Assembly: GCA_017503735.1 (NCBI GenBank)
Contig: JAFVSN010000005.1
Coordinates: 7,628 to 71,627 of the forward strand
From: Lachnospiraceae bacterium
GTDB taxonomy: Bacteria; Bacillota; Clostridia; Lachnospirales; Lachnospiraceae
Reading direction: 5' to 3'
Length of the DNA stretch: 64,000 nt
The first letter of the stretch is position 1. Each line of letters begins with the position of its first letter. The notes under the pieces were generated by a model that was not told the DNA's origin, did not search any database, and was given only the letters and a program-made list of their open reading frames with translations. The position numbers and the translations under genes were made by a program. Shown here piece after piece: positions 1-64,000 of this stretch.

Positions 1-96
1 TATGGGAATGTGGATTTGAATATCGTGTATGAGACGCTGAAAAATGACATGCCGGAGTTACTGGAAATACTAGAAGATGAGCAAATGGATGCGTAA
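1..96 (+). CDS. 3' end of a CDS entering from upstream; tail resembles DUF86/HepT-type toxin C-terminus
   Basis: Frame 1 is open from base 1 to TAA at 94-96. The tail YGNVDLNIVYETLKNDMPELLEILEDEQMDA resembles the conserved C-terminal helix of DUF86 proteins. This is a recalled pattern and was not searched. Confidence 0.35.
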   Translation, partial: YGNVDLNIVYETLKNDMPELLEILEDEQMDA

Positions 97-174
97 ATAA
101 AACTTTACAAAAAACGTACGATTTCTTATAAAATTATTCTGGAGTTATTGAAAAATCCTACGAACAACCCAAAA

Positions 175-219
175 TGCAACCACAAGTTGCAAAAATAATA
201 TCTTCAAGTTGCTTGCAAC
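175..219 (+). promoter_or_regulatory. Two inverted repeats built on GCAAC/GTTGC; candidate operator sites
   Basis: TGCAACcacaaGTTGCA at 175-191 has 6-bp arms. GTTGCttGCAAC at 208-219 has 5-bp arms and overlaps the -35 hexamer of the downstream promoter. Confidence 0.45.
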
Positions 220-241
220 CGCTATGTTCTTTTGCTATAAT
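213..241 (+). promoter_or_regulatory. Sigma-70/SigA-type promoter of the HTH-glmM operon
   Basis: TTGCAA (213-218), a 17-nt spacer, then TATAAT (236-241). It lies about 40 nt upstream of the RBS AAGGAG and the ATG at 284. Confidence 0.6.
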
Positions 242-283
242 GGAGCACGTAGTATAGTAGTATGTGAAAAAAGGAGAACGTAT

Positions 284-1906
284 ATGACCATCGGACAGAA
301 ACTTATTCACTTACGAAACGTAGCGGATATGTCCCAGGAACAGCTTTCGGAAGAACTGGGGGTGTCCCGCCAGTCCATCTCTAAATGGGAAATGGACCAG
401 GCTCTTCCGCAGATTGACAAGGTAATCCAGCTTGCGGAGATTTTCGGCGTAACCACAGATGAATTGTTACTTGATAAAATAGAGATTAACCGTACTCCGG
501 TAAAGGGACCGAGAAAGTTAAAGTACTTCGGTACCGACGGATTCCGGGGCGAGGCAAATGTAAATCTGACTTCCATGCAGGCTTATAAGGTGGGACGGTT
601 CCTTGGATGGTACTTTTCTTCCAAGCTTTCCGGTTGTGGGAAACCGGGATATCGTCCGCGGATTGTCATCGGGAAAGATACCCGCCGTTCCAGTTATATG
701 TTGGAGTATTCCATTGTGGCGGGAATGACTGCCAGCGGAGCGGATGTGTACATGCTGCACGTTATCACCACGCCGGGAGTGTCCTATGTGACCCGGAAGG
801 ATGAGTTTGATTGCGGTATTATGATTACGGCGTCCCACAATCCGTTTGGAGATAACGGGATCAAGGTGCTGAACCGTTACGGTGAGAAACTGGACGATGA
901 GACTACAGCGTTAATTGAGGCTTATATCGACGGAGATTTACATGAGCTGGGTGTCACCGGTGAGGATTTGCCTTTAGCTCAGGGAGCGAAGCTCGGTTGT
1001 ATCCATGAGTATTCCGCAGGACGGAACCGTTACACCGGCTACTTGATTTCTCTGGCATCTAATTCCTATAAGAGACTGAAAATCGGTCTGGATTGTGCCA
1101 ACGGTGCGGCTTGGAGTATCGCAGGGGCGGTGTTTTCCGCATTGGGAGCCCAGACTTATGTCATCGGTGACGAGCCGGACGGTATCAACATCAACGAAGG
1201 TTGCGGTTCCACCCATATCGAGAAGTTAAAGAAGCTGGTAAAGGAAAAGCATTTAGATTTGGGTTTTGCTTTTGACGGTGACGCGGACCGTTGCATAGCG
1301 GTGGACGAAAACGGAAACGAAGTAGACGGGGATGCCATGATTTATATTCTCGGCAAGCGTATGAAGATGAGGGGAACCTTAAACGACAATACGGTCGTGA
1401 CTACGATTATGTCCAACTCCGGCTTTGTGGCAAGTCTTGAAGAAGCCGGAATGAAGTGTGTACAGACCAAAGTAGGCGACCGCTTTGTCTACGAATGTAT
1501 GCAGAATAACGATTACGCTATCGGCGGCGAGCAGTCCGGTCACATTATTTTAAAGAAATATGCCACCACCGGTGACGGCATTTTGACGGCGATTATGATT
1601 GCGGAGGAGCTTTGCGATTCCAAGTCTTCTTTGGCGAAGTTGGCAGAGCCGATTCATCTGTATCCGCAGTTTTTAAAGAATGTGAGAGTAAAGAATAAAG
1701 CGGCGGTGCTGGCCGATACGAAAGTATTAAAGGCAAAGGAAGAAGTGGAAAAGCTCATCAATAAAAAGGGAAGGGTACTTCTTCGGGAAAGCGGCACGGA
1801 GCCGGTGATTCGCGTGATGGTAGAGAGTGAATCTCAGGAAAGATGTGTAGAGTATGCCGAAATGATTGTAAAAGTAATTGTCGAAGGAGGACATTGCGTT
1901 GAATAA
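284..1906 (+). CDS. glmM: XRE-family HTH domain fused in frame to phosphoglucosamine mutase (GlmM)
   Basis: RBS AAGGAG lies 7 nt before ATG 284. The N-terminus, MTIGQKLIHLRNVADMSQEQLSEELGVSRQSISKWEMDQALPQIDKVIQLAEIFGVTTDELL, is a classic Cro/C1-type HTH. A linker follows, then a full-length GlmM (KYFGTDGFRG, phosphoserine loop TASHNP, metal loop FDGDADR, GEQSGH, RESGTEPVIRVMVE). No start codon separates the HTH from the mutase part. Confidence 0.9.
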   Translation: MTIGQKLIHLRNVADMSQEQLSEELGVSRQSISKWEMDQALPQIDKVIQLAEIFGVTTDELLLDKIEINRTPVKGPRKLKYFGTDGFRGEANVNLTSMQAYKVGRFLGWYFSSKLSGCGKPGYRPRIVIGKDTRRSSYMLEYSIVAGMTASGADVYMLHVITTPGVSYVTRKDEFDCGIMITASHNPFGDNGIKVLNRYGEKLDDETTALIEAYIDGDLHELGVTGEDLPLAQGAKLGCIHEYSAGRNRYTGYLISLASNSYKRLKIGLDCANGAAWSIAGAVFSALGAQTYVIGDEPDGININEGCGSTHIEKLKKLVKEKHLDLGFAFDGDADRCIAVDENGNEVDGDAMIYILGKRMKMRGTLNDNTVVTTIMSNSGFVASLEEAGMKCVQTKVGDRFVYECMQNNDYAIGGEQSGHIILKKYATTGDGILTAIMIAEELCDSKSSLAKLAEPIHLYPQFLKNVRVKNKAAVLADTKVLKAKEEVEKLINKKGRVLLRESGTEPVIRVMVESESQERCVEYAEMIVKVIVEGGHCVE

Positions 1907-2561
1907 GTTAGTGAAAACAAAAGAGCTGTATGCGTCCCAACCGGAGTATCTGACAGAACTGTTTGATGGCTGTGAGTATCCGTGGGAAATGTTGCCGAAG
2001 TTAAAGGGCTACATTCAGGCACTCATCGAAAAGGGAATTCCGGGGTATACCCTGTATGCCGAAGGCGTGCTTGTGGGGGAGAACGTAAAGATTTATCCGA
2101 CGGCTACCATCGAAGGACCGACCATTATCGGTTCCGGTACCGAGGTGCGTCCGGGGGCATTTATCCGCGGCAGTGTGATCACCGGTGAAAACTGCGTGAT
2201 GGGAAATTCCTCGGAGTTTAAGAACTGCGTGCTTCTTGATAAGGTGCAGGTGCCGCATTACAACTACATCGGCGACTCCATCATGGGCAACAAGGCTCAC
2301 ACCGGCGCGGGCACCATTTGTTCCAATTTAAAGTCCGACGGTAAGGCGGTTGTGGTACACGGCGACGTGGACTACGAGACCGGACTTCGTAAAATCGGCG
2401 GCATTTTGGCAGACGGTGCGGACGTGGGATGCGGTTCCGTAATCAATCCGGGGACCGTCATCGGTAAAAACACTTCCGTATATCCGTTAACTTCTTTGCG
2501 TGGCGTATATCCGGCCAACTGTATTGTAAAGGATACGAAGACGGTTGTGGAACGTAGATAG
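1899..2561 (+). CDS. Left-handed beta-helix (hexapeptide repeat) acyltransferase, GlmU C-terminal-domain-like
   Basis: Hexapeptide repeats are visible (IGSGTEVRPGAFIRGSVITGENCVMGNSSEFKNCVLLDKVQV...IGDSIMGNKAHTGAGT...). RBS GAAGGAGG lies 8 nt before TTG 1899; the ORF track starts at TTG 1878. The gene overlaps the glmM stop. Confidence 0.65.
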   Translation: MNKLVKTKELYASQPEYLTELFDGCEYPWEMLPKLKGYIQALIEKGIPGYTLYAEGVLVGENVKIYPTATIEGPTIIGSGTEVRPGAFIRGSVITGENCVMGNSSEFKNCVLLDKVQVPHYNYIGDSIMGNKAHTGAGTICSNLKSDGKAVVVHGDVDYETGLRKIGGILADGADVGCGSVINPGTVIGKNTSVYPLTSLRGVYPANCIVKDTKTVVERR

Positions 2562-2662
2562 AAGTTTTGCAGAGACGAAAAAAGAAGGAAGTTTATTACA
2601 GAGAATAGGCTGTTCTGAAACGGATGGCATGTCAAATTATATATGAAAAGGAGATCATCACC

Positions 2663-3373
2663 ATGAATTTTATCAAAGTAAACAACTATGACGAGCTCAG
2701 CACCAAGGCAGCAGCGCTTATTTGCGCACAGGTTGTCATGAAGCCGGACTGCGTATTAGGCCTTGCAACCGGTTCCTCCCCGCTGGGCACTTACGAGAAG
2801 ATTGCAGAGAAGTGTGCAAAGGGTGAGGTAGACTTTTCCAAGGTTTCTTCCATTAACTTGGATGAGTACGTAGGCCTTGATGGCACCAACGACCAGAGCT
2901 ACCGTTACTTCATGAACACGAACCTTTTTGAGAAGATTAACATTGACGTAACCAAGACCAACGTGCCGAACGGTTGCGTAGCAGACCTTAAGGCAGAGTG
3001 TGAAGCTTACGATGCCTTAATTGCACAGTCCGGTGGCATTGACTTACAGCTTCTCGGTATCGGTCTTGACGGTCACATCGGTTTTAACGAGCCGGATACT
3101 TACTTTGAGAAGGCTACCCATGTAGTAGACCTTGACCCGTCCACCATCGAAGCAAATGCCCGTTTCTTTGCTTCCGAGGCAGATGTGCCGAGAAAGGCAG
3201 TTACCATGGGAATGGGTGGCATCATGAGCGCAAAGAAGGTACTCTTAATCGCCAACGGCAAGAACAAGAAGGATATCGTAGAAAAAGCATTCTTCGGTCC
3301 GATTACTCCGTCCTGCCCGGCATCCATTTTGCAGTTGCATCCGGATTTGACTGTGATTTACAGTGAGAACTAA
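2663..3373 (+). CDS. nagB: Glucosamine-6-phosphate deaminase
   Basis: MNFIKV...LGLATGSSPLGTYEKI...LDEYVGL...GIGLDGHIGFNEP are typical NagB motifs. RBS AAAGGAG lies upstream of ATG 2663. Confidence 0.9.
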   Translation: MNFIKVNNYDELSTKAAALICAQVVMKPDCVLGLATGSSPLGTYEKIAEKCAKGEVDFSKVSSINLDEYVGLDGTNDQSYRYFMNTNLFEKINIDVTKTNVPNGCVADLKAECEAYDALIAQSGGIDLQLLGIGLDGHIGFNEPDTYFEKATHVVDLDPSTIEANARFFASEADVPRKAVTMGMGGIMSAKKVLLIANGKNKKDIVEKAFFGPITPSCPASILQLHPDLTVIYSEN

Positions 3374-3415
3374 GAAATAAGTCCGTTATTTGCTTGTTGA
3401 ATAAGCTATCATAAT

Positions 3416-3460
3416 AAAAAGACTCGTCAAGGGCATGCTACGCATCCTTGACGAGTTTTC
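3416..3460. terminator. Bidirectional intrinsic terminator between nagB and the convergent lipoprotein gene
   Basis: An 11-bp stem, ACTCGTCAAGG (3422-3432) / CCTTGACGAGT (3446-3456), is flanked by an A-run upstream and a T-run downstream. Confidence 0.75.
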
Positions 3461-3465
3461 TTATG

Positions 3466-4224
3466 TTAGCCTCTCACATAACCCAAAAACAACTTATCAT
3501 AATTTGTTAAAATTTCATAGATAAATCCTAAAACTGTTTCCATCTCTTCGGCGCTGGCTTGACTGGTAAATTGTTCGATAAATGCTCTGTCTATGACTAC
3601 TGGATCATACACATATTTTCCTATGTATGGGAGGTAATAATCTGATCTAAAAACTTCTCTGGTAATAAGCTTTTTAGTAATTCCTAATGAATCCAAAACA
3701 GTTCCAAACTCCGTTGGAAGGTAAAGGTGCTCGTCACGGGGAAGTTCCATATTAGCGGTAGCTATGATTATATTAAGACCTACATGGTAGAAGTCACCGT
3801 CTACAAAACTCATCTCGGCATAGAAAGGATCGTATTCTTTAACGACACTGCCATCGTCTTGTGTAACGACACTGCCATCGTCTTGTAGCTGTCGACGGCC
3901 AAAAGTGGTTATACTGATAAATTTTGAGGATACTACATCGGACTCTCCTAAAAATTCTGTTGCAAAGCGATATGCCAAACATTCAAACGCATTCATTATA
4001 TCATCTGCGGTTACCTCTCCCCCGGCAGCTTTAATTTCTTCCGGTGATTGAATCGGGTCAGGTATAGGATACCGATTGGTTAATTGACTAAAATCAAATT
4101 CTTCATTCGCGACATTGCTCTGTTCGTCTGTATTTTTGTCGTCAGAGCATCCTGCACCCCCAAATGTCAGCAGCCCTATGGTAAGAACTGTCATACAAGT
4201 CTTTCGCCACGGTTTTTTCATCAT
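3466..4224 (-). CDS. Putative lipoprotein, function unknown
   Basis: Signal peptide plus lipobox-like LLTFGGAGC|SDD. The gene looks visibly AT-richer than its neighbours. It contains a 24-bp tandem duplication (DDGSVVTQ/DDGSVVKE). Confidence 0.55.
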   Translation of the reverse strand: MMKKPWRKTCMTVLTIGLLTFGGAGCSDDKNTDEQSNVANEEFDFSQLTNRYPIPDPIQSPEEIKAAGGEVTADDIMNAFECLAYRFATEFLGESDVVSSKFISITTFGRRQLQDDGSVVTQDDGSVVKEYDPFYAEMSFVDGDFYHVGLNIIIATANMELPRDEHLYLPTEFGTVLDSLGITKKLITREVFRSDYYLPYIGKYVYDPVVIDRAFIEQFTSQASAEEMETVLGFIYEILTNYDKLFLGYVRG

Positions 4225-4366
4225 ATCCCCCTTTTAGTAGTGTATTGTTAATTCCTAAATAAGCTACGATGTTATTTTAGCATAGGAAGGATGTGATTAC
4301 AATAGGCGAAGGAAAATGAGGAAGGGTGCAAAAAAATGTCGAAAAGAAAAGTTTTTGCACTTGAGT

Positions 4367-4397
4367 GCATAAACTTGATTTTTTTGCAAGTTTATGC
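4367..4397. promoter_or_regulatory. Perfect 11-bp inverted repeat upstream of the AAA ATPase gene
   Basis: GCATAAACTTG (4367-4377) and CAAGTTTATGC (4387-4397) are separated by a 9-nt T-rich spacer, 30 nt before ATG 4428. A second inverted repeat, TGCAAAAA/TTTTTGCA, lies at 4327-4359. Confidence 0.4.
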
Positions 4398-4427
4398 TAC
4401 GATATAGTTGTGAGGAGGTACGAAATT

Positions 4428-5747
4428 ATGATTGAAACTCGTACGTTGAAAAAGAGAGACATTTATTTGAACAAATTAATTGCATTTCAGGACACAGAGC
4501 CGGTAAAGGTAGTTACCGGGATTCGTCGTTGCGGCAAATCCAGCCTGTTACAATTAATGGCAATGCATTTAAGAGAGAACGGTGTTTCCGACAATCAGAT
4601 TATAGAAATGAATTTTGAGTCCCATGATTTTAATCGGATGTCTGCGGACGAATTTTATGAATATGTAAAGCAAAAGGTTTTACCGGGAAAACGGATGTAT
4701 CTGTTCTTTGATGAGTTGCAGAGAATACCGGGTTGGGAGGAGACCGTGAATTCCTTTCGGGTGGATTTTAACTGTGATATTTATATCACGGGTTCCAATG
4801 CATATTTACTATCTTCGGAGTATGCCACGTATCTTTCGGGTAGGTGTGTGGAGATAAAGATGCTGCCGCTTTCCTTCCGTGAGTTTTTGTATTTTCATGA
4901 CTTTGAAGTGAAAGAAAGCGAAAGTGTATTGGGAGGGAAACGGCTACAGGTTCTTGACAAGCAGGGAGAGCGCTATGATTTGAGGGATACGTTTGAGGCA
5001 TATATGCGTCTTGGAGGGATGCCGGGAATTGCAGAAGTAGGGCTTAATCAGGAACGGGCATTGGTGCTGTTAGACGGAATCTATTCCACGGTTATTGTGA
5101 GAGATATATTAGAAAGAGAGAAGAGAAGGGGACAAAAAAGTATTGCAGATCCTATGTTGCTACGGAAAATTATATTGTTTTTGGCGGATAATATCGGTAG
5201 TAATATCTCTGTTTCGTCCATCGGAAACGTTCTTGTAAATGAAGGGCTGTTAGAGTGTGAAGGGCGGAAGGGTTTGCCGAGTGCACATACAGTACAGGCA
5301 TATGTGAATGCGTTGCTAGAGTCTTATTTTTACTATGATATCAAACGGTTTGATATTAAGGGAAAAGAGTATCTGAGGACACTGGGGAAGTATTATATTG
5401 TAGATATGGGACTTCGGAATTATCTTTTAGGTTTTCGGAACAGGGATAGCGGGCACGCATTGGAAAATGTTGTGTACTTTGAATTGTTGCGCAGAGGGTA
5501 TGATGTGGCAATCGGAAAAGTGGATAACAGTGAAGTGGATTTTGTGGCTACGAAAGCAGATGATAAGCTGTATGTCCAGGTAACCGAATCTATGACAAAT
5601 GAGGAAGTTCGTAAGAGGGAACTTGCTCCGCTTCAGAAGATAAATGATAATTACGAAAAGATAGTGTTATCGCTTGAAACGGGACTTGATTCATCCTATG
5701 AAGGAATAAAATCATTGTCAATTGTCGATTGGTTGCTTGCGGAATAG
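4428..5747 (+). CDS. AAA+ ATPase of the COG1373 type (AAA_14 N-domain plus DUF4143-like C-domain)
   Basis: Walker A is GIRRCGKSS and Walker B is YLFFDELQ. The C-terminal EVDFVA...YVQVTES motif is nuclease-fold-like. RBS GAGGAGG precedes ATG 4428. Confidence 0.75.
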   Translation: MIETRTLKKRDIYLNKLIAFQDTEPVKVVTGIRRCGKSSLLQLMAMHLRENGVSDNQIIEMNFESHDFNRMSADEFYEYVKQKVLPGKRMYLFFDELQRIPGWEETVNSFRVDFNCDIYITGSNAYLLSSEYATYLSGRCVEIKMLPLSFREFLYFHDFEVKESESVLGGKRLQVLDKQGERYDLRDTFEAYMRLGGMPGIAEVGLNQERALVLLDGIYSTVIVRDILEREKRRGQKSIADPMLLRKIILFLADNIGSNISVSSIGNVLVNEGLLECEGRKGLPSAHTVQAYVNALLESYFYYDIKRFDIKGKEYLRTLGKYYIVDMGLRNYLLGFRNRDSGHALENVVYFELLRRGYDVAIGKVDNSEVDFVATKADDKLYVQVTESMTNEEVRKRELAPLQKINDNYEKIVLSLETGLDSSYEGIKSLSIVDWLLAE

Positions 5748-5787
5748 TTTGTTGGCAAAAGGAATAGCAGGAAAAGGAGCGATTGCT

Positions 5788-6657
5788 TTGGATAGAAAAA
5801 AGAAAGGCCTCTTCGTAGGTCTTTGTACGAAAGATATTCTATATTACACCGACGAACTGCCGGATTATAATCACAAATCCAAAACCGAGGACTTTGCTAC
5901 TTACATCGGTGGCCCTGCGGCAAATGCAGCCATTACCTATGCGGTGCTGGGAGGAGATGCTACTCTTGCTACCTGTCTCGGGAACAGTATGGAAAGCAAG
6001 GCGATGATAGAGGAGTTGAAGGGGTACGGAGTGAAGGTGCTTAATTTTTCAGAGAATGACACGGTGCCGAATACAGCATGCATTGTGGTATCAAGTGACG
6101 GAAAGCGGACCATTTTAAGCGGGCAACACAAGTTTGAGGTAAATCGTGAGTATGATGTATCGGGCTATGATTTTGCGTTGTTTGACTGCAACCAGCAGGA
6201 GGTTTCTTTGGATATTTTATCCGGTATGGATGTGACGGAAGGAAAAACGGTGGTGTTGGATGCGGGAAGTGTTAAGCCGAATATAGAAGTATTCCTTGAG
6301 AGAGCGGACATTGTCATTGCTTCCGAGGATTTTAAAGATGCGGCGGGGAATACCATATTCGAAATGAATTGTAATGCTGCGCACAAGGCAATTACCCGGG
6401 GAGAGAAGCCGATTCTGTACCTTGGAACAGAGATTGAGCGGAGGGACTGCTCGGTTTTGCCGGAGAAAACAGAGATTCCGGTGGAAGCGGTAGAAGCGGT
6501 GGACACGTTAGGAGCGGGAGATATTTTCCACGGAGCTTTTTGTTACGGGTATTTTGAGAAAGAGTATTCCTGCGAAGAAGCGTTACGGTTTGCCGGGAAG
6601 GTAGCAAGTGAAAGTGTGAAATACCGGGGGCCGAGGGAGTGGATGCGGCACCGGTAA
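5788..6657 (+). CDS. PfkB/ribokinase-family carbohydrate kinase
   Basis: C-terminal signature DTLGAGDIFHGAF. RBS AAAGGAG lies 8 nt before TTG 5788; the ORF track start at 5722 would overlap the preceding gene. Confidence 0.7.
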   Translation: MDRKKKGLFVGLCTKDILYYTDELPDYNHKSKTEDFATYIGGPAANAAITYAVLGGDATLATCLGNSMESKAMIEELKGYGVKVLNFSENDTVPNTACIVVSSDGKRTILSGQHKFEVNREYDVSGYDFALFDCNQQEVSLDILSGMDVTEGKTVVLDAGSVKPNIEVFLERADIVIASEDFKDAAGNTIFEMNCNAAHKAITRGEKPILYLGTEIERRDCSVLPEKTEIPVEAVEAVDTLGAGDIFHGAFCYGYFEKEYSCEEALRFAGKVASESVKYRGPREWMRHR

Positions 6658-6746
6658 ATAACAAAAAAAATTTAAAAAAAATTTTACAAAAAAGTGTAGT
6701 TTTCCCAAAAGAATCCTTAGTATATAAGTGAAAGGCGGTGACACGA

Positions 6747-7304
6747 ATGTTGGATGAGGAAATTATTGAGCTGTTCTTTGAACGCTCCGAACTGGCGCTT
6801 AGCGAGCTGAAAGCAAAGTACGGCAGAACCTGTCTGCAGACGTCCTATAACATTCTGGGAGATTATTGTGATGCCGAGGAATGTGTGAATGACAGCTATC
6901 TCGGTGTTTGGAATGCCATACCGCCGACAAGACCAAACCCTTTGCTTACGTATGTGTTAAAAATCGTAAGAAATGTATCACTGAACCGTTATCACAAAAA
7001 TCACGCACAGAAACGAGACTGCTCTTATGATTTGGCTGTGGAAGAACTGGAGGACTTTCTGGCGGCACCGGACAGTGTAGAATCTACCCTTGAGACAAGT
7101 GAGCTTACAGCGGTAATCGAACGCTTTCTGGATGAACAAAAACCGTTAAATCGTGTTATTTTTGTCCGCAGATATTGGTTTTATGACAGTTACATGCAGA
7201 TTGCAAAGCGGACAGGCCTTTCGGAGAAAAATGTATCGGTAAAATTAACCAGAATGAGGACAAAGCTTAAGGATTATTTGGAAGAAAGGGGAATCTTTCT
7301 ATGA
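6747..7304 (+). CDS. ECF-type RNA polymerase sigma-70 factor
   Basis: Region-2-like DAEECVNDSYLGVWN and a region-4 HTH, SYMQIAKRTGLSEKNVSVKLTRMRTKLKDYL. The stop overlaps the next start (ATGA at 7301-7304). Confidence 0.8.
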   Translation: MLDEEIIELFFERSELALSELKAKYGRTCLQTSYNILGDYCDAEECVNDSYLGVWNAIPPTRPNPLLTYVLKIVRNVSLNRYHKNHAQKRDCSYDLAVEELEDFLAAPDSVESTLETSELTAVIERFLDEQKPLNRVIFVRRYWFYDSYMQIAKRTGLSEKNVSVKLTRMRTKLKDYLEERGIFL

Positions 7305-9229
7305 AGGAAAACAAACTGGTAGAAGCAATCGGTAATTTGGACGAAAAGTACATAAACGAAGCAGAACAGTACCGGAGAAAAGCAAGAAAAAGACCGGTGG
7401 GATTTATCAGTGTTACGGCAATGGCAGCCTGCTTTTTGCTGGTATGCGGAATTAATCTGGCAAAGCCGGGAAAAAAGGTGGATTCGGTTGTCTGCATCGA
7501 TGTAAATCCAAGTATCGAACTTACGGTAAGTAAGAAGGATAAAGTGCTGGAGGCGGTTGCGTTAAATGAGGACGCGAAAGTGGTTCTGGCGGATATGAAC
7601 CTGAAGGATGTGGATTTAAGTATTGCACTGAATGCCATTATGGGGTCCCTTTACAAGAACGGGTATTTGGATGATGTGTATAATGCGGTAAATGTTTGTG
7701 TAGAGAATGATGATACGGACCGTGCCAGCCGGTTGGGAGAATGGATTTCAAGCGAAATCAGCAGTATATTGGATCAACAGGATATCATCGGTGAAGTAAA
7801 TGCACAGTATTGCTCCAATGATAAGGAGACAAAACAGAAAGCAGCCGATTATGAGATATCCGTGGGAAAATTGATTTTGGCACAGAAGGTAGCCTCCAAT
7901 ATGAACATCTCCCTTGAAGCGGCAAGTCAGTTATCCATTGAAGAGTTATGGGACCTTTTGGATGCGGAGTGCGTTGCCCTTCTTACAAAAGAAGAAGTGT
8001 TGGAGATTGCGGCAAAGGATGCGGGCGTAGAGCTTTCTGCTCTTTCCGATGTCAGTCAGAAAGTACAGGAAACAGCCGGAATTTTTACCTATATCGTTAA
8101 GTTTCATGTGGGTGGGAATAAAGAGTACGAATATAAAATAAATGCAGTGGATGGAACGATAATCACCTGTGAATTTAAATACACATTAAAGGAAGAGAAG
8201 CCGACACCGACCACAAGCCCGACGAAAGCACCGAGCCCGACGGCAGCGCCGGAGCCGACCCAAGCAGCAACGCCGGAACCGACTGTGGCACCGACGGAAG
8301 CCCCGTCCTCGGAAGAAAGAGGAGACGGACCGACGCAATCGGAAACCACGGTAACGCCGGAACCGACCCCGGAGCCGACCCAGGCAGCGACGCCGGAACC
8401 GACCCAGGCAGTAAGTCCTGAGGCAACTCCGGAGCCGACCAAGGCAGTGACGCCGGAAGCAACCACGGAGCCGACTCAGGCAGTGACCCCGGAAGCAACC
8501 CCGGAGCCGACCAAGGCAGTGACCCCGGAAGCAACCCCGGAACCGACTCAGGCGGTCACCCCGGAAGTGACACCGACGAAGGCACCGGAACCGACCAAGG
8601 CACCAAAGCCAACCAAGGAACCGTTGCCGCAACCGGAGAAACCGAAAAAGGAATATACCAAAAAGGAAGCACTTGCGTTAGTATATCAGGAAGCGGGCGT
8701 GGAAGAGAAGGACGCAAAGCTGACGAAACTTGAACATAAGCCGAAGGAGAAGCAGTACCACATTGAGTTTTCGGTGGGCTTGTGTGATTATGTTTATGAT
8801 ATCAGTTCTGTGGACGGCAGCGTAATGAACAAAGAAGTTATTGACCATACCGCATCCGGCGGAACGGGTGCTGCCGTATTGACGGAGGATCAGGCTTTGG
8901 AACTGGCGCTTGCAAAAGCAGGTGTAACCTTTGGAGAACTGACAAAGTGTGATGTGAAGTACAAGGCGAAGAAAGACGGAAAGGAATTTACAATACATTT
9001 CCATGTTAATAAGGACCATTACGAATATATTGTAGATGCGGTTACCGGTGAAATAACGGAAAAGGCAAGTCCGGGTCCGGCTACCCCGGAAAAACCGGTA
9101 CCGCCGCACGAAAAGGCGAAAGAAGACCAAAAGGTAACTCCGGTACCGTCGCATGAAAAAGCGGAAGCAAAACTTCCGGGCGGGAAGGAAGAAACCGGAA
9201 AAGTAACGCCTGTTGGCCCGAAGGGATGA
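7301..9229 (+). CDS. Putative anti-sigma factor: short cytoplasmic N-terminus, one TM helix, three PepSY-like modules and a Pro/Thr-rich linker
   Basis: Translationally coupled to the sigma gene. The TM helix is FISVTAMAACFLLVCGINLA. Three roughly 60-aa repeats resemble the PepSY pattern (A..AGV.......Y.....DG.I). The PT linker spans about aa 300-450. Confidence 0.6.
   Translation: MKENKLVEAIGNLDEKYINEAEQYRRKARKRPVGFISVTAMAACFLLVCGINLAKPGKKVDSVVCIDVNPSIELTVSKKDKVLEAVALNEDAKVVLADMNLKDVDLSIALNAIMGSLYKNGYLDDVYNAVNVCVENDDTDRASRLGEWISSEISSILDQQDIIGEVNAQYCSNDKETKQKAADYEISVGKLILAQKVASNMNISLEAASQLSIEELWDLLDAECVALLTKEEVLEIAAKDAGVELSALSDVSQKVQETAGIFTYIVKFHVGGNKEYEYKINAVDGTIITCEFKYTLKEEKPTPTTSPTKAPSPTAAPEPTQAATPEPTVAPTEAPSSEERGDGPTQSETTVTPEPTPEPTQAATPEPTQAVSPEATPEPTKAVTPEATTEPTQAVTPEATPEPTKAVTPEATPEPTQAVTPEVTPTKAPEPTKAPKPTKEPLPQPEKPKKEYTKKEALALVYQEAGVEEKDAKLTKLEHKPKEKQYHIEFSVGLCDYVYDISSVDGSVMNKEVIDHTASGGTGAAVLTEDQALELALAKAGVTFGELTKCDVKYKAKKDGKEFTIHFHVNKDHYEYIVDAVTGEITEKASPGPATPEKPVPPHEKAKEDQKVTPVPSHEKAEAKLPGGKEETGKVTPVGPKG
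8196..8650 (+). repeat. Coding Pro/Thr-rich low-complexity tract with 36-bp tandem repeats
   Basis: About 4.5 copies of a 36-bp unit encoding AVTPEATPEPT(K/Q) between roughly 8408 and 8580, embedded in a wider PT-rich tract. Confidence 0.85.
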
Positions 9230-9246
9230 GAAAATAAATAAAAGAA

Positions 9247-9283
9247 AAGGAGATTACGAAAAAAACGTAATCTCCTTCTTATT
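9247..9283 (+). terminator. Intrinsic terminator after the first sigma/anti-sigma pair
   Basis: A 12-bp stem, AAGGAGATTACG / CGTAATCTCCTT, with an A7 loop and a T-rich tail. Confidence 0.75.
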
Positions 9284-9358
9284 GTGTGTGATATTTTTGT
9301 TCTTTCATGCGTTCAATCAGTGAAAAGCTTTTCAAAAGAAGAAAAAGAGGTGGTTAGT

Positions 9359-9835
9359 TTGGACACAAAAGAGTACGAGCGGTTGGTGAGTTTGTATCTG
9401 GGCAGTATTTATCGCGTAGCATTAAACGGCTGTACCTGCAGTAGTGATGCAGAGGATGTGGTACAGAACACATTCGTTAAGCTGTGGGAGAGGAAAGAGG
9501 CTTTTCCGGATGACGACTATGCCAGAAAGTGGTTAATTCGGGTAACGGTAAACGAGTGTAAAAGCTTGTGGCGGACGGCGTGGCACCGGAAGACGACATA
9601 TCTGGAAGAGGTAGAACGGGAGCCGGTGTTTTCCACGCCGGAGAAAAGCGATTTGTACTATGCGGTGCGGGAGCTTCCCGTAAAGTACCGGCAGATTGTG
9701 CATTTGTATTATTTCGAAGAGTACAGCGTGAAGGAAATCGCCGAACTGATAAAACTTTCGGAAACAGCGGTTCAAACGAGGCTCCTCAGAGCAAGACAGA
9801 AGCTGAAGGAAAAGCTAAAGGAGGCATGGAAATGA
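9359..9835 (+). CDS. Second ECF-type sigma-70 factor
   Basis: DAEDVVQNTFVKLWE (region 2) and SVKEIAELIKLSETAVQTRLLRARQKLKEKL (region 4). RBS GAGGTGG precedes TTG 9359; the ORF track start at 9284 lies inside the terminator tail. Confidence 0.8.
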   Translation: MDTKEYERLVSLYLGSIYRVALNGCTCSSDAEDVVQNTFVKLWERKEAFPDDDYARKWLIRVTVNECKSLWRTAWHRKTTYLEEVEREPVFSTPEKSDLYYAVRELPVKYRQIVHLYYFEEYSVKEIAELIKLSETAVQTRLLRARQKLKEKLKEAWK

Positions 9836-10464
9836 GCGGAGAAGAATATAACAGAGAATTATTTAAAGAGACCTTTGAGGAAATTCCGATACCGGAGGGA
9901 CTGGCGGAAAAGGTGGGAAGTATCACGGTAGGAAATACAAAGAGACAGCGGACGGTTATGGGAAGTGTGCCGAGAAAAGTGGCGATTGCAGCGGCTATCC
10001 TGGTGGCACTTTTTGCGGGCAGCAACGGAATTGCCTATGCCATGACGGGAGAAACCTGGGTGGAAACGATGATACTTCGGCGCGATATAGACGGAATCGA
10101 ATATGAAATAGAAGCGGAAAAACGTGAACTCAGAAACGGAGAAACCGTATATATCGGTGAAATAGAATTGGAGAACGGAGAGAGACACGGTGCTGTAGAG
10201 TATGATGGTGAAGGACCATATATGTATATAGAATTTAAGGATGAGGGCGCAGCAATATGGTCGAATAACGGGAAAACCTATATCTGGGACGGTGATCTGG
10301 AACTGGATATTTCGGAGGATTTTGCGGACGATGGTGACGCAAAAGGAACCTATGTAGTAAACGGTGTTTTTAAGAGATACTTCATATACAGAAACGAAGA
10401 AGGGGAAATAGTTTCCTCTATCTATACGCCTCCACAGGCACTGTGGCCGGAGAATATGAGGTAG
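9832..10464 (+). CDS. Putative cognate anti-sigma / membrane-anchored protein
   Basis: ATGA overlap with the sigma stop, and RBS AAAGGAGG 7 nt upstream of ATG 9832. One TM helix, VAIAAAILVALFAGSNGIAYA. The extracytoplasmic domain has no family I recognise. Confidence 0.5.
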   Translation: MSGEEYNRELFKETFEEIPIPEGLAEKVGSITVGNTKRQRTVMGSVPRKVAIAAAILVALFAGSNGIAYAMTGETWVETMILRRDIDGIEYEIEAEKRELRNGETVYIGEIELENGERHGAVEYDGEGPYMYIEFKDEGAAIWSNNGKTYIWDGDLELDISEDFADDGDAKGTYVVNGVFKRYFIYRNEEGEIVSSIYTPPQALWPENMR

Positions 10465-10519
10465 TAGTTATATCAAAAAGATTTTTTACATTTATTATCA
10501 CCGGAATTGTGTGTTGAAC

Positions 10520-10695
10520 AATTTTTACCATCTGAAAAGCGTTTTGGTGTAAATGTAATGGTAAAGAAAAATGTGTACTAAAAAATCTTACCATTGGAAA
10601 AGGTCTTTTTACGATTTGGAATGGTAAAAATGCGAGTAAGCATAAATTTTGTACCATTGGGAATGAAGATTTGGTAAGTCCAACGGTAAAACGGA
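10520..10695. repeat. Three tandem 63-bp units, each carrying an internal TACCAT(T)GG / CCAA(T/C)GGTA inverted repeat
   Basis: (T/G)TACCA starts at 10525, 10588 and 10651, an exact 63-bp period. The partner A(T/C)GGTA lies at 10558, 10621 and 10683. Each arm pair is separated by about 27 nt. Confidence 0.8.
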
Positions 10696-10706
10696 TAGGA
10701 ATAATC

Positions 10707-10754
10707 ATGGGGAGGACAATTTCCCAGGCGTGCTGTACATGCTTTAAGCGCTAA
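10707..10754 (+). CDS. Speculative micro-ORF encoding a 15-aa Cys-rich peptide (MGRTISQACCTCFKR)
   Basis: ATG 10707 is preceded by the weak RBS-like TAGGAATAATC. The stop TAA at 10752-10754 lies 6 nt before a strong terminator hairpin. There is no homology evidence. Confidence 0.2.
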   Translation: MGRTISQACCTCFKR

Positions 10755-10760
10755 ACAACG

Positions 10761-10806
10761 AGGGCATCCCTTAGTCTTTTTGACTTTGGGATGCCCTTGT
10801 TTTATT
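10761..10806. terminator. Intrinsic terminator in the convergent gap, usable from either strand
   Basis: A 10-bp GC-rich stem, AGGGCATCCC (10761-10770) / GGGATGCCCT (10788-10797), followed by TGTTTTATT on the + strand. It is also positioned just after the minus-strand PFOR stop. Confidence 0.7.
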
Positions 10807-10836
10807 GCTTAAATTATCTTCACGGAAGAAAGAATC

Positions 10837-13800
10837 TTACATCTCCTCCATTGTTTTATACTTCTGATACCGTACACCGGAATCTTCCTTTGCGGCCTTA
10901 AACAAGCTTTCCGCATGCTCCGGGAAGGTACGCTTTAGGGAAGCATAACGGGTCTCACCCTCAAGGAACTCTTCGTAGTCTAAGGACGGCTCCTTGGAGT
11001 CTACGGTTAACGGCTTTTCTGCGTTCGGATTGTAGCGGTATAAAATCCAGTAGCCTGCGTCAACGGCGCGCTTCATTTCCTGCTGTACATTTGCCATGCC
11101 GGCCTTGATGCCGTGAGCGGCACACGGAGTGTAAGCGATGATAACGGACGGTCCCTTGTGTTCCTCTGCTTCCTTGACTGCCTTGATTAACTGGTTCGGG
11201 TCTGCTCCCATAGCTACCTGAGCCACGTATACATTACCGTAGGTCTGGAAGATAGCACCCAGATCTTTCTTTCTGCTGCGCTTACCTGCGGAAGCGAACT
11301 GCGCTACTGCACCCAGCGGAGTAGCTTTGGAGCTCTGGCCGCCGGTGTTAGAGTAAACTTCGGTATCTACAACAAATACGTTAATGTCTTCTCCGCTGGC
11401 TACCACGTGGTCCAAACCGCCGAAGCCGATGTCGTAAGCCCAACCGTCGCCGCCGAACATCCAGAAGCACTTCTTGGATAACTGGTCCTTACGCTCTAAA
11501 ATCTTAGCCGCGGTAGCGGAATCCATGTTTTCCAGCTCTGCTACCAAAGCATCCGTGGTTTCACGGGATTTATCAAAATCATCAAAGCTGTCTAACCAGT
11601 TCTTTGCGGTTTCACTGCCGGTTTCTGCGGCGTATGCTTCCACTAAGGTCTTTTGCGCCTGACGCTGTTGCTTTACGGATAAGAACATACCCAGAGCAAG
11701 CTCTGCATTGTTCTCAAACAAGCTGTTGGTCCAAGCCGGTCCGAAACCACGCTTGTTGGTAGTGTACGGAATACCCGGCATCGGGGAGCCCCAAGCCTGG
11801 GAACATCCCGTAGCGTTTGCCCAGTATACACGGTCACCGAAGAGCTGGGTTAAAAGCTTTGCATACGGAGTCTCGCCGCAACCTGCACAGGCAGCGGAGA
11901 ACTCCAAGAGCGGCTGACGGAACTGGCTTCCCTTAATGGTGTACGGGGAGAATAAATCACCCTTGTCGGAAACAGAAAGTCCGTAGTTCCATAAGGTATT
12001 CTTTTCTTCGTTTAATTCTACCGGCTTCATAGTGATGGCAGGCTCCTTTGCCGGACAGCAAGCTACACAGCTGCCGCAACCGGTACAGTCGTAAGCGGAA
12101 ATCTGCATGGTAAAATGCAGACCCTTTGCAGCCGGACCGTTTGCCGGGGCAGTAATAAAGCCCTCCGGAGCGTTTGCCTTTTCTTCGTCGTTCAGTAAGT
12201 ACGGACGGATCACAGCGTGCGGACATACAAGAGCACACTTGTTACACTGGATACATTTCTGTGCATCCCAAACCGGTACCTGTAATGCGATACCGCGCTT
12301 TTCATAAGCGGTAAGACCAAGGTCGATGCGGCCGTCTTCGTAGCCCTTAAATGCGCTGACCGGAAGGTCGTCGCCTTTTTGCTTGTTAATCGGCTCCAAA
12401 ATACCGGTAACAACAGCCGGAACGTCAAGGGCAGCGGCTGCTTCGGATACTTCTTCCGCATCCTTCCAGGAAGCCGGAACCTCTACCTTTACAAGCTTCG
12501 TTGCGCCGGCATCAATTGCTGCTACGTTACGAGCTACGACATCGTCTCCCTTTGCAAAGTAGGTCTTCTTGGTAGCGGCCTTAATCATTTCCAGTGCTTC
12601 CTCGGTCGGGATAACTTCCATCAGTGCGAAGAAGGAAGCTTGAAGCACCGTATTGGTATGACTGCCGAGGCCTAATTCCTGAGCAATCTTATTTGCATCA
12701 ATGACATAGAAGTTGATGTTCTTCTCCGCAATCTGGTGGCGCACCTTTGCCGGAATGTGAGAAGTCAGCTCGTCGCCGGTCCAGGAACAGTTAAGAAGGA
12801 AGGTACCGCCTTCTACGATTTCGTCTACAATGTCATACTGGGTAATGTAGCTCTGGTTGTGACATGCTACGAAGTCTGCGCTCTTTACATAGTAGGAGCT
12901 GGTAATCGGCTCATCACTGAAACGTAAGTGGGACTTGGTCACACCGAAGGACTTCTTTGCATCATATTCAAAGTACGCCTGAGCGAACTTGTCGGTATTG
13001 TCGTTAATAATACGAACGGTGTTGTGGTTTGCACCTACGGTACCGTCACCGCCCAGACCCCAGAACTTACAACGAATCACGCCGGCCTTTGCATCAGAGA
13101 ACGGCTTTACCGGTAAGGAAAGATGGGTCACATCATCGTTGATACCGATGGTAAAGTTGGTCTTCGGAGTTGCGGAAGCAAGGTTCTCGAATACAGCTAA
13201 AATCTGTGCAGGGTCGGTATCCTTGGAGCTTAAGCCGTAACGGCCGCCGATGACCTTAATGTTTCTGTCGGAGCTCATCAGTACGCTGCATACATCCTCG
13301 AATAACGGCTCGCCGGCACTGCCCATTGCCTTACAACGGTCAAGCACTGCGATACGCTTCACGCTTTCCGGAAGAGCCTTTAAGAAGTACTCTGCGGAGA
13401 ACGGACGATATAAGTGTACCTGTAAGAAGCCTACCTTCTTGCCTTCTGCGCGAAGGGCATCCACCGCATCGCGGATGACGCCGCTGGCGGAACCCATGGC
13501 GATGATAACATCGGTAGCATCCGGATCGCCGTAGTAGTTAAATACATGGTACTCACGACCGGTAATCTTTGTAATTTCACCGAGATACTTTTCCACGATG
13601 TCCGGAAGGGCATTGTAGAACGTGTTGTGAGCTTCGCGCACCTGGAAGTAAACATCGCCGTTCTGTACGGTGTTACGTAAGGTCGGGTGCTCCGGATTTA
13701 AAGAACCGTCCCGGAATTCTTTTAAAGCGTCCTGATTGATAAGGCTGCCTACCGCATCCATATCCGGAAGCTCGATTTTATTGATTTCGTGGGAGGTACG

Positions 13801-14322
13801 GAAACCGTCAAAGAAGTGCATAAACGGAATCCGGCCTTCGATGGCGGATAAATGTGCCACCGGTGCTAAATCAGCTACTTCCTGGACACTGCCGGAAGAT
13901 AACATGGCAAAACCGGTCTGACGGCAGGCCATCACGTCGGAGTGGTCGCCGAAAATACCCATGGCATGAGTACCAACGGTACGGGATGCTACATGAAGTA
14001 CCGCCGGAAGACGTTCCCCGGCAATTCGGTACAGTACCGGCACCATTAACATGAGTCCCTGAGAGGACGTATATGTAGTAGCCAAAGAACCGGTTTGCAG
14101 TGCACCGTGTACAGCGGTAATCGCACCTGCTTCGGACTGCATTTCGGTTAAGGTTACGGTCTGGCCGAAGACGTTTTTACGTCCCTTTGCAGACCAGGCA
14201 TCGGTCAGTCCTGCCATCGGGGAGGACGGAGTGATCGGATAAATTGCGGCTATCTCGGTAAAGGGATAGGCCATATGTGCGGCAGCTTCGTTGCCGTCCA
14301 TGGTAACAAAATTCTTAGCCAT
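10837..14322 (-). CDS. nifJ: Pyruvate:ferredoxin (flavodoxin) oxidoreductase, single-polypeptide NifJ type
   Basis: About 1161 aa. N-terminus MAKNFVTMDGNEAAAHMAYPFTEIAAIYPITPSSPM. Two 4Fe-4S ferredoxin motifs (CIQCNKCALVCPH, CTGCGSCVACCP). TPP-binding GGDGWAYDIG. RBS AAGAGGT before ATG 14322; the ORF track extension to 14415 overlaps the upstream gene. Confidence 0.92.
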   Translation of the reverse strand: MAKNFVTMDGNEAAAHMAYPFTEIAAIYPITPSSPMAGLTDAWSAKGRKNVFGQTVTLTEMQSEAGAITAVHGALQTGSLATTYTSSQGLMLMVPVLYRIAGERLPAVLHVASRTVGTHAMGIFGDHSDVMACRQTGFAMLSSGSVQEVADLAPVAHLSAIEGRIPFMHFFDGFRTSHEINKIELPDMDAVGSLINQDALKEFRDGSLNPEHPTLRNTVQNGDVYFQVREAHNTFYNALPDIVEKYLGEITKITGREYHVFNYYGDPDATDVIIAMGSASGVIRDAVDALRAEGKKVGFLQVHLYRPFSAEYFLKALPESVKRIAVLDRCKAMGSAGEPLFEDVCSVLMSSDRNIKVIGGRYGLSSKDTDPAQILAVFENLASATPKTNFTIGINDDVTHLSLPVKPFSDAKAGVIRCKFWGLGGDGTVGANHNTVRIINDNTDKFAQAYFEYDAKKSFGVTKSHLRFSDEPITSSYYVKSADFVACHNQSYITQYDIVDEIVEGGTFLLNCSWTGDELTSHIPAKVRHQIAEKNINFYVIDANKIAQELGLGSHTNTVLQASFFALMEVIPTEEALEMIKAATKKTYFAKGDDVVARNVAAIDAGATKLVKVEVPASWKDAEEVSEAAAALDVPAVVTGILEPINKQKGDDLPVSAFKGYEDGRIDLGLTAYEKRGIALQVPVWDAQKCIQCNKCALVCPHAVIRPYLLNDEEKANAPEGFITAPANGPAAKGLHFTMQISAYDCTGCGSCVACCPAKEPAITMKPVELNEEKNTLWNYGLSVSDKGDLFSPYTIKGSQFRQPLLEFSAACAGCGETPYAKLLTQLFGDRVYWANATGCSQAWGSPMPGIPYTTNKRGFGPAWTNSLFENNAELALGMFLSVKQQRQAQKTLVEAYAAETGSETAKNWLDSFDDFDKSRETTDALVAELENMDSATAAKILERKDQLSKKCFWMFGGDGWAYDIGFGGLDHVVASGEDINVFVVDTEVYSNTGGQSSKATPLGAVAQFASAGKRSRKKDLGAIFQTYGNVYVAQVAMGADPNQLIKAVKEAEEHKGPSVIIAYTPCAAHGIKAGMANVQQEMKRAVDAGYWILYRYNPNAEKPLTVDSKEPSLDYEEFLEGETRYASLKRTFPEHAESLFKAAKEDSGVRYQKYKTMEEM

Positions 14323-14389
14323 TTTAAATACCTCTTTTATTTGTTGTAGTCGGATTTGACGAAGAGCCGGTGGCCCGGACATCTTCTTT

Positions 14390-16906
14390 CTAATTGTTAC
14401 TCTTTGCGGTGTCAATGCCTGCGGCGCCGACTAAACCGAGACGCTCCGCAGCTTCTTCACGCATTTTATATTTTAACACTTTTCCCGCTGCATTCATAGG
14501 GAAAGATTTCACAAATTCGATATATTTCGGAACTTTATGACGGGCCATGCTTGCGGCGATGTAGTCATGCATTTCCTCTATGGTCATGGACTTGCCGTCC
14601 TTTAAGATAATGCAAGCCATGGCTTCCTCACCGTACTTTTTATCCGGAACACCGATGACCTGTACATCCTGTACATTCGGATGGGTGTAAATGAATTCCT
14701 CGATTTCTTTCGGATAAATGTTTTCACCGCCACGGATAATCATATCCTTAAGACGGCCGGTGATGCGGTAGTTGCCGTCTTTATCCCGGCAGGCAAGGTC
14801 ACCGGAGTGGAGCCAGCCCTGTGCATCTACGGTACCGCGGGTTGCTTCCGGCATCTTATAGTAGCCCTTCATGGTATTGTAACCGCGGGAACAGAATTCG
14901 CCGTTTTCGCCGTCTGCCACTTCTTCGCCGGTTTCCGGATCGATAATTTTACACTCGATGTGAGGGAAGTTATAACCTACGGTGTCGCAACGTAAGTCTA
15001 ACGGGTCGGTCCATGCGGACATGGTGCTTCCCGGAGAAGACTCGGTCTGTCCGTATACGCTGACGATGCCGATCATATTCATTTCGTTAGGATCTGCCGC
15101 ACGGCGCATTAATTCCGGTGGGCACCCCGCACCTGCCATAATACCGGTACGCATATGGGAGAAGTCCGTCTTTCTGTAATCTTCGTGATTGAACATTGCG
15201 ATAAACATAGTCGGTACGCCGTTAAAGCAGGTGATACGCTCCTGATTGATGCAGGCCAGAGAGGACTTCGCGGAGAAGTACGGCATCGGGCATACGGTTG
15301 CACCGTGGGTCAGGGAAGCGGTCATGGAAAGTACCATACCGAAACAATGGAACATCGGTACCTGAATCATCATACGGTCCGCGGTGGAGAGCCCCATGCG
15401 GTCACCGATACATTTTCCGTTGTTGACTACATTATAATGGGTTAACATAACGCCCTTCGGGAAGCCGGTGGTTCCGGAGGTGTACTGCATATTACATACA
15501 TCTTCCGGCTTTACTCTTGCTGCCATACGGTTCAGTTCTTCCTGCGGAACTAAGTTACCGCGTTCCATGGCTTCGTCAAAGGTAAGACATCCCGGCTGCT
15601 TAAAGCCTACGGTGATAACGTTACGAAGGAACGGAAGACGTTTACAATGCAGCGGTTCCCCCGGTTTGCTTGTGGCAATTTCCGGACAAATCTCATTGAT
15701 GATTTCTCTATAGTTGGAATCCAGACAGGACTCTACCATAACTAAGGTGTGGGTATCGGACTGGCGGAACAAATAGTCTGCCTCGTGTCTTTTATAGGCG
15801 GTATTCACCGTAACCAAAACCGCACCGATTTTGGTGGTAGCCCAAAAGGTGATGAACCATGCCGGAACGTTGGTTGCCCAGATGGATACTTTGCTTCCGG
15901 CCTTTACACCCATGGAAATCAATGCCTTTGCAAATTGGTCTACATCCTCACGGAACTGTTCGTAGGTACGCACATAATCCAATGTGGTATATTTGAACGC
16001 ATACTGATCCGGGAACTCTTCTACCATACGATCCAGTACCTGAGAGAATGTCAGATTGATTAACTCATCCTTCTTCCATACATACTGACCGGTACCGTCA
16101 TGGTTCGGATACAATGCTTTTTTCTTGCCACGGGTCTTTTCAAAGCGGCTCATATAGTTGACAAAGTGGGTAAAAATCACCTCGTAATCCGGCAAATCTT
16201 CCATCCATTCGGTCTTCCACTCTAAGGAAATAAAGCCATCGTAGTCGATGGAAGAGAGGGCGCGCATAATGTCCGCCACCGGCATGGAACCTTCGCCGAT
16301 TAAGTTGTAGGTATCCTTGTCATCGGAGTCACGTAAGTGTACATGTTTTACATAAGCTCCGAGATTTTTAATGGTAGTATCCGCGCTTTCCTCACAGTCC
16401 CGGTACGGATGCTGTACATCCCATAATGCAGCCAGATAGTCGCAGGCAAAATCATCCAACATGGAGCGCAGACGGGCGGTGTCGGAAAAAATACCGCTGG
16501 TCTTCACAAGAACGGTTACTTCTGCAGCCTCTGCCTCCTGTAATAATTCGGTTAAACGGGTGCGGACAAGGTCTTCTTTATCCTGCAGGGCAACTACGGA
16601 TACATACGGTACCTCGGCCTGCTTTGCAATCTGGATTAATTGTTTTACCAAGGCAACCGCGTCGTTTCCCTCTACGGACAAATCGCAGGAGGTATCAAAA
16701 CACGGAATGGAGAGCCTCTTTTCTCTCAACTGACGAACGGTTGCGCCGATGTTATATTTATGGAACGGGCCGCTTTTTTCAGCCAAGGAAGGAACGTAAG
16801 GTAAATTGTAAACTTCCACACCTTCAAAGCGCATATCTACGCCGGCGGCAAGCCATTCTTCCCATGACAGGTGGGACCAACCTCTGGTAGAAAATGAAAG
16901 TTTCAT
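14390..16906 (-). CDS. Fusion protein: N-terminal xylose-isomerase-like TIM-barrel domain plus C-terminal AMP-forming acyl-CoA synthetase/ligase
   Basis: Residues 1 to about 265 form an AP_endonuc_2/sugar-phosphate-isomerase-like barrel (FEGVEVYN, HVHLRD, ISLEW). From about residue 290, all ANL adenylation motifs are present: YTSGTTGFPKG, YGQTE, SGD, GRLKDMIIRGGENIYP and the catalytic-Lys region AAGKVLK. RBS AGGAGG lies within the last codons of the upstream gene, with a 3-nt gap. Confidence 0.85.
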   Translation of the reverse strand: MKLSFSTRGWSHLSWEEWLAAGVDMRFEGVEVYNLPYVPSLAEKSGPFHKYNIGATVRQLREKRLSIPCFDTSCDLSVEGNDAVALVKQLIQIAKQAEVPYVSVVALQDKEDLVRTRLTELLQEAEAAEVTVLVKTSGIFSDTARLRSMLDDFACDYLAALWDVQHPYRDCEESADTTIKNLGAYVKHVHLRDSDDKDTYNLIGEGSMPVADIMRALSSIDYDGFISLEWKTEWMEDLPDYEVIFTHFVNYMSRFEKTRGKKKALYPNHDGTGQYVWKKDELINLTFSQVLDRMVEEFPDQYAFKYTTLDYVRTYEQFREDVDQFAKALISMGVKAGSKVSIWATNVPAWFITFWATTKIGAVLVTVNTAYKRHEADYLFRQSDTHTLVMVESCLDSNYREIINEICPEIATSKPGEPLHCKRLPFLRNVITVGFKQPGCLTFDEAMERGNLVPQEELNRMAARVKPEDVCNMQYTSGTTGFPKGVMLTHYNVVNNGKCIGDRMGLSTADRMMIQVPMFHCFGMVLSMTASLTHGATVCPMPYFSAKSSLACINQERITCFNGVPTMFIAMFNHEDYRKTDFSHMRTGIMAGAGCPPELMRRAADPNEMNMIGIVSVYGQTESSPGSTMSAWTDPLDLRCDTVGYNFPHIECKIIDPETGEEVADGENGEFCSRGYNTMKGYYKMPEATRGTVDAQGWLHSGDLACRDKDGNYRITGRLKDMIIRGGENIYPKEIEEFIYTHPNVQDVQVIGVPDKKYGEEAMACIILKDGKSMTIEEMHDYIAASMARHKVPKYIEFVKSFPMNAAGKVLKYKMREEAAERLGLVGAAGIDTAKSNN

Positions 16907-16909
16907 GGA

Positions 16910-18316
16910 TTAAGCCTCCTCATAAACAATTTTATTGATGGCACTGATATAGGCCTGAATACTGGAGCCGATAATATCAGTGGAAGTTCCGCGGCCGGAA
17001 TAGAGTTTTCCGTGGTCACGGAGCTTGATGATGGTTTCACCCATTGCCTCACGGCCTTCCGTTACGGAACGAATCTGGAAATCGTCCAGCTCGTAATGAC
17101 GGCCCAGAATATTTTCCAAAGCAAGGAATGCCGCATCCACCGGACCGTCGCCCAATGCAACACCCTCTAAGGTCTGGCCGTTCTTCTCAAGCTTCATCTG
17201 AGCCATGGAAGATGCGGTATTGCCGGCGGTAATGTGATAGCTGGTTAATATGTAAGTGGCCGGTACCTGCATAGCTGCGGAAGCGACGATGGTGTCCAGT
17301 TCCTTGGAGGAAATAACGTCTTTGCGTGCCGCTATCTTCCCGAATGCCTCCCATACCTTTGCACTGTCTTCTTCACTTAAGTCATAGCCTAATTTTTCAA
17401 CCGCTTTTAATACGGTAGTCATGGTATCCTGCGCGGTAAGGTTCATTTCCTCTACGTCATCCTGTACTCCGTTGTCAAACGGGGAATTCTTGCTGCGGGT
17501 GGTTTCGCAAATCCATGTAATTTGCTTTACGATGCGGTTCATTTCTACGGTACGAACCGAGCAAGTCACGCCGAAAGAATCTCCTCTGGTTGCAAGCAAA
17601 CGTGCAATGTTTGCAAGGGAAATCTGATTGGTGCAGTAAGCGGATGCCTTGATTTCCCGCACACCGTGCTTAATGGCCGCAATGGCACAGGCATCTGCCA
17701 TGGCCAATTCGTTGGAGCAGGAAAGACCGAGAACCACATTCTGAAGCTCCGGAACATTTTTATTTAAAGCATCAAAAAATTCGGCAAACTCTTCCGGAAG
17801 CATGGCACCGGTAGCGTCACATACCGTAACGGTTTTTGCACCGGCTGCAATGGCGGTTTTGATCGCCTGATATAAAAATGCTGCGTCGCTTCTGGTGGCA
17901 TCGTCTGCAATAAATTCAACATCCGGGGTCTTTTCGCAACATGCGGTTACGATTTCCTCGATGGCTTTTAACATGGCATCCGGTTTCTTGTGGAATAAGT
18001 ATTCCATTTGCACGGGACTGACGGAAGCCAATACCTGCAAACGAGGATTTTTTGCTTCTTTTACCGCATTCCATGTGGTCTCAACGCTTTCCGTATTTAA
18101 AGAAACCGGCACGGCAACAATACTGTTTTTTACTGCTGCTGCAATAGATTTGATGCGGAGCGCATCTACCTTCGGTTGGGAAATACCTTCCAGTTCGATG
18201 ACAGTTACATTTAGTTTATCTAATAGTTTCGGCAACTCGATTTTTTCTTTAAAGGATAGGGAGAATTCTTTCCCAGTCTGTTTTAACGTTGTGTCGCTGA
18301 TTCTGATTTGGTTCAT
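16910..18316 (-). CDS. 2-isopropylmalate synthase (LeuA/DRE-TIM) paralogue with substituted catalytic/metal residues and an intact C-terminal LeuA-type regulatory domain
   Basis: 468 aa from ATG 18316, with RBS AAAGGAGA. It is collinear with LeuA, but DTTLRDGEQ is DTTLKQTGKE, HxHxDxG is SCSNELA, NGIGERAGN is YCTNQISLAN, and ESGIHQDG is SPFDNGVQDD. The C-terminal approximately 130 aa keep the LeuA_dimer-like pattern (GDGPVDAAF...GREAMGE...GRGTSTDIIGSSIQAYISAIN). Confidence 0.8.
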   Translation of the reverse strand: MNQIRISDTTLKQTGKEFSLSFKEKIELPKLLDKLNVTVIELEGISQPKVDALRIKSIAAAVKNSIVAVPVSLNTESVETTWNAVKEAKNPRLQVLASVSPVQMEYLFHKKPDAMLKAIEEIVTACCEKTPDVEFIADDATRSDAAFLYQAIKTAIAAGAKTVTVCDATGAMLPEEFAEFFDALNKNVPELQNVVLGLSCSNELAMADACAIAAIKHGVREIKASAYCTNQISLANIARLLATRGDSFGVTCSVRTVEMNRIVKQITWICETTRSKNSPFDNGVQDDVEEMNLTAQDTMTTVLKAVEKLGYDLSEEDSAKVWEAFGKIAARKDVISSKELDTIVASAAMQVPATYILTSYHITAGNTASSMAQMKLEKNGQTLEGVALGDGPVDAAFLALENILGRHYELDDFQIRSVTEGREAMGETIIKLRDHGKLYSGRGTSTDIIGSSIQAYISAINKIVYEEA

Positions 18317-18473
18317 GATTTTGTCTCCTTTCATTTTACCTGTTTTCGCGCTGGCGATGCTTTGCATCAGCCCCCACCTCGTGACTCCGTCACTCGGTCG
18401 TGGGCGCGTTCGCATGCTCAGCGAGTTCGGAAGCAAGCTTCCGAACTCGCTTCGATGTTCACTTTGCCAGCAC

Positions 18474-18742
18474 GAAAAAAAGTCCCTGAAGTCATATGAC
18501 TCCAAGGACGAATAAACGATTCGCGGTACCACCTTGCTTACAGCCTCCTTACGGAAAACTGTCACTCTCGGACTCTATTAAGCCCATAGCCGATAACGAG
18601 GCTGACCGTACTCCACTACACAAATAGATATCCTTCGCAGAGTCGACTCGGGAGTGAGATTGCTGTCTTCCATCCGTACCGGTTCGCACCAACCACCGGC
18701 TCTCTGAAACCCTCAAAAAAGAAGCATAATTCCGTCACAGTC
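18474..18742 (-). promoter_or_regulatory. T-box riboswitch leader; probable Leu specifier CUC
   Basis: Read on the minus strand: a K-turn-like GACUGUGACGG...CCCGAGUC base, AG bulge AGAGAG, distal-loop GGUGCGAA, an F-box-like CUCGUUA, the T-box core GGUGGUACCGCG (+ strand 18522-18533), then a terminator stem (18482-18509) plus U7. In the specifier-loop region (AAUCUCACU) CUC is the only triplet followed by a purine. The UGGU bulge matches discriminator A73. Confidence 0.85.
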
Positions 18743-18767
18743 ATTCTTATCAATTAAAAACGAGACA

Positions 18768-18796
18768 ATTATAACACGTCAACGTGACAAAGTCAA
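18768..18796 (-). promoter_or_regulatory. Consensus SigA-type promoter for the T-box leader
   Basis: On the minus strand: TTGACT (18796-18791), a 17-nt spacer, then TATAAT (18773-18768). Confidence 0.7.
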
Positions 18797-18934
18797 TTCC
18801 CTTTTTTAAAAAAATAAGAGGATGTAAAAAAGCAGTAAAGAATGAAAAAGAAAGAAAACATTATTAATAAAAAGGTATCTCTTTTTGAATAAATGTGGTA
18901 TAATCAATCTGGGGATAAAGAGGGATAAAAACGA

Positions 18935-20761
18935 ATGGAGCAAAAGAAGAGGAGAAGGAAACGTATCGGAGGTAGCATGAAGATGGCAAAAGAAAAGAAA
19001 CAAAAAAAGTTGCGGGACGGTGAGAACGAACCGAAAAAGGCGCGTGGGAAAAAGAAGCGAGGTAAGATTACCCGGATGCATATGATTCAGTCCAAAATAC
19101 ACACTCTTGTTATTTTGGGCGTTGCGTTGGCGGTAGGGGCAACGGTGTTTCTTATGATATCATATGTAAAAGAACTGGTAATCGATTCCGCTTACGGTAA
19201 GATGTTGAATATGGCAACTTCCTACGGACGTTTGATCGATCAGGAAGAAGCTAAATTAGACAACTCGATTTCCAGAAAGTATATGTCTACGGAACAATTT
19301 GAAACCATTTTGGACGGAATGGAAATAACGGGTCTGAATGAGTTTGAGTGTATCGTTGCACACCGGACCGGTATTATTGCGTATCATCCGGACAAAGAAC
19401 AAATCGGAAAGCCGATCAAAATCGGGTTAATAACCGATGTGGTAGCAAGTATTAACCAGGGAAATGTGTTGGAGAATATGTGTGCCGAATATGAAGTGGA
19501 CGGAAAGAAGATGTATGCAAGCTTCTATGTTACGGTAAATAAGTCCATTATGGTAATTTCAACAAGCAGTTCCGAATTGATGCGTCCGGTAACGGAGATG
19601 TCCGTCATTGCGGTCGGTGTAGCATTGTTGGTACTTGCGGTAATTATCGGAGTGTCCACCTATGCCATCGGACGTTTTACAAAGCCGTTGAAGCAGCTGA
19701 CGGGAATTATTGAGGATACGGCGAAACTAAAAATCAGGCTTCCGGAGAATATGGACGCATTGTGTTCCAGAAGAGATGAGACGGGTATGATCAGCCGTGC
19801 CGTTAGGGAAATGAACAGTAATTTGTATGATGTGGTAACACGGATGGATCAGACCAACAATAGCATAAATGAAAACATGACGAAACTGGAAGAGTCCAGT
19901 AATCAGGTACATATGTTTTGTACGGATAATTCCGCTACAACGGAGCAATTGGCGGCCAGTGCGGAGCAGGTGTCCGAGATGACCAAAGTAATGAACCGTC
20001 ATATGGAAGATATGAGGGCACAGGCAGAAGAAATCGGAAAAGAGACAGAAAAGAGCAACCGCTTTTCCGAAGAAGTGGCAGGACGTGCACAGGAAATGCA
20101 ACATTCCACCCGGAGAGCCATTGACAATACAAGGGAAATGTACGGACGGATTCAGGCGAGAACGAAAGCTGCATTGGAAGGTCTTTCTTCGGTTACGAAA
20201 ATCAATGAGCTGACCCGGTCGATTGTGGAAATTTCCGATCAGACCAGCATGCTTGCTTTAAATGCAAGTATCGAAGCGGCAAGAGCAGGCGAAGCGGGAA
20301 AGGGCTTTACGGTGGTTTCGCAGGAAATCAGTAAGTTGGCACAGCGTTCTTTGGCTTCGGTGAATGATATTAATGCAATTATCGGGGAAGTGAATATAGC
20401 AGTTCATAACATTACCGAGAGCATGGAGAACACCACCCGCTTTTTGGAACAGAGTGTGTTGGAGGACTATGACGGATTTAACCGCACCGGTGCACAGTAT
20501 ATGGCGGATGCGGATACATTCCGAGTGCGGATGGACAATATTTCCGAACAGATTCAGGCGTTAAACGAGGCAATCCGGGACATTTCCGCAGCAGTGGAAA
20601 ACATTTCCGTAACGATGAATGAGACTTCTACCGGCGTTATGGATATTTCGGATAAAACGGCGAACGTGGTGAATGCTACCAGTGATAACTACACGTTGGC
20701 AAACGATACGGCAGAACGTGTACAGGAGTTGCGCAGTATCGTGGATCGGTTTGAGTATTAG
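18935..20761 (+). CDS. Methyl-accepting chemotaxis protein
   Basis: Highly conserved signalling hairpin [35 protein letters not shown]. There are TM helices, a HAMP-like segment and an extracellular sensor domain. The start is uncertain: ATG 18935, or ATG 18983 with a GGAGG RBS, or ATG 19076. Confidence 0.85.
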
Positions 20762-20779
20762 TATACGGAGACGCTGCTT

Positions 20780-23266
20780 ATGGTGATAAAAATTCTGAAT
20801 GAAAATTGGAGAGTAAAGGACAGAAGCTGGGATAATGATATCCCGGCTTCTGTGCATGGTGACTTATATACGGATTTATTAAAGGGGAATGTAATTGAGG
20901 ATCCGTACTACAGAGACAATGAATTGGCGGTATTGCCGTTGTCCGAAAAGGAATATGAGTATCGGACTGTGTTTACGGCAGAGGATGAGGTGCTTGGATA
21001 TGAACGGGTATTGTTGCGATTTGAAGGAATCGATACCCTTGCCGATGTTTATGTAAATGAGGCTTGTGTCGGGACGGCATACAATATGCACCGGACCTGG
21101 GAATTTGATGTAAAGGAACAGATAAAGGCAGGAGAGAATACCCTTACGGTGGTATTTCATTCACCGACGGCATATATCCGGGAAAAGTATGCAACGAAAC
21201 GATTGGACGGCACTTCGGATGCAATGAGGGGATTCCCGTATTTGCGAAAGGCGCATTGTATGTTCGGCTGGGATTGGGGTCCGAGACTTCCCGGTGCAGG
21301 GCTTTGGCGTCCGGTTTCTCTGGTAGCATATGATGTGGCTAGAATTGACAGTACTTATGTGACACAGAAGCATGAAAACGGAGAGGTGTTGTTACATACA
21401 CGGGTAGAACTGGAAACAGCCCTTGCGGAACGGTTTGTATTCGGGAAGGAACCCTCTCTTTTATTTAAGGCAGAGCCGGAGTTAAAGAAGCTTTTTGTAA
21501 AGACAGAAGTAACAGACCCGGACGGAACGGTTGTGGCTATCGGAAACGGAACGTCGGAACTTCGGATTGATAATCCGAGACTTTGGTGGCCGGCAGGGTT
21601 CGGCGACCAGCCGTTGTATACGGTAAAAGTGTCGCTGTTTTATGAAGACCGGGAGTTGGATGTTTGGGAACGGAGAATCGGATTGCGTACCATGACCATG
21701 GCTACGGAAAAAGATGCTTACGGCGAGACGTTTGCCCATAAGGTAAACGGAGTGGAGATATTTGCCATGGGTGCGGATTACATTCCGGAGGATAACCTGC
21801 TTGCAAGAACGAGTCCGGAACGGACCAGACGCTTGCTTACGGATGCAAAACTTGCAAATTTTAATTGTATCCGTGTCTGGGGCGGCGGTTATTATCCGGA
21901 GGATTGGTTTTACGATATCTGTGATGAACTGGGATTGATGGTGTGGCAGGACTTTATGTTTGCCTGTGCGGTTTATGATTTGACGGATGAATTCGAGGAA
22001 AATATCGTTGCGGAATTAAAAGACAACATAAAGCGTTTGCGTCACCATGCTTCTTTGGGGCTGTGGTGCGGAAACAATGAGATGGAGCTTTTTGTGAAGC
22101 AGGGAGAATGGGTAAATTTCCCGAAGGAAAAGAGTGATTATGTGAAGATGTATGAGTACATTTTCCCGAAGCTTTTAAAGGAGTATGATCCGGAGACCTT
22201 TTATTGGCCGGCAAGCCCGTCCAGCGGCGGTTGCTTTGACGAGCCGAATGATGAGAACAGGGGAGATGTTCATTACTGGGAGGTTTGGCACGGAAACAAG
22301 CCGATTACCGAGTACCGGAAGTTCTATTTCCGTTATCTTTCGGAGTTTGGATTCCAGTCCTTCCCTTCGGTAAAGACGATTGAAACTTTTACGTTGCCGG
22401 AGGATCGGAATATTTATTCCTATGTGATGGAAAAGCATCAGAGAAATGCGGCGGCAAACGGAAAAATGTCGAATTATATGTCCCAGACCTATTTGTATCC
22501 TACTACCTTTGACACAGTGGTATATGCCTCTCAGCTTTTGCAGGCGCAGGCCATTCGTTACGGGGTGGAACATTTCCGCAGATGGCGGGGACGTTGTATG
22601 GGAACGGTAATTTGGCAGCTAAACGATTGCTGGCCGGTGGCAAGTTGGTCTTCCATCGATTATTACGGCAGATGGAAAGCATTGCACTACTATGCAAAAC
22701 GGTTCTTTGCACCGGTGCTTTTATCCTGTGAAGAAGAAGGAATTTTGACACAGGATACCAATCCGAATGCGGAACCGTATGAGGTGGTAAAATCGGTAAG
22801 ATTTAATGTCAGCAACGAAACCATGCAGGATAAGGATGTCATTGTGGAATGGATGCTTTGTGACGCCGAAGGTGCGCAAAAGGAATGCCGTGAGACGGAA
22901 GTAAAGGTTCCGGCACTGCAAGCGGTATGGTTGGAAAAGGAAGCACTCCCGCAGGCAGACTTATACACAGACCATGTTTTTTACAGACTGAAGGAGAACG
23001 GAGAAGTTTTGGCAGAAGGAAGTGTGATTTTCTGTCAACCGAAGTACTATAAGTTTGTAGATCCGCAGCTTACCTTCCGGGTAGAGGGAAATGAAATCAT
23101 AGTAAAGTCCGAAGGGTATGCAAAGGATGTGGAAATTCTGAATGCAGAGGAAGATTTGCTTCTTTCGGATAATTACTTTGACATGGAACCGGGAGAACGC
23201 AGGGTAACCATATGCAGAGGCAATACGGAAGGAATCAGGGTGCGCAGTACCTATGATATTCGATAA
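20780..23266 (+). CDS. Glycoside hydrolase family 2, beta-mannosidase-like
   Basis: 828 aa, with N-terminal W.VKD....IPASVHGDLYTDLL..G.I.DPYY, and WWPAGFGDQPLY and WQDFMFAC motifs typical of GH2 beta-mannosidases. Confidence 0.75.
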   Translation: MVIKILNENWRVKDRSWDNDIPASVHGDLYTDLLKGNVIEDPYYRDNELAVLPLSEKEYEYRTVFTAEDEVLGYERVLLRFEGIDTLADVYVNEACVGTAYNMHRTWEFDVKEQIKAGENTLTVVFHSPTAYIREKYATKRLDGTSDAMRGFPYLRKAHCMFGWDWGPRLPGAGLWRPVSLVAYDVARIDSTYVTQKHENGEVLLHTRVELETALAERFVFGKEPSLLFKAEPELKKLFVKTEVTDPDGTVVAIGNGTSELRIDNPRLWWPAGFGDQPLYTVKVSLFYEDRELDVWERRIGLRTMTMATEKDAYGETFAHKVNGVEIFAMGADYIPEDNLLARTSPERTRRLLTDAKLANFNCIRVWGGGYYPEDWFYDICDELGLMVWQDFMFACAVYDLTDEFEENIVAELKDNIKRLRHHASLGLWCGNNEMELFVKQGEWVNFPKEKSDYVKMYEYIFPKLLKEYDPETFYWPASPSSGGCFDEPNDENRGDVHYWEVWHGNKPITEYRKFYFRYLSEFGFQSFPSVKTIETFTLPEDRNIYSYVMEKHQRNAAANGKMSNYMSQTYLYPTTFDTVVYASQLLQAQAIRYGVEHFRRWRGRCMGTVIWQLNDCWPVASWSSIDYYGRWKALHYYAKRFFAPVLLSCEEEGILTQDTNPNAEPYEVVKSVRFNVSNETMQDKDVIVEWMLCDAEGAQKECRETEVKVPALQAVWLEKEALPQADLYTDHVFYRLKENGEVLAEGSVIFCQPKYYKFVDPQLTFRVEGNEIIVKSEGYAKDVEILNAEEDLLLSDNYFDMEPGERRVTICRGNTEGIRVRSTYDIR

Positions 23267-23326
23267 AGAATCGTACAGGCGAAGCTGCGGAGAAATGTTC
23301 GGTGTGGCGAAGGAAGAGGAGACGGA

Positions 23327-24565
23327 ATGAAAAAACAATATCAAATCGATACGGAAGAGAATAAGCGTTTTTTAGAAAAGCTGAGGAAAGAATTGTTTTC
23401 CTTCGGACAAAGGTTTCCTTCTCCGGAGGGGGGCTCGTATTATCTGGGGGAGGACGGAACGCCCATAAAAGAAAGAAACAGGGAAACATGGATTACAAGC
23501 CGGATGGCTCATGTATACAGTATCGGCGTTTTGTTGGGGCAGACCGGTAGCGAAGCATTGGCGGATGCGGCACTCCGGGGGCTGACCGGAGAACTGAAAG
23601 ATGCGGAAAACGGCGGCTGGTATGCCGGGCGTACGGAAAATGGTGCAGTGTTACCGAATAAGCAGTGCTATGCCCATGCTTTTGTGATTCTGGCGGCTTC
23701 CTCCGGGGTTCTTGCAAAACGTCCGGGAGCGGAAGCTTTGTTGCGGGAAGCACTTGCGTTATATGACAAATATTTTTGGGATGAAAAAGAAGGGCTTTCC
23801 TGCGATACCTGGAATACGGAGTTTACGGAACCGGATTCTTACCGTGGTCTGAATGCCAATATGCATACCGTAGAAGCTTTTCTTGCGGCAGCGGATGTGC
23901 TGGGAGAGGAAACCTACAGAACCAGAGCCGGACGGATTATCTGCCGGGTGTTAGGATGGGCAAAAGAGAATCATTGGAGAATTCCGGAGCATTTTACGGA
24001 AGACTGGGTGCCTGATTTGGAATGCAATAAAGAAAAACCGGACGATCCGTTTAAACCTTACGGTGCGACGCCGGGGCACGGAATCGAATGGGCCAGATTG
24101 ATTGTCCAGTGGGCGTTGTCCCGTACCGAAACAGAGTCGGATAAGAACGAAAGTTATATCGAAGCGGCGGAACAGCTATATCACCGGGCGGTTTCGGATG
24201 GGTGGAGCAGAGACGGTGCACCGGGAATCGTATATACCACAGACTGGAACGGGGAGCCGGTGGTTCATGACAGAATGCATTGGACACTGGCGGAGGCAAT
24301 CAATACGTCTGCGGTATTGTACCGGGTAACCGGAAAGAAAGAGTACGCCGGGGATTACGCCGGTTTTATGGAGTATTTGGACGAATTTGTATTAGATAAA
24401 AAGAACGGCTCCTGGTTTCATCAGATGGATTGCAAGAACCGGGTCATCGGCACGGTATGGCCGGGAAAATCCGATTTGTATCATGCGGTGCAGGCAACAC
24501 TGATTCCGTATATGCCGGTAGCATGTTCCGTTGCTCCGGCGGTAAAGAAAAGTCGGAAAAAATAA
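23327..24565 (+). CDS. AGE-family (N-acylglucosamine 2-epimerase superfamily) epimerase/isomerase
   Basis: About 410 aa of (alpha/alpha)6-barrel-type sequence, with QCYAHAFVILA and HGIEWARL motifs characteristic of AGE / cellobiose-2-epimerase / sugar isomerase proteins. Confidence 0.7.
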   Translation: MKKQYQIDTEENKRFLEKLRKELFSFGQRFPSPEGGSYYLGEDGTPIKERNRETWITSRMAHVYSIGVLLGQTGSEALADAALRGLTGELKDAENGGWYAGRTENGAVLPNKQCYAHAFVILAASSGVLAKRPGAEALLREALALYDKYFWDEKEGLSCDTWNTEFTEPDSYRGLNANMHTVEAFLAAADVLGEETYRTRAGRIICRVLGWAKENHWRIPEHFTEDWVPDLECNKEKPDDPFKPYGATPGHGIEWARLIVQWALSRTETESDKNESYIEAAEQLYHRAVSDGWSRDGAPGIVYTTDWNGEPVVHDRMHWTLAEAINTSAVLYRVTGKKEYAGDYAGFMEYLDEFVLDKKNGSWFHQMDCKNRVIGTVWPGKSDLYHAVQATLIPYMPVACSVAPAVKKSRKK

Positions 24566-24580
24566 AGCGGAAAGAAACGG

Positions 24581-24616
24581 GCGTGTGTCCTTGAAAGGGG
24601 ACACACGCTTATTTTA
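24581..24616 (+). terminator. Intrinsic terminator
   Basis: Stem GCGTGTGTCC / GGACACACGC followed by TTATTTTA. Confidence 0.75.
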
Positions 24617-24749
24617 CGGAATACTTTATAAGAATGTGGAAAAAATAGAAAATAGTTCTCGAAAAAGCAAAAAAGATGTGATATAATTATATGGATAAAT
24701 AAGATGGGGGAGTAGTAGCTATCATTTGGAGGAGTTAAGGGAGGTTTTC

Positions 24750-25193
24750 ATGTTAAATAATCGAAAAGTCCGCCTGATGACACGTCTTGCGATGTATGAG
24801 CAGACGGAAGGAAAAGAAGATGTCCGACTCAGTAAGTATTTTCGGAGTGACTATGTCCGATTGAATGTTTTAAAAACCGTAGTGGCAATTACACTGGGGT
24901 ATTTGCTTGTTATGGTGCTTTTAGTGGTGTATCATTCCGAGTATTTAATCCGGGAAGCGGTTACGCTTGATTATGAGGGGATAATTTTACGCTATGTAGG
25001 TATTTATATTATCATTCTTTCCATATATTGCGGAGTAGGAATGATAGGGTATATGATAAAGTACAGAGCATCCAGAAAAAAACTGGCAAAGTATTTCCGT
25101 ATGTTACGGAGATTACGCATTCTTTATAGAGAAGAAGGAGAGCCGACAGAGGCAGAGGAGGAGAGTATAGGTTATGATCGTGGCAATACTTGA
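24750..25193 (+). CDS. Small membrane protein, unknown function
   Basis: RBS GGGAGG before ATG 24750. Two predicted TM helices and a basic C-terminal tail. Confidence 0.5.
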   Translation: MLNNRKVRLMTRLAMYEQTEGKEDVRLSKYFRSDYVRLNVLKTVVAITLGYLLVMVLLVVYHSEYLIREAVTLDYEGIILRYVGIYIIILSIYCGVGMIGYMIKYRASRKKLAKYFRMLRRLRILYREEGEPTEAEEESIGYDRGNT

Positions 25194-26223
25194 ATTGCGG
25201 GCACATATCCTGCGTTTTTTACAAAGATTCCAGCTGGTTGTGGAGCCGGTAGTTAAGTTTATTATTGCATTTGTGGTATTCCGCACGATTAATAATGCAA
25301 TCGGGCATGAGACGATGTTGATGAGTTTGCCGATAGAACTGTTGCTTTCGCTACTCGGTACATTTACCCCGGCGGTTATTCTGATATTGCTGGCGGCGGT
25401 AGTTTCACTGGCTCATATTTATGTGGCGTCTCCGATTTTGGCAATTTTAGTAGCGATATTAATGGCAATTTTGTATTGTTTTATTGCCAGATTTTCCGGA
25501 AAATACGGCTATGTGGTATTGGCAACGCCGATTTTGTTTTTGTTAAAGATTCCGTATGTGATTCCTTTGATTTTGGGATTGGTTGCAAATCCGATGACAA
25601 TTATTCCTACCGCCTGCGGTGTCGTAATCTATCGGATGTTTCAGGTGGTCAGCAGTGCGGCGGTGGCAGACAGCACCCTGGCAATGGAAGACATTCTGAC
25701 ATTGTATATCGATGTAATTGACCGTTTGATTGCAGATAAGCAGATGATTCTTACCATTGCGGTATTTTTTATAATTATTTTGGCAATGTATTTGGTTCGC
25801 AAAATCAGCATGGAGTATGTTTTTGAGGTATCCATTGCGGTGGGAGCCATTGTTTGTATTCTTGGTTTTTTGGTGGCGGATACGGTATTGCACGCGGAAC
25901 TTGACATTATTTCCATGGTATTCGGTACGGTGGGCTCTATGTTGATTGCACTGGTATTCCAGTTTTTCCGTCTGGCACTGGACTATACTGCGGTAGAAAG
26001 AGTACAGTTTGAGGATGACGATTACTATTATTACGTGAAAGCGGTTCCGAAAATCAATTTGGCGGTGCCGGAGCGGAGCGTAAAGAAAATCAGTGAAAAT
26101 GACGAAACCGTTTTTTCGGACGAAATAGACGATGCGGAACTTTCGGAGGAAGAACGATATGCGTTGGGAGAAGAGTCCGTGGAGGATGAGGAAGAAGACG
26201 AACCGTTTTTTCACAATCAGTAA
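25174..26223 (+). CDS. Polytopic membrane protein with a strongly acidic C-terminal tail, unknown function
   Basis: It overlaps the preceding gene by 20 nt. About 8 hydrophobic helices are followed by DDDYYYYV...EEERYALGEESVEDEEEDEPFF. Confidence 0.5.
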   Translation: MIVAILELRAHILRFLQRFQLVVEPVVKFIIAFVVFRTINNAIGHETMLMSLPIELLLSLLGTFTPAVILILLAAVVSLAHIYVASPILAILVAILMAILYCFIARFSGKYGYVVLATPILFLLKIPYVIPLILGLVANPMTIIPTACGVVIYRMFQVVSSAAVADSTLAMEDILTLYIDVIDRLIADKQMILTIAVFFIIILAMYLVRKISMEYVFEVSIAVGAIVCILGFLVADTVLHAELDIISMVFGTVGSMLIALVFQFFRLALDYTAVERVQFEDDDYYYYVKAVPKINLAVPERSVKKISENDETVFSDEIDDAELSEEERYALGEESVEDEEEDEPFFHNQ

Positions 26224-26271
26224 AAAGTAACACACAAGGCGATAAAATAAGAGGCAAGGGGCGGATTGAAT

Positions 26272-27147
26272 ATGGAAAGCCTAAAGGAATTCTTTTCAAA
26301 ATTTGTGATGTGGATGCGGATTCCCAGTATAACGGTAATCGACATACTGGAGATCATTATTATTGCGTTCATTGTTTACAACGTAATTAAATGGATCAGA
26401 TCCACGAGAGCATGGATGCCGGTAAAAGGATTAATGATTTTATTCTTTTTCTGGCTGGTAGCCTTGATTTTCAAGATGGATGTTATTTTGTGGATTTTAA
26501 ATAATACCATCGGTGTCGGTATTACAGCGATTATTATCGTGTTCCAGCCGGAAATCCGGCGGGCGTTGGAGCAGTTGGGACAGCAGAGTTTTCCGACCTC
26601 GCTTCGCATTTTTTCCGAGAACAAGGAAAGAGACGAGAGGTTTTCCGAGAAAACCGTGGAGGAGTTGGTGAAGGGTACTTTTTTCCTTGCACGACACAAG
26701 ACGGGCGCATTGATTGTCATGGAACAAGAGGTGTTTCTCGGAGAATATGAGGAGACGGGAATCGCCATCGATGCGGTTGTGACAAATCAGTTGTTAATTA
26801 ATATTTTTGAGCATAATACACCGTTGCATGACGGTGCGGTTATTGTGCGCGGAGATCGCATTGTGGCGGCTACCTGTTACCTGCCGGTATCAAAGAATAT
26901 GAGACTGAGTAAAGAATTGGGAACCAGACATCGTGCAGGCGTAGGAATCAGTGAAGTGACGGATAGTTTTACCATTATTGTATCCGAGCAGACCGGAAAG
27001 GTATCTTTGGCACAAAACGGTACATTAATCAGCAATATCGATGCGGATTATCTGCGTATGAAGTTACAGGAAATTCAGAAAGATAAGGCAAAGGTCTCCG
27101 CGGGCAGGAAAAAGCCGTTATGGAAGAAGGGAGGAGAACGTCAATGA
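26272..27147 (+). CDS. cdaA: Diadenylate cyclase CdaA (membrane-anchored DAC domain)
   Basis: Three N-terminal TM helices, then DAC motifs HDGAVIV and GTRHRAGVGISE. Confidence 0.9.
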   Translation: MESLKEFFSKFVMWMRIPSITVIDILEIIIIAFIVYNVIKWIRSTRAWMPVKGLMILFFFWLVALIFKMDVILWILNNTIGVGITAIIIVFQPEIRRALEQLGQQSFPTSLRIFSENKERDERFSEKTVEELVKGTFFLARHKTGALIVMEQEVFLGEYEETGIAIDAVVTNQLLINIFEHNTPLHDGAVIVRGDRIVAATCYLPVSKNMRLSKELGTRHRAGVGISEVTDSFTIIVSEQTGKVSLAQNGTLISNIDADYLRMKLQEIQKDKAKVSAGRKKPLWKKGGERQ

Positions 27148-28388
27148 AAAAGAAATTGACCAATAACTTTTGGATGAAACTCCTCTCCGTGGGAATTGCG
27201 GTTGTGTTTTGGTTTGTAATTATCAACTCGGAAGATCCGATGGAAAGCAGAGTGTTCAAGGATATCCGGGTAACGGTATTAAACGAAGAACAAGTGCAGG
27301 AAAGAGAAAAAGTATTAGAGGTTTTAAGCGGAGATAAAGTTGACGTGGTAGTAGAAGGAAGGCGTTCGGTATTGGAACAGTTGACGGACTCCGACATTGA
27401 AGCGACGGCAGACCTGTCCGAAGTTTCTTTTATGGATACGGTACTGGTAAAGGCGAGTGTGCCGTCCCGTTCCGACGTAAAAGTATTAAATAACGGCGAG
27501 AATGTGATGAAGCTGTTATTTGATGATTATGTAACAAAACGGTTTAGTTTCAAGGTGAATACCATCGGAGAGCCGATGGCCGGATATTATGTGGGAGACG
27601 CGTTACCGAGCCCGAATATTATTCAGATTTCCGGTGCGAAGACTGTGTTAGACAAGATAAAAGAAGTAATCTTAAATGTAGATGTCAGCGGAAGAAGCGT
27701 GAATTTTGCTACGGGAGTTACTCCGGTTGTCTATGATATGAACGGGGACGAGATTGCTTCTTCAAAGTTAAAGCTGCAGATGGAAGCGGATACGGTAATC
27801 GTAAATGTACCGATTCTTGCATCGAAGGAACTGAAGATTCGTGTAACTACCATAGGAGAAGTGGCGGAAGGGTATGAACTTCTGAGTGATAATGTTGCAT
27901 TTCAGCCGGAGACGGTACGCATTGCGGGAACCAGGGAAGAACTGGATAAGTTAGGAAGCGTTCTGTTACTGGAGGTGGATGTGACCGGACAATCGGGTTC
28001 CATTGAGAAAAACATCCAGCTCAGTTCCGTGTTGGATGATGCATTGACCAGCTTAAGAGTTGTGGATAATCAAAAGGTGGCGGTTACGATAAATGTGACT
28101 CCGTATGTGGAGCGGGAGTTATCCATTCCGGTGTCGAAAATCGAAATCAGAAATTTGGAAGAAGGCCTGATTGCGGAATTTGTGCAGACGACCAATGTAC
28201 CTGCAACGGTAAAATGTAAGGCCGCCAGAGCTCCTTTGATTACAGTAGAACATTTAAAACCTCATGTAGACCTAAGCGGCTACACGGAGGGTACATATAG
28301 CTTGCCGTTACAATTGGAGCTTCCTTCCAAGGTTTTGTGGGAAGAAGGAGAACAGGTGGAATTGGTGATACGGAAGCCGGCACCGTAG
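27144..28388 (+). CDS. cdaR: CdaA regulatory protein CdaR (YbbR-domain repeats)
   Basis: ATGA overlap with the cdaA stop. An N-terminal TM helix is followed by four YbbR-like repeats of about 90 aa. Confidence 0.8.
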   Translation: MKKKLTNNFWMKLLSVGIAVVFWFVIINSEDPMESRVFKDIRVTVLNEEQVQEREKVLEVLSGDKVDVVVEGRRSVLEQLTDSDIEATADLSEVSFMDTVLVKASVPSRSDVKVLNNGENVMKLLFDDYVTKRFSFKVNTIGEPMAGYYVGDALPSPNIIQISGAKTVLDKIKEVILNVDVSGRSVNFATGVTPVVYDMNGDEIASSKLKLQMEADTVIVNVPILASKELKIRVTTIGEVAEGYELLSDNVAFQPETVRIAGTREELDKLGSVLLLEVDVTGQSGSIEKNIQLSSVLDDALTSLRVVDNQKVAVTINVTPYVERELSIPVSKIEIRNLEEGLIAEFVQTTNVPATVKCKAARAPLITVEHLKPHVDLSGYTEGTYSLPLQLELPSKVLWEEGEQVELVIRKPAP

Positions 28389-28430
28389 GAAGAATATAGT
28401 ATAGGAAGAAAAGATAGGAGATGGGCAGGA

Positions 28431-29204
28431 ATGTCTGTAATAAAGACTTTTGGAAAATACCGTAATTTACTGATAGAGCTGATAAAAAAGGATATTAAAT
28501 TAAAATACCGCAGTTCTTATCTGGGAGTTGTGTGGACATTACTGGAACCGTTGCTTACCATGCTGGTACTGACGCTGGTTTTTTCAGCGATGTTAGGAAA
28601 AGGGACGCGGGATTTCCCTGTGTACATTTTAACCGGACGTCTGGTTTATTCCTTTTTTTCCAACGGAACAAAGGCTGCATTGCGGGCGGTACGTGCCAAT
28701 GCGGGGATGATTCGAAAGGTATATGTGCCGAAATACATGTATCCTTTTGCATCGGTATTGTCGGGATATGTTATCTTTTTGATTTCTCTGATTGTTTTGG
28801 CAATCGTGGCACTGGTGCGAGGAGTTTATCCGACGTTACAGTTGTTGTGGATTTTGATACCGCTCGGTCAGGTGTTGCTTATGACCACGGGTGTCGGAAT
28901 GATTTTAGCGACGATGGCAGTATTCTTTCGCGATGTGGAGTATTTGTGGGGAGTGGCACTGATGCTGATTATGTATGCAAGTGCGATTTTCTATCAGGTA
29001 AAGGATGTGGTAAGTCCGACCAATGCTTGGATTTTTAAGTTGAATCCGTTATATGCCGTAATTGTGAATTTCCGGAATGCGGTATTCGGTCAGGCACCGG
29101 ATTTTTCTGCCATGTGGTACGCCTTTGGGTTCGGTGCGGTATCCATGGTGCTTGGTGTTTTTGTATTTTACAAAAAGCAGGATAAGTTTATTTTGTATTT
29201 ATAA
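28431..29204 (+). CDS. ABC-2 type polysaccharide/teichoic-acid exporter permease (TagG/Wzm-like)
   Basis: KDIKLKYRSSYLGVVWTLLEP is the N-terminal signature of ABC-2 permeases. Six TM helices. Confidence 0.75.
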   Translation: MSVIKTFGKYRNLLIELIKKDIKLKYRSSYLGVVWTLLEPLLTMLVLTLVFSAMLGKGTRDFPVYILTGRLVYSFFSNGTKAALRAVRANAGMIRKVYVPKYMYPFASVLSGYVIFLISLIVLAIVALVRGVYPTLQLLWILIPLGQVLLMTTGVGMILATMAVFFRDVEYLWGVALMLIMYASAIFYQVKDVVSPTNAWIFKLNPLYAVIVNFRNAVFGQAPDFSAMWYAFGFGAVSMVLGVFVFYKKQDKFILYL

Positions 29205-29221
29205 GTGCGGAGTGATGGAAG

Positions 29222-29965
29222 ATGGAAGAGAAGAATGTGGTTTCGGTAAAGGACCTTGGGGTGAAATTTCACCTGAGTGAACAAAAGGTAGACAATTTAA
29301 AAGAATATGTGATCCGCATTGTAAAACGTCAGATGAGATACAAAGAATTTTGGGCCCTTCGGAATGTTTCTTTTGATGTGAAAAAGGGAGAAAGAGTTGC
29401 GATTTTAGGCCTGAACGGTGCGGGGAAAAGTACAATGCTTAAGGTGATTGCCGGAGTGTTGAAAGCAACGGAGGGAAAGGTTTCCCGTTCCGGTGTGTTG
29501 GTTCCTTTGTTGGAATTGGGAGCAGGGTTTGATCTCCAGTATACCGGTGCCGAGAATATCTATTTATATGGAGCTATGCTGGGCTATTCCAAAGCTTTTT
29601 TAAAGGAAAAGTATGATGAAATCGTAGAATTTTCGGAGCTGGGGGATTTTATTCATGTGCCGCTTAAGAACTACTCTTCGGGAATGCGGGCCAGATTGGG
29701 GTTTGCTATTGCTACATTGGTGGAACCGGATATTTTGATTTTGGATGAGGTTCTTTCTGTCGGAGATGTACAATTTCGGAAAAAGAGTGAGAACCGCATT
29801 AAAGAAATGTTTGATAAGGGAATTACCGTTTTATTTGTGTCCCATAATCTGGTGCAGGTCCGCTCTTTGTGTACCAGAGCAATCTGGTTGGAAAACGGAC
29901 ATGTGGTGGAGGACGGTCCGGTGGATGAGGTAACGGCGCATTTTGAAGAAAAGGTGACGAAATAG
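29222..29965 (+). CDS. ABC exporter ATP-binding protein (TagH/Wzt-like)
   Basis: Walker A GLNGAGKST, signature YSSGMRARL and Walker B ILILDE. Confidence 0.8.
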   Translation: MEEKNVVSVKDLGVKFHLSEQKVDNLKEYVIRIVKRQMRYKEFWALRNVSFDVKKGERVAILGLNGAGKSTMLKVIAGVLKATEGKVSRSGVLVPLLELGAGFDLQYTGAENIYLYGAMLGYSKAFLKEKYDEIVEFSELGDFIHVPLKNYSSGMRARLGFAIATLVEPDILILDEVLSVGDVQFRKKSENRIKEMFDKGITVLFVSHNLVQVRSLCTRAIWLENGHVVEDGPVDEVTAHFEEKVTK

Positions 29966-29987
29966 AAGAAAGAAACGATGAAATTAC

Positions 29988-30036
29988 AAAAGCTGCCTTG
30001 GGTTACATTCGACGAATGTTCCGGGCAGCTTTTGCT
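29988..30036. terminator. Long hairpin terminator between convergent genes
   Basis: AAAAGCTGCC (29988-29997) pairs with GGCAGCTTTT (30024-30033). An inner ACATTC/GAATGT pairing extends the stem. Confidence 0.7.
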
Positions 30037-30068
30037 ATGAGGAGTTATGAACAAAGAGTAAGTGTTTC

Positions 30069-31583
30069 CTAAGGAAGTTTCGGTACTTCGGATGAATTTT
30101 GCGTTGCCAGTTCAGGATTTTGCTGTAAGGTTACGTGAAAGGTAAGCTCTTTAAATTTTCCTTCTATAATCCGTTGTACGGTAATCTGAATTTCGGTGCC
30201 GTAGCGATTTGAGGTTACGGCATTGATTAACTGGTTCGGGGTGGTTACCTTTGTGTCGTTTACTTTGGTAATGATATCGCCTTGGTAGATACCGGCTTTC
30301 TCTGCGGCACTGTCTTTCAAAACATCAGAGACATATACACCTTCCGGCCAACCGTAATATTGGAAAATATCTGCTTCCAGTTCCATGACGGAAACACCGA
30401 GATAGCCCTTTTCGTTTTCGGAAAGAATCTCCCGTGTCATTAAGTCGTCTAAAATCGGGATTGCTTTGGAAATCGGAATGGCAAAGCAGATGCCTTCAAT
30501 CTCTGTACTGGTCAGCTTTGCGTTATTGATGCCGATGACTTCTCCCTTGGTATTTAACAGGGCACCGCCACTGTTTCCTTCATTGATTGCCGCATTGGTT
30601 TGTAATAATACCATATCGTTTCCGGAAATGGTAACATCCCGGTCCTTTGCACTTAAATAACCGACGGTTACGGTAGGACCGTGGCCTAAGGAATTTCCGA
30701 TGGCAACTACCATCTGTCCGATACGGGAACTGTCGGAATCGCCTAAAACCGCCACGTCGATGCTGTCTAAGGTTTCCTGCGTCAAACCGGAAATCGGAAG
30801 AGCCAAAATCGCCAGATCCGATTGGGCATCGGAGCCTTTTACCGTAGCGGCATGGGAAGTGCCGTCCGCAAGGATGACCTGAACGGAAGAAGTTTTTTCG
30901 ATTACGTGGTAGTTTGTGGCAATGAGTAAATCGTTTTCATTGGAGCCTACAATAATACCGGAACCGCCGCCTTCCGATTCCTCGGAAAACGGTTGTCCGA
31001 AGAAATTATATGAGGTGATGGTGGTCAGAGTTTTAATGGATACCATGGCAGGCATGGTCTGTTCTACCACCGAAGCTACGGTCTCCGAAGCATCCGTTTC
31101 GCCCACATCGTTGGTAGGGGTTGCGGCGATGGAAAAATCCGGTCGCTCATGGACCTCGTCTTTTTTCGGGAAATCTTCTACCAAAGCCTTTTGTTCCGGA
31201 AAGAAATAGGAAACTGCATATTTGACACCGAAAAATGTACCGCCGGCAACAAGGCCGAAACAAACGGCAAGCCCGACGCATGCAAAGAATTTTTTCAAAC
31301 GCCGATGCTCTTTTTTGACCTTTTTCGGAGCAGGATCGAAAAAGGGAGCATCTCCGGCTGCATCAGTTCCGCTATCCGGTACAGGGCCTGTTGCGGAACC
31401 GGTTGCAAAATCTGCTGCCTCTGTTGCAGTTTCGTTTGCGGAAGCTGCATGGACAGTTGCAGTCTCTGTTACGGCTTCCGGTGTCTTTGTATCGGAAGCA
31501 GGGGCGGTCTCCGGAGAGGTATCGGAGGAGGATGTTTGTCCTTCTGCCCAGAAATGATAGGTTACGTCTTGTTCTGTATTCAT
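30069..31583 (-). CDS. htrA: HtrA/DegP-family trypsin-like serine protease with PDZ domain
   Basis: Catalytic Ser motif GNSGGALLN and a C-terminal PDZ domain. The N-terminal cytoplasmic region is low-complexity and is followed by a TM helix. RBS GGAGG. Confidence 0.85.
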   Translation of the reverse strand: MNTEQDVTYHFWAEGQTSSSDTSPETAPASDTKTPEAVTETATVHAASANETATEAADFATGSATGPVPDSGTDAAGDAPFFDPAPKKVKKEHRRLKKFFACVGLAVCFGLVAGGTFFGVKYAVSYFFPEQKALVEDFPKKDEVHERPDFSIAATPTNDVGETDASETVASVVEQTMPAMVSIKTLTTITSYNFFGQPFSEESEGGGSGIIVGSNENDLLIATNYHVIEKTSSVQVILADGTSHAATVKGSDAQSDLAILALPISGLTQETLDSIDVAVLGDSDSSRIGQMVVAIGNSLGHGPTVTVGYLSAKDRDVTISGNDMVLLQTNAAINEGNSGGALLNTKGEVIGINNAKLTSTEIEGICFAIPISKAIPILDDLMTREILSENEKGYLGVSVMELEADIFQYYGWPEGVYVSDVLKDSAAEKAGIYQGDIITKVNDTKVTTPNQLINAVTSNRYGTEIQITVQRIIEGKFKELTFHVTLQQNPELATQNSSEVPKLP

Positions 31584-31749
31584 AAAAACCTCCTACATTG
31601 ACTTCGTTATGGCTATAGTGTACCACGGTTTTGTGTAGGCTTTGTGACGAATCGGTTAAGAAATGTTGTATTTCTAAAATTTTTGTTGAGGTTTTGGTTA
31701 GAATCATGTAAGATAACATATAAGAGGAGTGGAAGAATAGGAGAATATA

Positions 31750-33147
31750 ATGATCAAAGACAATCAAAAAACATTCAATCAATTGCATATTTTGGCGGAC
31801 GCCTTTTTTGTTCTCCTTTCGTATGCTTTGGCCTACATGCTTCGTTTCGTATGGCTGGATATGCATAAGGCGGGAGATTATACCGTAGAATCCTATGCGC
31901 GTTTTTTTGTGGTGGCACTGCCGGTTTATATTTTGATTTACTGGTTCGGAGGGTTGTATGCACCGAAACGCGGAAAAAGCATGTACTGGGAGTTGTGGCT
32001 TGTTCTGAAGGCAAATATAATCAGCGGAGCCGGCTTCATGGTGCTGTTGTTCTTGTTTAAGATGGATATTTCCCGAGGTTTCCTTGCGATGTTCTTCGGT
32101 ACGAATGTTGTGTTTGAAAGCGCATTCCGTTATTGCGTCAGAAAATTGCTGGAGCATATCCGAAGAAAAGGAAAGAATTTAAAACACATTCTGATTGTGG
32201 GTTACAGCCGGGCGGCAGAGGCTTACATTGACCGTATCCTTTCCAATCCGCAATGGGGCTATTTTATTCACGGAATTCTGGATGATAAGATGGCGGTGGG
32301 GACGCGGTATAAGAAAATTGCGGTAGTAGGAACCATGGAAGAATTATCGTCGTATCTAAAAGAGAGGGAATATGACGAAATTGCCATTACCTTGTCCATC
32401 GAGGAATACGAAAAGCTGGAACGATTGGTGACTGCCTGTGAATATTCCGGTGTGCATACGAAATTTATACCGGATTATAATCACATTGTGCCAACGGTGC
32501 CGTATATTGAAGATCTGGAGGGGCTTCCGGTTATTAATATACGAAAGGTGCCGCTCAGTAATACGGTAAATCGTGCCATAAAGCGTACCGTTGATATTAT
32601 AGGTGCCTTTACAGCGTTAATTCTGTTTTCGATTCCGATGTTGATTGTAGCAATCGTGATAAAATGTACCTCCAAAGGTCCGGTGATTTTTTCTCAGGTT
32701 CGTGTAGGACTGCATAATAAGGAATTCAAAATGTATAAGTTCCGTTCCATGGTGGTACAAGATGCGACAGCGGAAGCAAAAGCATGGACTACGAAGAATG
32801 ACACCAGAGTAACGGGAATCGGTAAAATTATTCGTAAGACAAGTATAGATGAACTTCCGCAATTGTTTAATGTGTTAAAGGGAGACATGAGTTTGGTTGG
32901 ACCTCGTCCCGAACGGCCGAAATTCGTGGAAAAATTCAAGGAAGAGATTCCGCGTTACATGATCAAACATCAGGTACGTCCGGGAATCACGGGCTGGGCA
33001 CAGGTAAACGGATACCGGGGGGATACGTCCATCCGGAAAAGAATCGAGCATGATGTACATTATATTGAGAATTGGACGCTCGGGTTCGATGTCAAAATTT
33101 TGTTTATGACTATTTTTAAAGGATTTATCAATAAGAATGCGTATTAA
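31750..33147 (+). CDS. Polyprenyl-phosphate glycosyl-1-phosphate transferase (bacterial sugar transferase, WcaJ/EpsL-like initiating enzyme)
   Basis: The C-terminal catalytic domain carries KFRSM, DELPQLFNVLKGDMSLVGPRP and the PGITGWAQV motif. The N-terminal membrane domain has four TM helices. Confidence 0.85.
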   Translation: MIKDNQKTFNQLHILADAFFVLLSYALAYMLRFVWLDMHKAGDYTVESYARFFVVALPVYILIYWFGGLYAPKRGKSMYWELWLVLKANIISGAGFMVLLFLFKMDISRGFLAMFFGTNVVFESAFRYCVRKLLEHIRRKGKNLKHILIVGYSRAAEAYIDRILSNPQWGYFIHGILDDKMAVGTRYKKIAVVGTMEELSSYLKEREYDEIAITLSIEEYEKLERLVTACEYSGVHTKFIPDYNHIVPTVPYIEDLEGLPVINIRKVPLSNTVNRAIKRTVDIIGAFTALILFSIPMLIVAIVIKCTSKGPVIFSQVRVGLHNKEFKMYKFRSMVVQDATAEAKAWTTKNDTRVTGIGKIIRKTSIDELPQLFNVLKGDMSLVGPRPERPKFVEKFKEEIPRYMIKHQVRPGITGWAQVNGYRGDTSIRKRIEHDVHYIENWTLGFDVKILFMTIFKGFINKNAY

Positions 33148-33174
33148 CGCAACGGGAACGGAAAGGTGAGAAAG

Positions 33175-34593
33175 ATGGAGGACGACAAGAATTTATCGGA
33201 AGAGAAAAAGGATGAAATCACTGGCGAATCCGGAAAAGAGGAGCAAACAACAAACAAAAAGGATACGGACTTTGAAAAATATTGTCAGATGTGCCGCAGA
33301 CCGGAAAGTGTTGTAGGGAAAATGATTCAGCTTCCCAATGATTTTTGTGTTTGCAATGACTGCATGCAAAAGACCCTTGATTCCATGAACAGTAAAAATT
33401 TCCCTTATATGGAACTGCTGACGCTGGACCCGTCCATGTTCCGCATGGGAGGGGACTTTATGAAAATGCCGAAGGTAAAGAAAAAGGCTAAACCGGCGGA
33501 AAAGGAAGAAAAGGAACAGGCACCGGTGCTTGATTTAAAGAATTTGAAAGCTCCTCACAAAATAAAGGCGGAGTTGGACGAATATGTCATCGGACAGGAT
33601 TATGCAAAGAAGGTTATTTCCGTTGCGGTGTACAATCATTATAAGAGGGTTGCGGATAAGAGCAATACCATTGAGTTGGAGAAGTCCAACATGTTGATGT
33701 TGGGACCGACCGGTAGCGGGAAAACCTATCTTGTAAAAACATTGGCAAGATTGTTAAATGTGCCTCTTGCCATTACGGATGCCACGACGCTTACGGAGGC
33801 CGGCTACATCGGCGATGATGTGGAGAGTGTACTTTCCAAGCTTCTGGCTGCTGCGGATAATGATGTGGAACGGGCGGAACACGGTATTATTTTTATTGAT
33901 GAAATCGACAAAATTGCAAAGAAACGTAACACAAACAGCAGGGATGTCAGCGGAGAGTCCGTACAGCAGGGATTGTTAAAGCTATTGGAAGGCAGTGAGG
34001 TGGAAGTGCCGGTGGGTGCCACCAATAAAAATGCCATGGTTCCGATGACCACCATAAACACAAAGGACATTTTGTTTATTTGCGGCGGTGCATTTCCGGA
34101 ATTGGAAAAAGTAATTAAAAAACGGTTAAATAAGACGGCTATGATTGGGTTCGGCTCCGAATTAAAGGATAAATATGATGAAGATAAAAAGTTGCTTTCC
34201 AAGGTGACGGTAGAAGATTTGCGGGAATATGGTATGATTCCGGAATTTTTGGGACGTCTTCCGGTTGTATTTGCCTTACAGGGTTTGGAAAAAGAGCAGT
34301 TGATTCAAGTGTTAAAGGAACCGAAAAATGCGATTTTAAAGCAGTATGAGCATTTATTATCCCTGGATGAAGTAAAGCTGGTATTTGATGAGGATGCTCT
34401 GGATGCCATCGCGGAACGGGCGTTGGAGAAAGATACGGGGGCCCGTGCATTGCGTGCGATTTTGGAAGAAATCATGCTGGATATTATGTACGAGATTCCG
34501 AAGGATGATACCATCGGAAAAGTGACCATTACAGGGGATTATGTAAGAGGTTGCGGCGGCCCGGTGATTGAAATGCGCGGTTCGGAAAAATAA
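33175..34593 (+). CDS. clpX: ClpX-type AAA+ unfoldase with an acidic N-terminal extension
   Basis: Zinc ribbon CQMC...CNDC, Walker A GPTGSGKT, Walker B IIFIDEIDK, an IGF loop (AMIGFGS) and sensor-2 GARALR. About 35 extra residues precede the zinc ribbon. Confidence 0.85.
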   Translation: MEDDKNLSEEKKDEITGESGKEEQTTNKKDTDFEKYCQMCRRPESVVGKMIQLPNDFCVCNDCMQKTLDSMNSKNFPYMELLTLDPSMFRMGGDFMKMPKVKKKAKPAEKEEKEQAPVLDLKNLKAPHKIKAELDEYVIGQDYAKKVISVAVYNHYKRVADKSNTIELEKSNMLMLGPTGSGKTYLVKTLARLLNVPLAITDATTLTEAGYIGDDVESVLSKLLAAADNDVERAEHGIIFIDEIDKIAKKRNTNSRDVSGESVQQGLLKLLEGSEVEVPVGATNKNAMVPMTTINTKDILFICGGAFPELEKVIKKRLNKTAMIGFGSELKDKYDEDKKLLSKVTVEDLREYGMIPEFLGRLPVVFALQGLEKEQLIQVLKEPKNAILKQYEHLLSLDEVKLVFDEDALDAIAERALEKDTGARALRAILEEIMLDIMYEIPKDDTIGKVTITGDYVRGCGGPVIEMRGSEK

Positions 34594-34668
34594 AGGGAAT
34601 GAAACGGTAAAATATGGAAATACTCCTCGTAGAAGCTTACATATGTAAGGAAGAGAGGAGTATTTTTT

Positions 34669-35427
34669 ATGCACGTTTCATGGAAACCGAATCAAAAACA
34701 GAAGAAAATACTGGGAGGACTGGCGGCTGTATTGGTTTTGGCGGTGGCATTCCGTGTGATTACGGAACGGGCTTTTTTTGCTCAGGCAAGTATTGAAGGG
34801 GCATTTTCGACGTTGAAACCGGAGAAAAGTGAAGGGACGGTTACATTAACCGGAAGATATTTGCCGCCTCCTTACGGATTTTCCGAGGAAAAGTTGTTGA
34901 AACATTTTGCAGAAAAAATCGGTCTTACGGTGGATGGGGAACTTAGGGAAGTACAGTATACCGGACGGACAGAATATGTTTATGAGAAAGTGGCGGCGGA
35001 GGCACATTCCGTGATAAAAGTGGTATATTTGACAGCGGAAGAAGCGTACTATTTGTGTGCAAAAATCAGCCTGACCGGAAAGAATGCAACGGGAGTCGCT
35101 TCGTTTCAAAAAGGACTGAAGGCGGTGGCGGAGGAGCTTTCCCTGGAAGAAGTTGCGACAACATTGGAATTGTGCGGAAGCTATACCGGAGAACTCCCAC
35201 TTGCAATCAAGGATACGTTTACGGATGATTTGCTGCAGGAACTCTACGCGCAACCGGTTTATGAGAACCGGGAAAACGCTAACTATACGGTATACGCATA
35301 CACCGGTGCGGTAGAGGAATATCTTGTGGTGGAAAAACAAAAGATTAATGTGCAGGTGGCGATATATTATGATCGTGTAACGGATTGTACCGAGGTGGTA
35401 CTGGCTTCCCCCATCGGATTACGGTAA
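34669..35427 (+). CDS. Membrane-anchored protein, possibly YwmB (DUF1779) family
   Basis: An N-terminal TM helix and a C-terminal KINVQVAIYYDRVTDCTEVVLASPIG resembling the YwmB-family end. This is a recalled pattern only. Confidence 0.4.
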   Translation: MHVSWKPNQKQKKILGGLAAVLVLAVAFRVITERAFFAQASIEGAFSTLKPEKSEGTVTLTGRYLPPPYGFSEEKLLKHFAEKIGLTVDGELREVQYTGRTEYVYEKVAAEAHSVIKVVYLTAEEAYYLCAKISLTGKNATGVASFQKGLKAVAEELSLEEVATTLELCGSYTGELPLAIKDTFTDDLLQELYAQPVYENRENANYTVYAYTGAVEEYLVVEKQKINVQVAIYYDRVTDCTEVVLASPIGLR

Positions 35428-35843
35428 TGCCGGCGTTTGACGCACAGCAGTTCCGATAAAACGATGTCTGTTAAAAGCTGTAACCAAAAAATGGGACAGC
35501 CTTCTCCTAAGAATTCCTCGGTAAGTCCTTGGTTTTCATGTAAGATACGGTCCCGCAACAGATGAAGGGATAAGTAGTCCGGATAAGCATCGTAGAGAAA
35601 AGTCTGTTTCGAATAGGTGTCTAAATGTGTATCAACGGCGGAATAAAGGCGTTGTAATAGGATAGGATGACGATGTGAAAGATAACTGACATCGTCATTT
35701 TTTTGTAGAACAGACAATCCTGCGGTGGGAGTGGTCCGGTTTATATAAACCGGGGGCCTCACGGGAAAAGTCTCTCCTTGTGACGGATAAAAACGACGAT
35801 TCGGTTCGGTTGTCATCGGTGTAGACGGAGTAGGTTCCGGCAT
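35367..35843 (-). CDS. Hypothetical protein
   Basis: An ORF of 158 aa with a Pro-rich N-terminus. Its last 20 codons overlap the 3' end of the convergent gene. I recognise no family. Confidence 0.3.
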   Translation of the reverse strand: MPEPTPSTPMTTEPNRRFYPSQGETFPVRPPVYINRTTPTAGLSVLQKNDDVSYLSHRHPILLQRLYSAVDTHLDTYSKQTFLYDAYPDYLSLHLLRDRILHENQGLTEEFLGEGCPIFWLQLLTDIVLSELLCVKRRHYRNPMGEASTTSVQSVTRS

Positions 35844-35973
35844 AGTTGTTCCTGCCTTAAAAAGATGTTGTTATATTATATGACGGCGGATGAAAAAGGT
35901 GCGGGATAGTATTGAAATTCGGCTAAAATATGCTATACTGAAAAGTGGATAAGTTTGCGAGAAAGGAACGGAA

Positions 35974-37149
35974 ATGGAACAGACGGTAAAGGAAGCGGTT
36001 ACAAAGAGTTTTGAAGAGGGATTACAACGGCTGGTGTTAAGCAATGCACCGAAAACGGCAGAACTTTCTAAAGTAAAAGTTCATCCGGTGGTAATCGGCG
36101 GAAAACAACAATATCAAATGGAAGAATATCGCGGAACGCAGGTGTTTCATTTGAACTGTTCGGAGACCGAAGCGGCGGAACGGGTGACTTCCTGGTTAAA
36201 CGACGGCTGTTTTAAACAGGCAGAGCTTTTGTCGGTGTTTCATCAAAGAACCGTACTGATCGGAAAAAAAGGAACAGCTACCGTGAAGTGCAAAAAGCGT
36301 CAGGAGGGGACTTCGGTAGTAATGCCGAGAGAACATAACCGGAAAAAACGGTATTTGTTGGAAGAAGGAACTGCGGTCCCGTTTTTGGTGGATTTGGGCG
36401 TGATGACCAAAGAGGGGGTTGTGGTGAAAGCAAAGTATGATAAGTTTCGCCAGATCAACCGTTTCTTGGAGTTTGTGGAGGATATTTTGCCGGCACTTCC
36501 GAAGAATCGGGAACTTACCATATTGGATTTCGGTTGCGGAAAGTCATATCTGACCTTTGCACTGTATCATTATCTGTGCACGTTACAGGAATATGATGTG
36601 CGGATTGTGGGTTTGGACTTAAAAAAAGATGTGATTGCCCATTGCAGCCGATTGGCAAAAGAGTACGGCTACGAAAAACTGGAGTTTTTGTGTGGGGACA
36701 TCGCCGGATATAACGGAATGGATACGGTTGACATGGTGGTGACACTACATGCCTGCGATACGGCAACGGATTATGCACTCTATAAAGCGGTGCGTTGGAA
36801 TGCATCGGTAATTCTTTCGGTGCCTTGCTGTCAGCATGAATGGAATCGTCAGATGGAATGTAAACCGTTGCAGTCGTTTTTGCAATACGGAATTGTTAAG
36901 GAACGGATGTCTGCTTTGATGACGGATGCGTTCCGGGCAAATGTAATGGAGGCCTGCGGTTATAAAACGCAGTTGCTGGAATTTATTGATATGGAACATA
37001 CGCCGAAGAACATTTTGTTGCGGGCGGTGAAAAAGGAAAGAAAAGAAAGGGAGCAGTTGGCGGAATGCGTAGAACAAAGCGTGAAGGAGATTCTTGCTTA
37101 TTGCAATACGGAGCCGACGCTTTATCGTTTGTTGACGGAGAAAGAATAG
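35974..37149 (+). CDS. Class I SAM-dependent methyltransferase
   Basis: Motif I ILDFGCGKSYL, with a post-I acidic residue (VGLDL). Confidence 0.7.
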   Translation: MEQTVKEAVTKSFEEGLQRLVLSNAPKTAELSKVKVHPVVIGGKQQYQMEEYRGTQVFHLNCSETEAAERVTSWLNDGCFKQAELLSVFHQRTVLIGKKGTATVKCKKRQEGTSVVMPREHNRKKRYLLEEGTAVPFLVDLGVMTKEGVVVKAKYDKFRQINRFLEFVEDILPALPKNRELTILDFGCGKSYLTFALYHYLCTLQEYDVRIVGLDLKKDVIAHCSRLAKEYGYEKLEFLCGDIAGYNGMDTVDMVVTLHACDTATDYALYKAVRWNASVILSVPCCQHEWNRQMECKPLQSFLQYGIVKERMSALMTDAFRANVMEACGYKTQLLEFIDMEHTPKNILLRAVKKERKEREQLAECVEQSVKEILAYCNTEPTLYRLLTEKE

Positions 37150-37150
37150 G

Positions 37151-39679
37151 ATGAAACGAGTTTATCAGATAATCTACCTGGCGGTGGTTTTTTTCGGGGC
37201 GGTTTTCTTTTTCGGAAGCCGTATGGGAGAAACACTGTTTGCGGGCGGAAAGGAAACGGTCCAGTCGGGAGAGGCGGTGTTCCCGACAGTATCGGTGCTT
37301 ACATGCGGAGAGGAATTGAACTGCCTTTACGGGTATAGTTCCAATCTGGAGACAATACTGAACAGGGAAGATATGATTCCCGTCGGACCGGATGGGATCT
37401 TTGAATTAAAAATAAAAGAATACGATACGGATGTTCGTAGATTGAAATATGAGGTCTTGGACGTTTCCAGTGAAGCGGAAGTGGATTCCGGGACAATCAA
37501 TGCATTTGAAAAACAGGATGGATGTAAAATTGCCCGGATTAAGTTAAAAACCGATTTGAAGGATAAAACGGAGTATGCGGTTAAGGCGACCTTGATCAGC
37601 AATACGGGAAAGCGAATCTATTATTATTTCCGGTTGAAACAGTATGAGACACCGTATTTGACGGAAAAACTGGATTTTATCCGTGGGTTTGTGGAAAATT
37701 CCGTGAGTGAAAATGCTGCGGAAAACGAAAAAATCATTCCGTATTTGGAAACAAAGGCGGGAATCGTTACCGATAGTTTTCACTATGTGAATATATATGA
37801 CAGCTATCGGACCGTGGCATGGGGAACGCTTGCTCCGAAGATGGTAACGGAACCGCTGGTGTCCGTGACGGAATTTTACGATGAAATCATGACAGCGGTG
37901 GTACGGTACGGTGTGACCATCGATGTGGGATATGGCGAAGAATACTATTTCGTGGAAGAATTTTTCCGTATCCGCTATTTGGGGGATGTGGTGCATTTGC
38001 TGAACTTTGAGCGATACACGGAATCCTTATTTGATGCTACCCGTTCCAGTCTGTCACAAAGTGATTTAAAGATTGGAATTACTTCACCGGATCAGATGGA
38101 GCTTTATCCGAATTCGGATCACACGGTGGTGGCGTTTCTTCGGAACGGTTCTCTTTATAGCTACAGTATGGTAGACAATGCGATTACCACGGTGTTCTCC
38201 GGAGCACACAGTTCCATGGAGCGCATGTTGGGGCAACAGAAGTTGTATGACATCCGGGTGCTGAAGGTAAAAGACAGCGGTGATATTACGTTTTTGGTCA
38301 GCGGATATATGAACCGCGGGGCATATGAAGGCAGAGTCGGATTGTTTGTGTACCGCTATTATGAGGAAGAACAAAGGCTGGAAGAATTGATTTATGTTCC
38401 GGTCAATACCACCTATCAGATTTTGAAGGAGGAATTGGGCGGGTTTGCATATCTGAGCGATTATGATGTGTTCTATTTTATGGTAAATCGCAGCATCTAT
38501 GAGTATAACATGGTTACGGAAGAACTGAAGGAACTTGCCGGAGATGTCCGGGAGAGCGGTTATGTATATTCCGTGAATGAACGATATGTGGCTTATCAGG
38601 AACATGAGTATTCCGATTTTGTAACCATATTGTTCCCGGAATCGGGAGAACGTACGATAGTGAAAGCAGAAGAGGGAGAGTATATTCGTCTGCTGGGGAA
38701 ATCGGAAGATAATCTGGTATATGGGTACGGAAAAAATGAAGATTTGTATGTGAATGAAGACGGAAGAACCGTCTATGCCATGGATAAGGTACAGATACGA
38801 AGTGCTTCCGGAGAACTGATGAAAGAATACCGAAAAGAAGGATATTATGTGGAAAATGCGGAAGTCTCCGGAAATGTAATCCGCTTGATGCGACTTGCAA
38901 AAACGGAGGAAGGAAGATACGAGAGCGCATCGGATGATTATATCCTGAATTTGGAGAAAACGGAAACCGAGAAGATAACGTTGTCGAAACGTGTGACAGA
39001 CCGGTTGCTGACGGAGTATTACATTTCTTTCCCGCAGGCATTCGTGATGGAAGAGTTACCGAAGGAAGGAACCGCACTGTATGCGGTGGTAGAAAAGGAT
39101 ACCACGCTTCGGGTAAATGAATTGGATAATGACGGAGAAAGGTATTATACCTATTATTACGGTTTGATTGACGGAATCTACGACAATGCAGGGGATGCGA
39201 TTCTGGCAGCAGACGAGAAAGTAGGAACAGTAATTAACGCAGAAGGAAAAATTGTGTGGGAGCGCGGTGTGAAGTCCAATGCCGCATCTGTACAGAATAT
39301 TACCGGAGTCAAGGCAGGTAAGGATAAGAGTACAATACAGGCAGCGGTACAGATGATGACATCTTTTAAGGGGGGAACGGCAGAACCGTCCGCAGAAGAA
39401 CTGAACCGGCCGCTGCAGCAGGTTATCGGGGAGACTACGGGGGCAGACACCGTGGTATTAACCGGGGCCACATTGGATGAAGTATTGTATTTTGTCTGGA
39501 AAGGACAACCGATACTGGCAATGACACAGCCGGGGGTTGCGGTGGTGATTACCGGTTACAACACAAGAGAAGTCACCTATTACAGTCCGGAGCAGGGACG
39601 TAACGTAACAGTGGAAAAAGCCCGGGCGGAAGCTCTGTTTGAAGAAGGCGGGCAGATTTTCATCAGTTATTTATATTAA
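37151..39679 (+). CDS. Large (842 aa) membrane-anchored protein of unknown function
   Basis: It starts 1 nt after the methyltransferase stop. An N-terminal TM helix, IIYLAVVFFGAVFFFG, precedes a long extracytoplasmic region with no motif I can name. Confidence 0.5.
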   Translation: MKRVYQIIYLAVVFFGAVFFFGSRMGETLFAGGKETVQSGEAVFPTVSVLTCGEELNCLYGYSSNLETILNREDMIPVGPDGIFELKIKEYDTDVRRLKYEVLDVSSEAEVDSGTINAFEKQDGCKIARIKLKTDLKDKTEYAVKATLISNTGKRIYYYFRLKQYETPYLTEKLDFIRGFVENSVSENAAENEKIIPYLETKAGIVTDSFHYVNIYDSYRTVAWGTLAPKMVTEPLVSVTEFYDEIMTAVVRYGVTIDVGYGEEYYFVEEFFRIRYLGDVVHLLNFERYTESLFDATRSSLSQSDLKIGITSPDQMELYPNSDHTVVAFLRNGSLYSYSMVDNAITTVFSGAHSSMERMLGQQKLYDIRVLKVKDSGDITFLVSGYMNRGAYEGRVGLFVYRYYEEEQRLEELIYVPVNTTYQILKEELGGFAYLSDYDVFYFMVNRSIYEYNMVTEELKELAGDVRESGYVYSVNERYVAYQEHEYSDFVTILFPESGERTIVKAEEGEYIRLLGKSEDNLVYGYGKNEDLYVNEDGRTVYAMDKVQIRSASGELMKEYRKEGYYVENAEVSGNVIRLMRLAKTEEGRYESASDDYILNLEKTETEKITLSKRVTDRLLTEYYISFPQAFVMEELPKEGTALYAVVEKDTTLRVNELDNDGERYYTYYYGLIDGIYDNAGDAILAADEKVGTVINAEGKIVWERGVKSNAASVQNITGVKAGKDKSTIQAAVQMMTSFKGGTAEPSAEELNRPLQQVIGETTGADTVVLTGATLDEVLYFVWKGQPILAMTQPGVAVVITGYNTREVTYYSPEQGRNVTVEKARAEALFEEGGQIFISYLY

Positions 39680-39715
39680 AAGAAAAGCGCACAAGGGCGC
39701 GGAAAAGAGGAGATT

Positions 39716-40732
39716 ATGAAAGTCATTTCGGCAGTGATACCGTGTTATAATTCGGAAGCGTACATGGAGAAAGCAATTCAAAGCTTGTTGTCCGGTGGGG
39801 ACGATATGGAAATTATTATTGTGGATGACGGTTCTTCGGACCGCACGCTTGAAATCGCCAAACAATACGAAGCGCAATATCCGGGGATTATCCGGGCGGT
39901 ACACAAAGAGAACGGCGGACACGGGGATGCAGTAATGACCGGTCTTTCTTATGCGGAAGGGGTATATTTTAAAGTTGTGGACAGCGATGACTGGGTAAAA
40001 GAAAGTGCGCTGGCTGAAATTTTAGATACTTTGCGGGAATTACTGAAACAGGGAACCGCACCGGATATGCTGGTAGCCAATTATGTTTATGAAAAAGTGG
40101 GGGAAGCAAAGAAAAAAGTGATTCAGTATCGCAGTGCGTTGCCGAGACAACAGGTGTTTACCTGGGCCGATACGGGACATTTCCATCAGGGACAGTATAT
40201 TTTGATGCATTCGGTGATGTACCGGACCGCTCTTTTGCGGGAGTGTGGATTAAGCCTTCCGAAGCACACGTTTTATGTTGATAACATTTTTGTTTATCAG
40301 CCGTTGCCGTCGGTAAAATCCATGTATTATATCGATGTGAATTTGTACCGTTATTTTATCGGTCGGGATGACCAGTCGGTAACGGAAGCAAATATGATTA
40401 AGAGAATCGACCAACAGTTGCGTGTGACAAAGATTATGATTGAAGCACATGATGTGTGGAAAATTAAGGAGAAGCGTCTGCGTAACTATATGATAAAGTA
40501 TTTATGCATTATGATGACGATTTCTTCGATTTATCTGTTAAAGAGCGGAACGGAAGAGAATTTGTTAAAGAAACAGGAACTCTGGGAATATTTAAAGGCG
40601 TATGATAAAAAGCTGTATAACAAGATCAGCAGAACTATTTTAGGAAAATCCTCCAAAGCAGACAGCAAGGCCGGACAGGGAGTCTTTAAAATCGGTTATG
40701 AAGTGGCACGGAAAATATTTAAGTTTAATTAA
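39716..40732 (+). CDS. Family 2 glycosyltransferase
   Basis: VISAVIPCYNSEAYMEKAIQSLL...IIIVDDGSSDRT...DSDD are GT-A/GT2 signatures. Confidence 0.8.
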   Translation: MKVISAVIPCYNSEAYMEKAIQSLLSGGDDMEIIIVDDGSSDRTLEIAKQYEAQYPGIIRAVHKENGGHGDAVMTGLSYAEGVYFKVVDSDDWVKESALAEILDTLRELLKQGTAPDMLVANYVYEKVGEAKKKVIQYRSALPRQQVFTWADTGHFHQGQYILMHSVMYRTALLRECGLSLPKHTFYVDNIFVYQPLPSVKSMYYIDVNLYRYFIGRDDQSVTEANMIKRIDQQLRVTKIMIEAHDVWKIKEKRLRNYMIKYLCIMMTISSIYLLKSGTEENLLKKQELWEYLKAYDKKLYNKISRTILGKSSKADSKAGQGVFKIGYEVARKIFKFN

Positions 40733-41397
40733 ATTTGACGGGTGGCTGTCTCGGTAGGCTGTGATCTTTTTGGAAGAAGATGACGGTAAAACACCGGGAC
40801 AGTAACCAAAAATAATGCAATTGCGCAAAAAACATCAATCACAGAATGTTGCTTTAAAAATACGGTGGATAAACAAATCAATACCGTAAGGGTCAGTGTG
40901 GCGATTTTTAACAGGTGTTTCTTCTTCATGTGGGAGGATGCAAAAAAAGCAAAACATACCGCAAGAGAATTATACACATGGATGCTCGGACAAACATTTG
41001 TGGAAGTGTCTGCCTGATGTAACACGCGGATAAGATCAATAAAAACATTTTCCCGACCCAATGTTGATAAATCCGGGCGGAGGGTGATGCCGTTAGGAAA
41101 AATCGTGGAAACGATTAAAAATACGGTCATACCGGAGATCAGTACGCCGCAAAGGCGGTAATATTCCGTTTTGTCCCGAAAAATAAAATACAGAACAGAG
41201 ATTGCGATAAACGGAAACCATAACAAATAAGGGAGAATAAAATATTCATTGAACGGGATAAAAGAATCCAGAGAGGATTCAATCACATAGAAGTGTTCCG
41301 TAACATGCTGTTCTAATAAAAAAAACCAAAGGAGATAGAATGGCAGATAGGCGAAAATCAGTATGCCGTGACGGTATTTTTTTAAAAAACGCAACAT
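40729..41397 (-). CDS. PAP2-superfamily membrane phosphatase-like protein
   Basis: Polytopic membrane protein with a PSIHV motif. RBS GGAGGGGAG precedes ATG 41397. Its stop overlaps the GT2 stop in TTAA. Confidence 0.55.
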   Translation of the reverse strand: MLRFLKKYRHGILIFAYLPFYLLWFFLLEQHVTEHFYVIESSLDSFIPFNEYFILPYLLWFPFIAISVLYFIFRDKTEYYRLCGVLISGMTVFLIVSTIFPNGITLRPDLSTLGRENVFIDLIRVLHQADTSTNVCPSIHVYNSLAVCFAFFASSHMKKKHLLKIATLTLTVLICLSTVFLKQHSVIDVFCAIALFLVTVPVFYRHLLPKRSQPTETATRQI

Positions 41398-41579
41398 AGA
41401 CTCCCCTCCTTCTTTGCATGATAGAACGCAAGTTGTTTCATAAAACATCGATAAGTATTGTAGCATATATTTTTTGGGGAAACAAGACAACAGATAAAAA
41501 TTTCGAAAATCTTTATAATTGCATAAAGTAATCTCTTTAAGCAAAAACTAGAAGAAGGAAAAACAGAACGGAGGTTATT

Positions 41580-42752
41580 ATGGGAAGAAGGGTATTTTTG
41601 GTTGTATTGGATAGTGTGGGCATCGGTGCATTGCCGGATGCGGAATTGTACGGAGATGAGGGGAGCAATACGTTGGCGTCGGCAGCAGGCAGCAAGGGCT
41701 TTTCTATGGAACATATGGAAAAACTGGGATTGTTTGATATAGAAGGAGTAAAACACCTGAAAAAAGGCACGGAAAAACCAAAGGGAGTATACGGAAGGAT
41801 GAGGGAAGCCTCCAAAGGAAAAGACACCACCATCGGGCACTGGGAAATTGCGGGAGTTGTATCCGAACGACCGTTGCCGACCTTCCCGGGCGGATTTCCG
41901 CAGGAGTTACTGATTTCTTTTACGGAACGGACCGGGCGAAAGGTGCTTTGCAATAAGCCTTATTCCGGAACGGATGTAATTCGTGACTACGGGAAAGAGC
42001 ATATGGAAACCGGAGCATTAATTGTGTATACTTCCGCAGACAGTGTGTTTCAGATTGCTGCACATGAAGCGGTGGTTCCGGTGGAGGAGTTATATCGTTA
42101 TTGTGAAATCGCAAGAGAACTTTGTCAGGGAGTTTACGGTGTGGGACGTGTAATCGCTCGTCCGTTTGAAGGAGAGTATCCTTTTGTGCGGACGCCGAGA
42201 CGCCATGATTATTCTTTGGTGCCGCCGAAAAGAACCATGCTAAATATTTTGGCCGACAACGGATACGATGTCATCGGAGTGGGAAAAATCAATGATATTT
42301 TTGCCGGGAGCGGGATTACGGAATTTGTAAGAACCTCGGGAAACGAAGACGGAATCGAGCAGATGATTTCCTATGCGGAACGGGATTTTAACGGCTTGTG
42401 TTTTGTAAATCTGGTTGATTTTGATATGAAGTACGGTCATCGTAACGATGTGGAGGGATACGGAGCCGCATTATCCTATTTTGATGCGCAGCTTCCACGA
42501 TTGTTGGAACGCTTAAAAGAGGGAGATTTGTTGATTATAACGGCAGATCATGGCTGTGATCCTGCGACACCGTCTACAGATCATTCCAGAGAGTATGTTC
42601 CGCTTATTGTGACGGGCCCCGGAATTAAAAAAGGGGTAGATTTGGGGACCAGAGACTGTTTCGCGGATACCGGAGCGACGGTGCTTGATTGGTTCGGTAT
42701 TTTCGGAGGAATCGAAGGTTCTTCCTATCGGGCGGAACTTGTGGAAGAATAA
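41580..42752 (+). CDS. deoB: Phosphopentomutase
   Basis: VFLVVLDSVGIGALPDAELYGDEGSNTL, TADHGCDP and the overall length of 390 aa are typical of DeoB. Confidence 0.9.
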   Translation: MGRRVFLVVLDSVGIGALPDAELYGDEGSNTLASAAGSKGFSMEHMEKLGLFDIEGVKHLKKGTEKPKGVYGRMREASKGKDTTIGHWEIAGVVSERPLPTFPGGFPQELLISFTERTGRKVLCNKPYSGTDVIRDYGKEHMETGALIVYTSADSVFQIAAHEAVVPVEELYRYCEIARELCQGVYGVGRVIARPFEGEYPFVRTPRRHDYSLVPPKRTMLNILADNGYDVIGVGKINDIFAGSGITEFVRTSGNEDGIEQMISYAERDFNGLCFVNLVDFDMKYGHRNDVEGYGAALSYFDAQLPRLLERLKEGDLLIITADHGCDPATPSTDHSREYVPLIVTGPGIKKGVDLGTRDCFADTGATVLDWFGIFGGIEGSSYRAELVEE

Positions 42753-42846
42753 GAAAACGATCGAGAAAGCAAAGGAAAATTTATCCCCTTGTCACAGAGA
42801 AGGGAATGCGATACAATAAAGAAAAAACGTGGAAGGGGAGACCGGA

Positions 42847-43902
42847 ATGCGGAACAGGAAAAGCAATAGAACGCTGAAAAAGAGAGCGGTAGCTACCGGT
42901 CTCTTTCTTGGCATTCTGTGTACTTTGGGCGGGTGTGTACGACCGACGGTGCAGCCTACGGGGACGCCGGAACCTACAAAGGAGATTTCGGAGAACGTTA
43001 CGCAGTCACCCATAGAGGAAGTAACCCCGGTTCCTACCGTTACCCAACCGCCGGAAATAACCCCGGAACCGACTCGGGACGTGGAGATTCCTACGGGACG
43101 TCCCACACCTTCACTTCCTACGGGAGTGCCGGATGTTTCACCTACTCCGGTGACGGGCGGGGCGATTTCAGTAACGCCGGAAGTAACCCCGGAACCGACC
43201 GAGGCGCCGGAGGTGACCCCGGAACCGACCGAGGTCCCGGAAGTGACCCCGGAACCGACCGAGGCGCCGGAAGTAACCCCGAAACCGACCGAGGCACCGG
43301 AAGTGACCCCGGAACCGACCGAGGCGCCGGAAGTAACCCCGAAACCGACCGAGGCACCGGAGGTAACCCCGGAACCGACCGAGGCGCCGGAGGTAACCCC
43401 GAAACCGACCGAGGCGCCGGAGATAACCCCGGAGCCGACCGAGGCACCGGAGATAACCCCGGAGCCGACCGAGGCACCGGAGGTACAATCGGATTATGAG
43501 GTGTTGATACAAAACGGGTGGCAGCGGACAGAGGACTTCTTTGTGGGCCGGAGTATTTATTTTTCCGGAAGGTTTACGCAGACCGAATTGTTGACGGAAC
43601 CGGGACGATATGAGTATCGCTATACGACAACGGAGGATGCCGAGGCAGTTTTTTCGATCATCGGAGAAGAATTGCCGGTACAGACCTTTTTAGATGAATT
43701 GACACAAAAAGGACCGGCCTGTGAGATTACGAAGGAAGCAGAAGAAGATTACGGCTATCGATATACGGAACAGGGACGCGTGGTATTCGGTCGGGTCTAT
43801 GCCTGTTTTGTGGAAGAAAAAGAATATCGTATGCGGATTGAGATGTCATATTCGATAGGGACGGAATCTCAAACCGAGGAATATCGATTCTATTTGAAAT
43901 AA
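42847..43902 (+). CDS. Lipoprotein with a long (EVTPEPTEAP)n linker and a C-terminal globular domain of unknown function
   Basis: Signal peptide plus lipobox LGGC. About 10 near-identical decapeptide repeats. Confidence 0.6.
   Translation: MRNRKSNRTLKKRAVATGLFLGILCTLGGCVRPTVQPTGTPEPTKEISENVTQSPIEEVTPVPTVTQPPEITPEPTRDVEIPTGRPTPSLPTGVPDVSPTPVTGGAISVTPEVTPEPTEAPEVTPEPTEVPEVTPEPTEAPEVTPKPTEAPEVTPEPTEAPEVTPKPTEAPEVTPEPTEAPEVTPKPTEAPEITPEPTEAPEITPEPTEAPEVQSDYEVLIQNGWQRTEDFFVGRSIYFSGRFTQTELLTEPGRYEYRYTTTEDAEAVFSIIGEELPVQTFLDELTQKGPACEITKEAEEDYGYRYTEQGRVVFGRVYACFVEEKEYRMRIEMSYSIGTESQTEEYRFYLK
43171..43485 (+). repeat. About 10.5 copies of a 30-bp coding tandem repeat
   Basis: The unit GAGGCGCCGGAGGTGACCCCGGAACCGACC recurs every 30 bp from 43201 to 43470 with only 1-4 substitutions per copy. 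Partial copies flank the tract. Confidence 0.9.
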
Positions 43903-43934
43903 AAAACGGATGGAACGGAACAAAGGAGGATGTT

Positions 43935-44783
43935 ATGCAGGAAAAGCTGGAACAAATCATGCGACAGATTTACTTAATGTTATCAAACTGCGAAGAAAGT
44001 GCGTATTCATCGGAAGATCTGATTGTGCCGAAAAAAAGAATTTTTCAATTGTTGGAAGAATTAAATTATACGGTATATGATTTGATGGAACAATATGAGG
44101 GCACGGTAACGTCAAGAGAGAGGGGACTTGCGGAACACGAACATCGCATGGCAAAAATAAAAGAAGATGCGAAGGGACGTGCGGAAGATACCTATGCGGC
44201 TTCGTTGTTATATGCAAGAGAGATGTTTATGGATATGCGCAGAACCACGGAACAGCTTTGCCGGAATCTGAGAAAAGAATACAATGAGGCGTTGCGTAAC
44301 TACGAAGAGAGCCTTCGCTTTTTACAGGAAAACGAAGAGAGTACCGTGGCACAGATGAGCCTGATGATGGATGCAAAGAAATATCTTCGATTAATCGAAC
44401 AGCAGAATAAAGAGAAAGAAAAGGCAAATACCATGACGGAGGAGGAAAAGAAACGTCAGGAAGAATTCCTGAAAGAGCAGGCGGAGATTGCGGCTGCGGA
44501 AGCAACCTCGGAATTAAATCAAAAGTTGTCCGCTCCGATTGTGGTACAGGTAAATGAGCAACCGAAGGTACCGGAAGGCTTCGGCAAAAAGCAGGGAAAG
44601 AAGAAAAAGTATACCCCGAGCCAGGCATTGGAAGAAACCGTGGTGGAAGGAGAAGGTGTAGTGACTCCGAATTTGCCGGATGCAGATACCTTGGACGAGG
44701 AGTATTTCGAGTGGCGGCAGGAACAGGAAGGGAATGAGAAACAGGTAAAAAAAGGCGGTAAGAAGTTTTTTGGAAAGCGGTAA
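43935..44783 (+). CDS. Coiled-coil, Lys/Glu-rich protein of unknown function
   Basis: RBS AAAGGAGG. The sequence has a heptad-like charged pattern and a basic C-terminal tail. Confidence 0.5.
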   Translation: MQEKLEQIMRQIYLMLSNCEESAYSSEDLIVPKKRIFQLLEELNYTVYDLMEQYEGTVTSRERGLAEHEHRMAKIKEDAKGRAEDTYAASLLYAREMFMDMRRTTEQLCRNLRKEYNEALRNYEESLRFLQENEESTVAQMSLMMDAKKYLRLIEQQNKEKEKANTMTEEEKKRQEEFLKEQAEIAAAEATSELNQKLSAPIVVQVNEQPKVPEGFGKKQGKKKKYTPSQALEETVVEGEGVVTPNLPDADTLDEEYFEWRQEQEGNEKQVKKGGKKFFGKR

Positions 44784-44836
44784 ATGTTGCCTCTCAACAG
44801 GTTTTGTTCGTAAAATTAAAAAAATAAAAAAAGTTG

Positions 44837-44868
44837 TTGACAATTAAAAGAAAAGGTGTTAGTATAAT
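44837..44868 (+). promoter_or_regulatory. Promoter for the tRNA-Leu pair
   Basis: TTGACA (44837-44842), then either a 17-nt spacer to TGT-TAGTAT (extended -10) or a 20-nt spacer to TATAAT (44863-44868). The first tRNA starts at 44879. Confidence 0.6.
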
Positions 44869-44878
44869 AGGGCAGTTC

Positions 44879-44962
44879 GCAGTTGTGGCGGAATTGGCAT
44901 ACGCGCATGATTCAGGTTCATGTCCACGTACGTGGGTAGGGGTTCAAGTCCCCTCAACTGCA
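44879..44962 (+). tRNA. tRNA-Leu, anticodon CAG
   Basis: Manual cloverleaf: acceptor GCAGTTG/CAACTGC, A73, anticodon stem CATGA/TCATG, loop TTCAGGT (anticodon 44913-44915), a long variable arm and T-loop TTCAAGT. No CCA is encoded. Confidence 0.9.
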
Positions 44963-45001
44963 TCGTACCGTATGCAAAACAATGTGAGGTGCGTATTATA
45001 T

Positions 45002-45084
45002 GCGGAAATGCTGGAATTGGCAGACAGGCATGACTAAGGATCATGTGGTCCCCGACCGTGAGGGTTCAAGTCCCTTTTTCCGCA
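45002..45084 (+). tRNA. tRNA-Leu, anticodon AAG (A at wobble position 34)
   Basis: Manual cloverleaf: acceptor GCGGAAA/TTTCCGC, A73, D-stem CTG/CAG, anticodon stem CATGA/TCATG, loop CTAAGGA (anticodon 45036-45038, G37), variable-arm hairpin GGTC/GACC and T-arm GAGGG-TTCAAGT-CCCTT. Confidence 0.85.
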
Positions 45085-45096
45085 TTATAAAATTGT

Positions 45097-45138
45097 AAAC
45101 GGCAGTATCCTGTTTGGGATACTGCCGTTTTGTGTTTG
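45097..45138 (+). terminator. Intrinsic terminator after the tRNA pair
   Basis: AAACGGCAGTATCC / GGATACTGCCGTTT followed by TGTGTTT. Confidence 0.8.
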
Positions 45139-45236
45139 AAAAAATGTGTTAAAATCGTAGGAAATGAGTGAAACGGTGCTATCCTTAAAGAACCGTTTGC
45201 TCAGAAACGAGAAAATCATACAGAAATAGAGGAAAA

Positions 45237-46253
45237 CTATAGATTTTCCCTAAAAAACCGGAATGCGTTCATATAAAAAATTTTTTCGATTTGATAAGAG
45301 GAAAAACCGGAATGACGCAGTGCATGTTCGAACCGGTACAGGAAGGTGACATCCGGAATGGCAGCGTTTCCCGGAGCGCCGTCAAAATCCGTTCCCAGTG
45401 CCGGAGTGTCGGAGCCGGCAACCGAAAGGATGTGTTTTGTGTGATGTACCAGAAAAGACAGCACCTGTTCCGGAGAAGAGGGTGAGGGACCCAGGAACGG
45501 TTCGTGAAGATTCAGACCGACGATGCCGCCCCGGGATGCGATGATACGAAGCATGGCATCCGAAAGGTTACGGGGAACGTTCCACACGGTGCGGGCATTG
45601 GAATGACTGGCAAGAAAGGGTTTTTGACTATGGCGGGCCACATCACAAAAAGAAGCATCGGATAAGTGGGATACATCAATCAGAATCCCTAATCGTTCCG
45701 CTTCACACACATAATCAATGCCGGACGGACTTAATCCGGGATGTTTTGAGACAGGTTGCAATAATCCGGAAGAAAGAGAAGAAATTTTCGGTGTGGACAG
45801 AGGAATGGTATGGTTTGCGGCGGTGGCTAACAGATTGTGATAATCCCAGGTGAGAGTGGCCATGCGGACACCCATAGAACGAAATGCGGGAAGCAGGGAA
45901 ACCGGAGCGGGAGAAAGACAGCTTTCTTCCATTGTTAAAAGTGCTCCGATTTTTTTGTCCTTTTTACAGGCAAGGAGTTCCGATTTGTTTTGAACCTGTA
46001 CCATTTTCCCTTTGGAGAGAGCCAGAATGCGTCGGAAGGTATCATACTGTGACCGGACGGAGGAAAGGGGTGTGGGAGAGGAAGGATCACATAAGTCCGT
46101 GAACATGGCAAAACATTGCAGAAGAGAGCCGGAAGAGAGAAGGCCTTCATAAAACAGATGGGAGGCGGCACTTTTTTTGGGAAGGAAAAATCGTTCCGGA
46201 ACGTTGGCTAAACGATAGAGGGTATCACAGTGTAAATCGATGAGAGGAGTCAT
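45237..46253 (-). CDS. Membrane dipeptidase (peptidase family M19)
   Basis: N-terminal IDLHCDTL and later HSNAR and DFDG motifs characteristic of M19 dipeptidases. Confidence 0.8.
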   Translation of the reverse strand: MTPLIDLHCDTLYRLANVPERFFLPKKSAASHLFYEGLLSSGSLLQCFAMFTDLCDPSSPTPLSSVRSQYDTFRRILALSKGKMVQVQNKSELLACKKDKKIGALLTMEESCLSPAPVSLLPAFRSMGVRMATLTWDYHNLLATAANHTIPLSTPKISSLSSGLLQPVSKHPGLSPSGIDYVCEAERLGILIDVSHLSDASFCDVARHSQKPFLASHSNARTVWNVPRNLSDAMLRIIASRGGIVGLNLHEPFLGPSPSSPEQVLSFLVHHTKHILSVAGSDTPALGTDFDGAPGNAAIPDVTFLYRFEHALRHSGFSSYQIEKIFYMNAFRFFRENL

Positions 46254-46391
46254 GTAAATTCATCCGTTTTGTTTTGGTTATAATATGATATGTAAAAAAA
46301 GAAAAAATGAAAGAGGAAAAACAGAGAAAGAATGGACAAAACGTGAAAAAGGGAGTATACTGAAACTATATTATAGTCGAGGTGTCCCGAA

Positions 46392-46745
46392 GTGTCGGAA
46401 TTGTATGTGAAATTGAAGCCTTTTTTGGGCGATGAGCAGAAATTAATTGAGCGGATGGCCGGAAGGATGGATTTATGGGAAGAGTGTGTACTGCTCTTTC
46501 CGGGGCCGGAATTAATAGAAAAAACGGATAGTGCATTGCGTGAGGAAGACGGTACGGTGTTGTATCAGGAAGTTCACCGCCTGAAAGGAAATCTGGCGAA
46601 TTTTGGATTTGACCGGGCGGCGGAAAAAGCGTTCACTGTATTACAAGCGATAAAAGAGAAGGATATGGGAATCGTAAGACAAAGTTATACAGAACTTAGA
46701 GAAGAGTATTTACAGATTACAGAAAGGATAGGCGAGGTTAAATGA
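46392..46745 (+). CDS. Stand-alone Hpt (histidine phosphotransfer) domain protein
   Basis: HRLKGNLANFGF matches the Hpt HxxKG phospho-His motif. The start is GTG with RBS GAGGTG 7 nt upstream. ATGA overlap with the next gene. Confidence 0.6.
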   Translation: MSELYVKLKPFLGDEQKLIERMAGRMDLWEECVLLFPGPELIEKTDSALREEDGTVLYQEVHRLKGNLANFGFDRAAEKAFTVLQAIKEKDMGIVRQSYTELREEYLQITERIGEVK

Positions 46746-48652
46746 GACGTAAAAAGCTTGGGGTGATTATCGGATCCATAACACAGAATTTTTCCAGCAG
46801 AGTTTGTCAGACAATCAGCGCAAAGGCGGAAGAGTACGGATATGATGTGTACTTTTTTACCACCTTTAATTCCTATGGCGATAATTTGCTGTACGGAGAA
46901 GGCGAAAAGCAGATTTATTCCTTGGCAGACTACTCTAAATTAGACGGAGTTATTATCGCTGCGGACACATTAAATATTTCGGACGGCGGAGTTCCGCTGG
47001 TGGAACGTTTGAAAAAGTTATCTTGTCCGGTGGTTTCGTTACGTGTTCATTTTGACGATGTGTATAATATATCGGTGGATGAGTCTGTGTCCATGGAAAA
47101 GATGCTGCGTCACTTTATAGAGGTGCATCAGTTCCAGGATATTTGTTTTATGACCGGTAAGATGGATTTAGAAGATGCAAGGTTGCGTTTTTCCTGCTAT
47201 AAACGTATCATGGCAGAGTATGGGATTCCGGTAACCGATGATATGGTATTTTACGGAGATTATTGGAAGTTCAAGGGAAAAGAAGCCGTAGACCACTTCT
47301 TGTCGAGAAGAGTGAATACATATCCGGATGCCATTGTTTGTGCCAATGACTATATGGCGCTTGCGGTATGCAGAGAACTGGGGGAAAGAGGAATCCGTGT
47401 ACCGGAGGATATTTGCGTTTCCGGTTTTGATGATGTACTGGAGGCACAGCATTGTGAACCGCCGTTGACTACCATATCCGTAAATTTTGAGGAAATGGCG
47501 ATTCGTGCAGTGGAGTTGATCGATGAGATTGACCAGGGAATGAAACCGGATAAGGAGCAGCATGTTTCAACCCAGGATAAGTACCGCGGAAGCTGTGGTT
47601 GTAAGCGACATAAGGTAAAGAGTAAATGGTACAGCCTGACCGGTGAATTGGAAGAGAGAAAAGAGATTAACTACCAAACGATTTTTATGAATGCGGATTT
47701 GGAAGGTGTCACGGATGAGAAGGAATTATTAAATGTAGTACATAAATATCACCTTCGTAACAATGCTCAAAAATCCTGGATTTGTCTGTGCGATGAGACA
47801 GAAGAGTTGACCGAGGAAGAGAAGAACCTCGGCAGTACCCGTATGGAGTATACAAAAACCATGGTGCTTCGTGCGGTAAAGGGGGCCAATAACGCATTAC
47901 ATTTAATGAATAAGAAGTTTGAGAGAAGCGAACTTATTCCGGAAGACGAACGTAGCGAGTATGAAACGGGAAGTTTCTATTTTATACCGCTTCATTATAA
48001 AAACCATAACCTGGGATATGTGGCATGTACCTTTGAAAACTTCGGACATTATAATGATTTCCTGCAACCGTGGGCGATGAACTTTGCGGTGGCACTGGAG
48101 AATTATTCTCTGCATGAGCGATTAAACGCAATGAAGGACATCCGGAGACTTTATAAAGAAGATACACTGACCGGTATTTCCAATCGTCGCGGTTTTGAGG
48201 AACAGGCACGTAAGATTTACGGAGATGCCGGCTATTCCAGAAAACGGGTGGCGGTTATCAGTGTGGATATGGATAATCTGAAAAAGACCAATGATGCCTA
48301 CGGACATTCCGCCGGGGACGATTCGCTCTGTCGTATTGCAAAGGCCTTATCCATCGTGGCAGAAGGAAGAGACAATATAACTTATGCCCGTACCGGAGGC
48401 GATGAATTTGTAATGGTGTGTCAAATCGACCACCAAAACGAAGGTGCGGAACTTATTATGAAGATACGGGAAGAACTGCAAAAGATAAACGAGCGGGGCG
48501 GACAGCCGTATTATGCGGAGGTAAGTTGCGGTGTATATGAAGTAAAGGATACATCGAAGGTGGCACTTGCCCGTGCGTTGGAAATGAGTGATGAACGGAT
48601 GTATGAAGATAAGCGTCAAAGAAAGGCGCTTCAAAACGCGGGTGTAAGATAA
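46742..48652 (+). CDS. Cytoplasmic PBP1/LacI-type sugar-binding-like domain, central domain, then GGDEF diguanylate cyclase
   Basis: The N-terminal 270 aa resemble the LacI-family effector domain without its HTH (LGVIIGSITQNFSS...DAIVCANDYMALAV...VSGFDD). At the C-terminus, GISNRRGF and the active site GGDEF sit in ARTGGDEFVMV. No TM helix and no receiver domain. Confidence 0.8.
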   Translation: MRRKKLGVIIGSITQNFSSRVCQTISAKAEEYGYDVYFFTTFNSYGDNLLYGEGEKQIYSLADYSKLDGVIIAADTLNISDGGVPLVERLKKLSCPVVSLRVHFDDVYNISVDESVSMEKMLRHFIEVHQFQDICFMTGKMDLEDARLRFSCYKRIMAEYGIPVTDDMVFYGDYWKFKGKEAVDHFLSRRVNTYPDAIVCANDYMALAVCRELGERGIRVPEDICVSGFDDVLEAQHCEPPLTTISVNFEEMAIRAVELIDEIDQGMKPDKEQHVSTQDKYRGSCGCKRHKVKSKWYSLTGELEERKEINYQTIFMNADLEGVTDEKELLNVVHKYHLRNNAQKSWICLCDETEELTEEEKNLGSTRMEYTKTMVLRAVKGANNALHLMNKKFERSELIPEDERSEYETGSFYFIPLHYKNHNLGYVACTFENFGHYNDFLQPWAMNFAVALENYSLHERLNAMKDIRRLYKEDTLTGISNRRGFEEQARKIYGDAGYSRKRVAVISVDMDNLKKTNDAYGHSAGDDSLCRIAKALSIVAEGRDNITYARTGGDEFVMVCQIDHQNEGAELIMKIREELQKINERGGQPYYAEVSCGVYEVKDTSKVALARALEMSDERMYEDKRQRKALQNAGVR

Positions 48653-48672
48653 TAAAAGAATAAGAAAGAGAA

Positions 48673-48718
48673 ACGGAGCTGTTAAGGAAAAGAATCTTAC
48701 AGCTCCGTCTTTTATTTT
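48673..48718. terminator. Bidirectional terminator
   Basis: ACGGAGCTGT(T)AAG / CTTACAGCTCCGT followed by CTTTTATTTT. Confidence 0.75.
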
Positions 48719-48754
48719 ATATAAAGTGTCTTGCTGTAGGCAGAAAATTCAAAA

Positions 48755-49516
48755 TCAAAGGAAACCGCCGTCAAATCGGATGATTTGTCCGGTAAGATAA
48801 GACGGCATTTTTGTGAGAAGGAGCAGGGCATCCGCCACTTCTTCCGGAGAAGCGAACCGGTTTGCCGGGATTTCTTCAATAAGAGCTGCCCGCTCTTCTT
48901 CGGTAAAACAGCGGTTCATGTCGGTGTCGATAACTCCGCAGGCGAGGGCATTTACTGCAATGTTGCTTGGTGCAAGTTCTTTGGCAAGTGCAACGGTAAG
49001 GCCGTTCATGCCGGCTTTGGAAGCGGAATATGCAACTTCGCAGGAGGCACCGGAGCATCCCCAGACAGAGGATACATTCAGAATGACACCGCAAGGGGCA
49101 TGAGGAGGTATGTCCTCTCGATCCCGATTTTTCAGGAAGTAAGGAATGGCGGCACGGGAACAGTAAAATGCGGAAGATAAGTTATTGGAAAGCATGTGTT
49201 CCCATAATGCGTCATTGGTATCGGTGGTCAATTGAATCAGAGAGGCACCGGCGTTGTTAATCAAGACATCCAGACGACCGAATCGTTCCACCGTTTGAGA
49301 AACGAGAGCGGAAGGGAAAGAGGATTGTTGCAATTCTCCCTGTAAAAGCAGATGAGGTGCGCCGATGGTATCCAGCTCGGCAGCAAGGGAATCCAAAAGG
49401 TCGGTACGCGTGTGACAACATCCGGCAACAGCATACCCCTCCTTTGCAAACGCAATGGCACAGGCCCGTCCGATGCCACGGGAAATGCCTGTGATTAAAA
49501 CGGTTTTTTGAGACAT
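48755..49516 (-). CDS. Short-chain dehydrogenase/reductase (FabG-like)
   Basis: TGISRGIG cofactor motif, NNAG and YSASK catalytic motifs. RBS GGAGGT precedes ATG 49516. Confidence 0.8.
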   Translation of the reverse strand: MSQKTVLITGISRGIGRACAIAFAKEGYAVAGCCHTRTDLLDSLAAELDTIGAPHLLLQGELQQSSFPSALVSQTVERFGRLDVLINNAGASLIQLTTDTNDALWEHMLSNNLSSAFYCSRAAIPYFLKNRDREDIPPHAPCGVILNVSSVWGCSGASCEVAYSASKAGMNGLTVALAKELAPSNIAVNALACGVIDTDMNRCFTEEERAALIEEIPANRFASPEEVADALLLLTKMPSYLTGQIIRFDGGFL

Positions 49517-49701
49517 AATTACCTCCGGTTCCGACATAGCGAAATTTGTCTGTATTTTGAATGAAAAAAAATTTAATGACCATATTATTAATAATAGCAT
49601 GATATAGGGAAAGAATGCAACAGGGAAGAAGTTGTAAGAGGAGCGGATTGCACAGACGAAAAAAGTCTGTTATACTGGGGATGGGAATGAAAAGGAGGAG
49701 A

Positions 49702-50457
49702 ATGATGAAAAAAGGAAGTTTTGCGCTACGACTTTTTTTATATGCTTCTTTGTTCAGTTTGGTGTGGCTTGGAGGGTATGTGGCATTATCCGGTATTTTT
49801 GCGGTGCCGGAAGAACCGCTGAACACTACAATATCAGAAATAACGCCGACTCCCACGATTCCGGAGCCGGTATTTGCCCAGTGGTCTGTTTTGATTGTAA
49901 AAGATGAGGAGAAGGATGTGACAAGCTTTCTTCTGCGGTATGCCGACTTTCTGGCGGATACCCTTGTGTTCCTGGATGTTCCGGTGGATACGAAGGTGGA
50001 ACTTACCGCCGGAGGGCATGAAATGTTAAATGTGCATAATCCGGAAGTGCCCGATTTATTTATGGTGTCGGATTTGTGCCGGATTTTTTCCGAAGAGACT
50101 TGGTGTATGGCGGCAGAAGAAGTGGGAACCGTGTTTTTGGGAACAAGGCCGAAGGAAACTTATATCGTGGATGAGACGGTATATGATACCATTACGGAAA
50201 CCGTAGCGGGAGAGACCAGGTTTCTGCCTATGCTTTCCGTTAAGGAAACGATTGCGGCTATGACAAATCATGCGGTGACAAATGATACATTCCGTGATGA
50301 ACTGGTTTATTGGGAAAGCTACCAGGATGTGGACCGTGTTTTGTATATGGAACTGCCGGGCGAGAAATTCGCGGAGGAATTCCGGCCGGATACGGATGCG
50401 GTCCGGGGAATGGCAGAACGGTTTCGGCTTGGAGATTTTTCGGAGAGCGGCAGATAA
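49702..50457 (+). CDS. Membrane-anchored hypothetical protein
   Basis: RBS AAAGGAGG, then ATGATG (start at 49702 or 49705). An N-terminal TM helix. No recognised motif. Confidence 0.4.
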   Translation: MMKKGSFALRLFLYASLFSLVWLGGYVALSGIFAVPEEPLNTTISEITPTPTIPEPVFAQWSVLIVKDEEKDVTSFLLRYADFLADTLVFLDVPVDTKVELTAGGHEMLNVHNPEVPDLFMVSDLCRIFSEETWCMAAEEVGTVFLGTRPKETYIVDETVYDTITETVAGETRFLPMLSVKETIAAMTNHAVTNDTFRDELVYWESYQDVDRVLYMELPGEKFAEEFRPDTDAVRGMAERFRLGDFSESGR

Positions 50458-50469
50458 AAGGAGGCATAT

Positions 50470-50886
50470 ATGAAGAAGGGAAAAAAGTGGTTATTGGCGG
50501 GTCTCATGGTGTTGCTTGTTACGGGGGCATTTGCTACGGGGCATTATGCAGGTGCTGCGTCGAAGACCCCGGGAGGAATAAGCGATCCGTTGGTAACACT
50601 CGGTTATTTGGAAAAAAGATTGGCAACACAATGCAATTCCATGGAAAAGGTGAAGCTGGAGAAGGGAGAGAACCTGATTGGAGCAGAGGGCACCGAAATC
50701 ATTTTATTAGGCGGGTCTGTGACAGCTGCCGGCGGAGGTCTGGTAGATGTGACGCAAGGGAGCCTGACGAAAGAAAATACATCTATGTTTTTGTACCATA
50801 ACTACATAGTGACAGAGAAGGGAGCCGGGTGTGAAGCGTTGTCTGCCTGTACGGTATTCGTTTCCGGAGAATACACTGTGAAATAA
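50470..50886 (+). CDS. Small secreted/anchored hypothetical protein
   Basis: Signal-peptide-like MKKGKKWLLAGLMVLLVTGAFA, with RBS AAAGGAGG. Confidence 0.4.
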   Translation: MKKGKKWLLAGLMVLLVTGAFATGHYAGAASKTPGGISDPLVTLGYLEKRLATQCNSMEKVKLEKGENLIGAEGTEIILLGGSVTAAGGGLVDVTQGSLTKENTSMFLYHNYIVTEKGAGCEALSACTVFVSGEYTVK

Positions 50887-51151
50887 GCGAAAACAAATAA
50901 AATATTACACACTTTTCTGACAAGTTTGAATATAGCGTACGAAAAAGAAAATTTTCGAGTCTGTTCGGCGATAGTGCGTGAAAACAAGGCGCTGACAGGG
51001 AAGAAAGAACTGTGCAAATGTAACAAAAATAGAGGGTGGAATTTGGTTAAATGAGATATGGTATTTTATTTAAAAATAGTGTATCATATCAGTATGCTGT
51101 TTAGAGTAGAAAAGCAGAGAGAATTACACATTATTTTAGGAGGAAAAAGAA

Positions 51152-52279
51152 ATGGCAAGTTTATCGTTGAAGAATATCAACAAGACTTATCCGAACGGTT
51201 TCGTTGCCGTTAAGGATTTCAATCTTGAGATTGAGGATAAGGAATTCATCATCTTCGTAGGCCCGTCCGGTTGTGGTAAGTCCACCACCTTACGTATGAT
51301 TGCAGGTCTTGAAGAAATCACCGGAGGAGAACTTTACATCGGCAACAAGCTTATGAACGATGTGGAGCCGAAGGACAGAGATATCGCGATGGTATTCCAG
51401 AACTACGCATTGTATCCGCATATGTCCGTATATGACAATATGGCATTCGGTTTGAAGTTAAGAAAGACTCCGAAGGAAGAAATTAAGAGACTTGTAAGCG
51501 AAGCTGCAAGAATTCTTGATATCGAGCATTTGTTAGACCGTAAGCCGAAGGCTCTTTCCGGTGGTCAGAGACAGCGAGTAGCAATGGGTCGTGCAATCGT
51601 ACGTAATCCGAAGGTATTCCTCATGGATGAGCCGCTTTCCAACTTGGATGCAAAGCTCCGTGTACAGATGCGTATTGAGATCTCCAAGCTTCATCAGAAG
51701 CTTCAGACCACCGTTATCTACGTTACCCATGACCAGACTGAGGCTATGACCCTTGGTACCAGAATCGTAGTTATGAAGGACGGTGTAATCCAGCAGGTAG
51801 ATACTCCGCAGAACCTTTATGATAAGCCGCAGAACTTGTTCGTTGCAGGTTTCATGGGATCTCCGCAGATGAACTTCATTGATTGTGATGCTGTAGAGGA
51901 AGACGGTGTTGTATTACTTAAGTTCGGTAACCACTCCATTAAGCTCAATGATAAGAGAGCACAGAAGTTAATCGATGGCGGATATACCAACGAAGAGTTC
52001 CCGAAGAAGGTTGTTCTTGGTATCAGACCGGAGGACATTAAGGATGAGGAGAGCTTCATCAATATGTCCAAGGACAGCAGCTTAGAAGCTACCGTTCGTG
52101 TATACGAGCTTCTCGGTGCAGAAGTATTCTTATACTTCGATATCGATGAGACCATTCCGGTAACCGCACGTGTGAACCCGCGTACCACTGCAAGACCGGG
52201 TGATACCATCACCATCGCATTCGACTTAACGAAGATACATATCTTCGATAAGGAGACCGAGCAGATTATTTCTCACTAA
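51152..52279 (+). CDS. Orphan sugar-ABC-importer ATPase of the MalK/MsmK/UgpC type
   Basis: Walker [10 protein letters not shown], signature LSGGQRQRV, Walker [12 protein letters not shown] and a C-terminal MalK-type regulatory domain. No adjacent permease or binding-protein genes. Confidence 0.85.
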
Positions 52280-52300
52280 TTTTGGTTCGAAATCTTTTAG

Positions 52301-52342
52301 TTGCACGAGTATGGCATTTGCCCTGCTCGTGCAATTTTTTTG
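52301..52342 (+). terminator. Intrinsic terminator
   Basis: TTGCACGAG / CTCGTGCAA followed by T7. Confidence 0.8.
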
Positions 52343-52421
52343 TTCGTTTTGTTGACTTTTTCGGGGGCGAATGATAAACTGACAATAGTGGAGAAGTGTT
52401 GCTACGCGAAAAGGAGGACAT

Positions 52422-53510
52422 ATGATTTCAAATCAGGTTTTACAGAATACAATAGATGGATTGAAGGCAATCGCGAGAGTAGAACTTTGTGTATTGGGAA
52501 CCGACGGAGAAGTTTTGGCGACGACATTGGAACCGGCACAGGAGAGCATTGATGCGGTTGTGGCCTTTGTGGATTCGCCGGCAGACAGCCAGTCGTTGGC
52601 GGGGTATCAGTTTTTTAAAGTATATGATGATAATCATTTGGAATTTGTTGTTTTGGCAAAAGGCGATACCGATGATGTTTACATGATCGGAAAAATGACG
52701 GTGTTCCAGATTCAGAACTTAATTGTGGCGTATAAGGAACGTTACGATAAAGATAATTTCATTAAGAATTTGTTGCTGGATAATTTGCTGTTGGTTGACA
52801 TCTATAACTTGGCAAAGAAGCTTCACATCGAGGCAGATGCACGTCGTATTGTTTTTCTGATTGAGACAAAGCAGGAAAAGGATACCAATGCGCTTGAGAC
52901 CGTACGGAGCCTGTTTGCCGGAAAAAGCAGGGATTTCATTACCGCAGTGGATGAACGGAACATCATTCTCGTGAAGGAGCTTAAGATAAACGAAGACTAC
53001 GAGCATATGATGAAGACGGCAAAGGTGCTGTTAGATACGTTAAACACCGAGGCTATGACCAGAGTGAATATTGCAATCGGTACCATTGTGAATGAAATTA
53101 AAGACGTGTCCCGTTCTTATAAAGAGGCAAAGATGGCACTGGAAGTTGGTAAAATTTTCTATAGCGACCGTAATGTGGTGGCATATTCCAATTTGGGAAT
53201 CGGCCGTTTGGTATATCAGCTACCGCTTCCGATGTGTAAGGTATTTATCCGGGAGATTTTTGACGGAAAGTCATTGGAAGATTTTGACGAAGAAACGATT
53301 GTTACCATTAATAAGTTTTTTGAGAATAATTTAAATGTTTCGGAGACCTCCCGTCAGCTTTACATTCACCGGAATACGTTAGTATACCGTTTGGATAAGT
53401 TGCAGAAAATGACGAATTTGGATTTACGGACCTTTGAGGATGCCATTACGTTCAAGATGGCACTGATGGTAGTAAAGTATATGAAGTACGTGGAAACTAT
53501 GGAATTTTAA
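52422..53510 (+). CDS. PucR/CdaR(sugar-diacid-regulator)-family transcriptional regulator
   Basis: C-terminal PucR-type HTH, NVSETSRQLYIHRNTLVYRLDKLQKMT. Confidence 0.7.
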   Translation: MISNQVLQNTIDGLKAIARVELCVLGTDGEVLATTLEPAQESIDAVVAFVDSPADSQSLAGYQFFKVYDDNHLEFVVLAKGDTDDVYMIGKMTVFQIQNLIVAYKERYDKDNFIKNLLLDNLLLVDIYNLAKKLHIEADARRIVFLIETKQEKDTNALETVRSLFAGKSRDFITAVDERNIILVKELKINEDYEHMMKTAKVLLDTLNTEAMTRVNIAIGTIVNEIKDVSRSYKEAKMALEVGKIFYSDRNVVAYSNLGIGRLVYQLPLPMCKVFIREIFDGKSLEDFDEETIVTINKFFENNLNVSETSRQLYIHRNTLVYRLDKLQKMTNLDLRTFEDAITFKMALMVVKYMKYVETMEF

Positions 53511-53566
53511 GGCATAAAGCCGCATCTTTCGGTGCGGCTTTTCGAACGATACAAGGAGGAAATAAT

Positions 53567-54307
53567 ATGGCGGGTGCATATGATTTGCAAAAGGATTTAC
53601 GGAACATACAGGCACCGGTAATCCGGTTTGAGCAGGTAACCAAAGAGTATCAAAAAGGCGTACATGCCATTAATGATATTACCTTTAGCATCAATAAAGG
53701 AGAGTTTGTATTCATTGTCGGAAGCAGCGGCTCCGGAAAATCTACGCTTATCCGGTTGATGCTTCGGGAGATTTTGCCTACCAAGGGGAAAGTGTTTGTA
53801 GCGGGACGAGAATTGTCCCGGTTACGTCGACATCAAATCAGTAAATATCGCCGTAGCATCGGTGTGGTGTTTCAGGATTTCCGATTGCTGAAAGATAGAA
53901 ATGCCTATGAAAATGTAGCCTTTGCACAGCGTGTGGTGGAGACTCCGCCGGGGGATATTAAACGTAATGTGCCGCGGATGCTCTCTTTGGTGGGGCTGAG
54001 CGAGAAATATAAGGCATTTCCTTCGGAACTTTCCGGAGGAGAACAGCAGAGAGTGGCATTGGCAAGAGCATTGATTAATAATCCGATGATTTTGCTGGCG
54101 GATGAACCTACGGGAAATTTGGATCCGAAAAATTCCCAGGAGATTATGCATCTGTTGGAGGAGATTAATCGGCGCGGAACTACGGTGGTTGTAGTAACTC
54201 ATAATCATGAAATTGTGGATATGATGCAGAAGCGGGTGATTACACTCCGGAACGGAAGAATCATCAGTGATGAAGAAAAAGGCGGGTATGTGTATGCAAA
54301 GTATTAG
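53567..54307 (+). CDS. ftsE: Cell-division ABC ATPase FtsE
   Basis: GSSGSGKST, LSGGEQQRVALARA and LLADEPTGNLD motifs. It is followed by ftsX. Confidence 0.9.
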   Translation: MAGAYDLQKDLRNIQAPVIRFEQVTKEYQKGVHAINDITFSINKGEFVFIVGSSGSGKSTLIRLMLREILPTKGKVFVAGRELSRLRRHQISKYRRSIGVVFQDFRLLKDRNAYENVAFAQRVVETPPGDIKRNVPRMLSLVGLSEKYKAFPSELSGGEQQRVALARALINNPMILLADEPTGNLDPKNSQEIMHLLEEINRRGTTVVVVTHNHEIVDMMQKRVITLRNGRIISDEEKGGYVYAKY

Positions 54308-55214
54308 AACGTTTTTTTATTGCTTAAAGCAGGGAATACGCAGCATCTTTCATAACGGGATGTTTTCTTTGGCATCCATCGGAACCATTACGGCAAGTCT
54401 GTTTATATTGGGGTTGTTTTTCTTTGTGACCTTAAATGTGCGCCATGTGATGGAGGGAGCGGAACAGAATGTGGGTGTGACGGTACTGTTTGAAGAGGAC
54501 TGTCCGCAAGAGAAAATAGAAGCAATCGGTGCCGCAATCGAAAAAAGGGCAGAAGTGGCGGATGTGGTGTTTATTTCTGCGGAACAGGCCTGGGAGACTT
54601 ACAAAGCCGAACATTTAAATGAAGAACTGGCGGCAACCTTCGGGGATGATAATCCGTTGGAGGATTCGGCATCCTTTAAGGTATATTTAAATGATGCGTC
54701 CATGCAGGATGTGTTGGTACGATATATTGAGACGTTGGACGGAGTACGCAAGGTAAACGCAATGGATGGCGTGGCGGAAAGTTTCGAAGGGATGAGCCGG
54801 ATGATTACCGTGGTTTCGGTTGCGATTATTTTGGTGTTGGTGGCAGTTGCGGTATTCTTAATCCGTATGACGGTGTCCATCGGTATTTCTGTCCGCAAAG
54901 AGGAGATTTCTATTATGAATCTAATCGGAGCAACGGATTTTTTTGTCAGATTCCCGTTTGTGGTAGAAGGAATTATCCTTGGAATTTGCGGAGCGGCGGT
55001 GCCTCTCGGAATTTTGTATTTGATTTACGGGAAGGTAATTTCCTATCTTTCCGGGGAGTTCGGAAGTGTATTTCGTAAATTGACATTTTTAAATGAAACG
55101 CAGGTATTCTCAATTTTGATTCCGTTGTTACTGGGAATCGGAATTCTGATCGGATGGTTCGGAAGTGCAACAACGGCCAGAAGGCAGTTGAGGAAGATCA
55201 GTTTGCGTGAGTAG
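54294..55214 (+). CDS. ftsX: Cell-division permease-like protein FtsX
   Basis: Four TM helices with a large extracellular loop and an FtsX C-terminal domain. It overlaps the end of ftsE. Alternative starts are ATG 54288 and ATG 54267. Confidence 0.85.
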   Translation: MQSIRTFFYCLKQGIRSIFHNGMFSLASIGTITASLFILGLFFFVTLNVRHVMEGAEQNVGVTVLFEEDCPQEKIEAIGAAIEKRAEVADVVFISAEQAWETYKAEHLNEELAATFGDDNPLEDSASFKVYLNDASMQDVLVRYIETLDGVRKVNAMDGVAESFEGMSRMITVVSVAIILVLVAVAVFLIRMTVSIGISVRKEEISIMNLIGATDFFVRFPFVVEGIILGICGAAVPLGILYLIYGKVISYLSGEFGSVFRKLTFLNETQVFSILIPLLLGIGILIGWFGSATTARRQLRKISLRE

Positions 55215-55261
55215 TATATTGTGAGCCTGAAACGAGGGTTGAAGGAAAGAGAGGGCAAGGG

Positions 55262-56545
55262 ATGAAACAGAGACGAAGAAAGGTTCTTTGCTATATCGGT
55301 CTGTTTGTAATGGTGTTTATTCTCTGCCAAACGAGAAACGAGCATTCCGCATTGGCGGTAGAGTCTTATCAATCGGCCATTGATAAGGCAAAGGAAGAAA
55401 AGGAAGCTTTGGAGAAAAAGAAGAAAGAAGCCGAGGAACGAATTGCGGAATTGGAAGCAGATAAAAAGAACACGGAAGAGTATATCAAACGTGTGGATGA
55501 AGAACTTTCAACGGCATACGGTGAGATGGAGATTCTTACGCAGAACATTGCTTTGTGTGAGGAAACCATCAAAGAAACCCAAAAAGAGTTGGAAGCTGCG
55601 ATTGCAACAAAAGAGAAACAGTATGCAACCATGAAAGCAAGGATAAAATATATGTATGAGAACGGAGACACAGGGATTTGGGAAATCATTACCGGAGCGG
55701 ACAGCTTGGAGGATTTGCTGAATCAGGTAGAATACCGTTCCCGGATTGCTGCATATGATGACAATCTTTTAAAACGCTATGAAACGACCTGTGAAGAAGT
55801 TAAGAAAAAGGAAGAAGCCCATGCATTGGCTCTTGTGGAACTGAATGCGGAAAAAGAAGAGCAACAGTTACAAATTGATCAATTGTCGGTGCTTGTCTCC
55901 AATAAAGCGGCATACATGGATGAACTGACGGCTACGCTAGGGATAACCGAGGAACAATACTTTGAGTTTTATGAGGAAATCGAAAGCAAGGAGTTACAGA
56001 TTGAGGACTTAGAGGAGAAGGAACGTCTTCGGATTGAAGAAGAAGAACGGAAAAGAAGAGAAGAAGAAGAACGGTTGCGCCGTGAGGAAGAGGAACGACG
56101 GAGACGGGAAGAAGAGTTAAAGAAACTGGGACTTACGGATGTGACATCGATAGATCATATGATTTGGCCGTTTCCGAGTGATCCGAATATTTACTCTTAT
56201 TTTGGGAACCGGATCAGTCCGATTACAGGAAAACCGGAGTATCACAGCGGTATTGATATCGGTGGCGCTTATGGTGCCGATATTGTGGCATCTCTGGCAG
56301 GAACCGTCACAAAAGCTACCTGGAGTACCATGAACGGAAATCACATTGTGATTGACCACGGAAACGGTGTGACGACGTACTATTTACATGCATCAAAATT
56401 GTTGGTAAAAGCAGGGGATTATGTAAAGCAGGGGCAGGTAATTATGAAATGCGGTTCCACCGGATGGTCTACGGCACCCCATTTGCATTTTACAATTAAG
56501 ATTAACGGAACCGCGGTAGATCCGTGTAAGTATGTTAGCCCTTAA
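55262..56545 (+). CDS. Coiled-coil M23 metallopeptidase (EnvC/PcsB-like murein hydrolase or activator)
   Basis: A long coiled coil is followed by the M23 motifs HSGIDIG and HLHFTI. Confidence 0.8.
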   Translation: MKQRRRKVLCYIGLFVMVFILCQTRNEHSALAVESYQSAIDKAKEEKEALEKKKKEAEERIAELEADKKNTEEYIKRVDEELSTAYGEMEILTQNIALCEETIKETQKELEAAIATKEKQYATMKARIKYMYENGDTGIWEIITGADSLEDLLNQVEYRSRIAAYDDNLLKRYETTCEEVKKKEEAHALALVELNAEKEEQQLQIDQLSVLVSNKAAYMDELTATLGITEEQYFEFYEEIESKELQIEDLEEKERLRIEEEERKRREEEERLRREEEERRRREEELKKLGLTDVTSIDHMIWPFPSDPNIYSYFGNRISPITGKPEYHSGIDIGGAYGADIVASLAGTVTKATWSTMNGNHIVIDHGNGVTTYYLHASKLLVKAGDYVKQGQVIMKCGSTGWSTAPHLHFTIKINGTAVDPCKYVSP

Positions 56546-56562
56546 AGGAAAGACGGAAGGAA

Positions 56563-57831
56563 ATGGAAACCATGAAAAAGGAAAGCTTTAGAAACGTGAA
56601 AAAATGGGCAGGAATGTTTGGTGCTCTTTGCATTTTGTTCTTTGGCAGTATTGTTACATTGGGAGGTTGCAAAATTCCGGAGCTTAGTGAGGAAGGTAAA
56701 AGTATCTGGGATATGCTGACCGAAGAAGGACAGAGTGAGGGAACAACGGATGATACCGCCTTTTTGCAAAAAGCAAATTATTTAAAAGAACTGATTGATG
56801 TATATTTTTGGGAGGATACGACGGAAGAAGAGTTGTACGAGGGAATGTATCACGGTTTGCTGAATTCTCTGGGTGACCCGTATTCCTGTTATTATACGGT
56901 GGAGGAGTTTGCGGCTCTGATGGAGGAAATGGAAGGCTCCTATTGCGGAATCGGCGCTCTGGTGAGTCAGAATGCGTCCACAAAAGTGATTACCATCGTA
57001 CGGCCGTTTATAGACGGACCTGCGCACAAAGCGGGAATGCTTCCGGGAGATATTCTGACAAAGATTGACGGAGAGGATGTTTCCGGCTGGGATATTGATT
57101 TGGCGGTAAAGCATATGAAGGGAGAGCAGGGAACCGTTGTGAACGTGGAAGTTTGGCGTGCTTCCGCGGAGGAATACGTGGAGCTTTCTATTACCCGTGA
57201 TGTGGTTGAAGTGGAAACGGTAACCTATGAGATGATGGAAGATTCCATCGGATACATTTATGTGATGCAGTTTGACGAGGTTACGAGTGAGCAGTTTGAG
57301 ACGGCATACAATGCGTTAAAGGAACAGGGGATGAAGGGACTGGTAGTGGATATCCGCGATAACGGCGGCGGGCTTTTGACTACCGTGTGTGAAATGTTGG
57401 ACCTGTTTTTGGAGGAAGAGGACTTAATCGTTTATACCTTAGATAAATACGAGAAAAAGGAAGAGATTTATGCGGAAGCGGGAAGTGTAACACCGATTCC
57501 TATGGCAGTGTTAATCAACGGCTACAGTGCCAGCGCATCCGAAATCTTTTCCGGAGCATTGCAGGATTACGGCCTGGCAACGATTGTGGGAACCCAGAGC
57601 TTCGGAAAAGGAATTGTACAGAGTGTGATTCCGCTTTCTGACGGAAGTGCGGTGAAACTGACGGTATCCACCTACTATACTCCGGCAGGAAGAAATATTC
57701 ACGGTCTCGGTATCACGCCGGATGTGGAAGTGGAACTGGAAGAAGAATTAAAGAAACTTCCGATTGTACCTTTGGAGGATGATAATCAGGTGCAACGTGC
57801 CATCGAAGAAGTGAAAAAATTAATGAAGTAA
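56563..57831 (+). CDS. S41 C-terminal processing peptidase with PDZ domain
   Basis: VDIRDNGGG, the catalytic Ser region NGYSASASEIF and the Lys region FGKG. Confidence 0.85.
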   Translation: METMKKESFRNVKKWAGMFGALCILFFGSIVTLGGCKIPELSEEGKSIWDMLTEEGQSEGTTDDTAFLQKANYLKELIDVYFWEDTTEEELYEGMYHGLLNSLGDPYSCYYTVEEFAALMEEMEGSYCGIGALVSQNASTKVITIVRPFIDGPAHKAGMLPGDILTKIDGEDVSGWDIDLAVKHMKGEQGTVVNVEVWRASAEEYVELSITRDVVEVETVTYEMMEDSIGYIYVMQFDEVTSEQFETAYNALKEQGMKGLVVDIRDNGGGLLTTVCEMLDLFLEEEDLIVYTLDKYEKKEEIYAEAGSVTPIPMAVLINGYSASASEIFSGALQDYGLATIVGTQSFGKGIVQSVIPLSDGSAVKLTVSTYYTPAGRNIHGLGITPDVEVELEEELKKLPIVPLEDDNQVQRAIEEVKKLMK

Positions 57832-57840
57832 GGTTTCGGA

Positions 57841-57885
57841 AAGAGGCCTACACTTGAAAGAGAGTGTGGCCTCTTTCTTCTTTTA
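57841..57885 (+). terminator. Intrinsic terminator
   Basis: AAGAGGCCTACACT / AGTGTGGCCTCTT followed by TCTTCTTTT. Confidence 0.8.
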
Positions 57886-57998
57886 TATTTGATGGAGCTT
57901 TTTTGAAAAAGGGGTTGCATTCTTTTTTTTTCTGTGGTATCATATCTCCTTGATACGGACAATTGTTTTTATGGCGCGAACACGAAAGGAGAATTCCT

Positions 57999-58439
57999 TT
58001 GGCAGAAGAAAAGTTTTATATCGTAAAGAAAAAAGCGGTGCCTGAGGTGTTACTGCAGGTGGTGGAAGCGAAACGTCTTCTGGACTCCGAACGGGTTTTG
58101 ACGGTGCAGGAGGCAACAGAAGCGGTTGGGATCAGCCGCAGCTCGTTTTACAAGTATAAGGATGATATTTTTCCGTTCCATGAAAATAACAGGGGCCGGA
58201 CCATTACCTTTATGCTTCAAATGGATGATGAGCCGGGATTGTTGTCCGTGGTACTGGGGGAGATTGCGAAAAGTCATGCAAACATCCTGACCATTCATCA
58301 GGCAATTCCCATCGGTGGTATCGCATCCCTTACCATTTCCGTAGAAATGCGACCGGAAACAGAGGAAGCGACGGTTTTGGTGGAACGTATGGAAGCGATT
58401 TCGGGTGTACACTATATTAAGATATTGGGAAGAGAATAA
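57999..58439 (+). CDS. ACT-domain protein (UPF0735/PheB-like) with an N-terminal HTH-like segment
   Basis: RBS AAAGGAGAA precedes TTG 57999. The C-terminal ACT fold pattern is ITFMLQMDDEPGLLSVVLGEIAKSHANILTIHQ. Confidence 0.65.
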   Translation: MAEEKFYIVKKKAVPEVLLQVVEAKRLLDSERVLTVQEATEAVGISRSSFYKYKDDIFPFHENNRGRTITFMLQMDDEPGLLSVVLGEIAKSHANILTIHQAIPIGGIASLTISVEMRPETEEATVLVERMEAISGVHYIKILGRE

Positions 58440-58457
58440 GACAACGGAGGCAAAAAT

Positions 58458-59660
58458 ATGAAAATTGCAGTATTAGGATACGGCACCGTAGGTTCGGGTG
58501 TGGTTGAGGTATTAAACCAGAATAAGGACAGTATCCAAAAGCGTGCGGGAAAAGCGATTGAGGTAAAGCACGTATTGGATTTGCGTGATTTTCCGGGAGA
58601 TCCGGTACAGGAGATATTAACCCACGATTTTCAGGATATTTTAAATGACCCGGAAGTGGAAATTGTAGCGGAAGTCATGGGCGGTGTAAACCCGGCATAT
58701 GATTTTGTAAAGGCATGTCTGGAAAACGGTAAGAGCGTATGTACCTCCAATAAGGAATTGGTGGCAAAGCACGGCGCGGAGCTTCTTGAGATTGCAAAAC
58801 AGAATAAGTTAAATTTCCTGTTTGAGGCAAGTGTGGGTGGCGGTATTCCGATTATTCGTCCGTTAAATCAGTCGCTTACCGCAGATGAGATTATGGAAAT
58901 TACCGGTATCTTAAACGGTACCACCAACTATATTTTAACCCAGATGCGTGACTATGGTTCCGATTTCGATACCGTTCTTAAGGAAGCGCAGAGACTGGGC
59001 TATGCGGAGCGTAATCCGGAGGCTGACGTAGAAGGGTATGATGCTTGCCGTAAGCTTGCAATTTTAACTTCTCTTGCTTACGGGAAGCAGGTGGATTTTG
59101 AAGATATTTATACCGAGGGTATCACAAAGATTACTTCCGAGGATATGAAGTATGCGCAAAGTATGGGTTGTACCATTAAGCTTCTGGGGATGGGCAATCG
59201 TCAGGACGATAAGTTCTTTGCAATGGTCGCACCGCGTATGATTAACAAGCATCATCCGTTGTACAGTGTAGATGATGTATTTAACGGTATTTTGGTAAAG
59301 GGAAATATGCTGGGGGATGTTATGTTCTACGGTCGCGGTGCAGGAAAGCTTCCGACCGCAAGTGCAGTGGTGGCGGATATCGTAGATGCGGCAAAGCACG
59401 TCGGTACCAACATTATGACCCACTGGAGCAGTAAGAAGCTGGCGCTTTCTTCCTGTGACGAGGCATTGAACGTATTCTTCGTTCGTGTACCGGCAGAGGA
59501 GAAGGATGCGGCCGTGGCAGTCTTCGGTAATGTGAAGGAAGTAAAGGCAGAGGGTGTTACCGGTGAGTTTGCGTTCGTAACCGAGAAGATGACGGAAGCG
59601 GCTTTTGCGGAGCAGAGTAAGAAGGTTACGGTAAAGAACCGTATTCGTGTAGAAGCATAA
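58458..59660 (+). CDS. hom: Homoserine dehydrogenase
   Basis: N-terminal GYGTVGSGV Rossmann motif, a central GGIPII motif and a C-terminal ACT-like domain. Confidence 0.9.
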   Translation: MKIAVLGYGTVGSGVVEVLNQNKDSIQKRAGKAIEVKHVLDLRDFPGDPVQEILTHDFQDILNDPEVEIVAEVMGGVNPAYDFVKACLENGKSVCTSNKELVAKHGAELLEIAKQNKLNFLFEASVGGGIPIIRPLNQSLTADEIMEITGILNGTTNYILTQMRDYGSDFDTVLKEAQRLGYAERNPEADVEGYDACRKLAILTSLAYGKQVDFEDIYTEGITKITSEDMKYAQSMGCTIKLLGMGNRQDDKFFAMVAPRMINKHHPLYSVDDVFNGILVKGNMLGDVMFYGRGAGKLPTASAVVADIVDAAKHVGTNIMTHWSSKKLALSSCDEALNVFFVRVPAEEKDAAVAVFGNVKEVKAEGVTGEFAFVTEKMTEAAFAEQSKKVTVKNRIRVEA

Positions 59661-59678
59661 GGAAAGAAGGATATAGAT

Positions 59679-60881
59679 ATGAAGTATATTGTAGTGTTAG
59701 GTGACGGTATGGCGGATGAGCCGATTGCGGAAATCGGTGGCAAGACTCCGCTTAAGCATGCAAATACCCCGATGATGGATGAACTGGCAGGAAAGTCCGT
59801 AGTAGGTTTGTCCGCAACCATTCCGGAGGGCATGAACCCGGGAAGTGACACCGCGAATTTAGCGGTTTTGGGGTATAACCCGAAGAAGTATTACACCGGA
59901 CGTTCTCCGCTTGAAGCGCTTTCCATCGGTGTACCGATGAAGGATACGGATATTGCCCTTCGGTGTAATATCGTAACGGTATCCGAAGAGGATGTTCCTT
60001 ACGCCGAGAGAACCATTATCGACCACAGCTCCAGCGAGATTTCCACGGAGGATGCGGCGGTGCTCTTAGAGGCAGTAAAAAAGGAATTGCAGGATGATAT
60101 TTATAGCTACTATGTGGGTACCAGCTACCGCCATCTTTTGATTTGGGATAAGGGACAGGTGGTGCCGCTTACTCCGCCTCATGATATTCTCGGAAAGGTC
60201 ATCGGAGAGTATCTTCCGAAGGAGGATAAGCTTCGGGAGATGATGGAAAAGAGTTACGAGATTTTAAATAATCATCCGCTTAATGTGGAACGTGCCAAGA
60301 AGGGCTTACATAAGGCAAATTCCATTTGGTTCTGGGGCGCGGGCACCAGACCTGCACTGGATAGTTTTGAAGAAAAGACCGGAAAGCGCGGTGTTATGAT
60401 TTCTGCGGTAGATTTACTGAAAGGCATTGCCATCGGTGCGGGTATGAAGGTGATTGAAGTGCCGGGGGCTGACGGTACGCTTCATACCAACTATGTGGGT
60501 AAGGCACAGGCAGCGGTAGATGCACTTACGAAGGATGGTTATGATTTTGCCTATGTTCATGTGGAAGCTCCGGACGAAATGGGACATCAGGGAAGCCTGC
60601 CGAATAAATTAGAGGCGATTGAGTCCTTGGATTCCAAAGTAATTCGCACGGTGGTAGAAGGCATGAAGGCAGCGGGAGAGCCGTTCCGTCTTCTTGTAAT
60701 GCCGGATCATCCGACGCCGATTCGTTGCCGGACGCATACGTCCGACCCGGTGCCGTTTATGCTTTATGACAGTACAAAGGAATGTAAGCGTGTCGGTTTC
60801 TATAACGAGGAAGAGGCAAAGGCGTCCGGTATTCTGTATCCGGAAGGCTACAAATTAATTGATACCTTGTTCGCCGAATAA
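59679..60881 (+). CDS. Cofactor-independent phosphoglycerate mutase homologue (archaeal ApgM type); probably the non-orthologous homoserine kinase
   Basis: MKYIVVLGDGMAD, HVEAPDEMGHQG and PDHPTP are metalloenzyme-superfamily motifs. The gene lies 18 nt downstream of hom. Confidence 0.75.
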   Translation: MKYIVVLGDGMADEPIAEIGGKTPLKHANTPMMDELAGKSVVGLSATIPEGMNPGSDTANLAVLGYNPKKYYTGRSPLEALSIGVPMKDTDIALRCNIVTVSEEDVPYAERTIIDHSSSEISTEDAAVLLEAVKKELQDDIYSYYVGTSYRHLLIWDKGQVVPLTPPHDILGKVIGEYLPKEDKLREMMEKSYEILNNHPLNVERAKKGLHKANSIWFWGAGTRPALDSFEEKTGKRGVMISAVDLLKGIAIGAGMKVIEVPGADGTLHTNYVGKAQAAVDALTKDGYDFAYVHVEAPDEMGHQGSLPNKLEAIESLDSKVIRTVVEGMKAAGEPFRLLVMPDHPTPIRCRTHTSDPVPFMLYDSTKECKRVGFYNEEEAKASGILYPEGYKLIDTLFAE

Positions 60882-60912
60882 GCGGGGAGCACCAAAAAGA
60901 AAACGAGGATAA

Positions 60913-60953
60913 GAGCATTCTGTGTTGATATACAGAATGCTCCTTGCTTTTTT
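60913..60953 (+). terminator. Intrinsic terminator
   Basis: GAGCATTCTGT / ACAGAATGCTC followed by CTTGCTTTTTT. Confidence 0.8.
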
Positions 60954-61104
60954 ATGAGATTATGAACAAAATGCTTGTGAAATGTTAACAAAAAAGACAA
61001 AATATATTTGCTTTTTCTTGTGGAATCCTATGGAATTCTGTGATAAAATATGATTCGGGTGCGAGTTTATGGGAAGAGGAAGGAACAATAACTAGGAGGT
61101 TACA

Positions 61105-62166
61105 ATGGGAAGGAAACGGTTTTATGCAGGAGTGGTGCTTGCCTCCTGCGCACTTGCGTTTTGTGGGTGTACCGCGAAACAGGAAGAAGATCATTTGTCT
61201 GCTCTTGCGGCAAATAACGGAGCAAAGTCATATGAAATGATACAGGTGGATCGGAGTACGATTCAAAAAACGAAGGTGATTTCTGCAAACTATGAGCAGG
61301 TAATGACGGAGAATCTTTCTTTTTCCGTAGATGGGAGACGCTTGGCAGGTGTGTATGTTTCTCTCGGCGATACGGTGAAAAAAGGCGATTTACTTGCGGA
61401 ATTACTTTGCGAAGAAGAACAGGACTATCTGAATGAATTGGAATATGCAATAACGACACAAGAGATGCAGATAACGCAGTTGCAAGAGAAGAAGGAATTA
61501 GACCTTGCACAATTGTCCCGGAAGAAAGCGGAATTGCCGGAAGAGGAATATCTTGCGAAGGTAACAAAAATCGAGCAGGAGTATCAGCGGAAAACGGAAG
61601 ATATCGAGGATCAGCTTTACATAGAACGTATGCAGTACGATGAATTGTACCAATGGATTGAAGGTTGTAAGATCTATGCGGGATTGGACGGTACCGTAAC
61701 TTACATGGGAGAGTTGGGAAGTGAGTATTCTTCCTGGTCCAGAGGAAAAGTGTTTACGGTCAGTGATGATGCGGAATGTGCATTTTTATGCACGGAACCG
61801 GGTTTTGTTTCCTATTTTTCGGAAGGGGAACACTATGTGTTTTCTTCCAGTACGGGAGAAGAATTTGAAACGGTGTTGACAACAAAAGATGATGCAACGG
61901 GAATGATGCGCTTCGAGCTGGTAGAAGGACGTCAGAGCACCGTGCTGGGACAGCGAGTGATGTATTCTCTTGTATTGGAAGAGAGACAGGACGTACTGAA
62001 TTTACCGAAAAGTGCGGTACATTTTGTGGATGGAGATGCGTATGTGTATGTCTTTGACTCCGAAGGCAACCGACAGGCTAAAAAAATCGAGGTTGGTCTC
62101 CAGGCAGATATGAAAGTAGAAATAATCAGTGGCCTTTCAGAAGGCGAAGAAGTGATTTTGCGTTAG
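61105..62166 (+). CDS. Membrane-fusion-protein (HlyD/efflux adaptor-like) lipoprotein 1
   Basis: Lipobox AFCGC, biotinyl-lipoyl-like hairpins (GDTVKKGDLLAEL ... IYAGLDGTV), a coiled coil and a C-terminal beta-barrel. Confidence 0.7.
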   Translation: MGRKRFYAGVVLASCALAFCGCTAKQEEDHLSALAANNGAKSYEMIQVDRSTIQKTKVISANYEQVMTENLSFSVDGRRLAGVYVSLGDTVKKGDLLAELLCEEEQDYLNELEYAITTQEMQITQLQEKKELDLAQLSRKKAELPEEEYLAKVTKIEQEYQRKTEDIEDQLYIERMQYDELYQWIEGCKIYAGLDGTVTYMGELGSEYSSWSRGKVFTVSDDAECAFLCTEPGFVSYFSEGEHYVFSSSTGEEFETVLTTKDDATGMMRFELVEGRQSTVLGQRVMYSLVLEERQDVLNLPKSAVHFVDGDAYVYVFDSEGNRQAKKIEVGLQADMKVEIISGLSEGEEVILR

Positions 62167-62178
62167 CAGGAGGATGGC

Positions 62179-63198
62179 ATGAGTAAGAAAAGAAAGAGCT
62201 TCTGCCTGGCAGGTGTGATTGGCGTCATGGTCTGTCTGGCCGGGTGCGGAACAGAAGAAGCGATACAAAAAGAAATAGAATTATTGTCGCCGGTAGAGGC
62301 TGTTACCGGTGTAGAGACGGTGGCACGACGGGATTTATATACAGTAACGGTTAAGGATGCGGAGCTGGCTCCGTATACCGAAGAGGTTTCCTTTGATGCG
62401 GGAGGAAGTATCTCGAAGCTCTATGTAAAACTGGGCAGTAATGTGAGTGCCGGTGATTTGCTGGCGGAGTTGGAAGAGGAAGGTGTCCGGACGAAAGCAA
62501 ACGATGCACTGGACAAATATCTCTCGGAGAAAAAAGTATACATGGATGCGGTGAAGGGTGCCAGAAAGAAACTGGGAACCAATCTGACGGTAGAGGAGAG
62601 AGAACAGCAGGAACTTGTGATTTCTCAGGCAGAGGAGCTTTGGAAAATGCAGGAACCGGGGCTTTGGGCAACCTGGGAAGCTGCAAGAGATGAGTTGGGG
62701 AAAAATAAGATTTATGCGCCTTGTGACGGTGTGATTACGGCATGCTTAAGTGAAGGAAGTACCGTGGCGGAAGGACAGCCGGTATTGGCGTTGTCCGATC
62801 CGGAACGGTTGTATATCGTTGTGGGAGAATATATGGAACCTTCCGAGTACAGAGCATATAAGAATGTGTATGCGGTAGTGGACGGAAAAGACACGGAAAT
62901 TACTTATGCGGATGAACTGATGGAGGAAAAAGGTGCTTATACGTACTATACCGCAGCGGATTTAAACGGGGCAAAAATGGGTGATTTTATTTTGATTTGT
63001 ATGATAGGCGATTATCATGAACAAGTATTGTCGGTTCCGAAAAGCGCCGTATACAAAGATAGTCTCGGAAATTATGTATATTTGATCGAAAACGGTGTCA
63101 GAGTACGTAGGGATGTGACTACCGGCTATCAAAGCGGTGTGTATGTAGAGGTTGTTGAAGGGTTGCAGGAAGGAGATAAGGTATATGTTAAGAATTAG
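62179..63198 (+). CDS. Membrane-fusion-protein-like lipoprotein 2
   Basis: Lipobox LAGCG, with GSNVSAGDLLAEL ... IYAPCDGVI lipoyl-like halves and a C-terminal GLQEGDKVYV. Confidence 0.7.
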   Translation: MSKKRKSFCLAGVIGVMVCLAGCGTEEAIQKEIELLSPVEAVTGVETVARRDLYTVTVKDAELAPYTEEVSFDAGGSISKLYVKLGSNVSAGDLLAELEEEGVRTKANDALDKYLSEKKVYMDAVKGARKKLGTNLTVEEREQQELVISQAEELWKMQEPGLWATWEAARDELGKNKIYAPCDGVITACLSEGSTVAEGQPVLALSDPERLYIVVGEYMEPSEYRAYKNVYAVVDGKDTEITYADELMEEKGAYTYYTAADLNGAKMGDFILICMIGDYHEQVLSVPKSAVYKDSLGNYVYLIENGVRVRRDVTTGYQSGVYVEVVEGLQEGDKVYVKN

Positions 63199-64000
63199 TC
63201 GAAGAAAAAAAGCACTGCTTGCACTTACCTTGTGCATCTTTATGGGAACCTGTGCCGCTGCTCCGAATCAACCGGAGGAAGCGATGAACGGAACCGAGGC
63301 AACGGTAGAAGAAAGCAAAGGCGGTCTTACCATTCAGAAAGAAGTTTCTTCAAAGAAATTGTATACAGAAGCTTTGGAATCAACGGAACCGAAGGTATAT
63401 AAGTATTCTACGGTACGACGGGGAGATTTTGTGATAACGGAAACGGTGGACGGAACCATTGTGTACCCGAAGCAGGAACGGATTCGTTACAACTTTCCTT
63501 ACGGTCAGACATTTTATTTGGAAGCACTGAACATAGAGTCTCCGAATAAAAAGGCAGGGGATGCCATTGCCCGGATTTATGTGGCAATGGACGGAATACA
63601 ACTTGCGGCGATGGAACGGCAGTTGGAGCGTATGGAGCAACGGGGAGAAACCGGAAGTACATACGATGACTTGAAAGAGCGACTGGTGGAGATGCAGGAT
63701 GCATTGAATCAGACAGAGATTGTAATGGAAGAAGACGGAATTTTATTGGAGCAGGAAACCCCGCGGTTCGGTTCACAGATTTCCTCGTATACCATTGTGG
63801 TTGCAGATCCGGCAGAGCGATTGCTACAGGTGCCGAATGAGAAAAAGCTGTTTCGTTACGGACAAACGGTAACAGTTTCCGCAAGAGTAAACGGAACGAC
63901 CTGTAAAGGAACCGGAACGGTAATTACGGCTTCTCCGAACGTGGTATCCGCGGAACTGGCAGGAACGGTTGCCTATATCCGTTTGGATGAAGAGAGCGAA
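63185..64000 (+). CDS. Membrane-fusion-protein-like lipoprotein 3 (5' part; runs off the window)
   Basis: It is absent from the ORF track because no stop lies within the window. ATG 63185 has an RBS GGAG and overlaps the previous gene by 14 nt. Signal peptide plus lipobox FMGTC. The frame stays open for 272 codons to base 64000. Confidence 0.6.
   Translation, partial: MLRISRRKKALLALTLCIFMGTCAAAPNQPEEAMNGTEATVEESKGGLTIQKEVSSKKLYTEALESTEPKVYKYSTVRRGDFVITETVDGTIVYPKQERIRYNFPYGQTFYLEALNIESPNKKAGDAIARIYVAMDGIQLAAMERQLERMEQRGETGSTYDDLKERLVEMQDALNQTEIVMEEDGILLEQETPRFGSQISSYTIVVADPAERLLQVPNEKKLFRYGQTVTVSARVNGTTCKGTGTVITASPNVVSAELAGTVAYIRLDEESE

Follow-up and report, generated by a model that had tools for sequence, protein, structure and literature searches.

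Results

A leucine tRNA gene with an AAG anticodon

The window (the whole 64-kb stretch of Lachnospiraceae DNA that was analyzed, positions 1–64000, with a GC content of ≈45%) carries two leucine tRNA genes, which lie together on the forward strand in the order promoter, tRNA-Leu(CAG), tRNA-Leu(AAG), terminator. The features of this unit are as follows:

44837–44865, + strand: sigma-70-type promoter, with −35 TTGACA at 44837–44842 and −10 TAGTAT at 44860–44865
44879–44962, + strand: tRNA-Leu(CAG), first gene of the unit, called by ARAGORN and matched by the Rfam tRNA model with 54 bits
45002–45084, + strand: tRNA-Leu(AAG), class II, 83 nt, identified with Rfam RF00005 and ARAGORN
about 45097–45140, + strand: intrinsic terminator, a 15-bp hairpin (AAACGGCAGTATCC...GGATACTGCCGTTT) followed by a T-run

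When the 64-kb window was searched with ARAGORN, tRNA-Leu(aag) was called at 45001–45085 and tRNA-Leu(cag) at 44879–44962, both on the + strand, with no third tRNA. For the second gene, the amino acid and the anticodon matched those of the initial annotation. RF00005 aligned to 45002–45084, the coordinates of that annotation, over its full length (model positions 1–71) with 50 bits, compared to a gathering score of 29, and with E-values of 3 × 10−9 in a 2-kb search and 1 × 10−7 in the whole window.

The class II cloverleaf that had been proposed for this gene was borne out by the sequence, Rfam and ARAGORN alike. It consists of a 7-bp acceptor stem (GCGGAAA/UUUCCGC), a D stem with the pairs C10–G25, U11–A24 and G12–C23, an anticodon stem of CAUGA/UCAUG (DNA CATGA/TCATG) closed by G30–C40 and A31–U39, a long variable arm and a normal T arm, with a 5-bp stem and a GTTCRA loop. 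U8, A14 and the discriminator A73 are all present, while CCA is not encoded by the gene. A73 and A14 are the LeuRS identity elements of bacterial tRNA-Leu. The anticodon loop (45034–45040) reads C32-U33-A34-A35-G36-G37-A38, with A34 at 45036; AAG thus occupies positions 34–36 and is followed by G37, as the initial annotation had it. The thermodynamic fold was unremarkable (z = −1.5), which is usual for tRNAs and uninformative as evidence; support for the structure comes from the covariance model and from covariation across the relatives, and not from folding energy.

The neighboring tRNA-Leu(CAG) has the same anticodon stem, CATGA/TCATG, as had been observed previously, with the loop UUCAGGU. 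An origin of the AAG gene as a recent duplicate of this neighbor was considered and rejected: the acceptor and D stems differ, and only the anticodon stem is common to the two.

The promoter, partner tRNA and terminator assigned to the unit in the initial annotation were all recognizable upon inspection of the sequence. The promoter matches the consensus at 10 of 12 positions, has a 17-nt spacer that contains a TG, and lies 14 nt upstream of the first tRNA; it is preceded by an A/T-rich tract at ≈44813–44834.

Two other properties of the window were recorded. An ORF at 42847–43902 on the + strand includes 10.4 tandem copies of a 30-nt unit with 91% identity (43175–43485), encoding Pro/Thr/Glu-rich repeats of the type PTEAPEVTPE in a protein for which no Pfam hit is recorded. 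GC skew was positive in every 4-kb window, the cumulative skew climbs steadily over 1–64000, and the long ORFs are mostly on the + strand, suggesting that the window probably lies on one replichore with its genes co-oriented with replication.

The AAG gene is conserved across the Lachnospiraceae

The exact 83-nt gene was found in 19 GTDB species-representative genomes, all of them Lachnospiraceae or "Clostridia" MAGs, and the 17-nt arm CATGA-CTAAGGA-TCATG in at least 119 stretches of species-representative genomes. Taken together, the arm matches and the 19 exact matches gave at least 124 loci with a tRNA-Leu(aag) called by ARAGORN, mostly from Lachnospiraceae, where taxonomy was taken from the record titles and relatives were read as 8-kb blocks. 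The isolates with this arm include Cuneatibacter sp. NSJ-177, Lacrimispora saccharolytica An861, Hominifimenecus sp. rT4P-3 (complete genome), Roseburia sp. CAG:309 and Clostridium sp. CAG:167; further carriers are a few other Clostridia. A protein of the window is encoded identically on a 295-kb scaffold of the metagenome assembly ERZ28653793, and for another window protein the nearest homologues with a name come from Roseburia sp. and Lachnospiraceae MAGs. The rarity in bacteria of A34 outside tRNA-Arg(ACG), on which the initial annotation had remarked, stands, but the gene is no oddity within its own family, since AAG is the rule in Lachnospiraceae.

A tRNA-Leu(AAG) with the Lachnospiraceae-type arm was also seen in three enterococci: Enterococcus sp. 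DIV0756 (L045), E. avium ATCC 14025 (L107) and E. raffinosus DSM 5633 (L108). Enterococcaceae has been treated as a GAG-only family (PMC13249217).

Among 66 distinct trimmed relatives, 981 of 990 base-pair cells in the stems were paired, and 10 of the 15 pairs in the acceptor, D and T stems had undergone compensatory double changes. None of the 66 departed from U8, A14 or A73, and a variable-arm hairpin of at least 3 bp was present in 65 of the 66, in a count where trimming was offset by one base. The tRNA-Leu(CAG) gene lay in tandem upstream of the AAG gene at 23 of 124 related loci, out of at least 124, and a sigma-70-like site was located no more than 75 nt upstream of the AAG gene or the CAG–AAG pair at 107 of 124 (counting the window and its own contig). 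Among close relatives, the window promoter is nearly identical upstream of the operon. The identical copies across species, the compensatory stem changes and the conserved promoters show that the gene is under selection, in agreement with the previous suggestion that it is functional. Like the Oenococcus and Streptococcus type, it is a functional, conserved gene with a genomic AAG at 34–36.

The AAG gene as a probable replacement of a clostridial tRNA-Leu(GAG)

The same 17-nt arm with G34 instead of A34 had 27 matches in 185,579 genomes, none of which was called as a tRNA by ARAGORN. This number is close to the chance expectation for a 17-mer and, with no tRNA among the matches, indicates that A34 is fixed in this arm. 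The 27 matches had been considered as orthologous GAG controls and were dropped, none being a tRNA. A sample of tRNA-Leu(GAG) genes was instead collected with a generic pattern in which the stem, position 38 and Y32 were free, yielding at least 120 genomes from many phyla. Among the 80 record titles displayed out of 120 GAG-bearing genomes sampled, there was no Lachnospiraceae (0/80).

The D arm of the window tRNA (UGCUGGAAU.GGCAGACAGG) is shared with the GAG tRNAs of L197, L198, L202, L241 and L242, whose titles are clostridial ("Clostridia", Ruminococcaceae, Ruminococcus, Porcipelethomonas and Eubacteriales). The two D-arm segments, 45011–45014 and 45024–45027, were listed with these five loci and with L268 and L270; the tRNA-Leu(CAG) neighbor has the usual G10–C25. 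When tRNAs were clustered by their bodies, after removal of the anticodon and variable arms, the cluster of the window tRNA held 123 AAG tRNAs and one GAG tRNA. Neither the window nor any of the AAG-containing loci, covered as 8-kb blocks of the relatives, had a tRNA-Leu(gag) called by ARAGORN, and the AAG gene often comes directly after CAG, as GAG does in GAG-bearing genomes. No assembly accession was common to the AAG sample and the displayed GAG titles, a result that is uninformative. Based on the shared body, the CAG-adjacent slot and the lack of gag in the AAG loci, the AAG gene is best regarded as an orthologue of the clostridial GAG gene, which it would have replaced in this genome.

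The anticodon arm resembles that of the TadA substrate

Nucleotides 30–40 of the window tRNA (GACUAAGGAUC) were compared with those of the tRNA-Arg(ACG) of L371 (GACUACGGAUC). The two differ at position 35 alone, which is A35 in the leucine tRNA and C35 in the arginine tRNA. The substrate in the Staphylococcus aureus TadA co-crystal has A31–U39, C32–A38, G36 and G37, and its C35 is splayed out, making one hydrogen bond to the enzyme (PMC3711424, PMC11472039). Judged by this comparison, the sole departure from the canonical substrate is at what would be the least constrained position. All the elements of an arm acceptable to TadA (U33-A34-N-G36, C32–A38 and A31–U39) are present in the sequence.

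The arm is different in GAG tRNAs. The 109 distinct GAG tRNAs sampled had either the loop UUGAGGG (74) or UUGAGGU (35); U32 was found in all 109, and A38 and the closing pairs G30–C40/A31–U39 in none. The genome AAG set had been chosen by its arm, and arm statistics were therefore taken only from a metagenome sample of tRNA-Leu(AAG), in which positions 32 and 38 and the stem were unconstrained and which comprised 92 distinct genes among the matches listed. In this sample of 92, the loop was CUAAGGA in 78, A38 was present in 88, and the GA..UC closing pairs in 84.

AAG tRNAs fall into ≈30 body clusters, 15 of which also hold GAG tRNAs, in some cases with a body that is the same or nearly the same, the arm being the only difference. 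The AAG tRNA of L365 had no body differences in 48 nt from the GAG tRNA of an actinobacterium (L172); those of L327 and L310 had 1–2 differences from a Victivallaceae GAG tRNA (L174), that of L313 had 3 from one of Planctomycetota (L228), and those of L040 and L302 had 3 from one of Ruminococcaceae (L198). The presence of AAG and GAG tRNAs in shared body clusters suggests that the switch between G34 and A34, together with remodeling of the arm, happened repeatedly. Unless A34 has to be deaminated, it is difficult to see why a TadA-type arm was adopted again and again.

The GAG-type U32 was kept in 14 of the 92 AAG genes (L316, L317, L303, L325, L308, L371 and others), often with GAG-type closing pairs, and the bodies of L316 and L317 are identical to that of an actinobacterial GAG tRNA. 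Possible explanations for these U32-type genes are a recent G34A mutation, a lack of editing or pseudogene status.

Neither a six-frame search of the window for deaminase motifs nor a tblastn comparison of E. coli TadA with the window and the 405 loci revealed a TadA. E. coli TadA rejects tRNA-Leu(AAG) (PMC11472039), and likeness of the arm alone is thus no guarantee of editing.

Other A34 tRNAs were encountered at two loci. In a Lachnospiraceae MAG (L130, CANQNE010000048.1), a tRNA-Pro(AGG) at 4512–4588 on the − strand lies ≈1 kb from a Leu(AAG)/Leu(CAG) pair. Its arm, CAACG-UUAGGGA-CGUUG, has a C–G closing pair and is unlike the TadA substrate, so this tRNA may be unmodified or non-functional. 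A 5.9-kb metagenome contig (L328, JAEEGL011320501.1) has a dense array of 18 tRNA genes, three of them with A34: Arg(ACG), Leu(AAG) and Ser(AGA). On its 5′ side, the arm of the serine tRNA is also TadA-like (GA-CUAGAAA-UC). The array may be a phage or mobile tRNA island.

CUC codons and a CUC-specific T-box

The leucine codons in 47 long ORFs of the window were counted as UUG 493, CUU 353, UUA 350, CUG 341, CUC 79 and CUA 29. CUU thus exceeds CUC by 4.5:1, opposed to the C-preference in the Thr and Ser boxes and resembling the ratio of CGU to CGC (253:109) in the box read by ICG. At 116 AAG-bearing genome loci, CUU was enriched over CUC relative to other NNY pairs with a median log-odds of ≈1.0, compared to 0.4–0.9 for GAG-bearing loci of similar GC (Mann–Whitney p = 8 × 10−4 at GC 0.40–0.55), a modest contrast that is confounded by phylogeny, as the AAG loci come mostly from a single family and the GAG loci from many phyla. 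CUC still made up 10–25% of Leu codons in AAG-bearing loci with GC > 0.40, and at GC 0.55–0.62 it accounted for 24.5%, compared to 17.6% for CUU. Some tRNA must therefore read CUC efficiently; it could be a tRNA with I34, an undetected GAG tRNA or an mo5U34 tRNA-Leu(UAG).

The window also includes a leucine-specific leader:

18501–18747, − strand: T-box leader, Rfam T-box score 106 bits (gathering score 93)

Its specifier is the leucine codon CUC, at 18656–18658 on the − strand; in the 3′ strand of the specifier loop, CAA-U-CUC-A is aligned with GAA-a-uuc-a of the model consensus, and the UGGU bulge fits a tRNA with A73. The leader lies upstream of an operon of three genes, with which it spans 10837–18747 on the − strand. 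The genes encode a LeuA-like protein with HMGL-like and LeuA_dimer domains, an 838-aa protein that joins a xylose-isomerase-like TIM barrel to an AMP-dependent ligase, and a PFOR-like 2-oxoacid:ferredoxin oxidoreductase of 1181 aa. This gene set is unusual and appears closer to a leucine pathway in which isovalerate is reductively carboxylated than to the classical leuABCD operon.

Related Lachnospiraceae (L406–L411) have retained both the operon and its leader, and the CUC specifier was kept in homologous leaders of three other species-level lineages, which were gathered through their LeuA homologues and not by AAG status. A search for T-box motifs in the fetched loci gave too few candidates for a comparison of leucine specifiers between AAG and GAG loci. 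CUC pairs with GAG or IAG and mismatches unmodified AAG, UAG and CAG, so that the specifier, as predicted, excludes the combination of no GAG with an unmodified A34 and is compatible with I34. B. subtilis possesses a tRNA-Leu(GAG). CUC is the classical leucine specifier, that of the B. subtilis ilv-leu leader, according to a reference in PMC2494555.

Discussion

A model for decoding by tRNA-Leu(AAG)

We consider the most likely explanation, with a probability of roughly 75%, to be that TadA deaminates A34 and that the resulting IAG tRNA decodes CUU and CUC in place of a GAG tRNA; the deamination, the enzyme and the absence of GAG are what we infer. The ancestor would be an ordinary clostridial tRNA-Leu(GAG), in which the first anticodon base changed from G to A and the anticodon arm was rebuilt to resemble that of tRNA-Arg(ACG), the natural substrate of TadA. 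Given such an arm, TadA should turn A34 into inosine. Inosine can pair with U, C and A, and the IAG anticodon would read CUU and CUC, and CUA weakly. The AAG and CAG tRNAs would be co-transcribed from the promoter, which is of a strong, stable-RNA type, with transcription stopping at the intrinsic terminator, and CCA would be added post-transcriptionally. Following the TrmD rule for m1G37, this modification is presumably made by TrmD.

The strongest competing explanation, although an improbable one, is that A34 stays unmodified, reading CUU by Watson–Crick pairing and perhaps other CUN codons by relaxed wobble, with CUC left to another tRNA. There are precedents: tRNA-Thr and tRNA-Ser of Oenococcus oeni keep A34 (PMC8072771), and ANN tRNAs in four-fold boxes are tolerated experimentally (bioRxiv 10.64898/2026.05.15.725136). 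The 4.5:1 preference for CUU in the window fits this explanation as well, and reading by inosine, for its part, requires that TadA be adapted. However, an unmodified A34 leaves unexplained why independent AAG lineages converged on C32, A38, A31–U39 and G30–C40, an arm seen in 0 of 109 GAG tRNAs. It also sits poorly with the carriers of higher GC, which use CUC more than CUU, and with the leucine T-box, which retains a CUC specifier that mismatches A34. In addition, every tRNA-Leu(AAG) tested so far was fully edited (PMC11472039, PMC13249217).

It is rather more doubtful that a tRNA-Leu(GAG) is retained elsewhere in the genome and that the AAG tRNA is an extra, partly redundant isoacceptor. If GAG were present, the CUC codons and the CUC T-box would be trivially explained and need no inosine, and the data consist of a 64-kb window and 8-kb blocks of relatives. 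Against this, none of the AAG-containing loci has a tRNA-Leu(gag), the AAG gene has both the body and the after-CAG slot of a clostridial GAG tRNA, and Lachnospiraceae account for 0 of the 80 displayed GAG titles but for most AAG matches. AAG and GAG exclude each other at the family level in Lactobacillales (PMC13249217). As another conceivable route, CUC could be read by an mo5U34 tRNA-Leu(UAG), by analogy with the B. subtilis tRNA-Pro(mo5UGG), which reads CCC according to a reference cited in PMC6063277. Finally, although one G-to-A change suffices to turn GAG into AAG, the data refute a recent mutation of this kind, a pseudogene and a position-34 error in sequencing or assembly. The gene is identical across 19 species and between independent assemblies of its locus, A34 occurs in at least 124 genomes and G34 in no tRNA with this arm, and the covariation and the conserved promoters add to the case.

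Comparison with known A34 tRNAs

Most documented bacterial cases of A34 beyond tRNA-Arg(ACG) come from Lactobacillales, in which TadA deaminates tRNA-Leu(AAG) (PMC11472039, PMC13249217, PMC8072771). I34 in tRNA-Leu(AAG) was shown in O. oeni, according to a review (PMC8072771); in Streptococcus pyogenes, where the enzyme is TadA (PMC11472039); and in S. mutans and S. pneumoniae, with effects on fitness and recoding (PMC13249217). The gene has been reported in "some Firmicutes" (PMC8007984), and almost all bacterial tRNA-Leu(AAG) genes have been placed in Bacilli (PMC13249217). A GtRNAdb survey from 2026 lists Lactobacillus, Lactococcus and Streptococcus, with high AT, as carriers (bioRxiv 10.64898/2026.05.15.725136).

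The window tRNA is like those of Lactobacillales (O. oeni, S. pyogenes, S. mutans, Lactobacillus and Lactococcus) in its anticodon, class II structure, four-fold codon box and Firmicute host, and it, too, apparently substitutes for GAG. It has the UAAG core (U33-A34-A35-G36) of the S. pyogenes TadA targets (PMC11472039). In contrast, its host belongs to Clostridia, family Lachnospiraceae, and has ≈45% GC, compared to 30–40% GC in the described genera; its body derives from a clostridial GAG tRNA with C10–G25 in the D stem, and its editing is predicted from the arm. The clostridial-type body with C10–G25 suggests an origin separate from that of the Lactobacillales tRNA-Leu(AAG).

Compared to tRNA-Arg(ACG)/ICG, the canonical TadA substrate, the window tRNA is identical to the Firmicute-type arm over nt 30–40 apart from position 35, with G37 likewise following G36, but it has leucine identity, a class II body and A35 rather than C35. 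Bacterial unmodified A34 tRNAs that serve four-fold boxes, as this one does, are the tRNA-Thr(AGU) of Mycoplasma, in which A34 is unmodified and reads by relaxed wobble, and the tRNA-Thr(AGU) and tRNA-Ser(AGA) of O. oeni. These remain unedited, whereas the leucine tRNA of the window has a TadA-like arm. The eukaryotic tRNA-Leu(AAG)/IAG, modified by ADAT2/ADAT3, shares the anticodon and the decoding logic, in which an A34 gene replaces a G34 gene. The ADAT2/ADAT3 heterodimer recognizes the whole tRNA shape and does not read the loop sequence (PMC9643335), unlike the present case, where the arm appears to be adapted to a sequence-specific homodimeric enzyme.

In the literature covered by our search, which was incomplete, we found no description of tRNA-Leu(AAG) in Lachnospiraceae or other Clostridia, or of mimicry of the TadA substrate by the arm of AAG tRNAs; public tRNA databases must already contain the Lachnospiraceae AAG genes. 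The proposed mechanism is a known one, extended here to a major gut family, and the case stands out for its broad host clade with moderate GC content.

Implications

For a long time, a single arginine tRNA was believed to be the only one with wobble inosine in bacteria. On balance, we are somewhat inclined to believe that leucine wobble inosine is far more widespread in bacteria and normal in Lachnospiraceae, a dominant gut family, having arisen many times across phyla by a change of G34 to A34 and by copying of the tRNA-Arg(ACG) arm at nt 30–40, so that the existing, sequence-specific TadA accepts it. Leucine I34 has been tied experimentally to genome-wide synonymous recoding and a growth advantage in streptococci (PMC13249217), and editing of leucine tRNA to broader mRNA editing by TadA (PMC11472039). 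The signature GA-CUAAGGA-UC would be a simple predictor of edited A34 tRNAs, and the repeatedly rebuilt arm would provide natural material for studying how an RNA-editing enzyme of strict specificity acquires new substrates. If leucine I34 is made in Lachnospiraceae, their TadA has to take on a second substrate and may also edit mRNA at UAAG sites; leucine T-boxes with a CUC specifier in these organisms would sense an inosine-containing tRNA; and models of codon usage and translation efficiency for Lachnospiraceae should take IAG, not GAG, as the anticodon for CUY.
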